Shown here: piece by piece, positions 1-64,000 of the stretch
Layout of the letters: every line of letters starts with the position of its first letter
Numbering within the stretch: position 1 is the stretch's first letter
From: an uncultured Poribacteria bacterium
Lineage (GTDB): Bacteria > Poribacteria > WGA-4E > WGA-3G
Assembly (NCBI GenBank): GCA_951813565.1
Contig: OX638351.1
Location: 1,568,001 to 1,632,000 of the forward strand
Direction of reading: 5' to 3'
Length of the DNA stretch: 64,000 nucleotides
Program-made: the position numbers and the translations under genes
The notes under the pieces: generated by a model
What the model was told of the DNA's origin: nothing
Databases searched by the model: none
Seen by the model: only the letters and a program-made list of their open reading frames with translations

Positions 1-459
1 TTTCACCTGGGACCAAGGTTTGTGTATGAGACGTTACCCGCAGCCATTCTATTAACAAGTAAGGGAATTGTCACAAGCACGCAACTTTTAGCAGCTTGGC
101 CAAAAACACCTTCTTATGCACACGCACGAAGTGCCATCTGTTTTATACTCACAGGACTTTTTCTGTTTGCGATACTTTTCAATATGCCAAAAACTGCCGA
201 AACATATCACGAGTATGGCGAAGACGTTACAATTCAGAAGTATCTCAACGAAAAAAATATTGAAAAAGCACTGGTCTTTGTGAAAAACTCACGCGCCTAT
301 TGGGTGCATTATCCATTTAACGCTCCTTTTGCCAAACCGCACATCTACGCCAAAGACAGAGAAAACGAAAACCGAAAACTCGCAGAAAAATTTCCAGATT
401 ACCGATACTTTATCGCAGATGAAAATGATGTTGTAGAAGTCTCTATGGATGAACTGTGA
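1..459 (+). CDS. 3' part of a membrane protein, probably a GT-C/PMT-type glycosyltransferase (5'-truncated by the window)
   Basis: Frame is open from base 1 (FHLGPRFVYETLPAA); GPRFxxExLP-like motif, then a TM helix and a soluble tail. Confidence 0.5.
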   Translation, partial: FHLGPRFVYETLPAAILLTSKGIVTSTQLLAAWPKTPSYAHARSAICFILTGLFLFAILFNMPKTAETYHEYGEDVTIQKYLNEKNIEKALVFVKNSRAYWVHYPFNAPFAKPHIYAKDRENENRKLAEKFPDYRYFIADENDVVEVSMDEL

Positions 460-605
460 GACCCATATCTTATTGCTCAACATAAATGATAAAACAGCGT
501 TTTACGCCTCTGTCTTGTTTATTTTCTCTTGTGTTTCTAATTTGAATTATCAATCCCTCCTTTTTCTTGCCAACATCCCAAAAATTATAAATTTTATTAA
601 AAAAC

Positions 606-634
606 TTGACACATCTTCCCTAAATATGTAAAAC
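606..634 (+). promoter_or_regulatory. sigma70-type promoter upstream of trkH
   Basis: TTGACA-17nt-TAAAAC. Confidence 0.55.
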
Positions 635-683
635 TATATTTCACCGCACTGCGAAACCTTTATTTTACCGGTAACCACCACCT

Positions 684-2192
684 ATGAGTCGAAAACTCAT
701 TTTCCATACACTTGGCAACCTATTAATTTGTCTCGCCGGTACAATGCTGTTGCCGTTAGGCATAGCTATCTATTACTATTTCAGCGCGGGTGAACCGAAA
801 GAGGATCTGTTTGCGTTCGTTTATGCTACCGTTATAACCCTGTGTGTCGGTTTAATCCTTCGGTTCACCATCAGACCGGCAGAACCAGAACTTGGAATAC
901 GTGAGGGATTTGCTATTGTCGCTTTAGGGTGGGTGTTTGTAGCACTCTTTGGCTCTTTTCCTTATCTTTTTGCAGATGTTTTCTCAGCAGAAGGACGCTC
1001 ACCTTTAGAAGAATTCTCGTTCTGTTATTTTGAATCTATGTCCGGTTTTTCAACAACCGGTGCTACAGTTTTAACAGAGATTGAACACCTTTCACATGCG
1101 ATGCTATTTTGGCGCAGCTTCAGCCATTGGCTTGGCGGTATGGGAATTGTTGTGCTTGCTGTAGCGATTCTCCCAATGCTCGGTGTGGGCGGAATGCAGC
1201 TGTTTCGCGCAGAGGCACCAGGTCCCCAAACAGATCGGCTAACACCACGTATCGCGCAAACAGCCAAATTGCTGTGGGGAGTCTACATTTTACTCTCGGT
1301 ATTGGAGACGCTGCTGCTTTGGCTCGGAGACATGACCCTTTTTGATGCGCTCTGTCATACCTTTGGGACAATGGCTACTGGCGGATTTTCAACTAAAAAT
1401 GGTAGCATCGCGCATTACGATAGCGTTTATATTGAAACGGTCATTACTGTTTTTATGTTCCTTGCAGGAACTAATTTCGCCTTGCACTATCGTGCACTCC
1501 GAGGTGATGTCAAAAGTTATTTCAAAGATACTGAATTTAGATTCTATTGTGTCGTGATTCTTTCAAGTATTCTCCTCGTTTCTTGGAATACTGTCAGATT
1601 TGAAAACGTTGATGGTCAAATTCCCTACGATTCCGTATGGGTTTCCATTCGACATGCGACATTCCAAGTACTATCTATAACAACCACAACAGGATATGGC
1701 TCTGCTGATTTTGAAATGTGGCCTGCCTTATCTCAGTTTATATTGGTAACCCTCATGTTTTATGGCGGGTGTGCTGGATCAACAGGTGGCGGGATGAAAC
1801 AGATGCGCTTCTTACTTCTCATCAAGCAAAGCGGTGCTGAAATTAAGCGACTTATCTTCCCGCACGCTGTCCTCCCTGTACGTGTCAATGACAGAGTCGT
1901 GCCACCCGAAGTGCTTACACATGTTCTTGGCTTTTTCTTCTTTTTTATTGGCATATTTGCTATCGTGACGTGTATTATGGCAACCTTGGGTTTGGATTTA
2001 ATTACCGCCGCAGGTTGCACAATTGCTACGATGGGGAACATAGGTCCTGGACTCGGTGATGTAGGTCCTATTGATAATTACGCGCATATCCACACTGCAG
2101 GCAAATTTGTCCTGACTTTCTGCATGTTACTCGGACGCTTGGAACTCTACACCGTGCTTATTCTCTTTTCACCGAATTACTGGAAAAAATAA
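684..2192 (+). CDS. trkH: Trk-type K+ uptake membrane protein
   Basis: Pore-loop motifs SGFSTTGAT, MATGGFS, TTTTGYG, GNIGPG; C-terminal GRLELY. Confidence 0.95.
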   Translation: MSRKLIFHTLGNLLICLAGTMLLPLGIAIYYYFSAGEPKEDLFAFVYATVITLCVGLILRFTIRPAEPELGIREGFAIVALGWVFVALFGSFPYLFADVFSAEGRSPLEEFSFCYFESMSGFSTTGATVLTEIEHLSHAMLFWRSFSHWLGGMGIVVLAVAILPMLGVGGMQLFRAEAPGPQTDRLTPRIAQTAKLLWGVYILLSVLETLLLWLGDMTLFDALCHTFGTMATGGFSTKNGSIAHYDSVYIETVITVFMFLAGTNFALHYRALRGDVKSYFKDTEFRFYCVVILSSILLVSWNTVRFENVDGQIPYDSVWVSIRHATFQVLSITTTTGYGSADFEMWPALSQFILVTLMFYGGCAGSTGGGMKQMRFLLLIKQSGAEIKRLIFPHAVLPVRVNDRVVPPEVLTHVLGFFFFFIGIFAIVTCIMATLGLDLITAAGCTIATMGNIGPGLGDVGPIDNYAHIHTAGKFVLTFCMLLGRLELYTVLILFSPNYWKK

Positions 2193-2194
2193 TT

Positions 2195-2836
2195 ATGAAC
2201 ACTAACAAACTCCGTAGGGAATATCAATCACACGGAGAATTAACCGAAGACAATATCGCCAAAAATCCGTTTAACCAGTTTGAAAAATGGTTAAATGATG
2301 CCGTAGCAGCAGAGATTGATCTACCAGACGCAATGACTCTGGCAACCGCAACGCCAGATGGAATCCCCTCCGCCCGTATGGTTGTCCTGAGAGGATTTGA
2401 CGAAAATGGCTTCTGTTTCTATACAGACTATGACAGTCAAAAAGGAAGGGAATTGGCAGAGAACCCTCATGCAGCACTTGTTTTCTATTGGCGAGAACTT
2501 GATCGGCAAGTGAGAACCAACGGCACGGTTGAAAAAATGACATCTGCGGAATCGGATGCATATTTTGCCAGTCGTCCAAATGATAGTCAACTTGCTGTCT
2601 GGACAGAACGGCAAAGCATCGTTATTTCTGGGAGAGAACATCTGACGACAAACTTCAAGAAAGCAGAACAAACTTATCAGGGTGATGATATTCCGCGTCC
2701 TCCGCATTGGGGAGGATATAGGCTTATTCCGAATATGTTCGAATTCTGGCAAGGATGTCCAAGTCGACTTCATGATCGAATCCGTTATATATTAAAAGAC
2801 AATGGAGGCTGGGAAATAGAGAGGTTATCACCATGA
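2195..2836 (+). CDS. pdxH: pyridoxamine 5'-phosphate oxidase
   Basis: AMTLAT..PSARMVVL, SQKG, RQVR, PPHWGG, EFWQG..SRLHDR, ERLSP. Confidence 0.97.
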   Translation: MNTNKLRREYQSHGELTEDNIAKNPFNQFEKWLNDAVAAEIDLPDAMTLATATPDGIPSARMVVLRGFDENGFCFYTDYDSQKGRELAENPHAALVFYWRELDRQVRTNGTVEKMTSAESDAYFASRPNDSQLAVWTERQSIVISGREHLTTNFKKAEQTYQGDDIPRPPHWGGYRLIPNMFEFWQGCPSRLHDRIRYILKDNGGWEIERLSP

Positions 2837-2865
2837 TGGTGAATATAAATTTTGGCAGGTAAAAA

Positions 2866-2894
2866 TTGACAAAATTCAAATTTTCGTTTATTAT
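2866..2894 (+). promoter_or_regulatory. sigma70-type promoter
   Basis: TTGACA-17nt-TATTAT upstream of the ORF at 2978. Confidence 0.45.
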
Positions 2895-2977
2895 CATCAA
2901 AAGTTGGCATTTGCTGACTTTTAGAGTTTTGCTATAAGGTGGAGAACAGGACACTCTCCGTGTCAAGAAAGGCAAAA

Positions 2978-3220
2978 ATGAAAACACAATTCATGATCCT
3001 TGTTTCTCAACCGCATCAGCATGTATCTGCTTCTGGTGAAGTCGTAAAGCATACGCATAGATACCACCCACCGACTCCATCTGAACTGACCGACTCGGAT
3101 AATGACCAAACAAAGCAACCCATACTCCGTGTTTGGGAAAAACTTGACCTTGAAGCCATCAGGAGGGATTACCAACCCTATACTGTACAAGAAATGATGC
3201 AACCGAAGAAGCATCAATAA
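2978..3220 (+). CDS. small hypothetical protein or gene remnant (80 aa)
   Basis: ATG at 2978 after AGAAAGG, with an upstream promoter; no family recognised. Confidence 0.35.
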   Translation: MKTQFMILVSQPHQHVSASGEVVKHTHRYHPPTPSELTDSDNDQTKQPILRVWEKLDLEAIRRDYQPYTVQEMMQPKKHQ

Positions 3221-3283
3221 ATCACGGTAACACATCAATTTTCAACAATATTTAAAAAAATGTAATTTTTTCTTGAAAAAGAC

Positions 3284-3311
3284 TTGACACTTTTCTCTGA
3301 ATATGTAAAAT
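3284..3311 (+). promoter_or_regulatory. sigma70-type promoter of the nuo cluster
   Basis: TTGACA-16nt-TAAAAT in AT-rich DNA upstream of nuoA. Confidence 0.6.
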
Positions 3312-3463
3312 TATAAGGACGTTTAATAAATTCTTTGTAAATTTGAACGCAAAACTCTTAATCAGTGTTAATTATTGGCAACGTCAGAAGTTCATCCTAT
3401 AATAGGGAAATAACGGATAGTATAATCTGAATGTTGCTGGAGGCTTAAAATAGATTCAAGCAA

Positions 3464-3838
3464 ATGTCAGAATTAGCTAAGTATCTTCCGATAGTATTTT
3501 TAGGACTCTTTGCAGTCCTCTTTGCAGGTGTTAATCTCGCCCTGACCCATCTTCTTGGACCTAAAAAACCCACACGTGTTAAACTTTCCGTCTACGAATC
3601 TGGTGTGCAACCCGTCGGTGATGCAAGACAAAGATTCACTATTCGGTTTGACCTCATTGCGATGCTCTTTATCATCTTTGATATTGAGGTAGTCTTTCTC
3701 TATCCATGGGCAGTGGTTTTTAAGAAGATGTCCGCAGATAACGGTTTATTTATTTTAATTGAGATGCTGGTATTTATCGGTATTCTCCTTCTGGGCTATA
3801 TCTACGCTTGGAAAAAAGGAGGCTTAACATGGGATTAG
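3464..3838 (+). CDS. nuoA: NADH-quinone oxidoreductase subunit A
   Basis: [29 protein letters not shown]. Confidence 0.97.
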
Positions 3839-4356
3839 CCAAAACCCATATACAAAGTGGATCAAGCACCGAACAAACTGATGGTAATATCATCACAACG
3901 ACTATTGACAAAGTCGTTAACTGGGGACGAAAAAATTCCTTGTGGCCGATGCCGTTCGGTACCGCTTGTTGTGCAATAGAGATGATGGCGACCTTGGCTT
4001 CCAAATTCGACCTTTCTCGATTCGGTTCTGAGGCAATCCGCTTTTCGCCACGTCAATCCGATCTACTCATCGTTTCAGGGCGAATTTCAATTAAAATGAT
4101 GCCAGTGTTGAAACGAATTTATGATCAGATGCCAGACCCGAAGTGGGTTATCTCAATGGGTGCATGTGCATCCTGCGGCGGTGTCTTTGATACCTATACC
4201 TTAATACAAGGCGTTGACCAATTCCTTCCTGTTGATGTCTATATTCCTGGATGCCCACCACGACCAGAAGATTTGATTGATGCTGTCATGCAAGTGCAAC
4301 GGCAAATCCAAAAAGGTGAGCTCCCCAAAGGTTCTGAGGTCGCATATAATGAATGA
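3829..4356 (+). CDS. nuoB: NADH-quinone oxidoreductase subunit B
   Basis: [30 protein letters not shown] at 3829 after AGGAGG. Confidence 0.97.
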
Positions 4357-4894
4357 AGAGAAAGAAAGTACGGAAGAAACGCAACCACTTGTACTTGAAA
4401 AACTACGAGAAAAGTTTGCAGATGTGCTCTTAGCGGATGCGGAAACCAGTAATGGTGTTGCTGTTGTTGTAAGTAAAGAACACAGTTATGCCCTGTTAGA
4501 ATATCTAAAGACAGAACTCGCCTACGCATTTCTTGTTGATGTCACTGCGGTTGACAATTCCAATTTGGAATCGGAATTGATGCAGTATGACTATGCCCGA
4601 TTCATGGTCGTCTATCACCTTTGGACCTTTGAAGGGGAAACGCCTCGTATCCGAGTCAAAGTGCCAGTGCATGAAAAGGATTTGAAAATTCCCTCGGTAA
4701 CAAAGTTATGGAAGGGTGCCAATTGGTTGGAGCGGGAAACTTACGATATGTTCGGAATAGACTTTGAGGGACACCCCGATCTGCGTCGAATTTTAATGCC
4801 TGATGATTATGAGGGACATCCACTCCGTAAGGATTATCCGCTGCGTGGGCATGGGGAGCGCGAACGTTTCAATTTTGATAAACAGAATGCCTAA
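4349..4894 (+). CDS. nuoC: NADH-quinone oxidoreductase subunit C
   Basis: [36 protein letters not shown]. Confidence 0.96.
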
Positions 4895-4912
4895 CACACT
4901 AAGAGGGAAAAA

Positions 4913-5556
4913 ATGAAAAGTTTATATTTTTTATCATCCCAATTGTGGTTATTTTGTTAGTAACGGAGACTGCCAACTATTCAGCAGACACGCCAAAAGA
5001 TACAATTGAGATACCTGAGTTACAACTTGATATACACGTGGAAATATCGTGCAGTGATAATACCACAAAATCTTTGATAGAAAGTTATATAAAGCGAGAA
5101 CTGCGTAGTTTGGGGGATATAGAACTTGTTGATAGGAAAGACGCAAAATGGATACTTTCTTTAATAGTTATTCCTCATACCAGCAAAACAACAGGAAATA
5201 AAACAGGTCGAACATCAATAGCAATTATGAGACTATATCAATTTACATGCGACACTGCTATACATGAGGGTATCATTAAGTTTGTAGAAGCCTATGATAA
5301 AGTGATATGGAAAGACTTTGGTAAGGACTGTTTTTCAAAAATGAAAGAAATTTCTAATGACATAGTTCGTCCTGTTTATAATGACCCTGACTTAGCACTA
5401 ATTGTAAACATAGAGAATAATGATTTACATAACACTTGTAAAGAAATTGTGGCTGAGTTTGATGTTGAGGACTTAGAACCCAGAAGAAAAAATCATCAAC
5501 AATATAAAGAAATGATTGAAGAGATAAACAAAAAGTATCAGCAACCCGTAGATTGA
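4913..5556 (+). pseudogene. secreted hypothetical protein with an N-terminal frameshift
   Basis: RBS-ATG at 4913 is out of frame with the 4945-5556 ORF; adding one base gives the signal peptide MKKFIFFIIPIVVILLVTETANYSA; AT-rich. Confidence 0.55.
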
Positions 5557-5609
5557 GTAAAGCGCAGCGAAACCTAACAATTCAAACGCTCACAAAAGAA
5601 GACATCTTA

Positions 5610-6152
5610 ATGGATTGGGTAAACATTCTTAGTGTTGTAATAACAACCGTAGCTACTGTTGTGCTGGCATTTTTTAATATAAAATATGTGCGTCTTGTAC
5701 GGAAAATGTTAATCACCTCTCACAGACCAGAAATTATTGTAGGTTATAATTGGAATAAATTTGAGAATGGAGGATTGAAAGATAACGATTTCAGAATGTT
5801 TCTTTATGTTAAAAATGTAGGACGTGGTGCTGCTTATAACATAGAATTTATATATGATAAATCTTACGAACTACCTATACTTGGAGCAGAATTTCCACCA
5901 AATAGAACTCTTGATGAAATAAAGGTTCTCCAAGACGGTATCTCTATTCTTGAACAGGGTGGTAAAAGAACAGAAATTGCATTTGGGGGAAATACTTTTA
6001 AATTTAACAGTCTAAAACAATTTTGGGAGAAAGAGGAAAAACACGCTACTAATATAACTGTGATCTACGAAGATTCAGAGAAGGTTTCATATAATCAAAC
6101 TTTAACAATTGATTTTTGTAGACCGAACTATTCTAACGAATTCAATCCGTAA
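5610..6152 (+). CDS. hypothetical protein with an N-terminal membrane anchor
   Basis: N-terminal TM helix, then a soluble domain with KNVGRGAAYNI; AT-rich. Confidence 0.65.
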   Translation: MDWVNILSVVITTVATVVLAFFNIKYVRLVRKMLITSHRPEIIVGYNWNKFENGGLKDNDFRMFLYVKNVGRGAAYNIEFIYDKSYELPILGAEFPPNRTLDEIKVLQDGISILEQGGKRTEIAFGGNTFKFNSLKQFWEKEEKHATNITVIYEDSEKVSYNQTLTIDFCRPNYSNEFNP

Positions 6153-6468
6153 TACTGATGTCAAGTTCTATAATCCAAATGCCACACAAGACGATTTAAC
6201 ACGTGAAAGTCCATTAAGATGTGCGAGGAAAGTAAACTTGACCAGATAGAACAAGAGGGCGTTGTGCTAAAAAAGATAAATAATTTGGCAAAAACGGCAG
6301 AACAAAAAGAAAGGGTATACACAACCCAACGGCCCGATAGATCTCCAAGATGCTTTAACTTGGACAAGAGCGTTTTTGATACAAACGATACGCGAAACAC
6401 CATATCAACTTAAACTCAACAATTTCTAACCAAAAACAACTATTTACGATTTTAAAAAGGAGTACTTT

Positions 6469-7665
6469 ATGCAAGGTGGGATGGAACGCACAACAGGCGA
6501 GAAGATGGTTCTCAACTTCGGACCGCAACACCCTGCCACGCACGGCACCCTTCGTATCGTCCTTGAACTTGACGGTGAATCTATTTTGAAGGCGACACCA
6601 CACGCGGGATACTTACATACCGGATTTGAAAAACTTGGTGAACACTTAGATTATAACCAGTACATCGTTGTTACTGACCGGATGAATTATCTGTCGCCGT
6701 TGTCTAATAATTTTGGGTATGTGCTTGCAGTGGAACAACTGCTCGGTATTGAAGTGCCAAAACGGTGTCAATATATCCGAATTTTGATGGCAGAACTTTC
6801 TCGACTGGCTGACCATCTGCTGTGGCTCGGTACTGCAGCTTTAGATTTAGGGGCATTTTCAGTTTTCCTCTATAGCTTCCGCGAACGCGAAAAACTTTAC
6901 AGCATCTTTGAAAAAACAACAGGCGCACGGTTGACAACAAGTTACACCCGTGTAGGTGGTGTATTTCGCGACCTTTATGATGGTTTTGAAACAGATGCCC
7001 GTGATTTCATCACCAATTTTCCTAAGGCGTTAAAGGAAACACATACATTGTTAACCCGCAACAGGATTTGGATGGACAGGACAAAAGGAGTTGGTGCAAT
7101 TTCTCCTGAAGATGCGATTAATTACGGGTTAACTGGTCCCTGCCTACGTGCAACCGGTGTTGCGCACGATATCCGCAAGGCTGAGCCGTATTCCTCTTAC
7201 AATGAAATGAAATTTGAGGTGCCTGTAGGCACTAACGGCGATGCGTACGACCGATATTTAGTGCGAATGGAGGAGATGATTCAAAGCTGCAGTATCGTTG
7301 GACAAGCACTTGATAATCTGCCGGATGGACCATTTAGTGTTGAAGATAACAAAATCATGATGCCAGACAAATCAGATGCGTACGGTCATATTGAAGGATT
7401 GATCCACCATTTTAAAATCGTTATGGATGGACATGGTGTGCAGCCGCCCAAAGGCGACCATTATTGTGCTACGGAATCGCCAAATGGAGAATTAGGATTC
7501 TATATTGTCAGCGATGGTAGTGGCACTGCCTATCGGATTAGAATTCGTCCGCCAAGTTTCTTCCATTTCCAAGCACTGCCGCACATGTTGGAAGGCGGCA
7601 TGGTATCGGATACGGTGGCTGTGTTAGGTAGTTTGAACGTGATCGCAGGAGAGTTAGATCGGTAA
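6469..7665 (+). CDS. nuoD: NADH-quinone oxidoreductase subunit D
   Basis: NFGPQHPATHGTLR, GYLHTGFEK, DRMNY, ESPNGELG, GELDR. Confidence 0.98.
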   Translation: MQGGMERTTGEKMVLNFGPQHPATHGTLRIVLELDGESILKATPHAGYLHTGFEKLGEHLDYNQYIVVTDRMNYLSPLSNNFGYVLAVEQLLGIEVPKRCQYIRILMAELSRLADHLLWLGTAALDLGAFSVFLYSFREREKLYSIFEKTTGARLTTSYTRVGGVFRDLYDGFETDARDFITNFPKALKETHTLLTRNRIWMDRTKGVGAISPEDAINYGLTGPCLRATGVAHDIRKAEPYSSYNEMKFEVPVGTNGDAYDRYLVRMEEMIQSCSIVGQALDNLPDGPFSVEDNKIMMPDKSDAYGHIEGLIHHFKIVMDGHGVQPPKGDHYCATESPNGELGFYIVSDGSGTAYRIRIRPPSFFHFQALPHMLEGGMVSDTVAVLGSLNVIAGELDR

Positions 7666-7709
7666 ATTGTCTTAAAACAACATTTAGCTTGATGCTGGGA
7701 GATGACACG

Positions 7710-8414
7710 ATGCGGAAAAAGATACAGTCTGCACCGACAATATTCTATCCGGAATCAGACGGCAAACCGATGGCAGAAACAGATACACACCGCAAGTTGA
7801 TGATGGATTTTATTCTGATGCTTGAGGACCATTTCGAAAATGATGGCGATGTTTATGTCTCTGGTAACTTATTTTTCTATTACGAAGAAGGGGATCCAAA
7901 GAAAGTTATATCTCCTGATGTGTTCGTTGTTTTTGGGGTTGATAAGAAACTGCGGAACACTTTTCAAACGTGGGCAGAAGCAAACACTCCTGATTTCGTA
8001 CTTGAGGTAGCAAGTCCCAAAACTTTTAAAAATGATATGGGACACAAGAAGGACCTATACGCATCTGTGCTCGCGGTGAAGGAATATTATATCTACGATC
8101 CGCTTGGTCAGATCGTGCCGAGTTTTGTCGGATACCGACTTGTTGATGGTGTATATCAAGAGATTGATTTTGTAAATGAGCGTTTACCAGCAAAGACATT
8201 AGGTTTAGAATTGGGCGAACATGACGGTAAGTTGAGCCTCTATAATCCCAATACGTCGCAGTGGTTGCAAACGCCATCGGAAGAGGTAAAAGAGGTTAGG
8301 GCACGTGCAGAAAACGCTGAGGCACGCGCGCAACAAGAGGCTAACGCACGCCAAAATGTTGAAGCAGAACTTGCAAAGGCTTTAGCTGAAGTTGAACGCC
8401 TTCGTGCAGAGTAA
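7710..8414 (+). CDS. Uma2 family (PD-(D/E)xK) endonuclease
   Basis: YPESDGKPMAETDTH, SPDVFVVFG, PDFVLEVAS, EYYIYDP; coiled-coil tail. Confidence 0.92.
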   Translation: MRKKIQSAPTIFYPESDGKPMAETDTHRKLMMDFILMLEDHFENDGDVYVSGNLFFYYEEGDPKKVISPDVFVVFGVDKKLRNTFQTWAEANTPDFVLEVASPKTFKNDMGHKKDLYASVLAVKEYYIYDPLGQIVPSFVGYRLVDGVYQEIDFVNERLPAKTLGLELGEHDGKLSLYNPNTSQWLQTPSEEVKEVRARAENAEARAQQEANARQNVEAELAKALAEVERLRAE

Positions 8415-8423
8415 CAGGCAATT

Positions 8424-8765
8424 ATGTATCTTGGCAGTATAATCCTTTTTGTCAAAAACATGAAATCTGTAATTGCATTTTATAGGGATGTTGTCGGATT
8501 AACGCCTGATGAAGACCAACCGTTTCCTGAACATCGGTTTTTTCGTTTTGACACTGGAGAATGCAAACTATGTCTGCATAGTGCAAGCAAACCAAACGAA
8601 GGAAGACAAAAGATTGGTTTTCATGTTGAAAGTGTGAGTGCCGTTCATCAGGATTTGAAAGCAAAGGGGCTGCGATTGAGACCATTAGAAAATGAGGATG
8701 GTCTTGCGTGTTTTGACATTAGAGACCCAGAGAAAAACCGAATTCAGTTTTGGGGAAAATACTAA
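8424..8765 (+). CDS. VOC/glyoxalase family protein
   Basis: AFYRDVVGL, FHVESV, RDPEKNRIQ. Confidence 0.85.
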   Translation: MYLGSIILFVKNMKSVIAFYRDVVGLTPDEDQPFPEHRFFRFDTGECKLCLHSASKPNEGRQKIGFHVESVSAVHQDLKAKGLRLRPLENEDGLACFDIRDPEKNRIQFWGKY

Positions 8766-8847
8766 CTTATGGGTGAGGTTGGGAAGGTAAGATATTGGTG
8801 TTAGGAAATAGGAGACGAAAGGACTATATACTTTTAAGGAGAACATA

Positions 8848-9660
8848 ATGGCACGTCCATATTCAAAAGATACCTCTATTTCTTATGTCCCTACTGACGA
8901 TAGAGACCTTTACCCTTCTGAAGATGGAAAACCCATGGCAGCAAGCGATTATCATTTAAGATTACTAATATGGACGCTGCAAGCACTTGAGGCACATTTC
9001 GCACCAAACCCGGAAGTCTATATCTCTGGTGACATAATGATGTATTACAGAGAGGGGGATCCCCGAAAATCTATATCTCCAGATGTCCTCGTCTGTTTTG
9101 GCATAAACCCAAAGATGCGTCTAACGTATAAAACATGGGAGGAAGGAAAAGTTCCCGATTTCGTGATGGAGTTCTCCAGTAAAAGCACTTATGATAAAGA
9201 CTTAGGTGAGAAGATGGATGTTTACGCTTCATTGGGAATACAGAATTACTTCTTATACGATGCAGAGGGGTTGTATTTGCCATCTCCGCTGATGGGATTC
9301 ACGTTAGTGGACGGTGTATATGTCGCTGTTTCTGCGGATGAGCGGGGAGGTTTTCTCGCCTCGGTTTTGGATTTGGATTTCCATCTTCGCGATGGAGAGA
9401 TAGCGATTTATGACCCTGTTGCGGATGAATGGCTTCAGACATTGGCAGAGAAAGAAGCTGCTCGCGCAGCAAATGCTGAGGCACGCGCTGAACAGGAAAC
9501 CATCGCACGAGAGAACGCTGAAACACGCGCAGAGCAAGAAGCCACACGTGCAGCAAACGCTGAAACACGCGCAGAACAAGAAGCTACACGTGCTGAAAAT
9601 GCTGAAGCAGAAGTCGCGCAACTCCGTGAAGAACTGGCACGTTTGAAAGCACCCAGCTAA
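8848..9660 (+). CDS. Uma2 family endonuclease with a repetitive coiled-coil tail
   Basis: YPSEDGKPMA, SPDVLV, PDFVMEFSS, YFLYDAEG. Confidence 0.92.
   Translation: MARPYSKDTSISYVPTDDRDLYPSEDGKPMAASDYHLRLLIWTLQALEAHFAPNPEVYISGDIMMYYREGDPRKSISPDVLVCFGINPKMRLTYKTWEEGKVPDFVMEFSSKSTYDKDLGEKMDVYASLGIQNYFLYDAEGLYLPSPLMGFTLVDGVYVAVSADERGGFLASVLDLDFHLRDGEIAIYDPVADEWLQTLAEKEAARAANAEARAEQETIARENAETRAEQEATRAANAETRAEQEATRAENAEAEVAQLREELARLKAPS
9469..9609 (+). repeat. 42-bp (14-aa) coding tandem repeat, about 3.3 copies
   Basis: ANAEARAEQETIAR / ENAETRAEQEATRA / ANAETRAEQEATRA / ENAEA. Confidence 0.85.
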
Positions 9661-9720
9661 CCCTCTGACAACTCGATAACTTTATGTTTGGCAAAGCGAT
9701 ATGAATTTGAGACAGTTGAT

Positions 9721-10476
9721 ATGATTACTTGGGGTAAAAAAGCGAGAATATTAGGTAGTACAGAAATTTACCACTGTGATGTGTGTAACGACGAATTGTC
9801 GCATACTGTGGTATTTCATTACCGTGTATTTGGTTTCTTTTGGATATTCTTAGCAGCATTTTCAAAATCGTATGACCGTGTGTGCAACAAATGTGGTGAA
9901 AAAACGAGAATACGACAAATCTCAGATGAATTAAAATTAGCATCCACAATACCATTTTTTCATAGATTCGGATTGTTGATATTTATTTGCATCGGACTAA
10001 TAGCCTGGTATTTTCAAGCTTCAAGCGAAAAAGCCGCAAAGGAAATCCTTGACAATGAGCGAGTTCGGGTTATGGAATCGCTGTTTAGTTCCGGTGAGAA
10101 ACTAACTATAGATGGCGAAGAGAAATTAATGTTCCGATTAAATGACTACGGCGCTGGCCTTTTATCTCAATTCTACAAGGATGCAGAAAGTAAACCGGTT
10201 CCTAATTTTCTTGCAACTGATGGTCTACAAATAAAGTCGTATGAAATCCCTGAAAAAGGGTTTAGCGATAGAGTTCGCGCATTTATGTACGTAGACGATG
10301 CGTCAAATCAACAATATGTTGATGAAATTGGATTTGAAGTATTAATACTTTACGAATTAAGTCGTACTATGTCGTTATCCGATCGTGTAGAGATCGCAAA
10401 TGCCATGAACTGGTATAGTGGACAATGGAATTCTACAGATTGTTTCTTCATATATGACGTGCTGTTGTCCAAGTAA
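9721..10476 (+). CDS. zinc-ribbon domain membrane protein
   Basis: CDVC...CNKC zinc ribbon followed by a TM helix; ATG at 9721 preferred over TTG at 9688. Confidence 0.7.
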   Translation: MITWGKKARILGSTEIYHCDVCNDELSHTVVFHYRVFGFFWIFLAAFSKSYDRVCNKCGEKTRIRQISDELKLASTIPFFHRFGLLIFICIGLIAWYFQASSEKAAKEILDNERVRVMESLFSSGEKLTIDGEEKLMFRLNDYGAGLLSQFYKDAESKPVPNFLATDGLQIKSYEIPEKGFSDRVRAFMYVDDASNQQYVDEIGFEVLILYELSRTMSLSDRVEIANAMNWYSGQWNSTDCFFIYDVLLSK

Positions 10477-10541
10477 CTTTGTTTCGGCAGATAAATGCAA
10501 ATTATTCCAATTATAAAAAATAACCACATCTTAAAGAAGTA

Positions 10542-10805
10542 CTATAGTTTGGACAATTCCTGTTAATCTCCTGTTGAGTTTTCAAGTATTTTCCTATTTT
10601 TGCGAGTTTATGTCGGATCGTAACTTGCAAAAAAGAAGCATATTGAAGCAGCCCCAGCGGGGCGAAAGGTGTATAGAAAACGATATCCTCACCATAACAA
10701 GCCCCAGCGGGGCGAAAGGTGTATCCGGGGAAATCCTATGGATGCCATGGTGTTTCTATTAAATCAGACTATCACTCATGAACATAAAATCTGTCCAAAC
10801 TATAG
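10542..10805. mobile_element. MITE with terminal inverted repeats and TA flanks
   Basis: TACTATAGTTTGGACA (10540-10555) and TGTCCAAACTATAGTA (10792-10807) form a perfect 16-bp IR including the TA; no transposase inside. Confidence 0.75.
10650..10724 (+). repeat. direct doublet of a 25-bp REP-like hairpin
   Basis: AGCCCCAGCGGGGCGAAAGGTGTAT at 10650 and 10700; GCCCC-AGC-GGGGC stem. Confidence 0.85.
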
Positions 10806-10895
10806 TAAAGAAATAGAACGTTTGTTGTTGCGCAATTTATTGCGCCTCATACATTCTTTTCAAATATGCCAATGTCTTGTAGGGAAAGAAAAGAA

Positions 10896-11735
10896 ATGAA
10901 GTCATCTATAATATATCTGATAGTGATTTTGACAGTTGTGATTGTGGGGTGTGGTCCTTCGACGCGATCATATTGGGAACCTACAGCGTGGCATGTTCAA
11001 GAAAACAAGAGTAACGTTCCAGAAATTGGTACGTTACAGGACAATCAATTCAATTATAACGTTATTGTAACAGATTTTGGTAAAGTAGTCCGGGGTTATG
11101 ATATCATTGATGGAACACCGTACGTAACCCAAAAACCTAAAAAACTGATTGCTGTTGTCGTAAGATGCCAAAATACGTCAAATGGAACACTGCTATTAGA
11201 TTCCGATCCAATTCAACTGATTGATGCTTCTCAAACACTCGCTAAGAAATTGACGCATCAAGAGGTAATATTCAGACTTTATGGGGGTAGAATGCGACAG
11301 TCATCACAGTTAAGACGACTTAGGGAACTCAAAAGACCTATGCCGGAAATGTCAACTTTTCTCGGTGCTGTCCTCGCCGGTTATGTTGAAGCATTAAGAG
11401 CTGATGAACGTGCGATGATAATCAATGAAATATATCAAAAAGAATATGCAGGATATGATATTCTTCACCAACGGTTTGAACCGAGTTCATTACCCAGTGG
11501 CGTTTCTACAAATTGGGTACAGTACTATCAATATTCCCCTGGACCTATTAGAATCGTATTGCAAGGACAGAATGTTAGTGATGGGCTTCTATTTGCTTTA
11601 CCACCACCAAAACCGCCTCCTGCCAAACCCGCACCTGTGGAAGTAGAAAAACACGAATTTTCACCCGGTATATTTATTGCGTTTGTAGGAATAATAGTTG
11701 GTGCTGTCATTATTGGATCAAGTTTAATTGACTAA
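10896..11735 (+). CDS. putative lipoprotein with a Pro-rich linker and C-terminal TM helix
   Basis: MKSSIIYLIVILTVVIVGC lipobox-like signal; PPPKPPPAKPAP; hydrophobic C-terminus. Confidence 0.7.
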   Translation: MKSSIIYLIVILTVVIVGCGPSTRSYWEPTAWHVQENKSNVPEIGTLQDNQFNYNVIVTDFGKVVRGYDIIDGTPYVTQKPKKLIAVVVRCQNTSNGTLLLDSDPIQLIDASQTLAKKLTHQEVIFRLYGGRMRQSSQLRRLRELKRPMPEMSTFLGAVLAGYVEALRADERAMIINEIYQKEYAGYDILHQRFEPSSLPSGVSTNWVQYYQYSPGPIRIVLQGQNVSDGLLFALPPPKPPPAKPAPVEVEKHEFSPGIFIAFVGIIVGAVIIGSSLID

Positions 11736-11811
11736 TTGCTTTAGGATTTCACATTGTTAGACTTAACCTACTACAAACTGACTGCCGATTGCCAACAAAA
11801 GGAAAACATTG

Positions 11812-12336
11812 ATGTCAGAGGAAATTATACAAATCGAAACACCATTTCAGTTTAACGAAGAAAACAAACAAGAATTTGACGAACTGATTGGTCGGTACCC
11901 TGTTAAAGAAGCCGCGATGCTTCCTACGCTCCACTTGGCACAACGGCAAGAAGGTTATATTAGTCCTGCTGTCATGAAGTATGTCGCGGAATTGTTGGAA
12001 CTTTCCGTGATGAAGGTAAAAGACGTGGTAACCTTCTATCCGATGTTCTTTGAGGAACCGGTTGGCAAGTATGTTATCCGCGTCTGTCATACGCTGCCTT
12101 GTGCACTGCGCGACTGTAAGGTAGTTTTGGAACATCTCAAAGCGAAACTCGGTACAGACATCGCTTCGGAAACGAATCTCGCAAAAGGGACAACTGATGA
12201 TGGTAAGTTCACCTTGATGAAAGTTGAGTGCCTCGCATCGTGTGATGTGGCACCTGTTATTATGGTGAATGACGATTTATATAAAAATTTGACCCCGGAA
12301 AAGGTTGATGAAATTTTAGCGCAGCTTCCAAGCTAA
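11812..12336 (+). CDS. nuoE: NADH-quinone oxidoreductase subunit E
   Basis: VVTFYPMF, CHTLPC...CLASCDVAP 2Fe-2S ligands. Confidence 0.95.
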   Translation: MSEEIIQIETPFQFNEENKQEFDELIGRYPVKEAAMLPTLHLAQRQEGYISPAVMKYVAELLELSVMKVKDVVTFYPMFFEEPVGKYVIRVCHTLPCALRDCKVVLEHLKAKLGTDIASETNLAKGTTDDGKFTLMKVECLASCDVAPVIMVNDDLYKNLTPEKVDEILAQLPS

Positions 12337-12372
12337 ATTAGGAATAATGGACTAAAGATCGGAGAAATTAGG

Positions 12373-13152
12373 ATGGCGATAAAAGAAGGTTTTTTTATCG
12401 CAGATTGTGTGGAATTTATGAACGGTATGGATGCAGGTATCGTGGACTTAACTGTGACATCGCCGCCTTACGATAATCTGCGCCACTACGAGGGTTATTC
12501 GTTTGATTTTGAGAATATCGCCAAGCAACTATATAGAGTGACCAAACAAGGCGGGATCGTTGTTTGGGTAGTCGGTGACAAAATTAATGGTGGTCGAACA
12601 CTCACAAGTTTTCGGCAAGGACTATTTTTTCAAGAGATCGGTTTTCAGATGCACGATGTCATGATCTATCAGAAAAAGAATACACCTTTTATGCGGAGCA
12701 ACGCTTACACAAACTGCTACGAATTTATGTTTGTATTGTCAAAAGGAAAACCTAATATCTTCAATCCGTTGAAAACCAGAACTGCCAGACACGGGCCGGA
12801 AATGCTTGTTCACAATAAGGGCCCTGATGGTATCAATAAAAAAGTCCTAAAAGAGTTGAAAAAGGAAAAGACTCGAACAAATATCTGGCAGTATGCAGTA
12901 GGTTTAGGTGGCACAACAAAGGATAGAATAGCGTTTCAGCACCCCGCTGTTTTTCCTGAAAAATTAGCAGAAGATCATATTTTGTCGTGGACCAATTCCG
13001 GCGATCTTGTATTTGATCCCATGTGTGGAAGCGGTACAACCGGTAAAATGGCACTCAAAAATAATCGAAAATTCATCGGAGTTGATATTTCCAAAGAATA
13101 CATCACTATAGCAAAAAAACGCATAGAAGGGATAACTACAACTCTATTATGA
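12373..13152 (+). CDS. beta-class DNA amino-methyltransferase (probably N4-C), cognate to the Hpy99I-like nuclease
   Basis: TSPPY motif IV precedes DPMCGSGTT motif I; HPAVFP. Confidence 0.9.
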   Translation: MAIKEGFFIADCVEFMNGMDAGIVDLTVTSPPYDNLRHYEGYSFDFENIAKQLYRVTKQGGIVVWVVGDKINGGRTLTSFRQGLFFQEIGFQMHDVMIYQKKNTPFMRSNAYTNCYEFMFVLSKGKPNIFNPLKTRTARHGPEMLVHNKGPDGINKKVLKELKKEKTRTNIWQYAVGLGGTTKDRIAFQHPAVFPEKLAEDHILSWTNSGDLVFDPMCGSGTTGKMALKNNRKFIGVDISKEYITIAKKRIEGITTTLL

Positions 13153-13713
13153 AACTTGACGATTTTGTCATTGCTACTCAACCTATCAATGGTATTGTTC
13201 CTAAATTCTGTTGGGATCGTCAATTCAATTGACAAAGGAAAGGCACAAGTCTATTTCATTGGAAAGAATAAAGTGATAATAGCATCTCTTGATTCTATTT
13301 CCGTTATAGATGTTGAGAAGGTAGGAGGTGAATACCCAAACAAAATATGCAATGTGTGCCACATATTCAAACCTACAGAGGAGTTCAGCAGGAATCAGAA
13401 TCAGGCTGGTGGGAGACCTATTAGACGGCCAAGTTGTCAAAGTTGTAGAAAAGTTATTGATGGAAAGAAGTTGACTGCTGCAGAACGGAAAAGGATGAAT
13501 GAGAAACGACCACCAAATAAAACCGTTTTTGTGTGTCCTGTCTGTGAAAAGCGAACAATCGTAGGTATTACTGCAAATATCGTTGCTGATCATGACCACG
13601 AAACAGGAAAAGGGCGAGAATGGATATGTGACAGTTGCAATACAGGTTTAGGTCGATTCAAGGATGATATTGCGATCTTAGAAAGGGTCATTGATTACCT
13701 AAAACGTTTTTGA
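13149..13713 (+). pseudogene. Hpy99I-like beta-beta-alpha-Me restriction endonuclease with a +1 frameshift
   Basis: ATG at 13149 overlaps the MTase stop and reads MKLDDFVIATQPINGIVP; it continues NSVGIV in another frame; CxxC pairs and DHDH...REWICDSCNTGLGRFKD as recalled for Hpy99I. Confidence 0.8.
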
Positions 13714-13734
13714 GGATTTGCATATTTAACAATA

Positions 13735-13893
13735 ACGTGAGTTTGATAATTAACTGGACAGGCAAAAATTGAACAGAGAACGGGCATATTTGCTGAAAAA
13801 AATCGTTATTTTGGTGTTTTTAACCCTAAATCCCCCTTATCAGAGGACTTTAAGAGGAAATGTAGAAATCCTAACTATTTATCAAACTCACGT
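13735..13893. mobile_element. MITE with terminal inverted repeats and TA flanks
   Basis: TAACGTGAGTTTGATAA (13733-13749) and TTATCAAACTCACGTTA (13879-13895) form a perfect 17-bp IR. Confidence 0.75.
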
Positions 13894-13995
13894 TAACAAT
13901 ATGACGAAACTATAATTTTTGGAAATTTTCTTATACTTTACTATAATCTGTTTTATTTCACTTGCTATTACGAGACAATATTATAGAGGAAAAAT

Positions 13996-15474
13996 ATGGT
14001 TCAAGAGAAACGGATTCTTTACGAGCATCTGGATGTACCAAATATAAACACCTTTGATGTCTTTCGACAACATGAAGGTTACACCCGTTTTGAAAAGGCT
14101 ATCGCCGAATATCAACCTGAAGAAATTGCACAAATGGTGTGGGATGCAGGGTTGAAAGGTAGAGGCGGTGCTGGTTTTTCCACCGGGGAAAAGTGGAGTT
14201 TTGTCCCAAGGGATATTGAGCCGCGTTATCTCTGTTGCAACGCTGACGAAAGTGAGCCTGGCACCTTCAGTAATCGTTATGTCTTGGAGAAAAATCCGCA
14301 TCTATTAATTGAAGGTATCCTCATCTGTTGCTATGCAATGGGAATTGAGACCACTTATGTTTACATCCGTGGTGAATTCACGCTTGGGAAAAAGATGTTA
14401 GATGCCGCCATTAAAGAGGCTTACGAACAAGGTTATCTTGGGGAAAATGTCCGCGGCACAGGACAAACTATTAACATCTATACGCATCCGGGTGCTGGTG
14501 CATATATCTGTGGTGAAGAGACTGGATTGATTGAATCGCTTGAGGGGAAACGGGGACAACCCCGCAACAAACCGCCTTTCCCTGCTGTACAAGGTGTGTT
14601 CATGAAACCCACCGTCGTGCAGAATGTGGAAACTTTGTGCAACCTACCCTTCATCGTCGGGAATGGTGTGGAATGGTATACACAGATGGGACCGACATAC
14701 GGAGATGCGCGATTTGATCCGCCAAAAGCAGACCCGAACACAGGCACAAAACTCTATTGTATCAGTGGTGATGTCAACGAACCGGGTGTTTATGAATTGG
14801 AACTCGGTTTGACATGCACAGAGCTTATTGAGGTAGCAGGAGGCTTGCGCGGTGAAGAAGTCAAAGCTGTAATTCCTGGCGGCAGTTCCGCACCGATCTT
14901 AACACATTACGAATTAGACACACGACTTGATTTTACATCGCTCACGCTTGCAAAATCTATGTTAGGTTCGGGTGGTATCATTGTGATGAATGAAACCCGC
15001 AATATCGTTGATTGCTTGCTCAATATCATGAAATTCTACGCGCATGAATCGTGTGGGCAATGCACACCGTGTCGGTGGGGCACGCCGTGGGTGCGTGATA
15101 TTGTTCAACGGATTGCCGATGGTGAAGGCAGACAAACCACTATCACACGACCAAAGTTTGGCGTCACTGAAAGCGGCAGATGGGGTGATACTGGCGAAAC
15201 AGAAGAAATTTACGAAGACCTCGATCTGCTGGAAAACGTTGCGAACAACATTGCGAACGTGGATACGATGACATGGAACACTATCTGTGTCTTTGGTATT
15301 GCTGTTTCGTGGCCAGCAGTCAGTTATATGCGCAAGTTCAGACCTGAATTTGAGGCTACTATCCGAGAAAGTAAATTGGTCACCTTGCCTGTTGCTGAAG
15401 CGACAGTACCACCAGAGGAAAATTACGCTTATCAACAGCGGTTTATTCCGAAAGAGTTTGCTGACTTGGAATAG
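13996..15474 (+). CDS. nuoF: NADH-quinone oxidoreductase subunit F
   Basis: GLKGRGGAGF, NADESEPGT, GAYICGEETGL, ESCGQCTPCR...C. Confidence 0.97.
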   Translation: MVQEKRILYEHLDVPNINTFDVFRQHEGYTRFEKAIAEYQPEEIAQMVWDAGLKGRGGAGFSTGEKWSFVPRDIEPRYLCCNADESEPGTFSNRYVLEKNPHLLIEGILICCYAMGIETTYVYIRGEFTLGKKMLDAAIKEAYEQGYLGENVRGTGQTINIYTHPGAGAYICGEETGLIESLEGKRGQPRNKPPFPAVQGVFMKPTVVQNVETLCNLPFIVGNGVEWYTQMGPTYGDARFDPPKADPNTGTKLYCISGDVNEPGVYELELGLTCTELIEVAGGLRGEEVKAVIPGGSSAPILTHYELDTRLDFTSLTLAKSMLGSGGIIVMNETRNIVDCLLNIMKFYAHESCGQCTPCRWGTPWVRDIVQRIADGEGRQTTITRPKFGVTESGRWGDTGETEEIYEDLDLLENVANNIANVDTMTWNTICVFGIAVSWPAVSYMRKFRPEFEATIRESKLVTLPVAEATVPPEENYAYQQRFIPKEFADLE

Positions 15475-15521
15475 AGGTAAAGTGAGGACATAATTGGCGA
15501 CGGTCAAAAGGAACATCTATT

Positions 15522-15908
15522 ATGAGGACGTTGTTTTTTACCATTATGGTATTTTTATGTCTAAGCACTGTCGCGTCTGCGGAACTAAGCGTTGAAGACT
15601 TAGAAAAGATCCGCCAGATTGTAAACGAGGCAGAGGTGCGTTTAGAAAAGCGGATCACCGAAACTGAGGTGCGTTTAGAAAAACACTTTGCTGATCGCTT
15701 CACAGATCAAAGCAAAAGGTTAGACTTTCATGCAACATTGATAATAACACTCATCGGCGCGCTTATAGCCTTTGTGGGTGTGCCGTTAGTCCTAATTGCA
15801 TATCAGCAGAACAGACGCATACAACAAGACGATACCATAAAAGCACAAGCTACGGAGATTCAGGCATTGCGCGAGAAATTTGAGTCACTTGAAAAATTGT
15901 TAAGTTGA
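15522..15908 (+). CDS. hypothetical exported coiled-coil/TM protein
   Basis: Signal peptide, duplicated EVRLEK coiled coil, one TM helix, coiled-coil tail. Confidence 0.7.
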   Translation: MRTLFFTIMVFLCLSTVASAELSVEDLEKIRQIVNEAEVRLEKRITETEVRLEKHFADRFTDQSKRLDFHATLIITLIGALIAFVGVPLVLIAYQQNRRIQQDDTIKAQATEIQALREKFESLEKLLS

Positions 15909-15952
15909 CATAAGCTTAACTTTTCTGGTAGGAACACATTGGAGTAATATTT

Positions 15953-17608
15953 ATGGCATTTATTAAACTGAATGACCTTGAAATAGAGGTTGAAGACGGA
16001 ACAAATGTAGTTGAGATTGCAAGGCAACACGGCATTGAGGTGCCTCACTACTGTTATCATCCAGGATTGAGCCGTCCGGCAAACTGTAGAATGTGTCTCG
16101 TTGAACCTTACGGTCCCATACCAGGTGCTCCTCCAGGCACAATTGGTCCAGCACGACAATTAGCAACGGGCTGTACAACTACCGTTCGAACTGCACCACC
16201 TGAACGAAAATTGGAAGATAAATATGATGCTATCGTTTACACAGATAGTCCCCGTGTAAAAAAGGCACGGGAAGATATACTTGAATTTTTGCTTGTGCAT
16301 CATCCACTTGATTGCCCCGTCTGTGACCAAGCAGGTGAATGCGATCTGCAAGACTTTAGTTACCGGCATGGGCACGATAAGAGTCGGTATCTGGAAGTCA
16401 AAAACGTTCCGCCAAAGAAGGACTTAGGTCCGGATGTTTTGCTTTATTCAACACGTTGTATCGTCTGCACGCGGTGTATCCGATTCTGTGATGAGGTTTC
16501 AGGGAGTGGTGAACTTGGTTTGATTAATCGCGGTTCCCACGACGAGATTGATATTCCCCGAAGCCATGAAGGGATTCCCATTCAGTTGCTTGATAATAAA
16601 CTGGCTGGAAATGTCGTAGATATATGCCCCGTTGGTGCGCTCATTAGTAAGGATTTCCTGTTCAAATCTCGTCCGTGGTTTATGGAAAAGGCAAATAGCA
16701 TCTGTTCAGGATGTAGTGTTGGCTGTAACGTCACGGTTGAGTATAAAGCAGATGGTGTTTATCGCATCAAGCCTCGCTTCCATGCAGATATTAACCAACA
16801 CTGGATGTGTGACGATGGTCGCCTCGGTTACCACTATGTCAACAGCGATGACCGCCTCCAACTTCCCCAAAAGAGAGTTGATGGCGAACTCTTAACAACG
16901 CAGTGGGCAGATGCCTTGACGTTGATAACCGAAAATTTATCCGAAGTTGATGCGGCGGATATTGTTGTTATCGGTTCTGCGCAAGGCACGAATGAAGACA
17001 ACTACGTTTTACAGCAGTTTGCACATGATGTGCTAAAGACAACGCAATTGGGGCTCTTTGGGCAGCTGCCCGGTGAAGAACACAAATTCCCGCAATTTAC
17101 CATTGAAGCGGACAAGAACCCGAACACCGCAGGTGCGCGAACAGTCCTCGGTTCTGCAAATGGAAACGTCGTTTTAGAAGGCGATGCGCTTTGGGAAAAA
17201 GTCGCAGGTGCGAAGGTTGTATATCTCGTTAGCGGTGTGCCGGAACGCGCGCTTGAAGATGTTGAAAGAGAAGCATTAGAAAAGGTTGATTTCCTAATTG
17301 TGCAAGATGTTTTACCATCAGAGGTTACGGAATTAGCCGATGTGGTATTACCGGGGACAACGTTCGCGGAAAAAGACGGCACCTTCACCAATTCGACAGG
17401 ATGGGTTCAACGAATTCGTAAGGCAATTGATCCACCGGGTGAAGCGCAGGTAGATTGGGAAATTACACAGCAGCTTGCAAAGCATCTCGGTGGAGAGATT
17501 GACTACCATTTCGCGGGTGAGATTGCCATAGCAATTGCAGAGAATGTAGAGGGATACAGTGACGCAACACATCAAAATATTGGAGATGCGGGTATTAAGT
17601 TAGACTAA
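15953..17608 (+). CDS. nuoG: NADH-quinone oxidoreductase subunit G (short, 551 aa)
   Basis: CYHPGL...CRMC, HPLDCPVCDQAGEC, CIVCTRC, CSGCSVGC...C, EKDGTFTN. Confidence 0.93.
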   Translation: MAFIKLNDLEIEVEDGTNVVEIARQHGIEVPHYCYHPGLSRPANCRMCLVEPYGPIPGAPPGTIGPARQLATGCTTTVRTAPPERKLEDKYDAIVYTDSPRVKKAREDILEFLLVHHPLDCPVCDQAGECDLQDFSYRHGHDKSRYLEVKNVPPKKDLGPDVLLYSTRCIVCTRCIRFCDEVSGSGELGLINRGSHDEIDIPRSHEGIPIQLLDNKLAGNVVDICPVGALISKDFLFKSRPWFMEKANSICSGCSVGCNVTVEYKADGVYRIKPRFHADINQHWMCDDGRLGYHYVNSDDRLQLPQKRVDGELLTTQWADALTLITENLSEVDAADIVVIGSAQGTNEDNYVLQQFAHDVLKTTQLGLFGQLPGEEHKFPQFTIEADKNPNTAGARTVLGSANGNVVLEGDALWEKVAGAKVVYLVSGVPERALEDVEREALEKVDFLIVQDVLPSEVTELADVVLPGTTFAEKDGTFTNSTGWVQRIRKAIDPPGEAQVDWEITQQLAKHLGGEIDYHFAGEIAIAIAENVEGYSDATHQNIGDAGIKLD

Positions 17609-17650
17609 CTCGCTAACTTCAATCATGCGCGTCATCAAGAAGGAGAAAGT

Positions 17651-18844
17651 ATGGATATAGATATAGTAAGTATTATAATTATTCCAATCATCAAAATTCT
17701 CTTCATTGCCCATCTGCTGATTATTGGCGTGATGGCGATGATTTGGTCTGAGCGGCGAGTGAGTGGATGGATGCAGGATCGACTCGGACCGAATCGCGTT
17801 GGACCGCAAGGACTACTCCAACCTATCGCAGATGGGATTAAGTTCCTCTTTAAGGAAGACCTCATCCCAAATCACGTAGATAAGCCACTTTACGTGCTTG
17901 CCCCCGCCATGCTTTTAGTCCCTGCGATGATTGCGATTGCTGTTGTGCCGTTTGGTGACTCTATTAGCGTATTCGGGTATGATAATATACCTCTTCAAAT
18001 TGCTGACATTAACATCGGAATTCTGTATATTTTAGCGATAACGTCGCTTGGGGTTTACGGTGTTGTTATCGGTGCGTGGGCATCAAATAATAAATACTCA
18101 CTTTTAGGTGGTTTACGTTCATCTGCACAAATGATAAGTTACGAATTGACACTGGGATTGGCAATTATTGGTGTGCTGATGCTTTCCGAATCGCTCAGTC
18201 TTCGCACAATCGCTGAAGGACAAGGATCATATCCGTGGAAATGGAACTTTCTCATACACTTCCCCGCCTTTCTTGCATTTACAACAGCAATGTTCGCAGA
18301 AACAAACCGATTGCCTTTTGACCTTGCCGAAGCAGAACAGGAACTTGTCGCAGGGTACCATACTGAATACAGCAGTATGAAATTCGCGATATTCTTCATG
18401 GCAGAATATATGAACATGATCGTGGGTTCTGCTGTGGTTGTAACGCTTTTCTTAGGCGGATGGCACTTCTTTGGATTAGAAAATATGGGAGGTCCCTTCT
18501 GGAGTGGAGTTATCTCATTTGTGATCTTCTTTATCAAAACGGGTATTTTCTTGTTCGTGTTTATTTGGGTGCGTTGGACACTTCCACGATTCCGATATGA
18601 CCAACTCATGAATTTCGGTTGGAAATTCTTGTTACCAGTTGCGTTGACATCAATCGTTGTTACCGGCACCTTATCAATAGTGACAAAAGGAAATCTTCTG
18701 TGGATAGGGATCGGTAATGTTGTTGGAGCGTTTATCGTTGTAGCAATCGTTGCGGGGATGCTTGCCATGGACAATAACAGCAAATCTGCAGCGCAAAGCA
18801 CTCCTGCTGCTGCACCGCTGCGCGGATTAGACGCAGTAGAATAG
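17651..18844 (+). CDS. nuoH: NADH-quinone oxidoreductase subunit H
   Basis: RLGPNRVGP.GLLQPIADG.K, ETNRLPFDL.EAEQELV.GY.TEYS, PRFRYDQLM. Confidence 0.98.
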   Translation: MDIDIVSIIIIPIIKILFIAHLLIIGVMAMIWSERRVSGWMQDRLGPNRVGPQGLLQPIADGIKFLFKEDLIPNHVDKPLYVLAPAMLLVPAMIAIAVVPFGDSISVFGYDNIPLQIADINIGILYILAITSLGVYGVVIGAWASNNKYSLLGGLRSSAQMISYELTLGLAIIGVLMLSESLSLRTIAEGQGSYPWKWNFLIHFPAFLAFTTAMFAETNRLPFDLAEAEQELVAGYHTEYSSMKFAIFFMAEYMNMIVGSAVVVTLFLGGWHFFGLENMGGPFWSGVISFVIFFIKTGIFLFVFIWVRWTLPRFRYDQLMNFGWKFLLPVALTSIVVTGTLSIVTKGNLLWIGIGNVVGAFIVVAIVAGMLAMDNNSKSAAQSTPAAAPLRGLDAVE

Positions 18845-18855
18845 GAGACGTGCTA

Positions 18856-19398
18856 ATGACTGCAGAAATGATTCTATTTTTTATCTTTGGCGCCGTGGCA
18901 CTAATCGGTGCGATCGCTGTCATCTCGTTTCGGCATCCGATCTATAGTGCGCTTTCGCTTATAGTGACATTTTTCGCACAAGCGGGATTGTTCGTGCTTT
19001 TGGGCGCGCACTTCGTTGCTGCTGTTCAAGTGATTGTGTATGCTGGGGCGATTATGGTGTTGTTCCTCTTTGTGATTATGCTGCTGAACCTTGGCACACT
19101 TTCTGCGAAAGGTGCTCTCACAGGGAAACTGAAAGGCGTTGCGATAATTTTGGGCATTCTTTTGGCTGCCCAAGGCATTTATATTGCCGTTAACGCACTC
19201 AATGATACTGCGGTCGGATCGGAAAAAGCAATGGAAAAGGCAGCTGCCCTCGCTGAAAACCCGATTGAAACTTACGATATTGGCGAGCTTTTATTTACTA
19301 AATACCTTTTGCCGTTTGAAGTTACCTCGCTTATTTTGTTGGCAGCATTGATTGGCGTTATTGTCTTGGTAAAACGCGAAAACCAAACTGAAAACTAA
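18856..19398 (+). CDS. nuoJ: NADH-quinone oxidoreductase subunit J
   Basis: QVIVYAGAIMVLFLFVIMLL, YLLPFEVTS. Confidence 0.96.
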   Translation: MTAEMILFFIFGAVALIGAIAVISFRHPIYSALSLIVTFFAQAGLFVLLGAHFVAAVQVIVYAGAIMVLFLFVIMLLNLGTLSAKGALTGKLKGVAIILGILLAAQGIYIAVNALNDTAVGSEKAMEKAAALAENPIETYDIGELLFTKYLLPFEVTSLILLAALIGVIVLVKRENQTEN

Positions 19399-19448
19399 CA
19401 GCAGTTTAAGATATAGGATTTAAAATATAGTAAGAAAAAGGATTTTAT

Positions 19449-19748
19449 ATGTCGTTAGAGTATTATCTCATCTTGAGCGCGCTTCTGTTTACAATAGGCG
19501 TTATCGGTGTTCTCATCCGCAGAAATGCAATTATCATCTTTATGTGTATTGAACTGATGCTAAACGCAGCGAATCTCGCCTTTGTAGCAATCAGTCGGAG
19601 TCTTGGTGATCCAGATGGACAGTTGTTCGTCTTTTTCGTGATGGCTGTCGCTGCTGCCGAAGTCGCAATCGGATTAGCAATTATTGTCAGTGTTTTCAAG
19701 CATCGGGAAACAATTAATGTGGATGAAGTTAATTCGCTGAAAGGATAA
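19449..19748 (+). CDS. nuoK: NADH-quinone oxidoreductase subunit K
   Basis: RRNAI...[18 protein letters not shown]. Confidence 0.97.
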
Positions 19749-19751
19749 AAC

Positions 19752-21674
19752 ATGTTTGAACAACTAATTATTATCTTATTAATTTCACCACTTGTCGGAT
19801 TTCTGATTAACGGGTTGTTTGGCAAATGGTTAAAAGGTAATGAGAAACTGAGCGGGACAATCGGTGCACTTGCGGTACTTGTATCCTTAATCTGTTCAAT
19901 TATCGCTTTTGTGAAGGTCCAGGGCGGAACTACGCTTCCTAATCCAGATGAAGATGGGATCATTTATAAATGGATTTCGAGTGAAATTTTAGGTAAATCA
20001 TTCGATTTCAATATCGCATTCCACGTTGATGCCCTGACGACTGTAATGTTGTTGGTTATCACAGGTGTCGGATTTCTCATCCACGTATATTCCATCGGCT
20101 ACATGCACGGCGATGAAGGATATACCCGCTATTTTGCGTATCTAAATCTGTTTGTTTTCGCAATGCTTATCCTCGTCCTTGGCAACAACTATCTGATGAT
20201 GTTTGTTGGCTGGGAAGGTGTCGGACTCTGCTCCTATCTACTCATAGGGTTCTGGTATGAGAAACAATCCGCTACGGATGCAGGTAAAAAGGCGTTTATT
20301 GTCAACAGGATTGGTGATTTCGGTTTCCTATTGGGGATGTTTACGTTGTTTGCAGTGTTTGGTAGCCTTGACTTCACAACAATCTTCAGTGAAGCCGAAG
20401 CAAACAGTGCAGTGCAGGTATTCGGTGTAAATGCGATAGTGTTGGCGACCTTGCTGCTTTTTGTCGGTGCAATAGGTAAGTCCGCACAAATCCCGCTCTA
20501 TGTCTGGCTACCGGACGCGATGGAAGGTCCAACCCCTGTTAGCGCATTGATACACGCCGCCACTATGGTCACCGCGGGTGTTTATATGATAGCGCGTTCC
20601 GCTGTGCTTTATAATATCGCAGAAACAGGAGCGGTTGTCGCGTGGATTGGGGTATTAACAGCGTTGTTCGCCGCAATAATTGCCCTCAAACAGAATGACA
20701 TTAAACGTATCCTGGCATATTCTACTGTAAGTCAATTGGGATATATGTTTGTCGGTGTTGGTGTCGGTGCTTATGCTTCTGGTATTTTCCATTTGGTAAC
20801 ACATGCATTCTTTAAAGGGTTGATGTTCCTGACTGCTGGTAGTGTGATGCACGCAATGGCAAATGAATTAGATATACGAAAAATGGGGGGATTGCGAAAC
20901 AAATTACCGATAACCCATGCCACATTTTTGGTTGGTGCTTTAGCAATTGCAGGCGCACCATTCCTGAGTGGATTCTGGAGCAAGGATGAAATTTTGCACA
21001 GCGCGTGGGGAAGTTCAAAAGCGATTTACATAATCGGATTAATTACAGCATTCCTGACAGCGTTTTATATGTTCCGCTTGATTTTTGTCACTTTCTATGG
21101 AAAGTCGCGCGTTGAACCTGAAGTAGCCTCACATCTGCATGAATCGCCAGCGGTGATGTGGTTACCCTTAGCTATTCTCGCGGTTCCTTCTGCTCTGATT
21201 GGTTTGCTGTTGGGTGTGGGTGGACATAATAGCTGGTTCCACCACTTCACAGAAAAGGTAGCAGGTTTTAAAGGTGAGCACGGTGAAGCATTAGGCAGTG
21301 CAATTCCATTCATGATAATTTCCTCAATTGTTGGTTTACTTGGCATCGCATTTGCATGGACACGTTATAAAAATCGCGTGCCTTCTGATGAGCCAACAAA
21401 CGCACTGCAGAAACTTGTCGCTAACAAGTTCTACATTGATGAGATATATAATACCTTCATCGTACAGCCCATCAAAAACGCTTCTCACTTCCTTTTGTGG
21501 AAACTTTTTGATACCGGGATTATTGATGGGATTGTCAATAGCGTAGCTGCAATTATCCGAGTGCTTGGTGGAACGTTACGAAGACTGCAAACAGGACTCG
21601 TTCAAGTATATATAGCGTCAATGGTTGTAGGAATAGTGTTTTTTCTTGCATACTATCTGTTTTTCGCTAATTGA
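19752..21674 (+). CDS. nuoL: NADH-quinone oxidoreductase subunit L
   Basis: GWEGVGLCSY, NRIGDFG, KSAQIPL..WLPDAMEGPTPVSALIHAATMV. Confidence 0.98.
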   Translation: MFEQLIIILLISPLVGFLINGLFGKWLKGNEKLSGTIGALAVLVSLICSIIAFVKVQGGTTLPNPDEDGIIYKWISSEILGKSFDFNIAFHVDALTTVMLLVITGVGFLIHVYSIGYMHGDEGYTRYFAYLNLFVFAMLILVLGNNYLMMFVGWEGVGLCSYLLIGFWYEKQSATDAGKKAFIVNRIGDFGFLLGMFTLFAVFGSLDFTTIFSEAEANSAVQVFGVNAIVLATLLLFVGAIGKSAQIPLYVWLPDAMEGPTPVSALIHAATMVTAGVYMIARSAVLYNIAETGAVVAWIGVLTALFAAIIALKQNDIKRILAYSTVSQLGYMFVGVGVGAYASGIFHLVTHAFFKGLMFLTAGSVMHAMANELDIRKMGGLRNKLPITHATFLVGALAIAGAPFLSGFWSKDEILHSAWGSSKAIYIIGLITAFLTAFYMFRLIFVTFYGKSRVEPEVASHLHESPAVMWLPLAILAVPSALIGLLLGVGGHNSWFHHFTEKVAGFKGEHGEALGSAIPFMIISSIVGLLGIAFAWTRYKNRVPSDEPTNALQKLVANKFYIDEIYNTFIVQPIKNASHFLLWKLFDTGIIDGIVNSVAAIIRVLGGTLRRLQTGLVQVYIASMVVGIVFFLAYYLFFAN

Positions 21675-21698
21675 TTGTTAGGATTTAATGGCAGAAAA

Positions 21699-22871
21699 AT
21701 GAGTCAGGCACATCTGGAATATAAAGACAGGGTCAACTTGGGGAGTTACTATACGCCACCTAAATTTGTCCAGTTGGCGTGGGAATTAATTGAATCGTCC
21801 ATAGATTCACAGACAGCCATAATTGACAGTGCTTGTGGATACGGAGATTTTCTAAAAAATTATGGACAATCTGTAACAATCGGATGTGATATAGACGAAG
21901 ATGCAATAGAGATAGCAAGAAAAAACACAGATAAAGTCCAATTCTTTCGGACAAACGCTTTATCCAACGTTTCAAGGGAAAAATTCGGTATTCCTCAGCA
22001 ATCTACAAGATTGATAGTCGTAGGAAACCCGCCTTATAACGATAGAACTTCACTTATTCGTCATAAGATTAAAAATGTTGATTTTGAGGTAGATGAAGAT
22101 ATAGCGAGTAGAGACTTAGGCATATCATTTCTCCGTTCTTATAATAAACTTGCAGCGGACTTTGTCTGTATTTTACACCCATTGTCCTACTTAATAAAAC
22201 AAACTAATTTCAGACACCTAAAGGAGTTTACTGCAAATTATAAATTGATAGATGGGGTCCTTATTAGTAGTGGGGAATTCCCGGAATCGGCTAAACACAC
22301 GCCTTTTCCGATTGTCATTGCATTTTATCAACGGGATACCAAAGGGATGGAATATGATTATATCCGTTCCTTCCCATTTAGAATAGGAGATGGACTTCAT
22401 TTTTGTCTGAGTGATTTTGATTATATCATAAATTATATTAACAAATATCCCAGCAAGCAGCATCAACCGATATCTGATGATTCTCTCTTTTTCTGGACAA
22501 TGAGAGACATTAACGCATTAAAAAGAAATCGAACTTTTGTCCAAAACTATAGTAATAACACGATTGTCCTTGACAAAAGCAAACTGGATTATTACGCTTA
22601 TGTGGATGTGTTTAAGAGAAACATCCATCGGCTTCCTTTCTATTTTGGAAACTGTGATGTTCCTATAGATGATACACTTTTCAAGCAGTCCAAACACTGT
22701 TTTATCAGTGATACTATTAGGCATCATCCTTATTTAGAAAAGCACTTTCAGATAAATCCAATAGAAAAAGAAGAGGTAGAAACCGAACTGGATAAGTATT
22801 TCAGATTATTATTAGGAAAACATCATCAATGTAACAAGGTGTTTTATGACTTGAAATCCTCTCTTTTTTAG
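21699..22871 (+). CDS. gamma-class N6-adenine DNA methyltransferase, M.PabI/M.HpyAXII-like (orphan in this window)
   Basis: VNLGSYYTP, DSACGYG, VGNPPYNDRTS, SRDLGISFL, LHPLSYLIK. Confidence 0.8.
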   Translation: MSQAHLEYKDRVNLGSYYTPPKFVQLAWELIESSIDSQTAIIDSACGYGDFLKNYGQSVTIGCDIDEDAIEIARKNTDKVQFFRTNALSNVSREKFGIPQQSTRLIVVGNPPYNDRTSLIRHKIKNVDFEVDEDIASRDLGISFLRSYNKLAADFVCILHPLSYLIKQTNFRHLKEFTANYKLIDGVLISSGEFPESAKHTPFPIVIAFYQRDTKGMEYDYIRSFPFRIGDGLHFCLSDFDYIINYINKYPSKQHQPISDDSLFFWTMRDINALKRNRTFVQNYSNNTIVLDKSKLDYYAYVDVFKRNIHRLPFYFGNCDVPIDDTLFKQSKHCFISDTIRHHPYLEKHFQINPIEKEEVETELDKYFRLLLGKHHQCNKVFYDLKSSLF

Positions 22872-22894
22872 AAAATGCTAACGGAGGAAGAAAA

Positions 22895-23317
22895 ATGAAA
22901 CAGAAAAATTTTCGACCGCGAGATATGCTCAACCAAGAAGTTGCTGGCATCTGCGGTGTCGCAAGACTGACAGATAAAGCACGGGCTGCCCATGCTGGAG
23001 AAATTGGGAGTTATAAATACGGTGCTGATTCTGAACAAGATACTGGAATATTATCCTTTCTTGGTATCTCAGCAGATTCATTTCAGTTAGCAGCTGTCCG
23101 GATTGACAATGATATTAAATTAGGGGTATGGGTTATGGACAACTGCAGTAGGTCGTCTAACGAAATATCGAAATTCAATCGTAAGCTAAAGTTTTGGTGG
23201 CAGAGCAAAATGCCTCGTGACACTTATTCAAGGCGTCGCCGCGAATTGGCACGCCGCAGAGAATCATCCGAGTCATCTGAGATAGACTCGGTATTATTCA
23301 TGATTATTAGTTCCTGA
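22895..23317 (+). CDS. DUF5069-like protein (short, possibly truncated)
   Basis: AGICGVARLTDKARA...G.YKYG..S..D..IL.FLGI. Confidence 0.65.
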   Translation: MKQKNFRPRDMLNQEVAGICGVARLTDKARAAHAGEIGSYKYGADSEQDTGILSFLGISADSFQLAAVRIDNDIKLGVWVMDNCSRSSNEISKFNRKLKFWWQSKMPRDTYSRRRRELARRRESSESSEIDSVLFMIISS

Positions 23318-23351
23318 TGATGAAAGTTAAGTTATTCTAAAGGAGATTTTT

Positions 23352-24965
23352 TTGTTACTTTCAATAGTTATTTTTTTACCACTGCTTGGCGTAATAGCAA
23401 TAGCGTTGCTCAGAAATATGGGGGCATCTGCTATTAAAGGCATCGCGCTTGTCGTTAGCTTATTGACATTTGTTATCTCGCTTGGACTTTACACTGGGTT
23501 TGATGCAGGAATAGAAGGATTCCAAACTGACTCTCAACTCTACCAGAAACTGCCATGGATTGCCGGATTAGGCATAGGTTACCACATCGGCATTGACGGC
23601 ATTTCGTTGTGGTTAGTCTTACTTACTACGTTCCTCACACCGATATGTATCCTTGCCGCATGGAATTCTGTAGAGAAAGGGTTGAGCGGTTTTATGATGT
23701 CGCTTCTCGCCTTGGAAACAGGCATGTTAGGCGTTTTTTGTGCATTAGATCTATTCCTTTTCTTCGTGTTCTGGGAGGCAATGTTGATCCCGATGTACTT
23801 CCTTATCGGAATATGGGGCGGGGAACGTCGAATTTACGCCACGATAAAGTTCGTGCTTTATACAATGGCAGGCAGTGCGCTCATGTTAGTCGGTATTTTA
23901 GCACTGTACTTCCAAAACGGGGATAATGGTTTTGATCTCACGACACTCCTTGCGCAAACGTCTGCTGCAGGATTTAAATTTGACCATTCCATGCTCTTAT
24001 TCCTTGCATTTTTCATTGCTTTTGCAATTAAAGTCCCGCTCTTCCCTTTCCATACATGGCTACCAGATGCACACGTTGAAGCACCTACTGTAGGCAGTGT
24101 TATCCTTGCGGGTGTCTTGCTCAAGATGGGCACATACGGGATAGTCCGATTCTGCCTACCACTTTTCCCAGAAGCCGCAGCGGATGCTACACCTTGGATA
24201 GTACCACTTGCTGTTATCGGTATAATTTACGGTGCATTGGTAGCAATGGTGCAACCGGATCTGAAAAAACTTGTGGCATATTCCAGTGTGAGTCACCTCG
24301 GTTTTGTTGTATTAGGTCTCTTCTCAAAAAGTCACTTAGGTATTCAGGGAAGCGTTTTGCAAATGATCAATCATGGTCTAAGTACGGGCGCGCTATTCCT
24401 CTTAGTAGGTATGATTTATGAACGACGGCATAGCCGAATGATTGTAGATTTTGGCGGGTTGGCAAAGAAAATGCCTATCTTTGCCACCATCTTTTTGATT
24501 GTAACCCTGTCGTCCATCGGATTACCCGGTCTGAACGGTTTTGTCGGTGAATTTATGATTCTGCTTGGAAGTTTTGTTGGTGGGGCATTCTCTAAATGGT
24601 ACGTGGTCTTTGCTACAACAGGTGTCATTTTGGCAGCAGTTTATATGCTCTGGATGTTCCAGCGAGTAATGTTTGGCACACCGGACAAAACGAACGCTGC
24701 TTTACCCGACCTGAAACCACGCGAAATCGCGGTACTATTACCGATACTGCTGTTTATTGTATGGATTGGCGTTTTTCCAAAAACATTCCTCAAACCTATG
24801 GAATCGTCTGTAAATGCTGTTGCAGCGAAAGTTAAAGTTAATGCAGAAGAAAATACACCAGCAGTTGGACAAGTAATTATTGACGGTGAAACTCAAAACC
24901 CCGTTATTCTGAAAGTCGAAACTGCAGACCTACAGTCGATTGAAGAGGAGGCACAGACGAAATAG
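23352..24965 (+). CDS. nuoM: NADH-quinone oxidoreductase subunit M
   Basis: FWEAMLIPMY, KVPLFPFHTWLPDAHVEAPT, LLKMGTYG; TTG start after AAGGAG. Confidence 0.97.
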   Translation: MLLSIVIFLPLLGVIAIALLRNMGASAIKGIALVVSLLTFVISLGLYTGFDAGIEGFQTDSQLYQKLPWIAGLGIGYHIGIDGISLWLVLLTTFLTPICILAAWNSVEKGLSGFMMSLLALETGMLGVFCALDLFLFFVFWEAMLIPMYFLIGIWGGERRIYATIKFVLYTMAGSALMLVGILALYFQNGDNGFDLTTLLAQTSAAGFKFDHSMLLFLAFFIAFAIKVPLFPFHTWLPDAHVEAPTVGSVILAGVLLKMGTYGIVRFCLPLFPEAAADATPWIVPLAVIGIIYGALVAMVQPDLKKLVAYSSVSHLGFVVLGLFSKSHLGIQGSVLQMINHGLSTGALFLLVGMIYERRHSRMIVDFGGLAKKMPIFATIFLIVTLSSIGLPGLNGFVGEFMILLGSFVGGAFSKWYVVFATTGVILAAVYMLWMFQRVMFGTPDKTNAALPDLKPREIAVLLPILLFIVWIGVFPKTFLKPMESSVNAVAAKVKVNAEENTPAVGQVIIDGETQNPVILKVETADLQSIEEEAQTK

Positions 24966-26452
24966 TGAAGTCAAAACTTGCCTCTTTTCTTGTCCTATGC
25001 ATCATTGTGGGGCTTACTTTAGCAGTTTCAGTGGAAACCTTTGCTGCTGATGAGACACATGGTGAGGGTGGACACTTTCGCGTAGATGGTTCTATATTAC
25101 CTATCTGGAGCATTATTCCTTTTGTAGGAATTCTCCTCTCAATTGCACTTTTCCCACTCCTGTTAGATTCCCATTTTCTTGTCCACCATGGTGGAAAAAT
25201 GTCATTGGTATGGGCGTTATTATTCGCAATCCCATATCTTGTTGTTTTCAGAGGTGACGCTTTTCACGATATTTTATATATCTACTTGATAGATTACATT
25301 CCGTTCATCATACTGTTATGGGGTTTGTTCACGGTTGCAGGCGGGATACTCGTACGCGGCACATTGCGCGGCACACCGATGGTCAACACGCTGTTACTGC
25401 TAATCGGCACTGTGATAGCCTCTTGGATAGGAACAACAGGCGCATCAATGCTCCTCATTCGTCCGTTGATTCGAGCAAATGCCTACCGAAAGAGTAAAGT
25501 TCATCTTGTTGTCTTCTTCATCTTTTTGGTAAGCAATATCGGCGGTTCCTTAACTCCTCTTGGCGATCCGCCGCTCTTTCTTGGATTTCTACACGGCGTG
25601 CCTTTCTTCTGGACAACAACTGCACTCTTTCCACACATGGTATTTATTAGTGTCATTCTAATTGTTCTCTTTTTCGTAATAGACACATTCATGTTCAAAC
25701 GGGAAGGTGGCGTAGTGCCAGATGATGGCACTAATGAACCGATTCGGATTGATGGTCTCTTTAATCTCGTTTTCTTATTCGGTATCGTTGCGGCAGTCTT
25801 AATGAGTGGCTCTTTCAAATGGGGAGATGTCAACATTTTGGGCGTTCATGTATACTGGCAAAATATCGCCCGCGATGTCCTGATTGTTGCCATGGGACTA
25901 TTGTCGCTCCAATTTACTCCCTTTAAAGGTGAATTACGGCAATCAAACGAGTTTTCATGGGAACCAATTGAAGAGGTCGCAAAAGTTTTCGCTGGAATCT
26001 TTATCACCATTATTCCCGCCTTGACAATTCTCGGTGTCGGTACAAAAGGAGCATTGAGCGGGTTAATCGGGGCAATTGAACAACCCTGGCACTACTTCTG
26101 GATAACTGGGGTTTTGTCCAGTTTCTTAGACAACGCACCAACCTATTTGACATTTTTCAACACTGCACTTGGAAAATTAGAGCTTACTGAGGCGGTTGTT
26201 CCACAAATTTTGTCAGGACAATTGACTGAACCGCAACACCTTGAATTTGTCAGATTGCTAACGGCTATATCCGTCGGTGCAGTTTTTATGGGTGCAAATA
26301 CATATATCGGTAATGCACCAAATTTCATGGTTAAATCAATTGCGGAACAGAGTGGAATCCGCATGCCGAGTTTCTTTGGATATATGATCTGGTCAGTCGT
26401 AATTTTAGTCCCGCTTTTTGTGATTGTTACGTTCGTGTTTCTCCGCAGTTAG
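24965..26452 (+). CDS. putative Na+/H+ antiporter (DUF1646/ion-transporter superfamily)
   Basis: SNIGGSLTPLGDPPLFLGFL, SSFLDNAPTYL, GANTYIGNAPNFMVKSIAE; GTG overlaps the nuoM TAG. Confidence 0.8.
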   Translation: MKSKLASFLVLCIIVGLTLAVSVETFAADETHGEGGHFRVDGSILPIWSIIPFVGILLSIALFPLLLDSHFLVHHGGKMSLVWALLFAIPYLVVFRGDAFHDILYIYLIDYIPFIILLWGLFTVAGGILVRGTLRGTPMVNTLLLLIGTVIASWIGTTGASMLLIRPLIRANAYRKSKVHLVVFFIFLVSNIGGSLTPLGDPPLFLGFLHGVPFFWTTTALFPHMVFISVILIVLFFVIDTFMFKREGGVVPDDGTNEPIRIDGLFNLVFLFGIVAAVLMSGSFKWGDVNILGVHVYWQNIARDVLIVAMGLLSLQFTPFKGELRQSNEFSWEPIEEVAKVFAGIFITIIPALTILGVGTKGALSGLIGAIEQPWHYFWITGVLSSFLDNAPTYLTFFNTALGKLELTEAVVPQILSGQLTEPQHLEFVRLLTAISVGAVFMGANTYIGNAPNFMVKSIAEQSGIRMPSFFGYMIWSVVILVPLFVIVTFVFLRS

Positions 26453-26489
26453 GCTGCATATTGTCGGAGTTCAAAAATGGAGGTTTTGA

Positions 26490-27968
26490 ATGCAAATTGA
26501 CTGGTCTTTGTTAATGCCAGAACTTGTCATCGTTTCAACATTACTCATTGTCCTTATCTTTGACATGATTGACGCAATCTCAAAAAAGGCATTGGGATGG
26601 ATGACAATCGTTGGTGCGGGAATCGCCTTAGTGGTATCTATCCAGATGCTACAAGCTGGTGAAGTTGGCACCACATTTACACAAGTTGGCGAAGTTGCAA
26701 CTGAATCCGAAGGTATGTTTAAGGTTGATACTTATTCCCTCTTTTTCAACATTATCTTCCTCGTTTCAACGATTTTGGTTGCCCTCATCTCAATTAGTTA
26801 TTTAGGGAGAGAAGATAAAAAGCAGGGACCATATTTCCTACTCATCCTTCTTGCAACGCTCGGCATGATGCTAATGGCTGCTGGCAACGAGTTAATTGTT
26901 GTTTTCCTCGGCTTGGAACTAATGTCGTTATCGTTATATGTGTTGGCAGGCTATTTTCGAGAAAGTCCTGCTTCAAGCGAAGCGGGTATGAAGTATCTAC
27001 TACTCGGTGCGTTTGCAAGTGCATTTTTTCTCTACGGAATCGCTTTAATTTACGGTGCTGCTGGAACAACGAGTATTCCGCAGATTGCAGAGCAACTCAC
27101 CACCGAGAGCCAATCACCTCTACTTTTAGCAGGGACATTCCTACTTATTGTTGGGTTCGGATTTAAGGTTGCAATTGTTCCGTTTCACCAATGGGCACCC
27201 GATGTTTACGAAGGCGCACCTACCACAATTGCAGCCTTTATCTCTGCGGGTCCAAAAGCAGCAGGTTTTGCGGCGTTCCTGAGAATCTTTGTTGAAGCGT
27301 TGCCTAACGCGCAAACCGAATGGAGTTGGATTGTCATTGTATTGGCAATGCTGACAATGACGGTTGGCAACGTCATCGCTATAGCGCAAACCAACATCAA
27401 ACGCATGCTTGCATATTCAAGTATTGCACACGCAGGCTACGTGTTGATAGGTTTAGCAGCAGCAAGTAGTGCAGATGAGGCAATTAGAGATGAAGGTGTC
27501 TCCAGCGCGATGCTCTATCTGCTTGTTTACTGCGTTATGAATATCGGGGCATTCGGTGCGGTTATCTTAGCAAGAACTGCTGATGGTGAAAGTTTGGCGA
27601 TTTCCGATTACGCTGGACTCGGATTCCGCAAACCTCTACTCGGCATGTTTATGACGTTAATGCTTTTGTCGCTTGCAGGTTTTCCGCCAACTGCAGGGTT
27701 TGTCGGAAAATTTTATCTGTTCAAATCCGCTATCGGCGCAGAACTCTATCCACTTGTTATAATTGGTGCAATCAACACTGCGATTTCGGCTTTCTATTAT
27801 CTACGCGTAGTCGTAACAATGTATATGCGTGAACCGGAAGAAGAGTTGGAGTTCAACCCCTATCCCTCAACCTTAGTCATAGGATTAGTTCTCGCAGCAA
27901 TTGGCGTTTTACTCATCGGTATTTTGCCATCGCTACTGCTCAATCCCGCGCAAAGTGCAGTGCTATAA
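26490..27968 (+). CDS. nuoN: NADH-quinone oxidoreductase subunit N
   Basis: EAGMKYLLLG, FKVAIVPFHQWAPDVYEGAPT, KRMLAYSSIAHAGY. Confidence 0.98.
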   Translation: MQIDWSLLMPELVIVSTLLIVLIFDMIDAISKKALGWMTIVGAGIALVVSIQMLQAGEVGTTFTQVGEVATESEGMFKVDTYSLFFNIIFLVSTILVALISISYLGREDKKQGPYFLLILLATLGMMLMAAGNELIVVFLGLELMSLSLYVLAGYFRESPASSEAGMKYLLLGAFASAFFLYGIALIYGAAGTTSIPQIAEQLTTESQSPLLLAGTFLLIVGFGFKVAIVPFHQWAPDVYEGAPTTIAAFISAGPKAAGFAAFLRIFVEALPNAQTEWSWIVIVLAMLTMTVGNVIAIAQTNIKRMLAYSSIAHAGYVLIGLAAASSADEAIRDEGVSSAMLYLLVYCVMNIGAFGAVILARTADGESLAISDYAGLGFRKPLLGMFMTLMLLSLAGFPPTAGFVGKFYLFKSAIGAELYPLVIIGAINTAISAFYYLRVVVTMYMREPEEELEFNPYPSTLVIGLVLAAIGVLLIGILPSLLLNPAQSAVL

Positions 27969-28006
27969 CCAAGTTCATCGATCATAGAAAAAGCATTTCA
28001 CAACAG

Positions 28007-28066
28007 CCTTAGTGTCGGTTTGTATGGGTTTTAAACCAATAAATCAGCATTAAGGTTTTGTTTTTG
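28007..28066 (+). terminator. imperfect stem-loop with T-rich tail after nuoN
   Basis: CCTTAGTGTCGGTTT...AAATCAGCATTAAGG followed by TTTTGTTTTT. Confidence 0.45.
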
Positions 28067-28093
28067 TCACCCTTAATATGCGAACCTCCCTTG

Positions 28094-28118
28094 GTAGGAG
28101 CGGTTTCCTAACCGCTCC
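28094..28118 (+). repeat. GTAG-type REP hairpin
   Basis: GTAGGAGCGGTT-TCCT-AACCGCTCC; related copy at 45895. Confidence 0.75.
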
Positions 28119-28288
28119 GTTTCCTGCCTGCACAAGGATTACACAATTATGAATCAACGCCAAATACACTTATGGCATTTGACGCCTCTTACATTTTTTC
28201 GCAAAATTCTCAAAAAACACAAAAAAGATGCAACTTTTTTGTAACTTGTTTGTAGTAGCGTTAACTTCAATGCGAGCGGAGTTGCGAC

Positions 28289-28822
28289 ATGACAGAAGAA
28301 AAATTTCTTGAACTGGTACGAAAACATCAAGATCAAATTTTTCGGCATGCCTTTTATATACTCAAAAACAGTGAAGACGCAAAGGATATGACACAGGAAA
28401 CCTTTATCAAGGCATGGCAACATCGCGCAGATTTAAGACCGGAAACTGTTCACTCGTGGTTACTAAAATGCGTACAGAACTTATGTTTTAACCAACTAAA
28501 ACGCCAAAAATTTCAGGTGTATTTATCCGAAGAAAATGGCGAAACGCTTGAAATGCTACTGCATTCACATTCATACCAGTCAAATCCGTCACCAGATGAG
28601 ATTTCTATCAAACAGGAACTCAAACAATTAGTGCGTCAAGCGATTAGAGAATTACCACCAATCATGCAATCAGTGATAATCATGCGGGAATTAGAAGAAA
28701 TGAGCTACAAGGAAATCGCAAAGGTCTTAAAACAACCTGAAAACACCGTCAAATCAACCGTATTTCGTGCTCGCAAGAAATTGCGGAAGATTTTGAACCG
28801 TTTAATGGAGACACAAGTATGA
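28289..28822 (+). CDS. ECF RNA polymerase sigma factor (stand-alone)
   Basis: DAKDMTQETFIKAW (region 2); MSYKEIA...TVKSTVFRARKKLR (region 4). Confidence 0.93.
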   Translation: MTEEKFLELVRKHQDQIFRHAFYILKNSEDAKDMTQETFIKAWQHRADLRPETVHSWLLKCVQNLCFNQLKRQKFQVYLSEENGETLEMLLHSHSYQSNPSPDEISIKQELKQLVRQAIRELPPIMQSVIIMRELEEMSYKEIAKVLKQPENTVKSTVFRARKKLRKILNRLMETQV

Positions 28823-29625
28823 AACCGACAATCATGATTCTTGGCAGCGGACACTTAGCGAATCCTGGAGGAGACAGATTCAATTTCAGAATGGATGATG
28901 TGCTTGCACCAAAACGTCAACGCGAGGCCCAACAACTGGTGGCGCAACTCAAACCGTTTCGTCCTACCAAAATAGCCATTCAAGCAGACGAAAGGTTTGA
29001 CGCTGAGATTAATGCAAACTACCAAGGTTACTTGGAAGGCACTTATGAACTCAAGCGTGGAGAAGCTAACCAGATTGGGTTTAGGTTAGCTAAGCAGATG
29101 GGACATTCGAAGGTATACTGCGTTGATTATTTCCCTGAGAAAGACCCGTTTTTTCTGGAGAATTTTGACTGGGATTTGATAAATGTTGATAAATTCGCAA
29201 TGGAACACAATCAAGAGCATCTACTACCAAAAGTAGAGGATTTCATTACTCCCGATGAGAAAACCCACCAAGAAGAAGACGGCAGAGTCTGGATTGAAGC
29301 AAAAAAATATGAATCTCTCATTGAGATGTACATACGGTGTAATGAACCTGAAGGAAGACGCGCCGACCATCAGGTATACTTACGCATGTCACAAATTGGC
29401 GTAGACAATCAATACACCGGAGCGAATTGGGTTGGGAATTTCTGGTACCCACGAAATCTCAAAGTTTTTGTCAACCTAACACGCATCACTGAATCTGCTG
29501 ATGACAGGATTATGTTGATTATCGGCGCTGGACGTGTCTTTCTATTACAGCAGTTTCTTGAAGATTCAGGGGACTACATCGTTGAAAACCCATTAAAATA
29601 CCTAAAAATGGAGGATGTCAATTAA
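28819..29625 (+). CDS. DUF5694-like protein, copy 1 (two conserved residues substituted)
   Basis: LGSGHLANP, DDVLAPKRQ, PTKIAIQ, WYPRNLK, GAGRV; ATGA overlap with the sigma gene. Confidence 0.8.
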   Translation: MKPTIMILGSGHLANPGGDRFNFRMDDVLAPKRQREAQQLVAQLKPFRPTKIAIQADERFDAEINANYQGYLEGTYELKRGEANQIGFRLAKQMGHSKVYCVDYFPEKDPFFLENFDWDLINVDKFAMEHNQEHLLPKVEDFITPDEKTHQEEDGRVWIEAKKYESLIEMYIRCNEPEGRRADHQVYLRMSQIGVDNQYTGANWVGNFWYPRNLKVFVNLTRITESADDRIMLIIGAGRVFLLQQFLEDSGDYIVENPLKYLKMEDVN

Positions 29626-30446
29626 TGAAAAATAAAAACAAACCAACAATCATGATTCTCGGCAGTGGACACTTAGCAAATCCCGGTGCGGACGCATACA
29701 ATTTCAGAATGGATGATGTCCTCGCACCAAAACGGCAAAGCGAAATTGAACAATTGGTGGCACTACTCAAACCGTTTCGTCCTACCAAAATAGCACTTGA
29801 GGCAGATGAAAGGTTTGATTCTGAGGTCAATGCAAACTATCAAGGCTATCTGGGAGACACTTACGAACTTGAACGGGGTGAAGGCGACCAGATCGGATTC
29901 CGGTTGGCAAAACAGATGGGACATCCGAAGATATACTGCGTTGATTATTTCCCCGAGAAAGACCCGTTTTTCCCGGAAGACTTTGACTCGAATTTGATGG
30001 ATATTGACAAGTTTGCAAAGGAACATAATCAAGAAGACCTCCTACCAAGTGTAGAGGATTTTTTTGCTGATTCTGACGTGGAATTCCGTGAAGAGGAAGA
30101 TGGCAGAGTCTGGATTGAACCCCTGAAATACAAATCACTCATTGATATGTACATACAAGGCAATGAACCTGAAGGAAGACGTGCTGAACATCAGCTATAC
30201 TTACAAATGGCACAAGTTGGATTGAAGGATCAGTACCCAGGAGCAAATTGGGTAGGGCATAGCTGGTATACTCGTAATCTCAAAATCTTTGTGAACCTGA
30301 CGCGCATCACCGAATCTGCCGATGATTGTATTTTGTTGATTATCGGCGGTGGGCATGTCTATCTGGTCCAGCATTTTCTTGAGGCATCGGGAAATTATAT
30401 TGTTGAAAACCCACTAAAATATCTGCAATCGGAGGATGTCAATTAA
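29625..30446 (+). CDS. DUF5694-like protein, copy 2
   Basis: LGSGHLANP, PTKIALE, WYTRNLK, GGGHV; TAATG coupling. Confidence 0.82.
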   Translation: MKNKNKPTIMILGSGHLANPGADAYNFRMDDVLAPKRQSEIEQLVALLKPFRPTKIALEADERFDSEVNANYQGYLGDTYELERGEGDQIGFRLAKQMGHPKIYCVDYFPEKDPFFPEDFDSNLMDIDKFAKEHNQEDLLPSVEDFFADSDVEFREEEDGRVWIEPLKYKSLIDMYIQGNEPEGRRAEHQLYLQMAQVGLKDQYPGANWVGHSWYTRNLKIFVNLTRITESADDCILLIIGGGHVYLVQHFLEASGNYIVENPLKYLQSEDVN

Positions 30447-31267
30447 TGAAACATAAAACTAAGCCAACAATCATGATTCTCGGCAGCGGACACTTAGCAA
30501 ATCCTGGCATGGACGCATACAATTTCAAAATGGACGATGTGCTTGCGCCAAAACGCCAGCGCGAAATAGAACAACTCGTGACACTACTCAAACCGTTTCG
30601 TCCTACCAAAATAGCCCTTGAGGCAGATGAAAGGTTTATGTCTGAAATTAATGCGAACTACCAAGGTTATCTGGAAGGCACATACAAACTCAAGCGTGGA
30701 GAAGGTGACCAGATTGGGTTTAGATTAGCTAAGCAGATGGGACATCAGAAGTTGTACGGTGTTGATTATTGGCCAAAGCATAACCCGTTTTTTCCAGAAG
30801 ATTTTGACTCGGATTTGACGGATGCTGACAAATTCGCAAAAGAACACAATCAAGAACACTTGTTGTCAAGCATTGAGGACTATTATCCTGATACCGACGT
30901 GGAATTCCATGAGGAGGATGATGGCAGAGTCTGGATTGTACCTACGAAATACGAATCACTCATAGACATGTACATACGTGGTAACGAACCTGAAGGCAGG
31001 CGCGCCGACCATCAGTTATACCTGCGGGGTGCACGGGTTGGTTTAGGCGATCAATACCCTGGAGCGAATTGGCTTGCGCATTTTTGGTATGCCCGTAATC
31101 TCAAAATTTTTGTCAATCTGACGCGCATCACCGAATCTGAAGATGATCGGATATTGTTAATTATCGGTGGCGGACATGTCTTTTTGGTACAGCAGTTTCT
31201 TGAAGATTCAGGGGACTACATCGTTGAAAGTCCACTAAAATACTTGAAATCAGAGGATGCTAATTGA
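30446..31267 (+). CDS. DUF5694-like protein, copy 3
   Basis: LGSGHLANP, PTKIALE, WYARNLK, GGGHV; TAATG coupling. Confidence 0.82.
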   Translation: MKHKTKPTIMILGSGHLANPGMDAYNFKMDDVLAPKRQREIEQLVTLLKPFRPTKIALEADERFMSEINANYQGYLEGTYKLKRGEGDQIGFRLAKQMGHQKLYGVDYWPKHNPFFPEDFDSDLTDADKFAKEHNQEHLLSSIEDYYPDTDVEFHEEDDGRVWIVPTKYESLIDMYIRGNEPEGRRADHQLYLRGARVGLGDQYPGANWLAHFWYARNLKIFVNLTRITESEDDRILLIIGGGHVFLVQQFLEDSGDYIVESPLKYLKSEDAN

Positions 31268-31375
31268 TGAAATAACTGAAATTCAAAATGGAAAATTTTA
31301 AATTCCCAAGTAATTTTGCTTTTTTTAAACCCCCTTCCAAAAAAGCACACTCTTTAGGTTAAATCTAATTGGGAA

Positions 31376-32596
31376 ATGTTTATGCGATACGATCTATCAA
31401 CGTACACGGATCTGACAGATGAGGAACTCATCCGGTTTGCACAAATCGGTGATGAGTCAGCATTGACAGAACTGATGCTGCGTTATAGTCCACGCATCTG
31501 GAAAGTGATTACCGCAAATTCGAGACAACGCCGCGATGCTGAAGAAATTCTCATGGACATCTGGCGATCTGTTTGGGAAAACATCAGCGGACTGCGAAAC
31601 GTTGAGAGTTTTGGTGGATGGCTACACCGCATTGCTTACAACGCCTGCAAGAGGTACTACGCTTCTCGTCACCATTCAAAGGATGAAATTCCGTGCAATG
31701 ATGCATACTTAACCGATCACATTGATCGGAACGCAGTTGCACGTTTCCGAGAAACAGAACTTCGTGAGGCAGTAGCTGAGGCAGTACATCAACTTCCAGA
31801 TAGAGTGCGCCGCGTCGCGGAGTTATACTATCTGGAATTGTGGAGTGTCAAAGAGATCCATGCAGAACTCGGATTAGCGATAGGAACAATCAAAACCAAA
31901 TTAAGACAGACACGTGAACTCCTGCGTAAGGAGTTCGGTGTCGAACCTGAAGGAGTTAGAACAATGTCATCTAAACGAAAAGAATCCAAACGCATCCGAA
32001 CCAAAACCAAAGTTATCGGTGTCGGTGGCGCGGGAGGTAATGCTGTCAAACGAATGGTCGGAGCAGGTTTGGCAGACATTGAATTTTACGTTGTGAATAC
32101 AGATCAACAAGCACTCGAAAAATGTGACAATGCAACGCCAGTACAGATCGGTGTTAACACCACGCAAGGGCTTGGTTGTGGAGCAAATCCAGAGATAGGC
32201 AAGAGAGCAGCTGAGGAAGACAGAGAAACGCTCCAGAACATTGTTGGGGACGCGGATATTGTCTTCATCACTGCTGGCATGGGTGGTGGAACAGGAACAG
32301 GTGCTGCACCCCTGATTGCATCTCTTGCACGGGAACAAGGTGCTTTAACTGTAGGTATTGTCACTTGTCCGTTTAATTTTGAGGGAGAACGGCGCGCCGA
32401 ACGCGCAGAAGAAGGACTGCAGGAACTTCGTGACAATGCTGATTCTGTTCTTGTACTGCCAAACCAACGACTTCTTGATACGGTGGAGCGGCCATTGAAA
32501 GTACCCGAGGCGTTTCGTCTCAGTGATGAAATGCTGCTCCACGGTGTTGCAAGTATTTCGGAATTTCATTCCAGCACCACACACAGAGACACTTAG
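31376..32596 (+). CDS. ECF sigma factor fused to an FtsZ N-terminal GTPase domain
   Basis: aa 1-190: sigma regions 2 and 4 (DAEEILMDIW, SVKEI...GTIKTKL); aa ~207-395: VIGVGGAGGNAV, NTD, GANPEIG, GMGGGTGTG, PFNFEG.RR; ends before the NxDFAD loop. Confidence 0.92.
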   Translation: MFMRYDLSTYTDLTDEELIRFAQIGDESALTELMLRYSPRIWKVITANSRQRRDAEEILMDIWRSVWENISGLRNVESFGGWLHRIAYNACKRYYASRHHSKDEIPCNDAYLTDHIDRNAVARFRETELREAVAEAVHQLPDRVRRVAELYYLELWSVKEIHAELGLAIGTIKTKLRQTRELLRKEFGVEPEGVRTMSSKRKESKRIRTKTKVIGVGGAGGNAVKRMVGAGLADIEFYVVNTDQQALEKCDNATPVQIGVNTTQGLGCGANPEIGKRAAEEDRETLQNIVGDADIVFITAGMGGGTGTGAAPLIASLAREQGALTVGIVTCPFNFEGERRAERAEEGLQELRDNADSVLVLPNQRLLDTVERPLKVPEAFRLSDEMLLHGVASISEFHSSTTHRDT

Positions 32597-32753
32597 TTTT
32601 ATATTCAGTGCAAGAAAATAAAAGAAGTACTGTCTCACTACCTCTTAAGAGTATACGTCTCTATAAGGTAGAGACAAACCCCAACACATCTATCGTCATG
32701 AGTTTGCACATATAGTTCGTGTTAGGGTTTAACCTTTCAGTAGAAACGTTCTA

Positions 32754-32786
32754 ATGAAGATTAAGAAACCACTTCTTAATCTTCAT
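32754..32786. other. perfect 14-bp stem-loop between sigma-FtsZ and the DUF5916-like gene
   Basis: ATGAAGATTAAGAA-ACCAC-TTCTTAATCTTCAT; no U-tract. Confidence 0.7.
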
Positions 32787-32837
32787 CGCATTACAGAGTT
32801 GGTATCTTGAAACCCTAAAAATGGAGAAACCTAATTG

Positions 32838-34847
32838 ATGAAATCACAGATAATTTATGGAATAATTTTACTCATTACACTATCGCTTATATCAATCACA
32901 AACTCACAAACTGTACAAGCGCAAGACACACAGACCGTTAAAAAAGAACTCACCGCAATCAAAACCGAACAACCACCAACTATTGATGGTATTCTTAATG
33001 ATGTCTGCTGGCAAGATGCACCGAAAGCTGCCGGTTTCACTGATGAACGCACCGAACAACCGGCAAAAAATCAATCTGCTGGTCGCCTTGTCTATACAGA
33101 CAAAGCCATCTACGTTGGACTTCACCTCTACGACGATATGCCCGACAAAATTGTAGCGCGCCAAACCAAAGATCAGACGCGATTCCAAGGTGAAGACTGG
33201 GTATCCTTTAGCCTTGACACATTTCACACGCACCAGTTTTCTGACAGAAGCTTCTTCCTCGTAAATCCACTCGGCACGAAATTCGCGCATCTTGCCACCG
33301 GGCGTGCTGAAAAAAGCGAATGGATCGGACTCTGGAAAACTGCAGCACAAATTGTGGATAACGGCTGGATTGTAGAGATGGAAATCCCATGGCAGATGTT
33401 GGATTACCCAGACACAACCAAACCTGTTCGGATGGGGATTAACATTGATCGCGGGCAGCAGCGAACCGGGGAAAAATCGTGGTGGTGTAATTTAGGCGTT
33501 AACGAATTTCGGGAAAACGATGGACACTGGGTTGATGTGCTTCCACCACGCCGAAAACGTGAACTAAAGTTGCTCCCGTATCTAATTGGCGGCATCAGCG
33601 AAACGGAAACTTCTGTAGGAGCGACCTCCGAGTCGCGATGGGAATATACTGCCCGTGCAGGCGGCGACATACGTTATGAGGTTACGCCACAAATACGACT
33701 CATCGGTGCTGCCAATCCAGATTTTGATAACATTGAACAGGCAGTAGAAGGCATTGATTTCTCTTACGGCGAACGCTACGTCCCTGACCGCCGCCCTTTC
33801 TTTTCCGAAGGAGGAAATGTCTATAGACTTGGAAATTCCTTTCATTCGCGGCGGATAGCAGATATGGATGGAGGGCTAAAACTCTTTGGAAAAGTAGCAA
33901 AAAATACTTCTGTAAGCACCTTAGGCACCTATCATCGAAACAATCAGAACTTTATTGTCCGTGTCTCACAGTCTCTAACGGCGACATCTAACATAAATGC
34001 AGCGTTCTTGTCCCACCATCACCGTGACACTGGATTGAACAATGTAGGTTATCTTTCCGGAGATGTACGCCACGGTAAATTTTCAGTAGGTTCTAATCTC
34101 GTGCAAACTTGGACAGGCGAATCGGACGGAAGGAATGGGTTTGTCAGTTTAGGCTACAACGGACCGATTTTCCAACCCTATCTGTCCGCATTTTTTGTGG
34201 ATCCGGATTTCGTCAATAGACTCGGTTACCGTCCATTCACCGGCTACCGCGGCATAGGTTTGGGTAGTTTCATTAAGAATGAATGGCGCGAAGGATTCTT
34301 CCGCAGAGCATCCGCTTCTGTCCAAAGCCAAATCTCTAACACTTATGAAGGCGAGGTTTTCCGGCGTGACCTGTCCATATCTTCACTTATCCTAACACAT
34401 AGCGACTATGCACTTGCCGCTGGCTGGAGGGGCGGGCAATTTGAAGAATTCAGCGATAGCGTTTTCAGTATTGGATTACGTGCGCGTGCTTCTGACAGGT
34501 TCAATAATGTTGGCATTACCTACAATTGGGGTGAACAAGCAGGTGAGACGATTCATCGTATTAGTGGAAATCTTAACTTGCGTGCTTATGGCTTCACTGC
34601 GGGGCTCTCCTCTCAAATCCAATGGCATTTTGAACGGCGCTACCTACAGATTCTTACCCTCACGTACGACTTCAGTCCCGCCTTAAGTCTCGGCAGTCGT
34701 TTAATATGGCAAGCAGAGCATGTTAATGTATATTTCGCATTGCGCCGTTCTGGCTATGCTGGCATGGACTTCTTTATCATCCTCGGCGACCCAAATGCTT
34801 TGGAATTCAAGCAACGTCTTGTAGCAAAAGTGATTCGGGCATTTTAA
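32838..34847 (+). CDS. DUF5916-like protein (CBM9-like domain plus probable outer-membrane beta-barrel), copy 1
   Basis: Signal peptide, PPTIDGILND..W, W.VEMEIPW, NPDFDNIE, RRPFFSEG, C-terminal Phe. Confidence 0.78.
   Translation: MKSQIIYGIILLITLSLISITNSQTVQAQDTQTVKKELTAIKTEQPPTIDGILNDVCWQDAPKAAGFTDERTEQPAKNQSAGRLVYTDKAIYVGLHLYDDMPDKIVARQTKDQTRFQGEDWVSFSLDTFHTHQFSDRSFFLVNPLGTKFAHLATGRAEKSEWIGLWKTAAQIVDNGWIVEMEIPWQMLDYPDTTKPVRMGINIDRGQQRTGEKSWWCNLGVNEFRENDGHWVDVLPPRRKRELKLLPYLIGGISETETSVGATSESRWEYTARAGGDIRYEVTPQIRLIGAANPDFDNIEQAVEGIDFSYGERYVPDRRPFFSEGGNVYRLGNSFHSRRIADMDGGLKLFGKVAKNTSVSTLGTYHRNNQNFIVRVSQSLTATSNINAAFLSHHHRDTGLNNVGYLSGDVRHGKFSVGSNLVQTWTGESDGRNGFVSLGYNGPIFQPYLSAFFVDPDFVNRLGYRPFTGYRGIGLGSFIKNEWREGFFRRASASVQSQISNTYEGEVFRRDLSISSLILTHSDYALAAGWRGGQFEEFSDSVFSIGLRARASDRFNNVGITYNWGEQAGETIHRISGNLNLRAYGFTAGLSSQIQWHFERRYLQILTLTYDFSPALSLGSRLIWQAEHVNVYFALRRSGYAGMDFFIILGDPNALEFKQRLVAKVIRAF
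33615..33638 (+). repeat. GTAG REP-like hairpin inside coding sequence
   Basis: GTAGGA-GCGAC-CTCCGA-GTCGC-GA, translated as VGATSESR. Confidence 0.6.
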
Positions 34848-35101
34848 ATCCTTAATATTCTATCGCACAATCTTACTGCGGGCGTTTGTAGAAACGTTCC
34901 TGATTTATAGAGGGCGCGGTCTTTCTCACTTACCGAGATTGATCGCGCCTATAATTTATTCAATTCTCTTGCAACAAACTTGTGAAACGCCCTATAAAAA
35001 TCCATATATTTTCATTTTTTTCTACCTTGATGCACGTTTTCTTGTTAAACTTTCGTCATTAAATAATAGAAGAGGAACCCAATCCAATAGGAGGAAGTTT
35101 C

Positions 35102-36811
35102 GTGGAAAGAGAAGATGATGTTCAACTAATTCGTAAAATCTTATCGGGCGACGACGCTGCGTTTGGCATCTTGGTCGAAAAGTATCAAAAAAGCATTCAT
35201 GACCTTGCATGGCGGAAGATTCACGATTTTCACTATGCGGAAGAGATTATGCAAGACACCTTCCTTAAGGCATACAGAAAACTTCCGACACTCAAGAATC
35301 ACAATCAATTTGCTGGGTGGATCCATGTCATCGCAAATCGACTTTGCATTGATTGGGTACGAAAGCAAAAGCCTGTGATGCAGTCCTTAGAAAACATACG
35401 TCAGGAAGAAATCGAGAAATCCTCTTATACACACCATATATCGGAACAACGGGGAACAGAGAGAGTTGAGTATTGCCATGAGCTTGTGCAAAAGCTTTTG
35501 GAAAAACTGCCAGAAAATGAACGCACGGTCGTAACGCTCTACTATCTTGACGAAATGTCAACGAAAGAGATCGGCGAATTCATGGGAGTGTCAGTGAATA
35601 CAATTACGAGCCGACTCCAACGCGCTCGAAAACGTCTACAAACAGATCAGGAACTCTTGGATCAAGAATTCTTTGGTCATTTACAATTACCCGAAAATCT
35701 GAAGGAGAATATCATGAGTCAATTAGAAGAAATTCGCCACAAGTTCAATTCATTCATGGAAAAAGTGAAATTTGACCCCGCATCAAGAGAGAATATACTT
35801 AAAGAAGCAGACAGCGAAATTGATGCTGCGCTCAAGGGTGAAATCACACCTGAGTTGGCGCATCTTGTTGTTGATGATATATACCCACACATGGGTAAGC
35901 ACGGAATAGAAAAACGTCTCTCTCTTCTACATAAGTTCTTGGATGACGCACCAGATAATAAAGAACGTTTTTGGGCACATCAAAAGTTAGCTTCAAGCCT
36001 TGCATTTCTTGGGAGACACCGAGAATCAGTAGAGGAACAATTGCAACTTTACCGATGGGCATGCAAAAACGACATCCCAGATAAGGATGTATTACATATT
36101 TTCTGTTCTAATCTTGAGAACCCAGCATCTTGGTCTGCAGAAGGTCGAATTTATGAATGGATTAAACTATATCATGAGGCATCGGAACGTCTAATAAAAC
36201 CTGATGTAAGTTATCTTGACCGCTGCGAATTTCTACAAATCGGTGCAGAAGTGCTTCGAGCAAACGGAAAATCGGATGAGGCATTAATTGAACTCGAAAA
36301 GTTGGAAAAAACGAATACTAAACAGGATTGGAGACACTATTTTCGATTTTGGTTAGTTGTGAAAACAAATCGTTTGTTACTGTGTAACAGACGGAATGAA
36401 TCGGAACGTTTTGATGAAATCATAACGGAACTCAAGAGCTATATGGAAGGTGAGTATAAGAAATATAATGCGGGGCAACCCGTAAATACTGGTGATCTCA
36501 TCTGGCTTTCTCACGACATCGGCTGTTGTCTGGTGTGGATAAATAAGTACAGTATAGCAAGAAGTTTTTTACAAGTCGCTTGTGATTTGGGAGGTGAGAA
36601 TCACTATGGACACTTCATGCTCGCTGTAAGTATCTGGGCATCAGATAAGGACCGTGAGAAAACTCTACATCATCTCAAGATTGCTGAGGAAGACTATGCT
36701 GTAGCTTCCTACAATTTTCGTGATAGTTACTACTCATCTTTCGTTAATACACCTGAATTTTCGGATGTAAAAGATGATCCAGAGTTTCTGAAAGTTCTGG
36801 GACAGAAGTAG
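35102..36811 (+). CDS. ECF sigma factor with a long helical/TPR-like C-terminal extension
   Basis: GDDAAFGILVEKYQ, AEEIMQDTFLKAY, STKEIGEFMGVSVNTITSRLQRAR; helical tail ending PEFSDVKDDPEF. Confidence 0.88.
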   Translation: MEREDDVQLIRKILSGDDAAFGILVEKYQKSIHDLAWRKIHDFHYAEEIMQDTFLKAYRKLPTLKNHNQFAGWIHVIANRLCIDWVRKQKPVMQSLENIRQEEIEKSSYTHHISEQRGTERVEYCHELVQKLLEKLPENERTVVTLYYLDEMSTKEIGEFMGVSVNTITSRLQRARKRLQTDQELLDQEFFGHLQLPENLKENIMSQLEEIRHKFNSFMEKVKFDPASRENILKEADSEIDAALKGEITPELAHLVVDDIYPHMGKHGIEKRLSLLHKFLDDAPDNKERFWAHQKLASSLAFLGRHRESVEEQLQLYRWACKNDIPDKDVLHIFCSNLENPASWSAEGRIYEWIKLYHEASERLIKPDVSYLDRCEFLQIGAEVLRANGKSDEALIELEKLEKTNTKQDWRHYFRFWLVVKTNRLLLCNRRNESERFDEIITELKSYMEGEYKKYNAGQPVNTGDLIWLSHDIGCCLVWINKYSIARSFLQVACDLGGENHYGHFMLAVSIWASDKDREKTLHHLKIAEEDYAVASYNFRDSYYSSFVNTPEFSDVKDDPEFLKVLGQK

Positions 36812-36825
36812 GACAACGATAATTT

Positions 36826-37152
36826 ATGAAACTTCGTGATGTTATCGCCGCTGGTGTAAAGCCTCTTGTCCAAAATAGACTCCGTGCCGGATTGTCCATC
36901 CTCGGCATCTTCATCGGGATTGCAGGTGTGCTGTGCATGATCGCCATCGGTAAGGGTCCGGTATCATTGGCGAACGCCCTTACGGATGCGCGTTGTGGGC
37001 GTAATGAAGCCCAAAGGTCGTAGTCTCACTTGGATCTATTGCTTGGATGATGCCATCTGTCTCCCATTGACAACCTATCAACAACGGCTTGAAGGTATAA
37101 ATCACGTTGAACACTTGATTGTCTTTTTTCAAGAGGGGACCAATTTCAACAA
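36826..37152 (+). pseudogene. MacB-type ABC permease remnant (deleted and frameshifted)
   Basis: NRLRAGLSILGIFIGIAGVLCMIAIGKG, then RVVGVMKPKG...LPLTT in another frame. Confidence 0.75.
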
Positions 37153-37155
37153 TAG

Positions 37156-37671
37156 AAAATTGCCTCAGTCTTTCAGGACTTTTCACACTTTTTCTTGACC
37201 GCGGGGGAAAACATCGGTATCGGGAATGTGGAGCAGGTCAACAATGAACCTGCTGTGATTCAGGCGGCAGAGCAAGGTCAAGCAGATACCATCATTTCAC
37301 AACTGTCTGACGAATACCAGACTTTACTCGGACGGCATTTTGATGGCGGCACCGATTTATCGGGTGGAGAGTGGCAGAAAATCGCTGTCTCGCGTGCCTT
37401 TATGAGAGACGCAGAAATATTAATCCTTGATGAACCGACAGCCGCACTTGATGCAGAATCCGAATATACGCTCTTTCAACGTTTCAACATGCTTACGCGA
37501 GGCGTGACAACGTTGTTAATCTCCCATCGGTTCTCAACAGTCCGCATGGCAGATAGGATTCTCGTCATTGATGAAGGGAAAATTCTTGAGGAAGGCACCC
37601 ATGAACAACTGATGAACAAAGGCGGTAGGTACGCAACACTCTACCGAATGCAGTCAGAAAAATATAAGTAA
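37156..37671 (+). pseudogene. C-terminal fragment of an ABC exporter ATPase
   Basis: KIASVFQDF, LSGGEWQKIA, ILDEPTAALD, SHR; no Walker A or TM part; in-frame TAG at 37153. Confidence 0.8.
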
Positions 37672-37699
37672 AATATCTAAAGACGGAGGATGCTAATTG

Positions 37700-39709
37700 A
37701 TGAATCTACAAAAAATTTATGCGATAGTGTTGCTCATCACACTATCTCTCATTTTAATCATAAACGGACAGACCGCAGAGGCACAGAACACACAAACTGT
37801 CCAAAAAGAACTCTCCGCAGTCAAAACCGAGCAACCCCCTACCATTGATGGTATACTCAACGATGCTTGCTGGCAAAACACACCGCAAGCTATCAGTTTC
37901 ACCGACCAACGCACCGAAAAACCTGCTAAGAATCAATCTGTCGGCAGGGTTGTTTACACCGACGAAGCTATCTACGTTGGGCTTCACCTTTATGATGATA
38001 TGCCTGATAAAATCGTGGCGCGCCAAACCAAAGATCAAACCGGAATCGGTGGAGAGGACTGGGTATCTTTCACTATTGATCCATTTCACACACATCAATA
38101 TTCTGATAGGAATTTCTTCATCGTAAATCCACTCGGCACGAAATTCGCACATCTCGCCACAGGACGTGCTGCAAAAAGCGAATGGATCGGACTGTGGAAA
38201 GCTGCATCCCAGATTGTCCAAGACGGTTGGGTTGTAGAGATGCAAATCCCATGGCAGATACTGGATTATCCCGACACAACAGAACCTGTTCGAATGGGAA
38301 TCAACCTTGACAGATTCCAACAACGCACTGGAGAACGTTCATGGTGGTGTAATTTAGGTGTTCAAGAATTCCGAGAAAACGATGGGCATTGGATTGATGT
38401 GCTACCACCACCACGAAAACGTGTACTAAAGTTTTTACCCTATCTGATTAGCGGTATCAGCGAAACGGAAACTTCTGTAGGAGCGGCCTCCGAGTCGCGA
38501 CGAGAATATACTGCCCGCGCGGGAGCGGACCTACGCTATGAAGTTACGCCACAACTCCGTCTTATCGGTACAGCCAATCCCGATTTTGATAACATTGAAC
38601 AGTCTGTCGAAGGCATTGATTTTTCTTACAGTGAACGCTTCGTATCGGATCGCCGTCCTTTCTTTTCGGAGGGCGGCAATGTTTATCGTCTCGGTCGCCT
38701 GTTCCATTCGCGGCGGATAGTGGATATGGACGGCGGGCTTAAACTCTTTGGCAAACTCGGGAAAAACACCTCTGTCGGCACTTTAGGCACGTATCATCGG
38801 AACAACCAGAACGTTATTCTTCAAGCCTCACAATCACTTACAGCGACATCCAATATCAGCGCGGCGTTCCTTTCGCATCATCACCGTGACACTGGATTGA
38901 ACAATGTAGGTTCTCTTTCCGGAGATGCACGCTACGGTAAGTTTTCAGGGCGTTCTCGTTTCGTTCAAAGTTGGGACGGCGAATCGAACGGAAGGGATGG
39001 GTTCGTCAATGTAGTCTACAACGGATCGCTCTTTCAACATGCCCTGACCGCGTTTTTTGTGGATTCAGATTTCGTCGACAGACTCGGATACTATCCATTT
39101 ACGGGTTATCGCAGTGTAAATTTAGCGAGTTATTTCGTTAACGAATGGCGTGAAGGATTTTTCCGCAGAGCATCCGCTTCCATCCAAAGCCAAATCTCTA
39201 ATACTTACGAAGGCGAGGTCTTTCGGCGTGCTCTCAATGTATCTTCACTGATCCTAACACATAGCGATTATGCGCTTGCCGCTGGCTGGAGGGGCGGGCA
39301 ATTTGAAGAATTCAGCGATAGTGTTTTCAGCATCGGATTCCGGGCGCGTGCTTCTGACAGGTTCAATAATGTCGGTATTACCTACAATTGGGGTGAACAG
39401 GCAGGCGAACGGATTCATCGTATCAGCGGAAATCTAAATCTCCGCGCCTACGGTTTCACCGCAGGACTCTCCTCCAATATCCAATGGCATTTTGAAAGAC
39501 GCTACCAACAGATTCTAACCTTCGGCTATGATTTCAGTCCCGCCTTAAGCCTCGGTAGTCGTTTAATCTGGCAAGTAGAAGGTATTAATACCTACTTCAC
39601 ATTACGCCGCTCCGGGTATGCTGGCACCGACTTCTTTATCATCCTCGGCGACCCAAACGCCTCAGAATTCAAACAACGTTTAATAGCAAAAGTTATCCGA
39701 GCATTTTAG
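37700..39709 (+). CDS. DUF5916-like protein, copy 2
   Basis: Colinear paralog of 32838-34847 with the same length. Confidence 0.78.
   Translation: MNLQKIYAIVLLITLSLILIINGQTAEAQNTQTVQKELSAVKTEQPPTIDGILNDACWQNTPQAISFTDQRTEKPAKNQSVGRVVYTDEAIYVGLHLYDDMPDKIVARQTKDQTGIGGEDWVSFTIDPFHTHQYSDRNFFIVNPLGTKFAHLATGRAAKSEWIGLWKAASQIVQDGWVVEMQIPWQILDYPDTTEPVRMGINLDRFQQRTGERSWWCNLGVQEFRENDGHWIDVLPPPRKRVLKFLPYLISGISETETSVGAASESRREYTARAGADLRYEVTPQLRLIGTANPDFDNIEQSVEGIDFSYSERFVSDRRPFFSEGGNVYRLGRLFHSRRIVDMDGGLKLFGKLGKNTSVGTLGTYHRNNQNVILQASQSLTATSNISAAFLSHHHRDTGLNNVGSLSGDARYGKFSGRSRFVQSWDGESNGRDGFVNVVYNGSLFQHALTAFFVDSDFVDRLGYYPFTGYRSVNLASYFVNEWREGFFRRASASIQSQISNTYEGEVFRRALNVSSLILTHSDYALAAGWRGGQFEEFSDSVFSIGFRARASDRFNNVGITYNWGEQAGERIHRISGNLNLRAYGFTAGLSSNIQWHFERRYQQILTFGYDFSPALSLGSRLIWQVEGINTYFTLRRSGYAGTDFFIILGDPNASEFKQRLIAKVIRAF
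38477..38500 (+). repeat. GTAG REP-like hairpin inside coding sequence (paralogous site)
   Basis: GTAGGAGCGGCCTCCGAGTCGCGA. Confidence 0.6.
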
Positions 39710-39774
39710 AGTGTATCTCCTAAATCCGATTTGTTGGTTTAACCTTGTTGTTAGTGCTGTAGTGTACTTCCATT

Positions 39775-39848
39775 GTAGGGGCGGGTCTCTGTGCCCGCCC
39801 GTTGTTTCTACCCATGAGACATGGCGAGGCACAGAGACCTCGCCCTAC
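39775..39848. repeat. inverted REP doublet (REPIN-like)
   Basis: GTAGGGGCGGGTCTCTGTGCCCGCCC ... GGCGAGGCACAGAGACCTCGCCCTAC. Confidence 0.85.
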
Positions 39849-39955
39849 AAGTAATATGGATAAATTGTAGAGTTTTCACGGATATCCGTGCGTTGTTCAT
39901 GAATGGTCTGGTTGTTTGCCCTAAACCTCATGGTATAATATGTGAATGCTTCTTG

Positions 39956-39980
39956 GTAGGCGCGATTTCAAATCGCGCCT
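39956..39980 (+). repeat. GTAG REP hairpin
   Basis: GT-AGGCGCGATTT-C-AAATCGCGCCT. Confidence 0.65.
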
Positions 39981-40038
39981 AAAGCAGTGCATAAAACTTT
40001 TGCAAAATATCACCCTTATGTTCAGGAGGCACAATCTA

Positions 40039-41475
40039 ATGAAAAGTCCGTGGGGACGACACTTTGTTGTTAGCAAAATCGTGTTAGTTCTACTCGTATT
40101 TGTATTCCTTTGCTCTACAGTAGCATGGGATGCCAAAGCCAAAAAGGATACAGAGATGGAAAAAGACAGGATCCAGATTTACAAAGAAAACCCGCGTTAC
40201 TGGCAATATAAAGGTGAGCCGATTTTACTAATCGGCGGCTCAGTCGAGGACAACCTATTTCAGATACCAAATCTCAAAGAACATCTTGAGCTTTTGAAAT
40301 CGGTCGGCGGTAACTATGTGCGGTCTACGATGGGGTGGAATGATGAAGGCGATATACCACCTTTTAAAAGAGTCGGCGAGAAATACGACTTAAATCACTG
40401 GAATGACGAATTTTGGACGCGTTTTCAGAACTTCATAACGTGGACCCACGAAATGGATATTATCGTCCAAATAGAAGTGTGGGCAACCTTCACATATTAC
40501 CGAGATAATTGGGATGTCAATCCTTTCAATCCAAAAAATAACAGCAATTACACCGCAGAAGAAACAGGGTTACCTACTGTTGTCAAAGACCATCCAGTTG
40601 CAGCAAAGAACAACTTTTTCTGGTCAGTACCGAAAGAGCGGAATCAGGAAAACGTCTTAAAATATCAGGAAAAGTTTGTGGACAAACTCCTTGAAGAGAC
40701 ACTTCCTTACGGACATATACTCTACTGCATGGACAATGAGACTGCAGTTACGGCTGCATGGGGTGAATACTGGGCAACGTATATTCAGAAGAAGGCAGCA
40801 GAGGCTGGACGTACCGTTGAAACGACAGAGATGTGGGACCCGTGGGATTTATCCGATGAGAAACATAAAGCGACTTTTGACCATCCCGAAACCTACTCGT
40901 TTTGTGATATATCACAGAATAATCATCAGAAACGGCAGCGGCATTGGGATAACGCTCAGAAAATTCGCGCTAAACTCACACCTATTCGTCCCATCAATAA
41001 TATAAAGATTTACGGTGCTGATGGCGGGCGGTTCGGCAGTACGCGAGATGGATTAGAGCGATTTTGGCGAAACGTTTTCGGAGGATTTGCATCGGCACGG
41101 TTCCACCGTCCGGATAGCGGCGTTGGTTTGAGCAAAATCGCACAAGCACATCTCAAGAGTATGCGAACCATTACAGACGAAATGGATATTTTTACATGTG
41201 AACCTCACAATGACTTGCTTTCTAACAGAGCAGATAACGGCGCGTATACTATCGCAAATCCCGGAAAGGAATATGCTGTCTATTTTCCAAAAGGTGGTTC
41301 AGTAGATCTCAACTTGAGTGCGAACGGCAAGACAGATACCAAAACGGTAAAAATCAGATGGCTAAATATCCACAACAGCAAATGGAGACAGGAGGAGAAA
41401 ATCCCTTTCAGCGATAGTATAACATTAACCGCGCCGACCGAAGTACATTGGGCAGTTTTGATAGAAACAAAATAG
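40039..41475 (+). CDS. secreted glycoside hydrolase-like protein with a C-terminal beta-sandwich domain
   Basis: AGGAGG RBS, signal peptide, NPRYWQYKGEPILLIG, GGNYVR, MDNE; C-terminal YAVYFPKGG..W.N. Confidence 0.6.
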   Translation: MKSPWGRHFVVSKIVLVLLVFVFLCSTVAWDAKAKKDTEMEKDRIQIYKENPRYWQYKGEPILLIGGSVEDNLFQIPNLKEHLELLKSVGGNYVRSTMGWNDEGDIPPFKRVGEKYDLNHWNDEFWTRFQNFITWTHEMDIIVQIEVWATFTYYRDNWDVNPFNPKNNSNYTAEETGLPTVVKDHPVAAKNNFFWSVPKERNQENVLKYQEKFVDKLLEETLPYGHILYCMDNETAVTAAWGEYWATYIQKKAAEAGRTVETTEMWDPWDLSDEKHKATFDHPETYSFCDISQNNHQKRQRHWDNAQKIRAKLTPIRPINNIKIYGADGGRFGSTRDGLERFWRNVFGGFASARFHRPDSGVGLSKIAQAHLKSMRTITDEMDIFTCEPHNDLLSNRADNGAYTIANPGKEYAVYFPKGGSVDLNLSANGKTDTKTVKIRWLNIHNSKWRQEEKIPFSDSITLTAPTEVHWAVLIETK

Positions 41476-41505
41476 AATATAAGTAAAGAAATTGTGTCAA
41501 AATTT

Positions 41506-41534
41506 TTGCATTAACACAAATCTTGTAGTATAAT
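41506..41534 (+). promoter_or_regulatory. sigma70-type promoter of the atp operon
   Basis: TTGCAT-17nt-TATAAT. Confidence 0.6.
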
Positions 41535-41598
41535 TTATAGCGTTGCTTAAGGAGAAAATCTATTCTAACACCGTTTTCATCTTGTGGGAGCAAACGTC

Positions 41599-41898
41599 AT
41601 GTTTAAACGACGGTTAGACCAATTCAAACATGAAAATGTAGGGATGTTTGACCTCGCTTCGATTGGGATTACGCTTGCACTCGCTATTGTTATCGGTTGG
41701 TTCGGGGGTAAGTGGATCGGTGGGAAATTGGGCAACGCAGAAATCGGGTCATATATCGGGTTTGTACTCGGTGTCGCTGCCGGGTTCATGGAGATGTTTC
41801 GATCAATAGCGCGATGGAATCGAAAAATGGAACGCATGGAAAAACAACGTCGTGATGAAGCACGACAAGCACAAGATACTGAAGAGAACAACGTCTAA
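41599..41898 (+). CDS. AtpZ/AtpI-family ATP synthase accessory protein
   Basis: SIGITLALAIVIG..GG.W.G...G..LGVAAGF; first gene of the atp operon. Confidence 0.75.
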   Translation: MFKRRLDQFKHENVGMFDLASIGITLALAIVIGWFGGKWIGGKLGNAEIGSYIGFVLGVAAGFMEMFRSIARWNRKMERMEKQRRDEARQAQDTEENNV

Positions 41899-41981
41899 AA
41901 GCGTTTGACTACGATACCCGTAAGTTGTTTGAGGATCAACAACTATTCGCCGTTATTTTGACAAAGGAGTCATCTACTTAA

Positions 41982-42389
41982 ATGGGTCCCACACTTGAAT
42001 TTGGTGACCGGTTTATCCGACAAGTTTATGTCTTAACAATCTGCCTTACCGTGGTTATTGGCGGTATATTGTTAGGTGTTAAACGTATCGCACTCCCCAG
42101 TTTTCTAATCGGTAGCATTATCGGTCTTAGTATGTTCTGGTCAATCGAATTCGTGATTCGAAGGCTGATTCGTCCGGGAAAAACGCAGAAAACAAAGTAT
42201 CTGCTCGGTTTCATTGCTCTCGGCAAATACACTGTACTCGGTGTACTTCTCTTTTTCTTGTTCAAAATGAAGTGGATGAATATTTACGCATTCGGCGGGG
42301 GAATTGTTTTAGTACAAGGTGCAATCATTCTCAAAGCAATCGGCTTGATGGTAAATATTCTTAGGAAAAAAGATCCTGATCAACCTTAA
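41982..42389 (+). CDS. atpI: ATP synthase protein I
   Basis: Four TM helices, 135 aa, upstream of atpB. Confidence 0.65.
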   Translation: MGPTLEFGDRFIRQVYVLTICLTVVIGGILLGVKRIALPSFLIGSIIGLSMFWSIEFVIRRLIRPGKTQKTKYLLGFIALGKYTVLGVLLFFLFKMKWMNIYAFGGGIVLVQGAIILKAIGLMVNILRKKDPDQP

Positions 42390-42475
42390 GCGGTATTTTC
42401 TATGTGTATTGTAAAGCAAAATAACTAGTCGATGGTAGCATTTCGTTTTGTAATGTTTACAAAAGAGATAGTACG

Positions 42476-43078
42476 ATGAAACGATATAAAGTTACATTAT
42501 TGGATATAATAGTTTTAACGAAAGAGATTGCCCAAGAAAGATTAAGTCATTATAACGATCTTACTAATCATAACGAACCTGGCACACCACCTCCAGGTGA
42601 TTTAAGAAGACACACAATATACAGAAATCTATTTTCTCTTCCGCTTTTGGTAGAAAAAACTTTTAAGAATAAAATCAGCAATATATTTGAGGCATCAGGA
42701 GATCCAGTCCGGAATATAGTAATGTCTGAACAGACGAAAATAATGTATTATGCCTTAAGTGCACCTCTTGAGTATGATTTTCTGACCTCACTTGTGGTTG
42801 GAGTAAAAATAATTATGCCAGCATTAAAATTTATAAATCCAATAAATCTCCGCAGTTTTGTTATCGCTGAAACCTTTCATAGAGTAATTCTCTATAAAGA
42901 AATGTTTAAATCACTCAAAGTTTCTTCAAATAGTGACCCCAAAGTTACATTTTCAGCTTCAGCATCTGATTTTGATGTTAATAACTATACTATTGGTGAC
43001 ATTAAAAACAGACTGAACACTATAGAAAAATATGTGCTAATTTGTATTGTTCTTAAAAATATTTCAAGTAACCTATAA
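42476..43078 (+). CDS. AT-rich hypothetical protein inserted in the atp operon
   Basis: 200-aa ORF with RBS; markedly AT-rich; no family recognised. Confidence 0.5.
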   Translation: MKRYKVTLLDIIVLTKEIAQERLSHYNDLTNHNEPGTPPPGDLRRHTIYRNLFSLPLLVEKTFKNKISNIFEASGDPVRNIVMSEQTKIMYYALSAPLEYDFLTSLVVGVKIIMPALKFINPINLRSFVIAETFHRVILYKEMFKSLKVSSNSDPKVTFSASASDFDVNNYTIGDIKNRLNTIEKYVLICIVLKNISSNL

Positions 43079-43288
43079 TAAATAATTTATGAATAAACTA
43101 AATTGCAACTAATAAATTCTATACATTTGGACATAGGTTTTTAAATAAAAAACTGTCCAACATTCAGTGAATACCTTACGCTTATTCAGTGTTGATTTGG
43201 TAAGGGTGCTGTGTATATAAAAGGTAGTAACTTGGGCTATAGAAGTAGATGAAGTAATACCAAATTTAAGAAACATTGAAAAACAAAT

Positions 43289-44122
43289 ATGAAAAAAATA
43301 TCGTTTATATGCTTGGTTGTCGGACTTACTTTGGCTGTAGGAGTCGGGAGTTTCGCAGCCGACAATGGCCACCGTAGTTTGCTCTCTCCGATTTCAAAGT
43401 TGTTGCCGGATAACATCATTCCTGAACCGACTCGGTGGCATCAACCGGATCTGATCCCAAATACACTTTTTGCTGTTCTCGTCTTAACACTGTTTTTTAT
43501 CTTCGTCACCCGGAAGTTGAAACGGATACCTGAAGGGAAAGGGCAAACCCTGTTAGAGGTGTTTGTGGGCGGTATCACGGACTTCTTCGGAGGTATTTTA
43601 GGCGACCACGGCAAAAAGTATGTCCCATTCGTTGGATCCCTCTTCATCTTCATTCTCTTCCTGAACTTTCTTGGAATCATTCCGGGTCTTCAACCCCCAA
43701 CAGCAGATTTGAACACAACGCTTGCCCTCGGTATAACGGCTGTATTAGGCGTTCAAATTATCGCTATTAAAGAGCTTGGGATAGGAGGCTATCTGAAACA
43801 TTTAGCTGGTGATCCCCCGTTGTTAGGGATTTTGATGTTCCCACTTGAAGTTATTGCGCAGTTATCGCGCGCGGGTTCACTTGCTGTCCGGCTTTTCGGA
43901 AATATTTTTGGCGAAAAATCGGTTGTTATACAACTGACAATGCTTGGAATTATCCCCATCGTCGGTACAGCCTTCTTCATTCCGATACCAGTTCAGATAC
44001 CAATGCTGTTTTTCGGGTTGTTTGCTGGCTTTTTGCAGGCATTCGTTTTTACAATCTTAACATCTATCTATATCGTGCTGTTCATAGAACACGACGAAGA
44101 AGCGCATGAAGCGCATCATTAA
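43289..44122 (+). CDS. atpB: F0F1 ATP synthase subunit a
   Basis: PTADLNTT, SLAVRLFGNIFG, LQAFVFTILTSIYI; signal-like N-terminus. Confidence 0.96.
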   Translation: MKKISFICLVVGLTLAVGVGSFAADNGHRSLLSPISKLLPDNIIPEPTRWHQPDLIPNTLFAVLVLTLFFIFVTRKLKRIPEGKGQTLLEVFVGGITDFFGGILGDHGKKYVPFVGSLFIFILFLNFLGIIPGLQPPTADLNTTLALGITAVLGVQIIAIKELGIGGYLKHLAGDPPLLGILMFPLEVIAQLSRAGSLAVRLFGNIFGEKSVVIQLTMLGIIPIVGTAFFIPIPVQIPMLFFGLFAGFLQAFVFTILTSIYIVLFIEHDEEAHEAHH

Positions 44123-44172
44123 TTCAGTGGGACAAGTCTAACTTGCCCCTTTCCGTCCAAGGAGGACATTTC

Positions 44173-44544
44173 ATGATTTATTTAGCAGTGTTAGCGTTTG
44201 GTGTAACTTTAGGGTTGCCGATCGCTGTTATTTTTGCCTCAACGGCGCAAGGAAAGGCAACAAGTACTGCTCTTGAAGGAATTGCGCGTCAACCTGAGTC
44301 ATCTGGAAAAATTCAAACCGCGATGATTATCGGTTTGGCTCTCATCGAATCGCTTGTTATTTACGCACTATTAATGTTCTTTATTCTGCAAGCAAAACTT
44401 CCCGAAGGCGACATGCTGAGAGGAATGATTGATGCCGAAGCTGGAAAAGCTCAGATTGAACAGGTGCAGGAAAATGCCGCTAACGGTGTCGAAATGGAAG
44501 ATGCTAACGGTGTCGAAATGGAAGATGCAGGCGAAAACGAATAA
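44173..44544 (+). CDS. atpE: F0F1 ATP synthase subunit c with an acidic C-terminal extension
   Basis: ARQPE loop, IESLVIY; GGAGG RBS before ATG at 44173. Confidence 0.95.
   Translation: MIYLAVLAFGVTLGLPIAVIFASTAQGKATSTALEGIARQPESSGKIQTAMIIGLALIESLVIYALLMFFILQAKLPEGDMLRGMIDAEAGKAQIEQVQENAANGVEMEDANGVEMEDAGENE
44479..44528 (+). repeat. perfect 24-bp tandem duplication in the atpE tail
   Basis: GCTAACGGTGTCGAAATGGAAGAT x2 (ANGVEMED x2). Confidence 0.95.
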
Positions 44545-44624
44545 ACGCAACCTCCAACATATTGGGGCATCCGAGAAAAATGCCCCAAAAAAGTTGGGGA
44601 CCTATTAGCGAGTCCAAAAAACTC

Positions 44625-45209
44625 ATGAGAAAAAAGATATATGCATGTTGCCTCATTTTAATGGGGATGTGTCTCACCAGTGTATTCGCAGCGGATGCTC
44701 CTGCTGAAGCTGGACTTTTAGGTTTGCTCGGAATTGATCCGAAGACGATCATCATGCAAGCCATCGGTTTCCTTGTTGTACTCTTGGTGCTTTGGAAGTT
44801 CGTTTTCGGCAAGGTAGGCGGGCTTTTAGAGGAACGCCGAACTGAAATCGTGACCCAGTTGGAACAATTGAAAACTGACCGGGAAGAATTGGACCGACTC
44901 ACCGCTGAAACACGACAACGTTTAGGCGATATTGAAAATGAGTCGCAAGCCAAGATCCAATCTGCTATTGAGCAGGGTAACATAGAACGTGAGCAAATCG
45001 TTGCGCAAGCACGACAAGAAGCTGAATATGAGATTGTAAGAGCACGTGCTGAAATTCAGCGCGAAAAAGACGAAGCTATCTCTGAATTGCGTGGCGTTGT
45101 GGCTGAACTTGCTATTGACGCAGCGGGTAAAATCATCAGTGCGGAACTGACCCCTGAGAGACACCAAAATATCATTGATGCATCCATTAACAGGTTGTCA
45201 GCGGAATAG
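44625..45209 (+). CDS. atpF: F0F1 ATP synthase subunit b
   Basis: Q.IGFLVVLLVLWKF...LEERR..I, coiled coil, ELAIDAAGKII. Confidence 0.93.
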   Translation: MRKKIYACCLILMGMCLTSVFAADAPAEAGLLGLLGIDPKTIIMQAIGFLVVLLVLWKFVFGKVGGLLEERRTEIVTQLEQLKTDREELDRLTAETRQRLGDIENESQAKIQSAIEQGNIEREQIVAQARQEAEYEIVRARAEIQREKDEAISELRGVVAELAIDAAGKIISAELTPERHQNIIDASINRLSAE

Positions 45210-45288
45210 TTACCAGTTATCAGTAGTCAGCCACAAGGGGCTGCTTGTAGACGAAAACTTCTTAACTGATAACTGACGACTGAAAACT
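45208..45288. repeat. inverted heptamer tandem arrays
   Basis: AGTTACC-AGTTATC-AGTAGTC ... CTGATAA-CTGACGA-CTGAAAA. Confidence 0.65.
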
Positions 45289-45308
45289 ATTAAAGGTGAA
45301 AACGAACA

Positions 45309-45848
45309 ATGAGAGACATTCGGGTCGCAAAACCTTATGCTCGCGCCTTATACGAAGCGGCATCTGAACAAAATGCGCTACTATCTATTACCGCTGATAT
45401 TGATAAGCTGCGAGAGCTGCTTGAACAGTCAGAGGAATTGACACAATTTATTAATTCGCCCCTGCTGTCCCCACAAGTTAAAAGCGACACATTTCAGCAA
45501 CTATTTACCGATAGTATGCATCCGCTGATGATTAATTTCTTTAAACTTCTCGCATTGAAACAACGTGAACGTTATCTTGTCGCAATAATGGATGTCTTTT
45601 CTGCAATTGTTGATGAAGCTGCTGGTAGGGTTGTCGCAAAAGTGACAACAGCGGTACCAATTACACAAAGCCAAGATCGACAACTTGTCCAGCAATTAAG
45701 TGCATACTCAGGAAAACAGGTGAGGTTGGAAACTGAAACTGACGAACAGATTCAGGGCGGGTTTATTGTGCAGTTAGGTGACACCGTTTTTGATGCAAGT
45801 ATCACCACACAACTCCAACGTTTGAAACGACAACTCGCAAAGGGGTAA
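45309..45848 (+). CDS. atpH: F0F1 ATP synthase subunit delta
   Basis: VAKPYARALY, IQGGFIVQLGDTVFDAS. Confidence 0.96.
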   Translation: MRDIRVAKPYARALYEAASEQNALLSITADIDKLRELLEQSEELTQFINSPLLSPQVKSDTFQQLFTDSMHPLMINFFKLLALKQRERYLVAIMDVFSAIVDEAAGRVVAKVTTAVPITQSQDRQLVQQLSAYSGKQVRLETETDEQIQGGFIVQLGDTVFDASITTQLQRLKRQLAKG

Positions 45849-45894
45849 TTAGCTGCGAAGTTTATTTAAAATCCATAATAAATTAAATACTGTG

Positions 45895-45919
45895 GTAAGT
45901 GCGGTTTCCTAACCGCACC
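45895..45919 (+). repeat. REP hairpin (same family as 28094)
   Basis: GTAAGTGCGGTT-TCCT-AACCGCACC. Confidence 0.7.
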
Positions 45920-45998
45920 GAGTAAATGATGCTGTTCCTAATTTACAGGTTTCCCATCTGAATGAAAGACAATTGCGACCCCATAGAGGATTGAAAAT

Positions 45999-47606
45999 AT
46001 GGCAAGAGAAGTCCGACCGGACGAAATATCGAATATATTAAAACAGCAGCTGCAACAGTTTGAACAAGACGTAGATGTCTATGACTCTGGCACTGTGCTG
46101 GAAGTCGGCGATGGTATCGCTCGGGTGCATGGGCTTGCCAACGCAATGGCAAGCGAAATGATTGAATTCCCAAACGATATTTACGGTATCGCTTTTAACC
46201 TTGAAGAAGACAACGTCGGTTGTGTGCTGTTCGGTGAAGACCAACTTATACATGAAGGCGATACCGTTAAACGTACGGGTAGGCTACCAGAAGTTCCAGT
46301 CGGTGAGGCGCTCCTTGGACGGATCGTTGACGCACTTGGAAATCCCATTGATGGCTTGGGAGACATTCATACAGAACATAGACTCCCTGTGGAACAGAAA
46401 GGGTTAGGTATCGTTCAACGGCAACCAGTCGGTGAACCGCTCTATACAGGTTTAAAAGCTATTGACAGTTTGACACCGATCGGCAGAGGGCAACGAGAAC
46501 TTATTATTGGTGACCGTCGAACTGGCAAAACTGCAATCGCAATAGACGCTATTCTGAGTCAAAAGAACACTGATGTTTACTGCATCTATGTTGCTATCGG
46601 TCAAAAAGGGTCTACGCTGGCACAAGTGGCAAATACCCTTCGCGAACATAATGCGCTGGAATATACTACCATCGTTTCTGCCCCCGCAAGTGCACCATCA
46701 CCGCTGCAATACCTCGCCCCTTACTCTGGCACATCAATGGCGGAATACTTCTGTCATAACGGTAAACACGCGCTTATCGTATACGATGACCTGACAAAAC
46801 ATGCGTGGGCATACCGCCAGATGTCGCTGCTTTCACGTAGACCTCCCGGTCGTGAAGCGTATCCCGGTGATGTATTCTATCTACATTCACGTCTGTTAGA
46901 ACGGGCTGCAAAACTCAGTGACGAATTGGGTGGTGGATCGCTCACTGCACTGCCGATTATTGAAATCTTTGAGGGTGATTTGACAACTTACATCCCAACA
47001 AACGTTATCTCCATCACCGATGGGCAGATATACCTCACAACGGATCTGTTTAACCAAGGTGTGAGACCCGCAATTGATGTCGGGACGTCTGTTTCCCGCG
47101 TTGGAGGCGATGCTCAGGTCAAAGCGATGAAATCAGATGAGGTTGCAGGTACCCTAAAACTTGACCTCGCAAGTTTCCGAGAAGTTGCTGCCTTTGCGCA
47201 ATTCGGATCGGATCTGGATGCGTCAACACAATCTCTGCTCCTGCGCGGCACACGGCTTGTAGAATTGCTGAAACAACCGCAATATCAACCTATGCCTGTT
47301 GAGCGAGAAGTTGCCTCTATCTTCTGTGGCACAAACGGCTATTTAGACGATGTTCCTGAATCGGAAGTGGCACGGTTTGAATCTGAATTCCTGCAATACC
47401 TTGACAGGAATCATGCAGAACTCCTCTCTGAAATCGCAGAAACCGGTTTGCTGAGTGATGAATTGCTTGAAACCTTGCACGCTGCAGCAAAGGCATTCAA
47501 GGAAAATTGGAGTGATACACCGACAGCGCAACCACAAATTGAGGAAGTGCCAGCAGTAGAGGACGCGGGCACAGAAGCAGAGGAAACGCCGGCAGAAGGT
47601 GAATAA
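45999..47606 (+). CDS. atpA: F0F1 ATP synthase subunit alpha
   Basis: [38 protein letters not shown]. Confidence 0.99.
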
Positions 47607-47608
47607 AA

Positions 47609-49946
<2,338 letters not shown>

Positions 49947-49965
49947 GGAAATCAATATCCCTTTT

Positions 49966-49989
49966 GTAGCGCAAACTGTTATTTTGTGC
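49966..49989 (+). repeat. GTAG REP hairpin (same family as 51026-51049)
   Basis: GTAGCGCAAACTGTTATTTTGTGC vs GTAGCATAAACTTTTAGTTTGTGC. Confidence 0.6.
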
Positions 49990-50078
49990 TATTATGTGAC
50001 AACTTAGAGTATAAAAGCAAATTCCAAAACTCACCACGACATCGGTCTTGTCATCAAACAATTCTGTAGAGGTGACAC

Positions 50079-50492
50079 ATGAAACACACAACAAGCATTG
50101 AATTAGCAAATCAGAGAAACTTGATTTTAGCCGAGGCAGGCATTCTCAAGCCTGAAGAGGTCCGGCGCGTAACTGTTGATAACGCAATCGTTGATACCGG
50201 TGCAACTCGATTGTCCTTACCTAAATCGCTTATTGAACAACTCGGTTTGACGCCCGTTGGTAGTCGGAAAGCCCGAATAACGAACGGCATTGTAGATAGG
50301 ATTATCTATTCGGAAGTCAGATTTACAGTTTTGGAACGAAGCGGAACAATCGAAGTAACAGATGTGCCGAACAATGTGCCAGTCCTCGTAGGACACATGA
50401 TTTTGGAGATGCTCGATCTCTGTTTAGATATCAAAAAAGGGTTAATCTATAATCCTGACCATGATGACGAATGGATTGAAGATCAACTCTAA
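50079..50492 (+). CDS. clan AA (retroviral-like) aspartic protease
   Basis: AIVDTGATRLSLP, VLVG...LE. Confidence 0.85.
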   Translation: MKHTTSIELANQRNLILAEAGILKPEEVRRVTVDNAIVDTGATRLSLPKSLIEQLGLTPVGSRKARITNGIVDRIIYSEVRFTVLERSGTIEVTDVPNNVPVLVGHMILEMLDLCLDIKKGLIYNPDHDDEWIEDQL

Positions 50493-50583
50493 TACCATTC
50501 TGAATAATAATTTCTCATTACCAAAACCGCGTTTGTAGTCGCGCAATTCATTGCGCCTCTTACATTCCTGGAACAATATAGAT

Positions 50584-50991
50584 ATGCAAAATAGAAGTTT
50601 TCACCTTGAAATACGCACACCAGAAAAATTGATTTATGAAGGCGATGTGACCAGCGTTAACGCGCCAGGAATCGAAGGCAACTTCCAGATTCTATATGGA
50701 CACATCCCCTTCCTTACAGCATTAGACGTCGGTGAAATACGGGTCCAAGAATCGGGTACACCACGTTCAATGGCGACAAGCGGCGGCGTTTTTGAAGTGC
50801 TACGCACCGGTGTCACTACATTGGTTGAAACAGCAGAATGGGCATCGGATATTGATGTGTCGCGTGCCGAAAGTGCACTTGAACGTGCCCAAGAACAACT
50901 CGCAGCAGATACCCCCGACCTGAATCGCCCACGTGCTGAAGCGGCACTCGCCCGTGCACAAAATCGCATTAAAGTCGCGAGTAATTTGTAA
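50584..50991 (+). CDS. atpC: F0F1 ATP synthase subunit epsilon
   Basis: LEIRTPE, G.FQILYGH.P, SGGVFEV, IDVSRAE.A..RA. Confidence 0.96.
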   Translation: MQNRSFHLEIRTPEKLIYEGDVTSVNAPGIEGNFQILYGHIPFLTALDVGEIRVQESGTPRSMATSGGVFEVLRTGVTTLVETAEWASDIDVSRAESALERAQEQLAADTPDLNRPRAEAALARAQNRIKVASNL

Positions 50992-50993
50992 TA

Positions 50994-51103
50994 CCATTTC
51001 TAATTGAATACCTTTCAATGTGCATGTAGCATAAACTTTTAGTTTGTGCCACCGTGTCCCCTTTTAAAAAAGTTGTTCAGGTGATATTTGTTTTCAGAAA
51101 TGG
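50994..51103. mobile_element. small MITE-like element just after the atpC stop
   Basis: ATACCATTTCT (50991-51001) / AGAAATGGTAT (51096-51106) IR with TA flanks; contains a GTAG REP. Confidence 0.55.
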
Positions 51104-51143
51104 TATAAGTATCACTTCGATGCGTCCGTTTTACGCAAAAAAC

Positions 51144-51172
51144 TTGAGACAGGTTAGAATTTTCTGTATAAT
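51144..51172 (+). promoter_or_regulatory. sigma70-type promoter of the nucleotidyltransferase module
   Basis: TTGAGA-17nt-TATAAT. Confidence 0.6.
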
Positions 51173-51194
51173 TAACCATAAGAAGATTTAATTG

Positions 51195-51634
51195 ATGGCT
51201 CTTCCCAATTTGAACCATGCTGGTGAATTACCTATAGGAATACATCAAGCGACGATCGATGAGGTAATTGCTCAATTTGGGAGTGGAACATTACAGCGAG
51301 AAATTGTGACTGCGCGTTTGCAAGAATCTATCAAATTGCTAAAGATACAGGAAATCTTCAGCAATTGATTATTTTTGGGAGTTATATTACAGCGAAGCCT
51401 GAACCTAATGATGTGGACGTTGTAATCATCTTTAATGACGATTTCGACCTAACAGTCTGCAGCGAGGAAGTGAAACGGCTTTTGAACCATCAACAGGCAG
51501 AAAATGAATTCGGAGCCAGTATTTTTTGGATCCGTCCGTCCTTACTGTTGTTTGAAACACTTGACGAGTTTATTGAAAGTTGGCAAATCAAACGGGATGG
51601 AACGCGACGCGGTATCATAGAGGTAAGAAAATGA
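51195..51634 (+). pseudogene. minimal nucleotidyltransferase (DUF6932-like), frameshifted
   Basis: MALPNLNHAGELPIGIHQAT...RLQ, then RIYQ...IFGSYITAKPEPNDVD in another frame; one base missing near 51322. Confidence 0.7.
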
Positions 51635-51879
51635 TTCACAATGACAAAGAACTCAAAGCAAGTCAGCAACGCATAGCGTATTTTCAAAACTTGCTCTTAC
51701 AACTGCGAGTTAAGGCAACACCTGAAGAATTTTCGCTCATCTCAACTGGATATCGGACAGAGATTCTGAAAATGCAAGATGAAGTACTTGAATACCTGAC
51801 TCGACATTCATGTGAACCAATACCGGTGAAAGTAACTTCTGCGGAGGCATCAGATACTTCAAGTGACAGGAAACAATAA
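51631..51879 (+). CDS. small helical partner protein of the nucleotidyltransferase (putative TA component)
   Basis: ATGA overlap; MIHNDKELKASQQRI...EILKMQDEVLEYL. Confidence 0.65.
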   Translation: MIHNDKELKASQQRIAYFQNLLLQLRVKATPEEFSLISTGYRTEILKMQDEVLEYLTRHSCEPIPVKVTSAEASDTSSDRKQ

Positions 51880-51896
51880 TTTTTCAACCAGTTCCT

Positions 51897-52068
51897 ATTG
51901 GTTGAAACAGCAGAATGGGCATCGGATATTGATGTGTCGCGTGCCGAAAGTGCACTTGAACGTGCCCAAGAACAACTCGCAGCAGATACCCCCGACCTGA
52001 ATCGCCCACGTGCTGAAGCGGCACTTGCCCGCGCACAAAATCGTATTAAGGTTGGGAGTAATATGTAA
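51897..52068 (+). repeat. direct duplication of the atpC 3' end (second copy of 50820-50991)
   Basis: 172 bp at offset 1077; first 129 bp identical, then 7 mismatches (KVASNL vs KVGSNM). Confidence 0.95.
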
Positions 52069-52148
52069 TTGAAAGGAGTCGGCAAGCCCGTTCTAAAATC
52101 CAAATTGACTGACACAACAAATTGGAAATGGTAGGTTTTTATCTTAAA

Positions 52149-53321
52149 TTACCAGTCTCCAAAAATGGAGTTAATTTCTATCAACTCTTTCCTCTTGGCA
52201 GGATCGTCAACATTGAAAGCCCAAAGAAGTTGACCCACCAAGGTATCAACAATATCTATAACCTTCTTCCTTTCAAGGAAATCTCGCTCAAAGCACTGTG
52301 TAGAAGCAAGAATTTCCGAATCAAGACTTTGATACTTATCACTAAAGTTGTCAGGATCTGCTCCATAAAACCTTAATTTTTCTTTAAAAACTCCCCGTAA
52401 TTGTACTGTAATCTCAAGATTCCCTAAAGACTCACATTTCTCATACAACAAACGGGCTTCTTTAATTGCAAAACCAATTGCCCAAATACAGTCCGGAAAG
52501 TCAACATATTTCCCTGACCGTTTTGGGTTATCCCATTCCGGGTTATTCCATGTAATCCCTGCTCTATAATAGACGATACCATATTGATTTAATTCCAAGC
52601 ATTTATAAGGCTCTCTACCTCCTATTAAAAAACATGTTCCTCCTGAAACCCTTCTTAAGGCCCGATCCGCTACTTGTGAAGCTAATTTTGCTCTTGCTAC
52701 CTCATAAAGCTCGACTGTAGAAATCACAGATTGATAAGGAAACACAGGTCTGATAATCACTGTCAAATTTGGATTGTCTGTTGCACAGAGAGTTTCTGTT
52801 CTTTCCTCAATTCGATTGAGAATTTGCTGAGCAACTACCTGCGAATCCTCTCGACGTTTGAGCATATAGGTAATGCGATCCGTATCCGCAAGTGTAAGTT
52901 CGTACGGTTGAGTGATGCTACCTACGCGGATGTAAACTCGTGTGGAGTTTTGAATCGCATGGGGAACTTGGATGCTTTCATCAACGCGAACTACGGCAAC
53001 GATATCATTAGAATTTGGCACATCAACAATTACCACTTCGGGAATAACTGCAGGGTAGATCCCCTGGAGTGCGCTCTGCAGAATTTGCTCCTCAATTCCA
53101 TTTCGCTTGTGTATACCCTGAATGGGAAACTTGACATTGTTCATTTCGTCAGTTTCAGCCCCTATGACAAAAATTCCGCCAAGCGTATTTGCAAAAGACG
53201 ACACGATTTTAGGAATGTGTGCGATCTCTTGCTTATATTCTACACGCACACCTTCGCCAAATTCTTGGCAAAAGTCTTTAACATCTTGAAACGTAATTTC
53301 GTTTTTTGATTTCGTGAACAT
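52149..53321 (-). CDS. AlbA_2/Schlafen-domain protein
   Basis: EGVRVEYK...KIVSSFANTLGG.FVIG; PH....RVYIRVGS. Confidence 0.85.
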   Translation of the reverse strand: MFTKSKNEITFQDVKDFCQEFGEGVRVEYKQEIAHIPKIVSSFANTLGGIFVIGAETDEMNNVKFPIQGIHKRNGIEEQILQSALQGIYPAVIPEVVIVDVPNSNDIVAVVRVDESIQVPHAIQNSTRVYIRVGSITQPYELTLADTDRITYMLKRREDSQVVAQQILNRIEERTETLCATDNPNLTVIIRPVFPYQSVISTVELYEVARAKLASQVADRALRRVSGGTCFLIGGREPYKCLELNQYGIVYYRAGITWNNPEWDNPKRSGKYVDFPDCIWAIGFAIKEARLLYEKCESLGNLEITVQLRGVFKEKLRFYGADPDNFSDKYQSLDSEILASTQCFERDFLERKKVIDIVDTLVGQLLWAFNVDDPAKRKELIEINSIFGDW

Positions 53322-53450
53322 AATTAAAATCCTTTATGATGAATATTCTCTACGAAGTTATCATTGAAATTTCACAAAGCAAGAGAGACATTTAGCTTTT
53401 AGCTTTCTATATCATGTTTTACTCGTACCTTACCCTCTAACACAACTGAT

Positions 53451-55196
53451 CTAATCTAAGTCACTAAGCCACTTCTTAATATCTGCTATAAGTGCTTTAT
53501 CTCCTGACGCTCCAATACGCTTTTTTCGTATAAAGAGGAGGCTTGCTTCTCTTTTCACAGATTCCAAAGCAGATAGAAAATTCTGCTTTGCCTCCCAAGT
53601 TCTTCCCAAGCGTGCATTCGCAATGCCACGATAGTAGTAAGTTTCGGCAGAATGACCTCCTTCATGGATGACATGAGTATAGTCCTTGAGAGCATCTTGA
53701 TGCTGTCCAAGTTCTCGCTTAACCTCCGCCCGATTAAAGTATGCTTCGCTTTTGTATTCTTTGGACCAAATATAGGAGATGTCGGAGCGGATAACATGCG
53801 TATAATCCTTGATAGCATCCTGATGTTGCCCGAGTTCTCGCTTGGCATTGCCCCGATCAATGTAGACTTCAATATAATTAATAGGATCAAATCTTATTAC
53901 TTTGTCATAATCAGTAATAGCGGCAGCGTATTGACCAAGTTTTGCTTTCAAATCAGCCCGCTTTTGGTAAGCAACAATACGTCGTGGTGCTATATGAATG
54001 GCTTGGGTATAATCTTTGATGGCAGCCCCGTATTGTTCCAGTTGTTTCTTCGCATTGCCCCGAAGGATGTAAAGATAGGCAGCATTTACTAAGGTGTCAG
54101 GATTGGTAGGGATGAGTTGAATGCACTGAGTATAGTCTTTGACAGCGGCAGCGTATTGTCTAAGTTCTCTCATCAGAAAATTTGCTCGACAGTAATAACC
54201 ATAATAATTATCGGGGGCAAGGAGAATGGCCGTATTATAATCAGAAATAGCGGTCTGATATTGTCCAAGTTCTCGTTTTACATCTGCTCTACTAAGATAA
54301 GCATCAGAATAATTAGGCTTGAGTCGGATCGCCTTGTCATAATCAGAAATAGCGGCAGCGCGTTGTCCCAGGCTTTTCTTCGCTCTTCCACGTCCCAAGT
54401 AAGCATCAGAATAATCAGGGTTCAAGTGGATAGCTTGAGTAAAGTCCGCGATTGCGCCTTTTCTGTCATCGTAAAACAACTTTCTATAACCTCTTCTAAA
54501 GTAAGTCTCAGCAGATATAGATTGTTTTCCTTGCGATAAAGGTTTTGCTGGCTTCTTCTGCTCCAGTAGTGCCTTGAGATATTTTGATGGAATCGCAAAA
54601 TTGAGATTCTGTGCATCCAAGGCAGGGTGTCCAGCAACGGAGACTCCAATAACTTCACCTTTACGGTTTAGCACGGGTCCACCACTACTCCCGGGAGAAA
54701 TCGGCGCAGTCATCTGCAGCCGTTCTTTCGTGAGTTTATCTCGGCGGCTACTGATAATACCATCCGAAAACGTCCCTTCCAAACCTTTCGGGTTACCAGC
54801 AACGTAAACCGTCTCACCAATCCGAACTTTATCACTATCTCCAAGAGAAAGCGGTTTGATACCAAACGCCGTTACCTTTAGCAGGGCAAGGTCATTTGTC
54901 TTGTCAGTTGCTGTAACGCCTTCAATATTGTATGTGGTGTTCTTACCAACCAACTTTGCAGTGCCTTTTGCTGCACCTTCAATCACGTGGTAGTTGGTTG
55001 CAATAATGTTGAATTTCACAAAGAATCCGCTACCGATGCCCAAGGTTTTGCCATTTTTATCCTTCATCTCTAAGTATACCGTCGCTGCTAACGCTTTTTC
55101 GGCAATATCTTCGGCAGGCAGGGTGGTTTGCGCAGGTGCGGTGTTTATTATGCAAAAGAGGAGGAGTGCTATAATGGTGGTTTGGGGAACGGCCAC
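53451..55196 (-). CDS. trypsin-like serine protease with TPR repeats (start possibly frameshifted)
   Basis: GSGF, TNYHV, DLALL, ISPGSSGGP triad motifs; many AY..RG.AK..LG...AI.DY repeats. Confidence 0.9.
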   Translation of the reverse strand: MAVPQTTIIALLLFCIINTAPAQTTLPAEDIAEKALAATVYLEMKDKNGKTLGIGSGFFVKFNIIATNYHVIEGAAKGTAKLVGKNTTYNIEGVTATDKTNDLALLKVTAFGIKPLSLGDSDKVRIGETVYVAGNPKGLEGTFSDGIISSRRDKLTKERLQMTAPISPGSSGGPVLNRKGEVIGVSVAGHPALDAQNLNFAIPSKYLKALLEQKKPAKPLSQGKQSISAETYFRRGYRKLFYDDRKGAIADFTQAIHLNPDYSDAYLGRGRAKKSLGQRAAAISDYDKAIRLKPNYSDAYLSRADVKRELGQYQTAISDYNTAILLAPDNYYGYYCRANFLMRELRQYAAAVKDYTQCIQLIPTNPDTLVNAAYLYILRGNAKKQLEQYGAAIKDYTQAIHIAPRRIVAYQKRADLKAKLGQYAAAITDYDKVIRFDPINYIEVYIDRGNAKRELGQHQDAIKDYTHVIRSDISYIWSKEYKSEAYFNRAEVKRELGQHQDALKDYTHVIHEGGHSAETYYYRGIANARLGRTWEAKQNFLSALESVKREASLLFIRKKRIGASGDKALIADIKKWLSDLD

Positions 55197-55294
55197 AATA
55201 ATTTATCTTTGTGTTTCATATATGCTTCCTTAAGATAATCTATAGGATGTCAATGTTGGAGAAAGTTGTGCATCAACCCAAAACTTCATTTGGT

Positions 55295-55660
55295 TTAAAT
55301 GTTATACTTGTCCTGATTTTGCCTTGTCACAGTTTGTTCTATACTTACGCTTACAACTTCGCCCTTCTTAAGAGTTTTCAACACAACATTCACCTGAGGA
55401 ATCAACGGGGCAAGATTTGTGTATCGGTTACTCTCGGCATGCAACAATACAATGCCTATTTGAATTTTTTCCAAGTTTTGCTGATACAAAAACCCTTTGT
55501 CCATTGTGATAAAGGCATTAAACTCAACCGAAGCTTTTTGCAAGAGTTCTCCATTTTTTATACCGTTCCACCCCCGATATCCAACTGTGACAACTTCAAT
55601 TGGGGCGGCGAAAAGTTGTCTCAGTCTGTGAGGTAGATGCTCATCAAGCAACACGCGCAT
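55295..55660 (-). CDS. PIN-like toxin (DUF5615/VapC45-like)
   Basis: MRVLLDEHLP, FITMDKGF. Confidence 0.85.
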   Translation of the reverse strand: MRVLLDEHLPHRLRQLFAAPIEVVTVGYRGWNGIKNGELLQKASVEFNAFITMDKGFLYQQNLEKIQIGIVLLHAESNRYTNLAPLIPQVNVVLKTLKKGEVVSVSIEQTVTRQNQDKYNI

Positions 55661-55859
55661 TAGCGAACTCCAGAGTCATCTGCAAATAAGCCACTGCCTG
55701 CTCACGTGAGACTGTCGGGAAATCATCAAGGAATATATCAAGTGAGTCGCCTGCAACAAGGTGTTGAATCAGGCTTTCAACCGGCACGCGAGTGCCAGCA
55801 AAAACCAAGGTGCCGTGCATCACACTTAGATCTTGGGAGACAATTTGTTCTTTCTTCAT
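55644..55859 (-). CDS. DUF433 antitoxin
   Basis: MHGTLVFAGTRVPV...GDSLD.FLDDFP.VSREQ; overlaps the toxin. Confidence 0.9.
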   Translation of the reverse strand: MKKEQIVSQDLSVMHGTLVFAGTRVPVESLIQHLVAGDSLDIFLDDFPTVSREQAVAYLQMTLEFANARVA

Positions 55860-55928
55860 CTTATGTTCTCTTCCTTATACGTTTTCGGAGGATAGTTTGT
55901 CCTGCAGATTGAACATTTTGTTAACAAT

Positions 55929-55957
55929 ATGATAACTCATTCCACGAAAAATGTCAA
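55929..55957 (-). promoter_or_regulatory. sigma70-type promoter of the TA pair
   Basis: Minus strand TTGACA-17nt-TATCAT. Confidence 0.6.
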
Positions 55958-55988
55958 GGTCAACGCGCGAATCATTTCAACTTTTACC

Positions 55989-56017
55989 TTGACTTTTAAT
56001 CAGATTTTTTATACAAT
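55989..56017 (+). promoter_or_regulatory. sigma70-type promoter of the TCA cluster (divergent)
   Basis: TTGACT-17nt-TACAAT. Confidence 0.6.
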
Positions 56018-56180
56018 ATGTTAAAGACGTAAAACAACCAGTCAGCAAACTTTCTTAAAAAATGGAATCTGAAAACCTCAACCGTTCACGCGCGACTTTT
56101 CAGGTAGGCTTGCCAGCTGTGCTTTCACGGAGTTATGTGTTTCTGGACGAATCAGATTCTTGACGGACGAAGGAGATTTC

Positions 56181-57740
56181 ATGTTGAACAAAAATTTGGA
56201 GGCAAAACGGGAAGCGGCGGTCAAAGAAATCGTGTCTGAAGTCCCCGAAGCCTCGGCGTATGCTCCCGTAACAGAGTCAATGGCTAAGGCGACAGCGTTA
56301 GGCGAGGGAGAAATTGCAGCGGTACTCAAAAGTTTCAGTTCAATGCCGCAATCCACAAATGTTTTTGCGAATCCCGTGTTACACAAGACCGCCGTGGACT
56401 GTGGCGGGACGCAGATTACCCTGAATATCCGAAGTTTTGGAATTCGCGGTATTGTCTCAGAGAGTGAGATTATTGCCAACCGACTCAGCCCCGCGCATGT
56501 TATTTTCACCGGTCTCTTTGGTAGAAGACCTGAAAAACCCTCCGATGATATAGACGAACAAGTTCTCTTTTCAGAATTAATAGATAAGAAATTTTATCAG
56601 TTTACTGAAACCCGCAGAGAGGGTCTAACAGGTAATCAACGTCTCATCAATCAGGTTGCAGATTTTGTTAAAGCTTTCCCTGAAGCAGGACCTGAAGCGG
56701 CCATCCAACATTTTTCAACACTTCGCAAGCTGAGTATCCCAGACCAAAAAGGGATAAATAGCACAAGAGATTCCGGCTCTTTGCTGTTGGAGTTTATTGA
56801 TACGCACATGGAAAACGTCGCATTAGGCACAATATCCGTCTACATGCGACATCAGTTGAGAGAAAGCAGTGCGTTGCACCCACAAGTCCTCGCGATGCGA
56901 GCGAACGACCTTATTGGAGAACACCAAAAAAACGGAAAAACAGCCTTCCAAACATGTTATAGTCTCCTTTTAGGCAGAGAAGCGAGTCTTGTTGAAGCAC
57001 ATATTTTAGAACGTATGGGAGTCATACAAACGCACCACGGCTCCGCGGGGTCAAACGTCGTTGCCCGTTATCTTGCTACCTTACACACAGGCGCTGTTTC
57101 CGACTTCTTTGTTGCTGCACAGATGGCTTTAGATGGTGACCGACATTTCGGTGCTATTCACGACATGACATCGTTTATCAATCAAATAGAATCGCTTGAT
57201 ACTGCTGAGAGAGAAGACGCAATCCGAGAACGAATGCGCACAGCACTACCAACCTTTGGACATCCTGAAATCGCTGCCGCTGGTAGAACAGATGAAATCC
57301 AACAAGATCCGAGACCCGCAATCTATTTTAATCCGTTCTTGGATGCAGTTGATAAAGGTGAAATTCAACTGAACGATAAACAGAAAAAACGATTAGCAAT
57401 TATGCAACGCATTTACCAAATAGCGTTCATTGAAGGGATTGTGCGTCCCGGTCGCGAAGACGAACCGCCGCTCCGTTTAACCCCTAACACCGATTTTGGT
57501 GGATGGGCAGTCCAAGAAGGATTGGCTATCTACGAAAGCGATAGAACATTCCTAACCTACATCTTCCGCGGATTTGGTTGGATGATGGATGCACGTGAAC
57601 AACTCCAACTCAAAATTATCCGACCAGTTATCCCGCCCGAACCTGAAATTATTCCTAAGCCTTCCGATGATATGACGATTGCTAACGAAGTTGTTGCGTT
57701 ACACAATCGGATGGCAGGATCGAATACATTTGACCAATAG
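56181..57740 (+). CDS. divergent citrate synthase-family protein
   Basis: HHGSAGS, GDRHFGA, TFGH, DPR, PNTDF correspond to the CS catalytic motifs; upstream of icd and mdh; AAGGAG RBS. Confidence 0.65.
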   Translation: MLNKNLEAKREAAVKEIVSEVPEASAYAPVTESMAKATALGEGEIAAVLKSFSSMPQSTNVFANPVLHKTAVDCGGTQITLNIRSFGIRGIVSESEIIANRLSPAHVIFTGLFGRRPEKPSDDIDEQVLFSELIDKKFYQFTETRREGLTGNQRLINQVADFVKAFPEAGPEAAIQHFSTLRKLSIPDQKGINSTRDSGSLLLEFIDTHMENVALGTISVYMRHQLRESSALHPQVLAMRANDLIGEHQKNGKTAFQTCYSLLLGREASLVEAHILERMGVIQTHHGSAGSNVVARYLATLHTGAVSDFFVAAQMALDGDRHFGAIHDMTSFINQIESLDTAEREDAIRERMRTALPTFGHPEIAAAGRTDEIQQDPRPAIYFNPFLDAVDKGEIQLNDKQKKRLAIMQRIYQIAFIEGIVRPGREDEPPLRLTPNTDFGGWAVQEGLAIYESDRTFLTYIFRGFGWMMDAREQLQLKIIRPVIPPEPEIIPKPSDDMTIANEVVALHNRMAGSNTFDQ

Positions 57741-57824
57741 GAAATCTTCGGTCATGAGTCCCCTATAAATAGAAAGTGTAAGCTGAACTTATAGAGATTC
57801 TGTGCGAATCAGAGAGGAATCCCA

Positions 57825-59072
57825 GTGATTGAATTTGACCAATTAACAGTCCCAACAGAAGGTGAAAAAATAGAGACATCTAATGGGCAGATGGCAGTTC
57901 CAAACAGACCGATTATCCCTGTCATTGAAGGTGACGGTATCGGGCGAGACATCATGAAAACAACCCGCCGTGTCGTTGATGCGGCTGTTCAAACCGCTTA
58001 CGGTGGCAAAAATCAGATTGTCTGGTTTGATGTGTACGCTGGTGAAAACGCCATGGACAAATACAATGAATGGCTGCCACAAGATACCTTCAACGCGATT
58101 GAGCATTTCCGTGTGGCACTGAAAGGCCCCTTGACAACACCTGTCGGTGGAGGTTTTCGTAGTTTAAACGTAACGTTACGTCAAGTGCTTGAACTTTATG
58201 CATGTGTCCGTCCTGTCCGTTACTTCCAAGGTGTGCCCGCACCTGTCACGCATCCTGAAAAGATGGATGTTGTCATTTTCCGTGAGAATACCGAGGATGT
58301 CTACGCTGGTATTGAATGGGAACAGGGAACACCGGAGGTGAAAAAGGTTATAGACCTGCTCCGCTCCGAAATGGGGGTGGAAATCCGAGAAGACTCTGGT
58401 GTCGGGATTAAACCGATAAGCATCTTCGGTACGAAACGTTTGGCACGAATGGCGATTCAGTACGCAATTGACCACGGTAGACGCAGTGTTACCTTTGTGC
58501 ACAAAGGGAATATCATGAAGTTTACTGAGGGGGCTTTCTGCGCGTGGGGATATGAACTCGCTAAAGAGGAATTTGCTGACTCAACCATTACCGAAGCAGA
58601 ACTCTATGACAAATATGACGGCAACGTCCCAGAAGGCAAAATTATCGTCAATGACCGGATCGCAGATAGCATGTTACAGCAAATTTTAACACGAACCGAT
58701 GAATACGATGTTATTGCCACGCCTAATTTGAATGGTGATTATCTTTCTGATGCAGCGGCTGCACAGGTTGGCGGAATTGGTATGGCACCCGGCGGCAATC
58801 TTAACGATGAGGTCGCGCTCTTTGAAGCAACACACGGCACTGCACCTAAATATACTGATCAGGATGTCGTCAATCCGGGTTCACTTATCCTGTCTGCGGT
58901 GATGATGTTAGAGCATATCGGTTGGCAAGAATCTGCCGACCTGATTATAGCCGGACTTGAAAAAACTATACTCCAAAAAAAGGTGACTTACGATCTGGAA
59001 CGTTTGATGGAAGGCGCAACAAAGGTTCGCACATCTGAATTCGGCGAAGCGATTATTGAAAACTTCTCGTAA
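57825..59072 (+). CDS. icd: isocitrate dehydrogenase (E. coli-type)
   Basis: [52 protein letters not shown]. Confidence 0.98.
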
Positions 59073-59105
59073 AAACATGCTACTACACACAACAAGGAGT
59101 GCCAC

Positions 59106-59243
59106 ATGTCCTTAAAAACAAAACTTGTTCTTGGAGTCGGTCTGTTAGTTGGTGTTGGCTTCGGGATAGGGGTTGAGTTATATCGTCTTCATAAACGTAT
59201 CTTGGAAGAGTTGGTCGCAATTCGTAAGCAGGGCGAGAGGTAG
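59106..59243 (+). CDS. 45-aa single-TM small protein (absent from the ORF track)
   Basis: AAGGAG RBS; MSLKTKLVLGVGLLVGVGFGIGVELYRLHKRILEELVAIRKQGER*. Confidence 0.7.
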   Translation: MSLKTKLVLGVGLLVGVGFGIGVELYRLHKRILEELVAIRKQGER

Positions 59244-59291
59244 TATTGCACAACACAAATCATCAAATAATTTTTCGAAATGGAGGAAGAA

Positions 59292-60218
59292 GTGGCAAGA
59301 AAGAAAATTAGTGTAATTGGAGCCGGGAACGTTGGTGCGACAGCAGCATTCCTGATAGCGCAGAAACAACTCGGGGATGTCGTCATGATAGACATCGTTG
59401 ATGGCGTGCCGCAAGGTAAGGCGTTGGATATGGCGGAGATGGGACCAGTAGAGTTGTTTGACGCTGCAATTAGTGGTGACCTTGATTATTCCGCTACCGT
59501 AGATTCCGATTTAGTGATTATCACATCAGGTTCCCCACGTAAACCGGGGATGACACGCGAAGACCTATTGCAGACAAACGCCAACATCGTTGGAAGCGTC
59601 ACAGAAAATGTGGTAAAGCATTCGCCAAACACTATTATTATGATGCTCACCAACCCACTTGACATCATGACCTACCACGCGTGGAAGGTATCAGGATTTC
59701 CTTCACACCGAGTCGTAGGACAGGCAGGTGTACTGGATTCGGCACGGTTTCGTTATTTTATCTCGCTTGAACTTGGCGTATCGGTAGAGGACATCCATGC
59801 GCTCGTGCTTGGTGGGCACGGTGATACGATGGTGCCATTACCGCGTTATACAACCGTCAACGGCATTCCGATTCCGCAGTTGATTTCAACAGAGCGGATT
59901 GAGTCGATGGCACAGCGCACTCGCGATGGTGGTGCTGAAGTGGTCAATCTTCTCAAGACAAGCGGATATTATGCCGCAGGCGCATCACTGGCACAGATGG
60001 CAGAAGCGATTATTTTGGATAAGAAACGGTTACTGCCGTGTTCTGCACATCTCACCGGACAATATGGTATCAATGACCTCTATATCGGTGTTCCTATAAA
60101 ACTGGGCGCGAAAGGTATTGAAGAGATTATTGAGATTGAATTGACGGATGACGAGTTGGGTGCTTTGCAGGCATCTGCACAGACTTACCGTGAGGGAATA
60201 GCATTACTGGGTTACTAA
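59292..60218 (+). CDS. mdh: malate dehydrogenase (LDH-like)
   Basis: IGAGNVG, PRKPGMTREDL, LDSARF, GGHGD; GTG after GGAGG. Confidence 0.96.
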   Translation: MARKKISVIGAGNVGATAAFLIAQKQLGDVVMIDIVDGVPQGKALDMAEMGPVELFDAAISGDLDYSATVDSDLVIITSGSPRKPGMTREDLLQTNANIVGSVTENVVKHSPNTIIMMLTNPLDIMTYHAWKVSGFPSHRVVGQAGVLDSARFRYFISLELGVSVEDIHALVLGGHGDTMVPLPRYTTVNGIPIPQLISTERIESMAQRTRDGGAEVVNLLKTSGYYAAGASLAQMAEAIILDKKRLLPCSAHLTGQYGINDLYIGVPIKLGAKGIEEIIEIELTDDELGALQASAQTYREGIALLGY

Positions 60219-60358
60219 AGAATTTTGATCGTAGTAAACTCCTTTGTAGGTGAGGTTTGCTAATTGCAACTACCGTGCCCATGGAAAATTGAAATGGCCG
60301 ATTTAATACATAATCTTTATCCGTGTGCCGTACACCCCTTTCTCTGTAAAGCATAAAA

Positions 60359-61114
60359 ATGTCCAAACAAAACAGTCCCAACGAACTACAAACAGATAAT
60401 CTTAAAGACAAAGTCGCGATTGTTACTGGCGCATCAAAGGGCATCGGTAAAGCAATAGCCGTTTCTTTAGCAGATGCAGGTGCAAAGGTTGTCCTTGCAG
60501 CACGTACGCGTCAGACAGTAGAACAGGTCGCAGCAGAACTTAGAGAGTCAGGAGCGGATGCAATCGCTATCCCGACTGATGTCACAGACGTTGACGCTGT
60601 GCAAAACCTTATTCAACGGACATTAGATACCTATCAGAATCTGGATATTTTGATAAACAACGCAGGGAATGGAATATTTGGGACCGTTACAGATTTTGAT
60701 CCATCAGATTGGGATAGCGTTATCAATTCCAATTTGAAAGGGGTCTATCTTTGTGCTAAATACGCGCTTCCACATTTATTAGCACAACAAGATGGGGGTC
60801 AGATTATTAACGTGCTTTCTATCGCAGCGAAGGTTGCTTTTCCCGCTTCAAGCGCATATTGTGCCGCAAAAGCAGGTGCGCTTGCCTTAACAAAGGTCCT
60901 GGCTGCTGAGGTGCGGGACAAGAACATACGGGTAACGGCAGTGCTACCCGGTTCCGTTGAAACGCCATTTTGGGATGATATTCCACAACATCCCGATTTT
61001 GAAAAGATGCTTAAACCGGAACATGTTGCTAACGTTGTTCTGTCTGTGTGCCAACAACCGATTGGCATGGTAACCGAAGAAATTGTTGTGATGCCACCGC
61101 TCGGAATTTTGTAA
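60359..61114 (+). CDS. short-chain dehydrogenase/reductase
   Basis: TGASKGIG, NNAG, YCAAK. Confidence 0.93.
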   Translation: MSKQNSPNELQTDNLKDKVAIVTGASKGIGKAIAVSLADAGAKVVLAARTRQTVEQVAAELRESGADAIAIPTDVTDVDAVQNLIQRTLDTYQNLDILINNAGNGIFGTVTDFDPSDWDSVINSNLKGVYLCAKYALPHLLAQQDGGQIINVLSIAAKVAFPASSAYCAAKAGALALTKVLAAEVRDKNIRVTAVLPGSVETPFWDDIPQHPDFEKMLKPEHVANVVLSVCQQPIGMVTEEIVVMPPLGIL

Positions 61115-61197
61115 ATATTTATATATTTAGCTATCGGTTTGAAGGAGACCTTCCTTAAAAACTGATAGCGATTTTGTTGGAGTTGTTCACAAAGCAG

Positions 61198-63879
61198 TTA
61201 GGTATTAAATCTACCGAGTCGCCGTCGGATACGAATTTTTTTGATAGCGCGTGTATCAGCATCTAAAATAGTGATAACTGCATCGCCGAGTTCTAATTCC
61301 CTGCCAGTTTCCGGAATTGTACCAGTACGATCAAGAATATAACCAGCGATAGTCGTATAATAATCGCCTTGAGGAATTGGTAGCCCATAGTGTTCTTCCA
61401 ATATCTCGATCTCGGTCCTGCCTTCACATTCAAGAATGTCGGGAGCAATTAAATGGATAGAATCAGGGTCATCCCGTTCATCAGCAAATTCACCAATAAT
61501 CTCTTCAATAAGGTCTTCAACAGTCACAAGACCGACAATACCGCTATATTCATCAACAGCAAATACCATCGTATGCTGGGTATTTTGAATTTCTTTGAGG
61601 AGAGCATTAATATTTTTCGATTCAGGGACAACATGTATATCTGTGCGGATGAACGGTTCGACCGTTTCAGGTTGGTCTTCAGCATAGATAACGTCTAAAA
61701 GGTTAACAATTCCAACAATGTCGTAAATACGTTCATCGTATACTGGAATCCGGGAGTAGCCAGAATCAGCAGCAATTTGCAAAAAATCCTCACATGTTGT
61801 ATTTTTTTCTATTGCAATGATATCAACGAGCGGCACCATCACCTGCCTAACAGTACGGTTTTGGAAGTTGAGTAGACGGTGAATCATTTGTCGTTGTTCT
61901 GTCAGCAGGTTTCCTGAACGTTCACCCATAGTTGCAAGCAACCGTAATTCTTCACGTTGGGCATCAGGACTGGGTGAGTTTGCACCTCTATCTATTAATT
62001 TGACGAGAGCTTTCGTTACAGTTTGGACAAAGTAGATTAAGGGAGCTAAAATATATTCAGATAATCGTAAAGGATACGCGAAACGCAAAGCAAGGGCATC
62101 CGCCTTGACACGAAAAATCGTTTTTGGCAAAATTTCTCCGAAGATAAGCAACAAAACGGTTATGTAAGTGACGGTGATTGCTGCTCGTAACTCATCTGTA
62201 AGGCTTGGCAAAATCTTTCCAGTCAATTGATCTCCAAATAGTGAAATTAGGACATTTGCGAGATTTGTTCCCACCAAAGTGAGCGCAAGCATCTTATCAG
62301 GGGATTCAACTAAACGATGGATAATTTTTGCCTTTGCGTCGTTAGTTTCAACAAGTTGGTTCATTCGGATTTTATTGACTGAGACGAGGGCAGTCTCTGA
62401 ACCCGAATAAAAAGCTGACAGCACAAGGCAGATAAGCACCGCTAAAGCAAATGAACCAATGAGTATAGCAGTATGTGTTACGCTGCCAGCACCGATTAAA
62501 AAGATGGATAATAGAAGCAGCTTCAATGGAACAGCATTTTCAACTATATTTTCCTTGTCAGGTACTTCAGATGTAGGGACTCGGATAAACAGTCCTGCGA
62601 TTAGATTGCCTTCTGTGGTAGTGATTTCAAATTCTATACCGTTTTCGTCAACATGAGATTCACCAACGGAGGGAATTCGTCCAAAAAGTCCGAGTGCGTA
62701 TCCACCGATTGTATCGGCATCATCTTCTTGGATTTTGAGTCCAAATTGTTGGTTCAGTTCGCGGATACTGATGCGTCCGATAGTTTCTATCACTAACGGG
62801 TCCTCTGAATGTTTGATATACTTTGGAGTAGAATTGTCCTTATCATGTTCATCAACGATATCACCTACGACTTGTTCAACGATGTCTTCAGTTGTAACAA
62901 TGCCGGAAATTCCGCCGTATTCATCACGGAGAATCGCTATTTTGGTTTTTTCATTTTGCAGTTGGAGTAGCAACATACCGATTTTTCGGGTTTCAAGTAC
63001 TAAAAAAGGTTCTCGAATCAATGGAGCGTCTGTATTTTTTTCCCGTTTTTCAAGAAATTCATCTATTGTAAGCGAATTTATCTCTGCAAGGCGCCACTGC
63101 GATAAATCCTTAACATAGAAAATGCCACAGATGTTATCAATTTGTTCTCGATAAATCGGAATCCGTGAAAACCCTGATTTTTTTGCCTGCGTCAAGGTAT
63201 CTTGGATAGTGTTTGAGGTAGGGACTGCAATAACTTCAGTTCTGGGAACCATAATTTCTTTTGCTTCAATGTCTCGCAATTGAAGGATATTACTCACGAT
63301 TTCGCGTTCATCAGGTGGGAGTGTTTCTTCGTGGTAGGTCTTAAAAAATTCTTGTAAATCTGTCGTTGTGAATTCTTCTGAAGGTGGTGGTTGTCCACCA
63401 AATATTGGGATAAGTTTGTCAATGATTTTACGCAGTAGCGCGCGTAGAGGGGAAATGAAAATGGAAAATGCCCACAACGGTGGTGCTGTGATTCTGGAAA
63501 AGGACTCCGCATGCTTAATTGCATAGGTTTTCGGTGTCATTTCACCGAAAATGAGCATGAGGATCACGCTGAGTGCTGTAGCAACAACAAAATGGATAAC
63601 CTCAGAAGCTTGGGGAAGTATTTTCTTCTCAACAAGCTGCACCATAATAATCGCGAATGTAACGTTAACCAGATTGTTTCCAAGGAGGACAGTAATAAAT
63701 AAACGGCGTGGATTGTCAACGAAATTGACAATTGCAGACGTGTTTCCCCGTTTGAGACGTAGTTTTTCAATTTGCACTCGCGTTAGCGCGCATAAAGCCG
63801 TCTCAGAACCGGAAAAAAAGCCGGAAAGGATAAGTAAACCTACCAATCCAATCAAATAAGGCAGTAGTGGAACTTCCAT
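61198..63879 (-). CDS. tandem double CorC/HlyC (CNNM) protein: two DUF21-CBS-CBS-CorC modules
   Basis: SGSETAL, GEMTPK/GEILPK, SR.P, DEYxG and TIxGY each occur twice in one 893-aa frame. Confidence 0.92.
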   Translation of the reverse strand: MEVPLLPYLIGLVGLLILSGFFSGSETALCALTRVQIEKLRLKRGNTSAIVNFVDNPRRLFITVLLGNNLVNVTFAIIMVQLVEKKILPQASEVIHFVVATALSVILMLIFGEMTPKTYAIKHAESFSRITAPPLWAFSIFISPLRALLRKIIDKLIPIFGGQPPPSEEFTTTDLQEFFKTYHEETLPPDEREIVSNILQLRDIEAKEIMVPRTEVIAVPTSNTIQDTLTQAKKSGFSRIPIYREQIDNICGIFYVKDLSQWRLAEINSLTIDEFLEKREKNTDAPLIREPFLVLETRKIGMLLLQLQNEKTKIAILRDEYGGISGIVTTEDIVEQVVGDIVDEHDKDNSTPKYIKHSEDPLVIETIGRISIRELNQQFGLKIQEDDADTIGGYALGLFGRIPSVGESHVDENGIEFEITTTEGNLIAGLFIRVPTSEVPDKENIVENAVPLKLLLLSIFLIGAGSVTHTAILIGSFALAVLICLVLSAFYSGSETALVSVNKIRMNQLVETNDAKAKIIHRLVESPDKMLALTLVGTNLANVLISLFGDQLTGKILPSLTDELRAAITVTYITVLLLIFGEILPKTIFRVKADALALRFAYPLRLSEYILAPLIYFVQTVTKALVKLIDRGANSPSPDAQREELRLLATMGERSGNLLTEQRQMIHRLLNFQNRTVRQVMVPLVDIIAIEKNTTCEDFLQIAADSGYSRIPVYDERIYDIVGIVNLLDVIYAEDQPETVEPFIRTDIHVVPESKNINALLKEIQNTQHTMVFAVDEYSGIVGLVTVEDLIEEIIGEFADERDDPDSIHLIAPDILECEGRTEIEILEEHYGLPIPQGDYYTTIAGYILDRTGTIPETGRELELGDAVITILDADTRAIKKIRIRRRLGRFNT

Positions 63880-64000
63880 TCTTTTGAGGGACGAATTTAA
63901 TGAGATGTTCGTCCAAGAGTACTAACCTCAGTTTCTGTGCTAAAATATAGTGTGTTCAATATTGATATAACGTGATTTAATATTAATATAACATGTTAAC

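Follow-up and report, generated by a model that had tools for sequence, protein, structure and literature searches.

A conserved and apparently undescribed sigma-FtsZ(N-domain) fusion in one uncultured family of sponge Poribacteria

The fusion gene and its neighbourhood

We report a gene that joins, in one reading frame, an ECF sigma factor to the GTP-binding half of the cell-division protein FtsZ. It lies in the window, by which we mean the whole stretch of 64,000 nucleotides analysed here (positions 1,568,001 to 1,632,000 of contig OX638351.1, assembly GCA_951813565.1, from an uncultured Poribacteria bacterium). The features of the locus, in positions of the window, are as follows.

31323..31356, + strand: ECF-type promoter-like element, a proposed self-promoter (TAAACC at 31326-31331, an 18-nt spacer, CTCTTTA at 31350-31356)
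31376..32596, + strand: sigma-FtsZ(N-domain) fusion gene, a single open frame of 406 codons encoding 406 aa
31475..31669, + strand: sigma region 2 (residues 34-98; PF04542, E 6.2e-8, above cut-off)
31766..31921, + strand: sigma region 4 helix-turn-helix (residues 131-182; PF08281, E 1.8e-7, above cut-off)
31950..31966, + strand: internal ribosome-binding site (31950-31956) and ATG of Met197 (31964-31966), a putative second start giving a free fragment of 210 aa
31964..32596, + strand: FtsZ GTP-binding domain and helix H7, without T7 loop, C-terminal domain or tail (PF00091, residues 211-370)
32282..32302, + strand: tubulin signature loop GGGTGTG (residues 303-309), by direct reading
32369..32395, + strand: T5 loop PFNFEG..R, in which F335 corresponds to S. 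aureus F138, which makes a top-face filament contact

Either Met1 (31376) or Met3 (31382) could be the start codon of the fusion gene. Pfam divides the 406-aa protein into Sigma70_r2 (34-98), Sigma70_r4_2 (131-182) and Tubulin (211-370, E 3.8e-47) and returns no FtsZ_C match, and the TIGR00065 ftsZ profile is covered only at positions 9-205 of 353, with 260 bits against a cut-off of 295. The sigma part itself reaches 70 bits on TIGR02937 (cut-off 42.9). These matches confirm the starting point of the present work, a reading made from the letters alone (hereafter the sequence-only reading), according to which a single 406-aa frame joins a complete ECF sigma to an FtsZ N-domain.

No match to sigma region 3 was found in the fusion protein, and by its domain content, regions 2 and 4 with neither region 3 nor 1.1, the sigma part is classed as an ECF (group 4) sigma. 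Its nearest solved relatives are ECFs of the AlgU/RpoE/SigW type, and the positions of regions 2.2-2.4 are mostly 90-100% conserved across 69 copies; none of the NCBIfam subfamily cut-offs was reached by the fusion among the 25 of 58 families listed.

The fusion gene is genuine. Its best 120 homologues, which carry the name Candidatus Poribacteria, are 73-98% identical to it, 399-443 aa long and identical in domain set, and contigs from three DNA-type studies cross both the junction and the stop ungapped (31879-33000, 31902-33000 and 31922-32781, with 3, 1 and 1 differing letters, respectively). These are assembled contigs and not raw reads. An assembly chimera or a sequencing error has the odd architecture alone in its favour and, set against the 120 homologous proteins, the bridging contigs and 65 closed loci in Poribacteria genomes, has next to no chance of being the explanation. 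A chimera and a recent truncation are both ruled out by the homologues, the conserved end point and the bridging contigs.

The gene had been said to end after H7, just before NxDFAD, and it does: the stop lies 22 residues past the H7 aspartate D384, at a point where the host FtsZ runs into NVDFAD. Nor does the rest of the protein continue elsewhere, again as first read, since a tblastn search with residues 200-340 of the host FtsZ found nothing near the stop (its best match across the window had E 0.73) and at none of 69 homologous loci did the missing FtsZ half have a match within the 1.5 kb that follow. In 65 of 69 copies the stop is placed 15-24 residues past the H7 Asp, and the T7 loop is absent from 72 of 72 aligned N-type copies, so that the objection that homologues might be full-length, and the truncation recent, fails.

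In the window the fusion is accompanied by three DUF5694 genes, a short ECF sigma and CBM9/DUF5916 proteins, and no dcw gene adjoins it, as the sequence-only reading had stated. At 61 loci the fusion is flanked by CBM9/DUF5916 proteins, a further extended sigma and proteins of ABC type, and no anti-sigma gene is conserved beside it. The window's genome (5.43 Mb, one contig) holds three Tubulin-domain genes: the fusion; the canonical ftsZ (G000 C1:3610810-3612156), some 2 Mb away in what reads as a mraY-murD-ftsW-murG-murC-ftsQ-ftsA-ftsZ cluster (names read from translations); and a gene for a 1435-aa protein that combines a sigma of the same kind with an entire FtsZ core and a DnaE core, which is adjoined by a separate dnaE.

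Distribution, origin and conserved surfaces of the FtsZ half

Searched at E 1e-40, the sigma subfamily is present in 104 of the 111 further genomes from the window's family, whereas none of the 64 Poribacteria genomes from other families contains it. We kept 80 of the 150 matched loci, comprising 67 sigma-FtsZN, 11 sigma-WD40 and 2 sigma-FtsZ-DnaE genes; 65 of the 67 are closed, one is cut by a contig end and one is frameshifted. The fusion is thus not peculiar to a single assembly, another circumstance that had been named as fatal to the idea. Counting Tubulin matches in excess of FtsZ_C matches puts an N-only copy in at most 83 of the family's 112 genomes: at most 61 of the 65 that form the largest genus, 22 of the 40 in the window's genus and none of the 7 in four small genera. 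These figures are upper estimates, as two of five genomes that were checked proved to lack an N-only gene. Of the 64 genomes outside the family, 8 gave more than one Tubulin match, and the four examined held no sigma fusion. A search of 1.84 billion representatives gave, in its best 150, four that match both domains; three of these belong to the subfamily and one (P0258) carries an unrelated ECF. The fusion is confined to one uncultured family of sponge Poribacteria. Extension of sigmas with extra domains, in itself, is a general habit of the lineage, in which about 30 of the 52 sigma frames of the window's genome bear long extensions.

In a tree of N-domains (FastTree, 137 sequences) the N-type domains, those of sigma-FtsZN, and the F-type domains, those of the full-FtsZ paralogues, form one clade (support 0.996) that is sister to the family's own canonical FtsZ (support 0.93), and the substitution G188S is common to both types. 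This placement and the shared substitution indicate that the FtsZ half, which is 71% identical to the host FtsZ over 188 positions, arose as a duplicate of the host gene within the family and was then cut. Here and below, dN/dS, SD and tree figures refer to 69 N-type and 19 F-type sets and conservation counts to 72 and 22, respectively; the copy at a contig end and a frameshifted copy (L096) are excluded from all counts.

The FtsZ half is under purifying selection. Over the 69 loci dN/dS is 0.147 for the sigma, 0.61 for the linker and 0.179 for FtsZN, compared with 0.046 for the canonical, host-type N-domain (pairwise Nei-Gojobori on pairs with dS 0.1-1, the pairs not being independent), and the suggestion that the domain might evolve neutrally falls with these values. 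It is very unlikely that the FtsZ half is a passenger, that is, a slowly decaying leftover of a sigma-FtsZ-DnaE ancestor held mainly as a stable fold. A lineage so rich in extended sigmas, a dN/dS four times that of canonical FtsZ and the failure to see an N-only copy in 18 of the 40 genomes that represent the window's genus and in 7 of 7 from the four small genera would all suit such a passenger, but a dN/dS of 0.18 at a dS of about 0.7, a fixed end point, invariant surface residues, the presence of the copy in up to 61 of 65 genomes of the largest genus and selection on stand-alone copies (below) argue against one.

The motifs described as intact in the sequence-only reading are indeed so in the window's copy (GVGGAGGN at 215-222, NTD at 241-243, GGGTGTG at 303-309 and PFNFEG.RR at 332-340); this does not extend to the family, where G-G-T-G of the signature loop is retained in 70 of 72 copies but the second Thr of GGGTGTG has become Ala in 56 and the T3 loop is shorter by one residue in 28. 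The 12 residues that we take to make up the nucleotide core are complete in 69 of 72 N-type copies. To follow the filament contacts, S. aureus residues were mapped on the host FtsZ by a constant offset of +2 and not by alignment, and 7 of 7 letters matched. The equivalents of T66 and F138, which lie on the top face and off the nucleotide, are both retained in 71 of 72 N-type copies, and within the T5 loop F335 and E336 are found in 72 of 72 and R340 in 64. Of 127 positions fixed in canonical FtsZ, 40 remain 98% fixed in the N-type, the T66 and F138 equivalents among them. The set for catalytic cross-talk (equivalents of N44, D46, Q48, G72 and R143), complete in 27 of 27 canonical sequences, is complete in only 44 of 72 N-type copies; the window's copy retains every mapped top-face residue (N241, D243, Q245, T263, G269, F335 and R340).

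What such a surface might do can be gauged from division FtsZ, whose two domains, according to passages of PMC7327170, fold independently of each other. In S. aureus, T66 and F138 belong to the top interface, away from the nucleotide, and mutating them blocks polymerisation (passages of PMC5414002). The filament grows at the end that exposes T7, which subunits join through their GTP-bound top face; D46A in S. aureus FtsZ impairs filament formation; bottom-defective mutants are toxic, and MciZ caps filaments (passages of PMC8936486, the last two points citing Du 2018 and Redick 2005). With its top face conserved and its bottom face missing, FtsZN is therefore a predicted terminator of the growing filament end, and the window's copy, with the top face intact and the bottom face gone, has the sequence features expected of a capper or dominant negative. 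Many orthologues may nevertheless dock weakly, given the incomplete cross-talk set, the shortened T3 and the effect of D46A.

Structure prediction bears on the fold. When the alignment was rich in full-length FtsZ, AlphaFold2 gave the 210-aa piece a pLDDT of 90 and a pTM of 0.86 with H7 intact; with a fusion-only, deeper-sigma alignment H6-H7 came out at low confidence (pLDDT 34-42). FtsZ chains were the top Foldseek matches of the FtsZ half. The full protein, at a pTM of 0.44, was uninformative on domain packing, and a complex prediction of the sigma (10-190) with FtsZN (207-400) and GTP returned no answer (score 0.00), which counts for neither side.

The F-type paralogues present the opposite picture to the N-type. 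In 22 such sequences the T7 catalytic Asp is retained in 22, the T3 Gly in 0 and the T66 and F138 equivalents in 9, so that, by these residues, the two paralogues appear to retain complementary faces, the top in one and the T7 side in the other. It might be supposed from this that they are private partners, the T7 loop of sigma-FtsZ-DnaE completing the GTP pocket of FtsZN to form a sigma-sigma heterodimer with a GTPase switch. The common origin of the two (one clade at 0.996, G188S in both) and the apparent presence of both in 65 of 112 genomes would fit, but domain counts show 18 genomes with N and no additional FtsZ_C copy and 25 with the opposite combination, among them incomplete drafts as well as several single-contig genomes, and we regard such a partnership as highly improbable.

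The internal start, the promoter-like motif and possible roles

The ATG of Met197 is retained in 68 of 69 copies, the remaining copy having it shifted by one codon, within a linker that otherwise evolves fast (dN/dS 0.61). Pairing of the sequence before it with the genome's own anti-SD averages -8.0 kcal/mol, with 69 of 69 copies at -4.5 or stronger, whereas 1022 other in-frame ATGs average -1.3 and the sigma starts -4.7; in the window's copy the values are -8.7 at Met197 and +1.7 and -4.2 at the two sigma starts. In 68 of 69 copies pairing at the junction is stronger with the observed codons than with synonymous recodings, by a modest margin (-8.0 against -6.1), and a median of 21% of recoded junctions are as strong as the observed one. 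Since recoded junctions still average -6.1, the signal at Met197 may partly reflect its Lys, Glu and Gly codons. An SD-like ATG past region 4 is also found in 22 of 28 long sigmas scored in the window's genome, from which nested starts look like a habit of the lineage.

There are genomes in which the FtsZ half exists by itself. In three of them (G086, G090 and G092) it stands at the syntenic site after the DUF5694 gene and begins at the ATG equivalent to Met197. The final codons of the sigma survive before it in decayed form, but neither a subfamily sigma nor the promoter motif was found upstream. These three copies are close kin, have lost the R143 equivalent and have a remodelled T3, and their dN/dS is 0.23-0.26. 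A further stand-alone, sigma-less copy in G093 brings the genomes with such genes at this ATG to four, G103 has a frameshifted one, and the stand-alone copies nest within the N-type clade. In a poly(A) RNA run three small contigs fell over the FtsZ half, one of them being canonical ftsZ, and none over the sigma, a result that is uninterpretable. From the start signal and the stand-alone genes we consider that the fusion gene probably also yields the FtsZ half alone from Met197.

These observations weigh on the proposal, made in the sequence-only reading, that the domain could bind GTP and accept a T7 loop from true FtsZ without polymerising by itself, and could cap filaments or couple GTP/FtsZ state directly to transcription. 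The former part fits the pattern of conservation, with the nucleotide core complete in 69 of 72 copies and T66 and F138 kept in 71; direct coupling to transcription is the weaker part, because the FtsZ half appears to have its own start, survives loss of the sigma and is one of several cargoes. In its strict form direct coupling would make the fusion a one-component sensor, whose FtsZ half reads GTP/GDP or free T7 ends and switches the sigma in cis, in the manner of the SnoaL extension of ECF41 and the TPR extension of ECF42. A nucleotide core that is kept while the catalytic contacts relax, a fusion that is in frame in 65 of 67 N-type loci (the other two being the contig-end and frameshifted ones) and the want of a conserved adjoining anti-sigma gene would all be expected of a sensor, ECF extensions usually replacing anti-sigmas (PMC7826278 and PMC8999054). 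On the other side stand the four genomes that keep the FtsZ half without a sigma, the fast-evolving linker, the free swapping of cargo within the subfamily and the invariance of the T66 and F138 equivalents, for which a pure GTP sensor would have no need. We judge a sensor of this kind unlikely, and direct sensing by the sigma is less supported than the cassette reading set out below.

ECF sigmas often read their own promoter. A TAAACC block lies upstream of 81 of 82 subfamily genes examined, with the 18-nt spacing in 70, and we propose TAAACC-N18-CTCTTTA as the putative self-promoter of the sigma subfamily. The best four matrix hits in the window's genome comprise its three subfamily genes and one ABC-permease site, and at a score of at least 23 that genome has 4 hits, whereas three shuffles gave 0-1. 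Five other genomes contain 14 exact sites, of which 11 stand directly before subfamily sigmas, and in 5 of 5 genomes without the subfamily the motif has 0 hits. Inheritance by duplication could explain part of this sharing. Control of ftsZ/dcw or of dnaE by the subfamily sigma was considered and rejected, as the motif lies upstream of neither among 16 matrix hits. A scan for sigma-70 promoters and terminators gave results at chance level, and no upstream signal for the sigma was found.

A regulon that apparently includes little beyond the subfamily itself is one of several points in favour of an integrated decoy, in which the sigma would carry a non-functional copy of an essential target; an antibiotic, toxin or phage protein directed against FtsZ would bind this copy and activate the sigma, and the additional decoy then produced would titrate the inhibitor, in parallel with the integrated domains of plant immune receptors. 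The cargoes of the subfamily (FtsZ-N, full FtsZ, FtsZ-DnaE, the PHP part of DnaE, a DnaN-like clamp and WD40 repeats) also speak for it in that all but the last resemble targets of this sort, each duplicating a gene that the host keeps intact (ftsZ, dnaE), as does the retention of complementary faces by the two FtsZ paralogues. A copy with an intact top face should, however, still poison filaments; WD40 repeats, the commonest cargo, are no housekeeping copy; and sigma-less copies would be unable to signal. A decoy seems to us rather unlikely.

We also considered whether the fusion stands in for the SOS response, with a SulA-like role under LexA. LexA is found in 0 of 40 genomes of the window's genus, but 63 of 65 have it in the genus that most often carries the fusion, and since it is present in the latter the fusion is no SOS replacement; no motif of the fusion was seen, by eye, in the upstream regions of 12 lexA genes.

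The reading that we prefer, and hold tentatively, with slightly more doubt than belief, is that the gene is a self-promoting cassette for a top-face-only FtsZ fragment that caps the growing filament end. Some signal would activate the sigma, which would transcribe its own gene; this gene would give a little sigma-FtsZN and, from the stronger internal start, more free FtsZN. FtsZN-GTP would then dock on the exposed T7 face of host FtsZ and, since it presents neither a T7 face of its own nor a membrane-anchor tail, would cap the growing end or sequester monomers. Division would be slowed, and the FtsZ fragment could, as its sequence suggests, act as an inducible brake. Secondarily, the long form, tethered to FtsZ, may feed back on the sigma. 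In favour of the cassette are the fixed truncation, the purifying selection, a top face kept in 71 of 72 N-type copies against 9 of 22 F-type ones, the junction start with its stand-alone genes, and the association of the promoter-like motif with the subfamily. The relaxed cross-talk contacts, the loss of the R143 equivalent and remodelling of T3 in the three syntenic stand-alone copies, the commonness of SD-like ATGs in the lineage and the low pLDDT of H6-H7 in one model count against it.

The cassette could be part of something larger, a possible but doubtful layer of cell-cycle control in which one sigma subfamily carries disabled copies of division and replication proteins (top-only FtsZ, bottom-only FtsZ joined to a shortened DnaE, DnaN) in tethered and free forms. 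The sigma would sit on the Z-ring or replisome, or be set free from it, and then amplify caps or decoys for both filament ends. If true, the cytoskeleton would act on transcription through a direct circuit, and the cell would have a checkpoint independent of LexA.

Comparison with known systems

The sigma-FtsZN fusion is real, conserved and apparently undescribed. Neither it nor sigma-FtsZ(-DnaE) was found described in the literature searched, a scope that takes in few subscription journals; the main text of PMC7826278 contains no occurrence of FtsZ, tubulin or Poribacteria, and that of PMC8999054 none of FtsZ or GTP. As a predicted natural and conserved counterpart of a laboratory construct, namely an FtsZ able to join a filament but not to be extended, FtsZN would offer an evolved protein for testing filament polarity and capping. 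Should the cassette brake division, it would point to growth restraint or to an anti-FtsZ response in a widespread uncultured sponge symbiont. The nested start, by which one gene would give both sigma-plus-cargo and cargo alone, seems to be lineage-wide and would alter the reading of some 30 extended sigmas per genome.

With division FtsZ (TIGR00065; 5xdv, 3vo8, 7ohk) the fusion shares the N-terminal GTP-binding fold and H7, at about 50% identity to solved FtsZs. It differs in having no T7 loop, C-terminal domain or tail, in scoring below the equivalog cut-off, in lying outside dcw and in evolving about four times faster; lacking T7, C-terminal domain, tail and dcw context, the FtsZ half is not a division FtsZ. 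The predicted action at the bottom, growing end is one that it would share, by analogy, with engineered bottom-interface FtsZ mutants and with MciZ of B. subtilis, but MciZ is an unrelated peptide, whereas the would-be capper here is a natural FtsZ fragment under its own sigma. Inhibitors of the SulA type are controlled by LexA, to which the fusion shows no link. The poribacterial sigma-FtsZ and sigma-FtsZ-DnaE genes (a paralogue lies at G000 C1:3818096-3822403) share its sigma subfamily, promoter motif and junction start and have a sister FtsZ clade, and differ in retaining the C-terminal domain and T7 while the top face is degenerate.

With the described ECF groups that bear extensions, finally, the fusion has in common a core of regions 2 and 4, a fused extra domain and no conserved anti-sigma gene adjoining. 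The extensions of ECF41, 42, 57 and 238 are SnoaL, TPR, WD40 or Cys-rich, whereas that of the fusion is PF00091 only, half of a cytoskeletal GTPase derived from the host ftsZ, with a start signal of its own and able to exist alone. By its cargo the fusion fits no described extension group, and it adds a new class of cargo to the ECF sigma extensions.

Cargoes of the sigma subfamily

The ECF sigma of the fusion belongs to a subfamily whose members carry cargoes other than the FtsZ N-domain, and two further members lie on the single contig (C1) of the window's own genome, G000.

G000 C1:3818096-3822403 (= L146:6097-10404), + strand: sigma-FtsZ-DnaE fusion, 1435 aa, sigma of the same subfamily as that of the window fusion
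G000 C1:3454035-3454982 (L147), - strand: third member of the sigma subfamily

The 1435-aa protein contains a full FtsZ core, the top face of which is degenerate, followed by a DnaE core in which PHP, catalytic, finger and HhH parts are present and no match to the OB-fold was found. A separate dnaE exists beside it in G000, and many relatives also have frames of approximately 1350-1450 aa. The sigma of L147 bears a short extension that is similar either to the start of another sigma or to a helix-turn-helix, while in the proteins P0252 and P0250 and at the locus L186 the subfamily sigma is joined to a DnaN-like clamp or straight to a PHP domain.

Across the whole G000 genome, long C-terminal extensions are found on about 30 of the 52 sigma-region-2 frames; many of the extended frames are near 1000 aa in length and have a hydrophobic helix following region 4, and an ATG with an SD-like ribosome-binding site lies just past region 4 in 22 of the 28 that were scored.

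FtsZ domains outside the subfamily

FtsZ N-domain genes that lack a sigma occur at five loci (L264, L265, L266, L083:7563-8195 and L262), and these stand-alone genes are remnants left after loss of the sigma. Purifying selection acts on them; the copy of one genome, G103, is frameshifted. FtsZ was also found fused to a DNA polymerase III clamp.

L208:4929-7007 (genome G066), - strand: DnaN-FtsZ fusion without a sigma, 693 aa, in which the DnaN part is a complete beta clamp of DNA polymerase III and is joined to an FtsZ core

The two sister genomes of G066 have FtsZ_C matches within frames of 631 and 710 aa. The protein P0258 (456 aa) joins an ECF sigma unrelated to the subfamily to an FtsZ N-domain, the sequence of which becomes unrelated from the T7 loop on; this fusion may have arisen independently, or the gene may be frameshifted.

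Four proteins of 730-840 aa (P0246, P0254, P0262 and P0265) are tandem FtsZ, in each of which the Tubulin and the FtsZ_C stretch both occur twice. Separately, a 633-aa frame at L261 (genome G006) has a divergent tubulin-like domain and then, by reading of the translation, an apparent HD-GYP domain.

Neighbours and upstream region of the fusion

The commonest neighbours across the 61 fusion loci are the 569-aa extended sigma and the secreted CBM9/DUF5916 proteins; DUF5694 genes are found at 15.

Window 28289-31267: three DUF5694 paralogues in tandem, overlapped by a short ECF sigma; the group lies immediately upstream of the fusion
Window 32835-34847 and 37697-39709: two paralogous secreted CBM9/DUF5916 proteins (45/61 loci)
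Window 35102-36811: second extended sigma, 569 aa (38/61 loci)

The promoter-like motif of the subfamily sigma genes has a strong copy elsewhere in G000, which is adjoined by an IS1595-family transposase.

G000 C1:2184966 (L205), + strand: strong copy of the promoter-like motif ahead of a split MacB-like ABC permease

LexA matched in none of the 40 genomes of the window's genus and in 63 of the 65 genomes of its sister genus. Between the promoter-like motif and the start codon lies a short sequence that is nearly palindromic, with one copy in the window (31362-31373) and 2-3 repeats upstream of some of the paralogous sigma-FtsZ(-DnaE) genes (L172, L192, L188); it could be an operator, or could be no more than part of the ribosome site.
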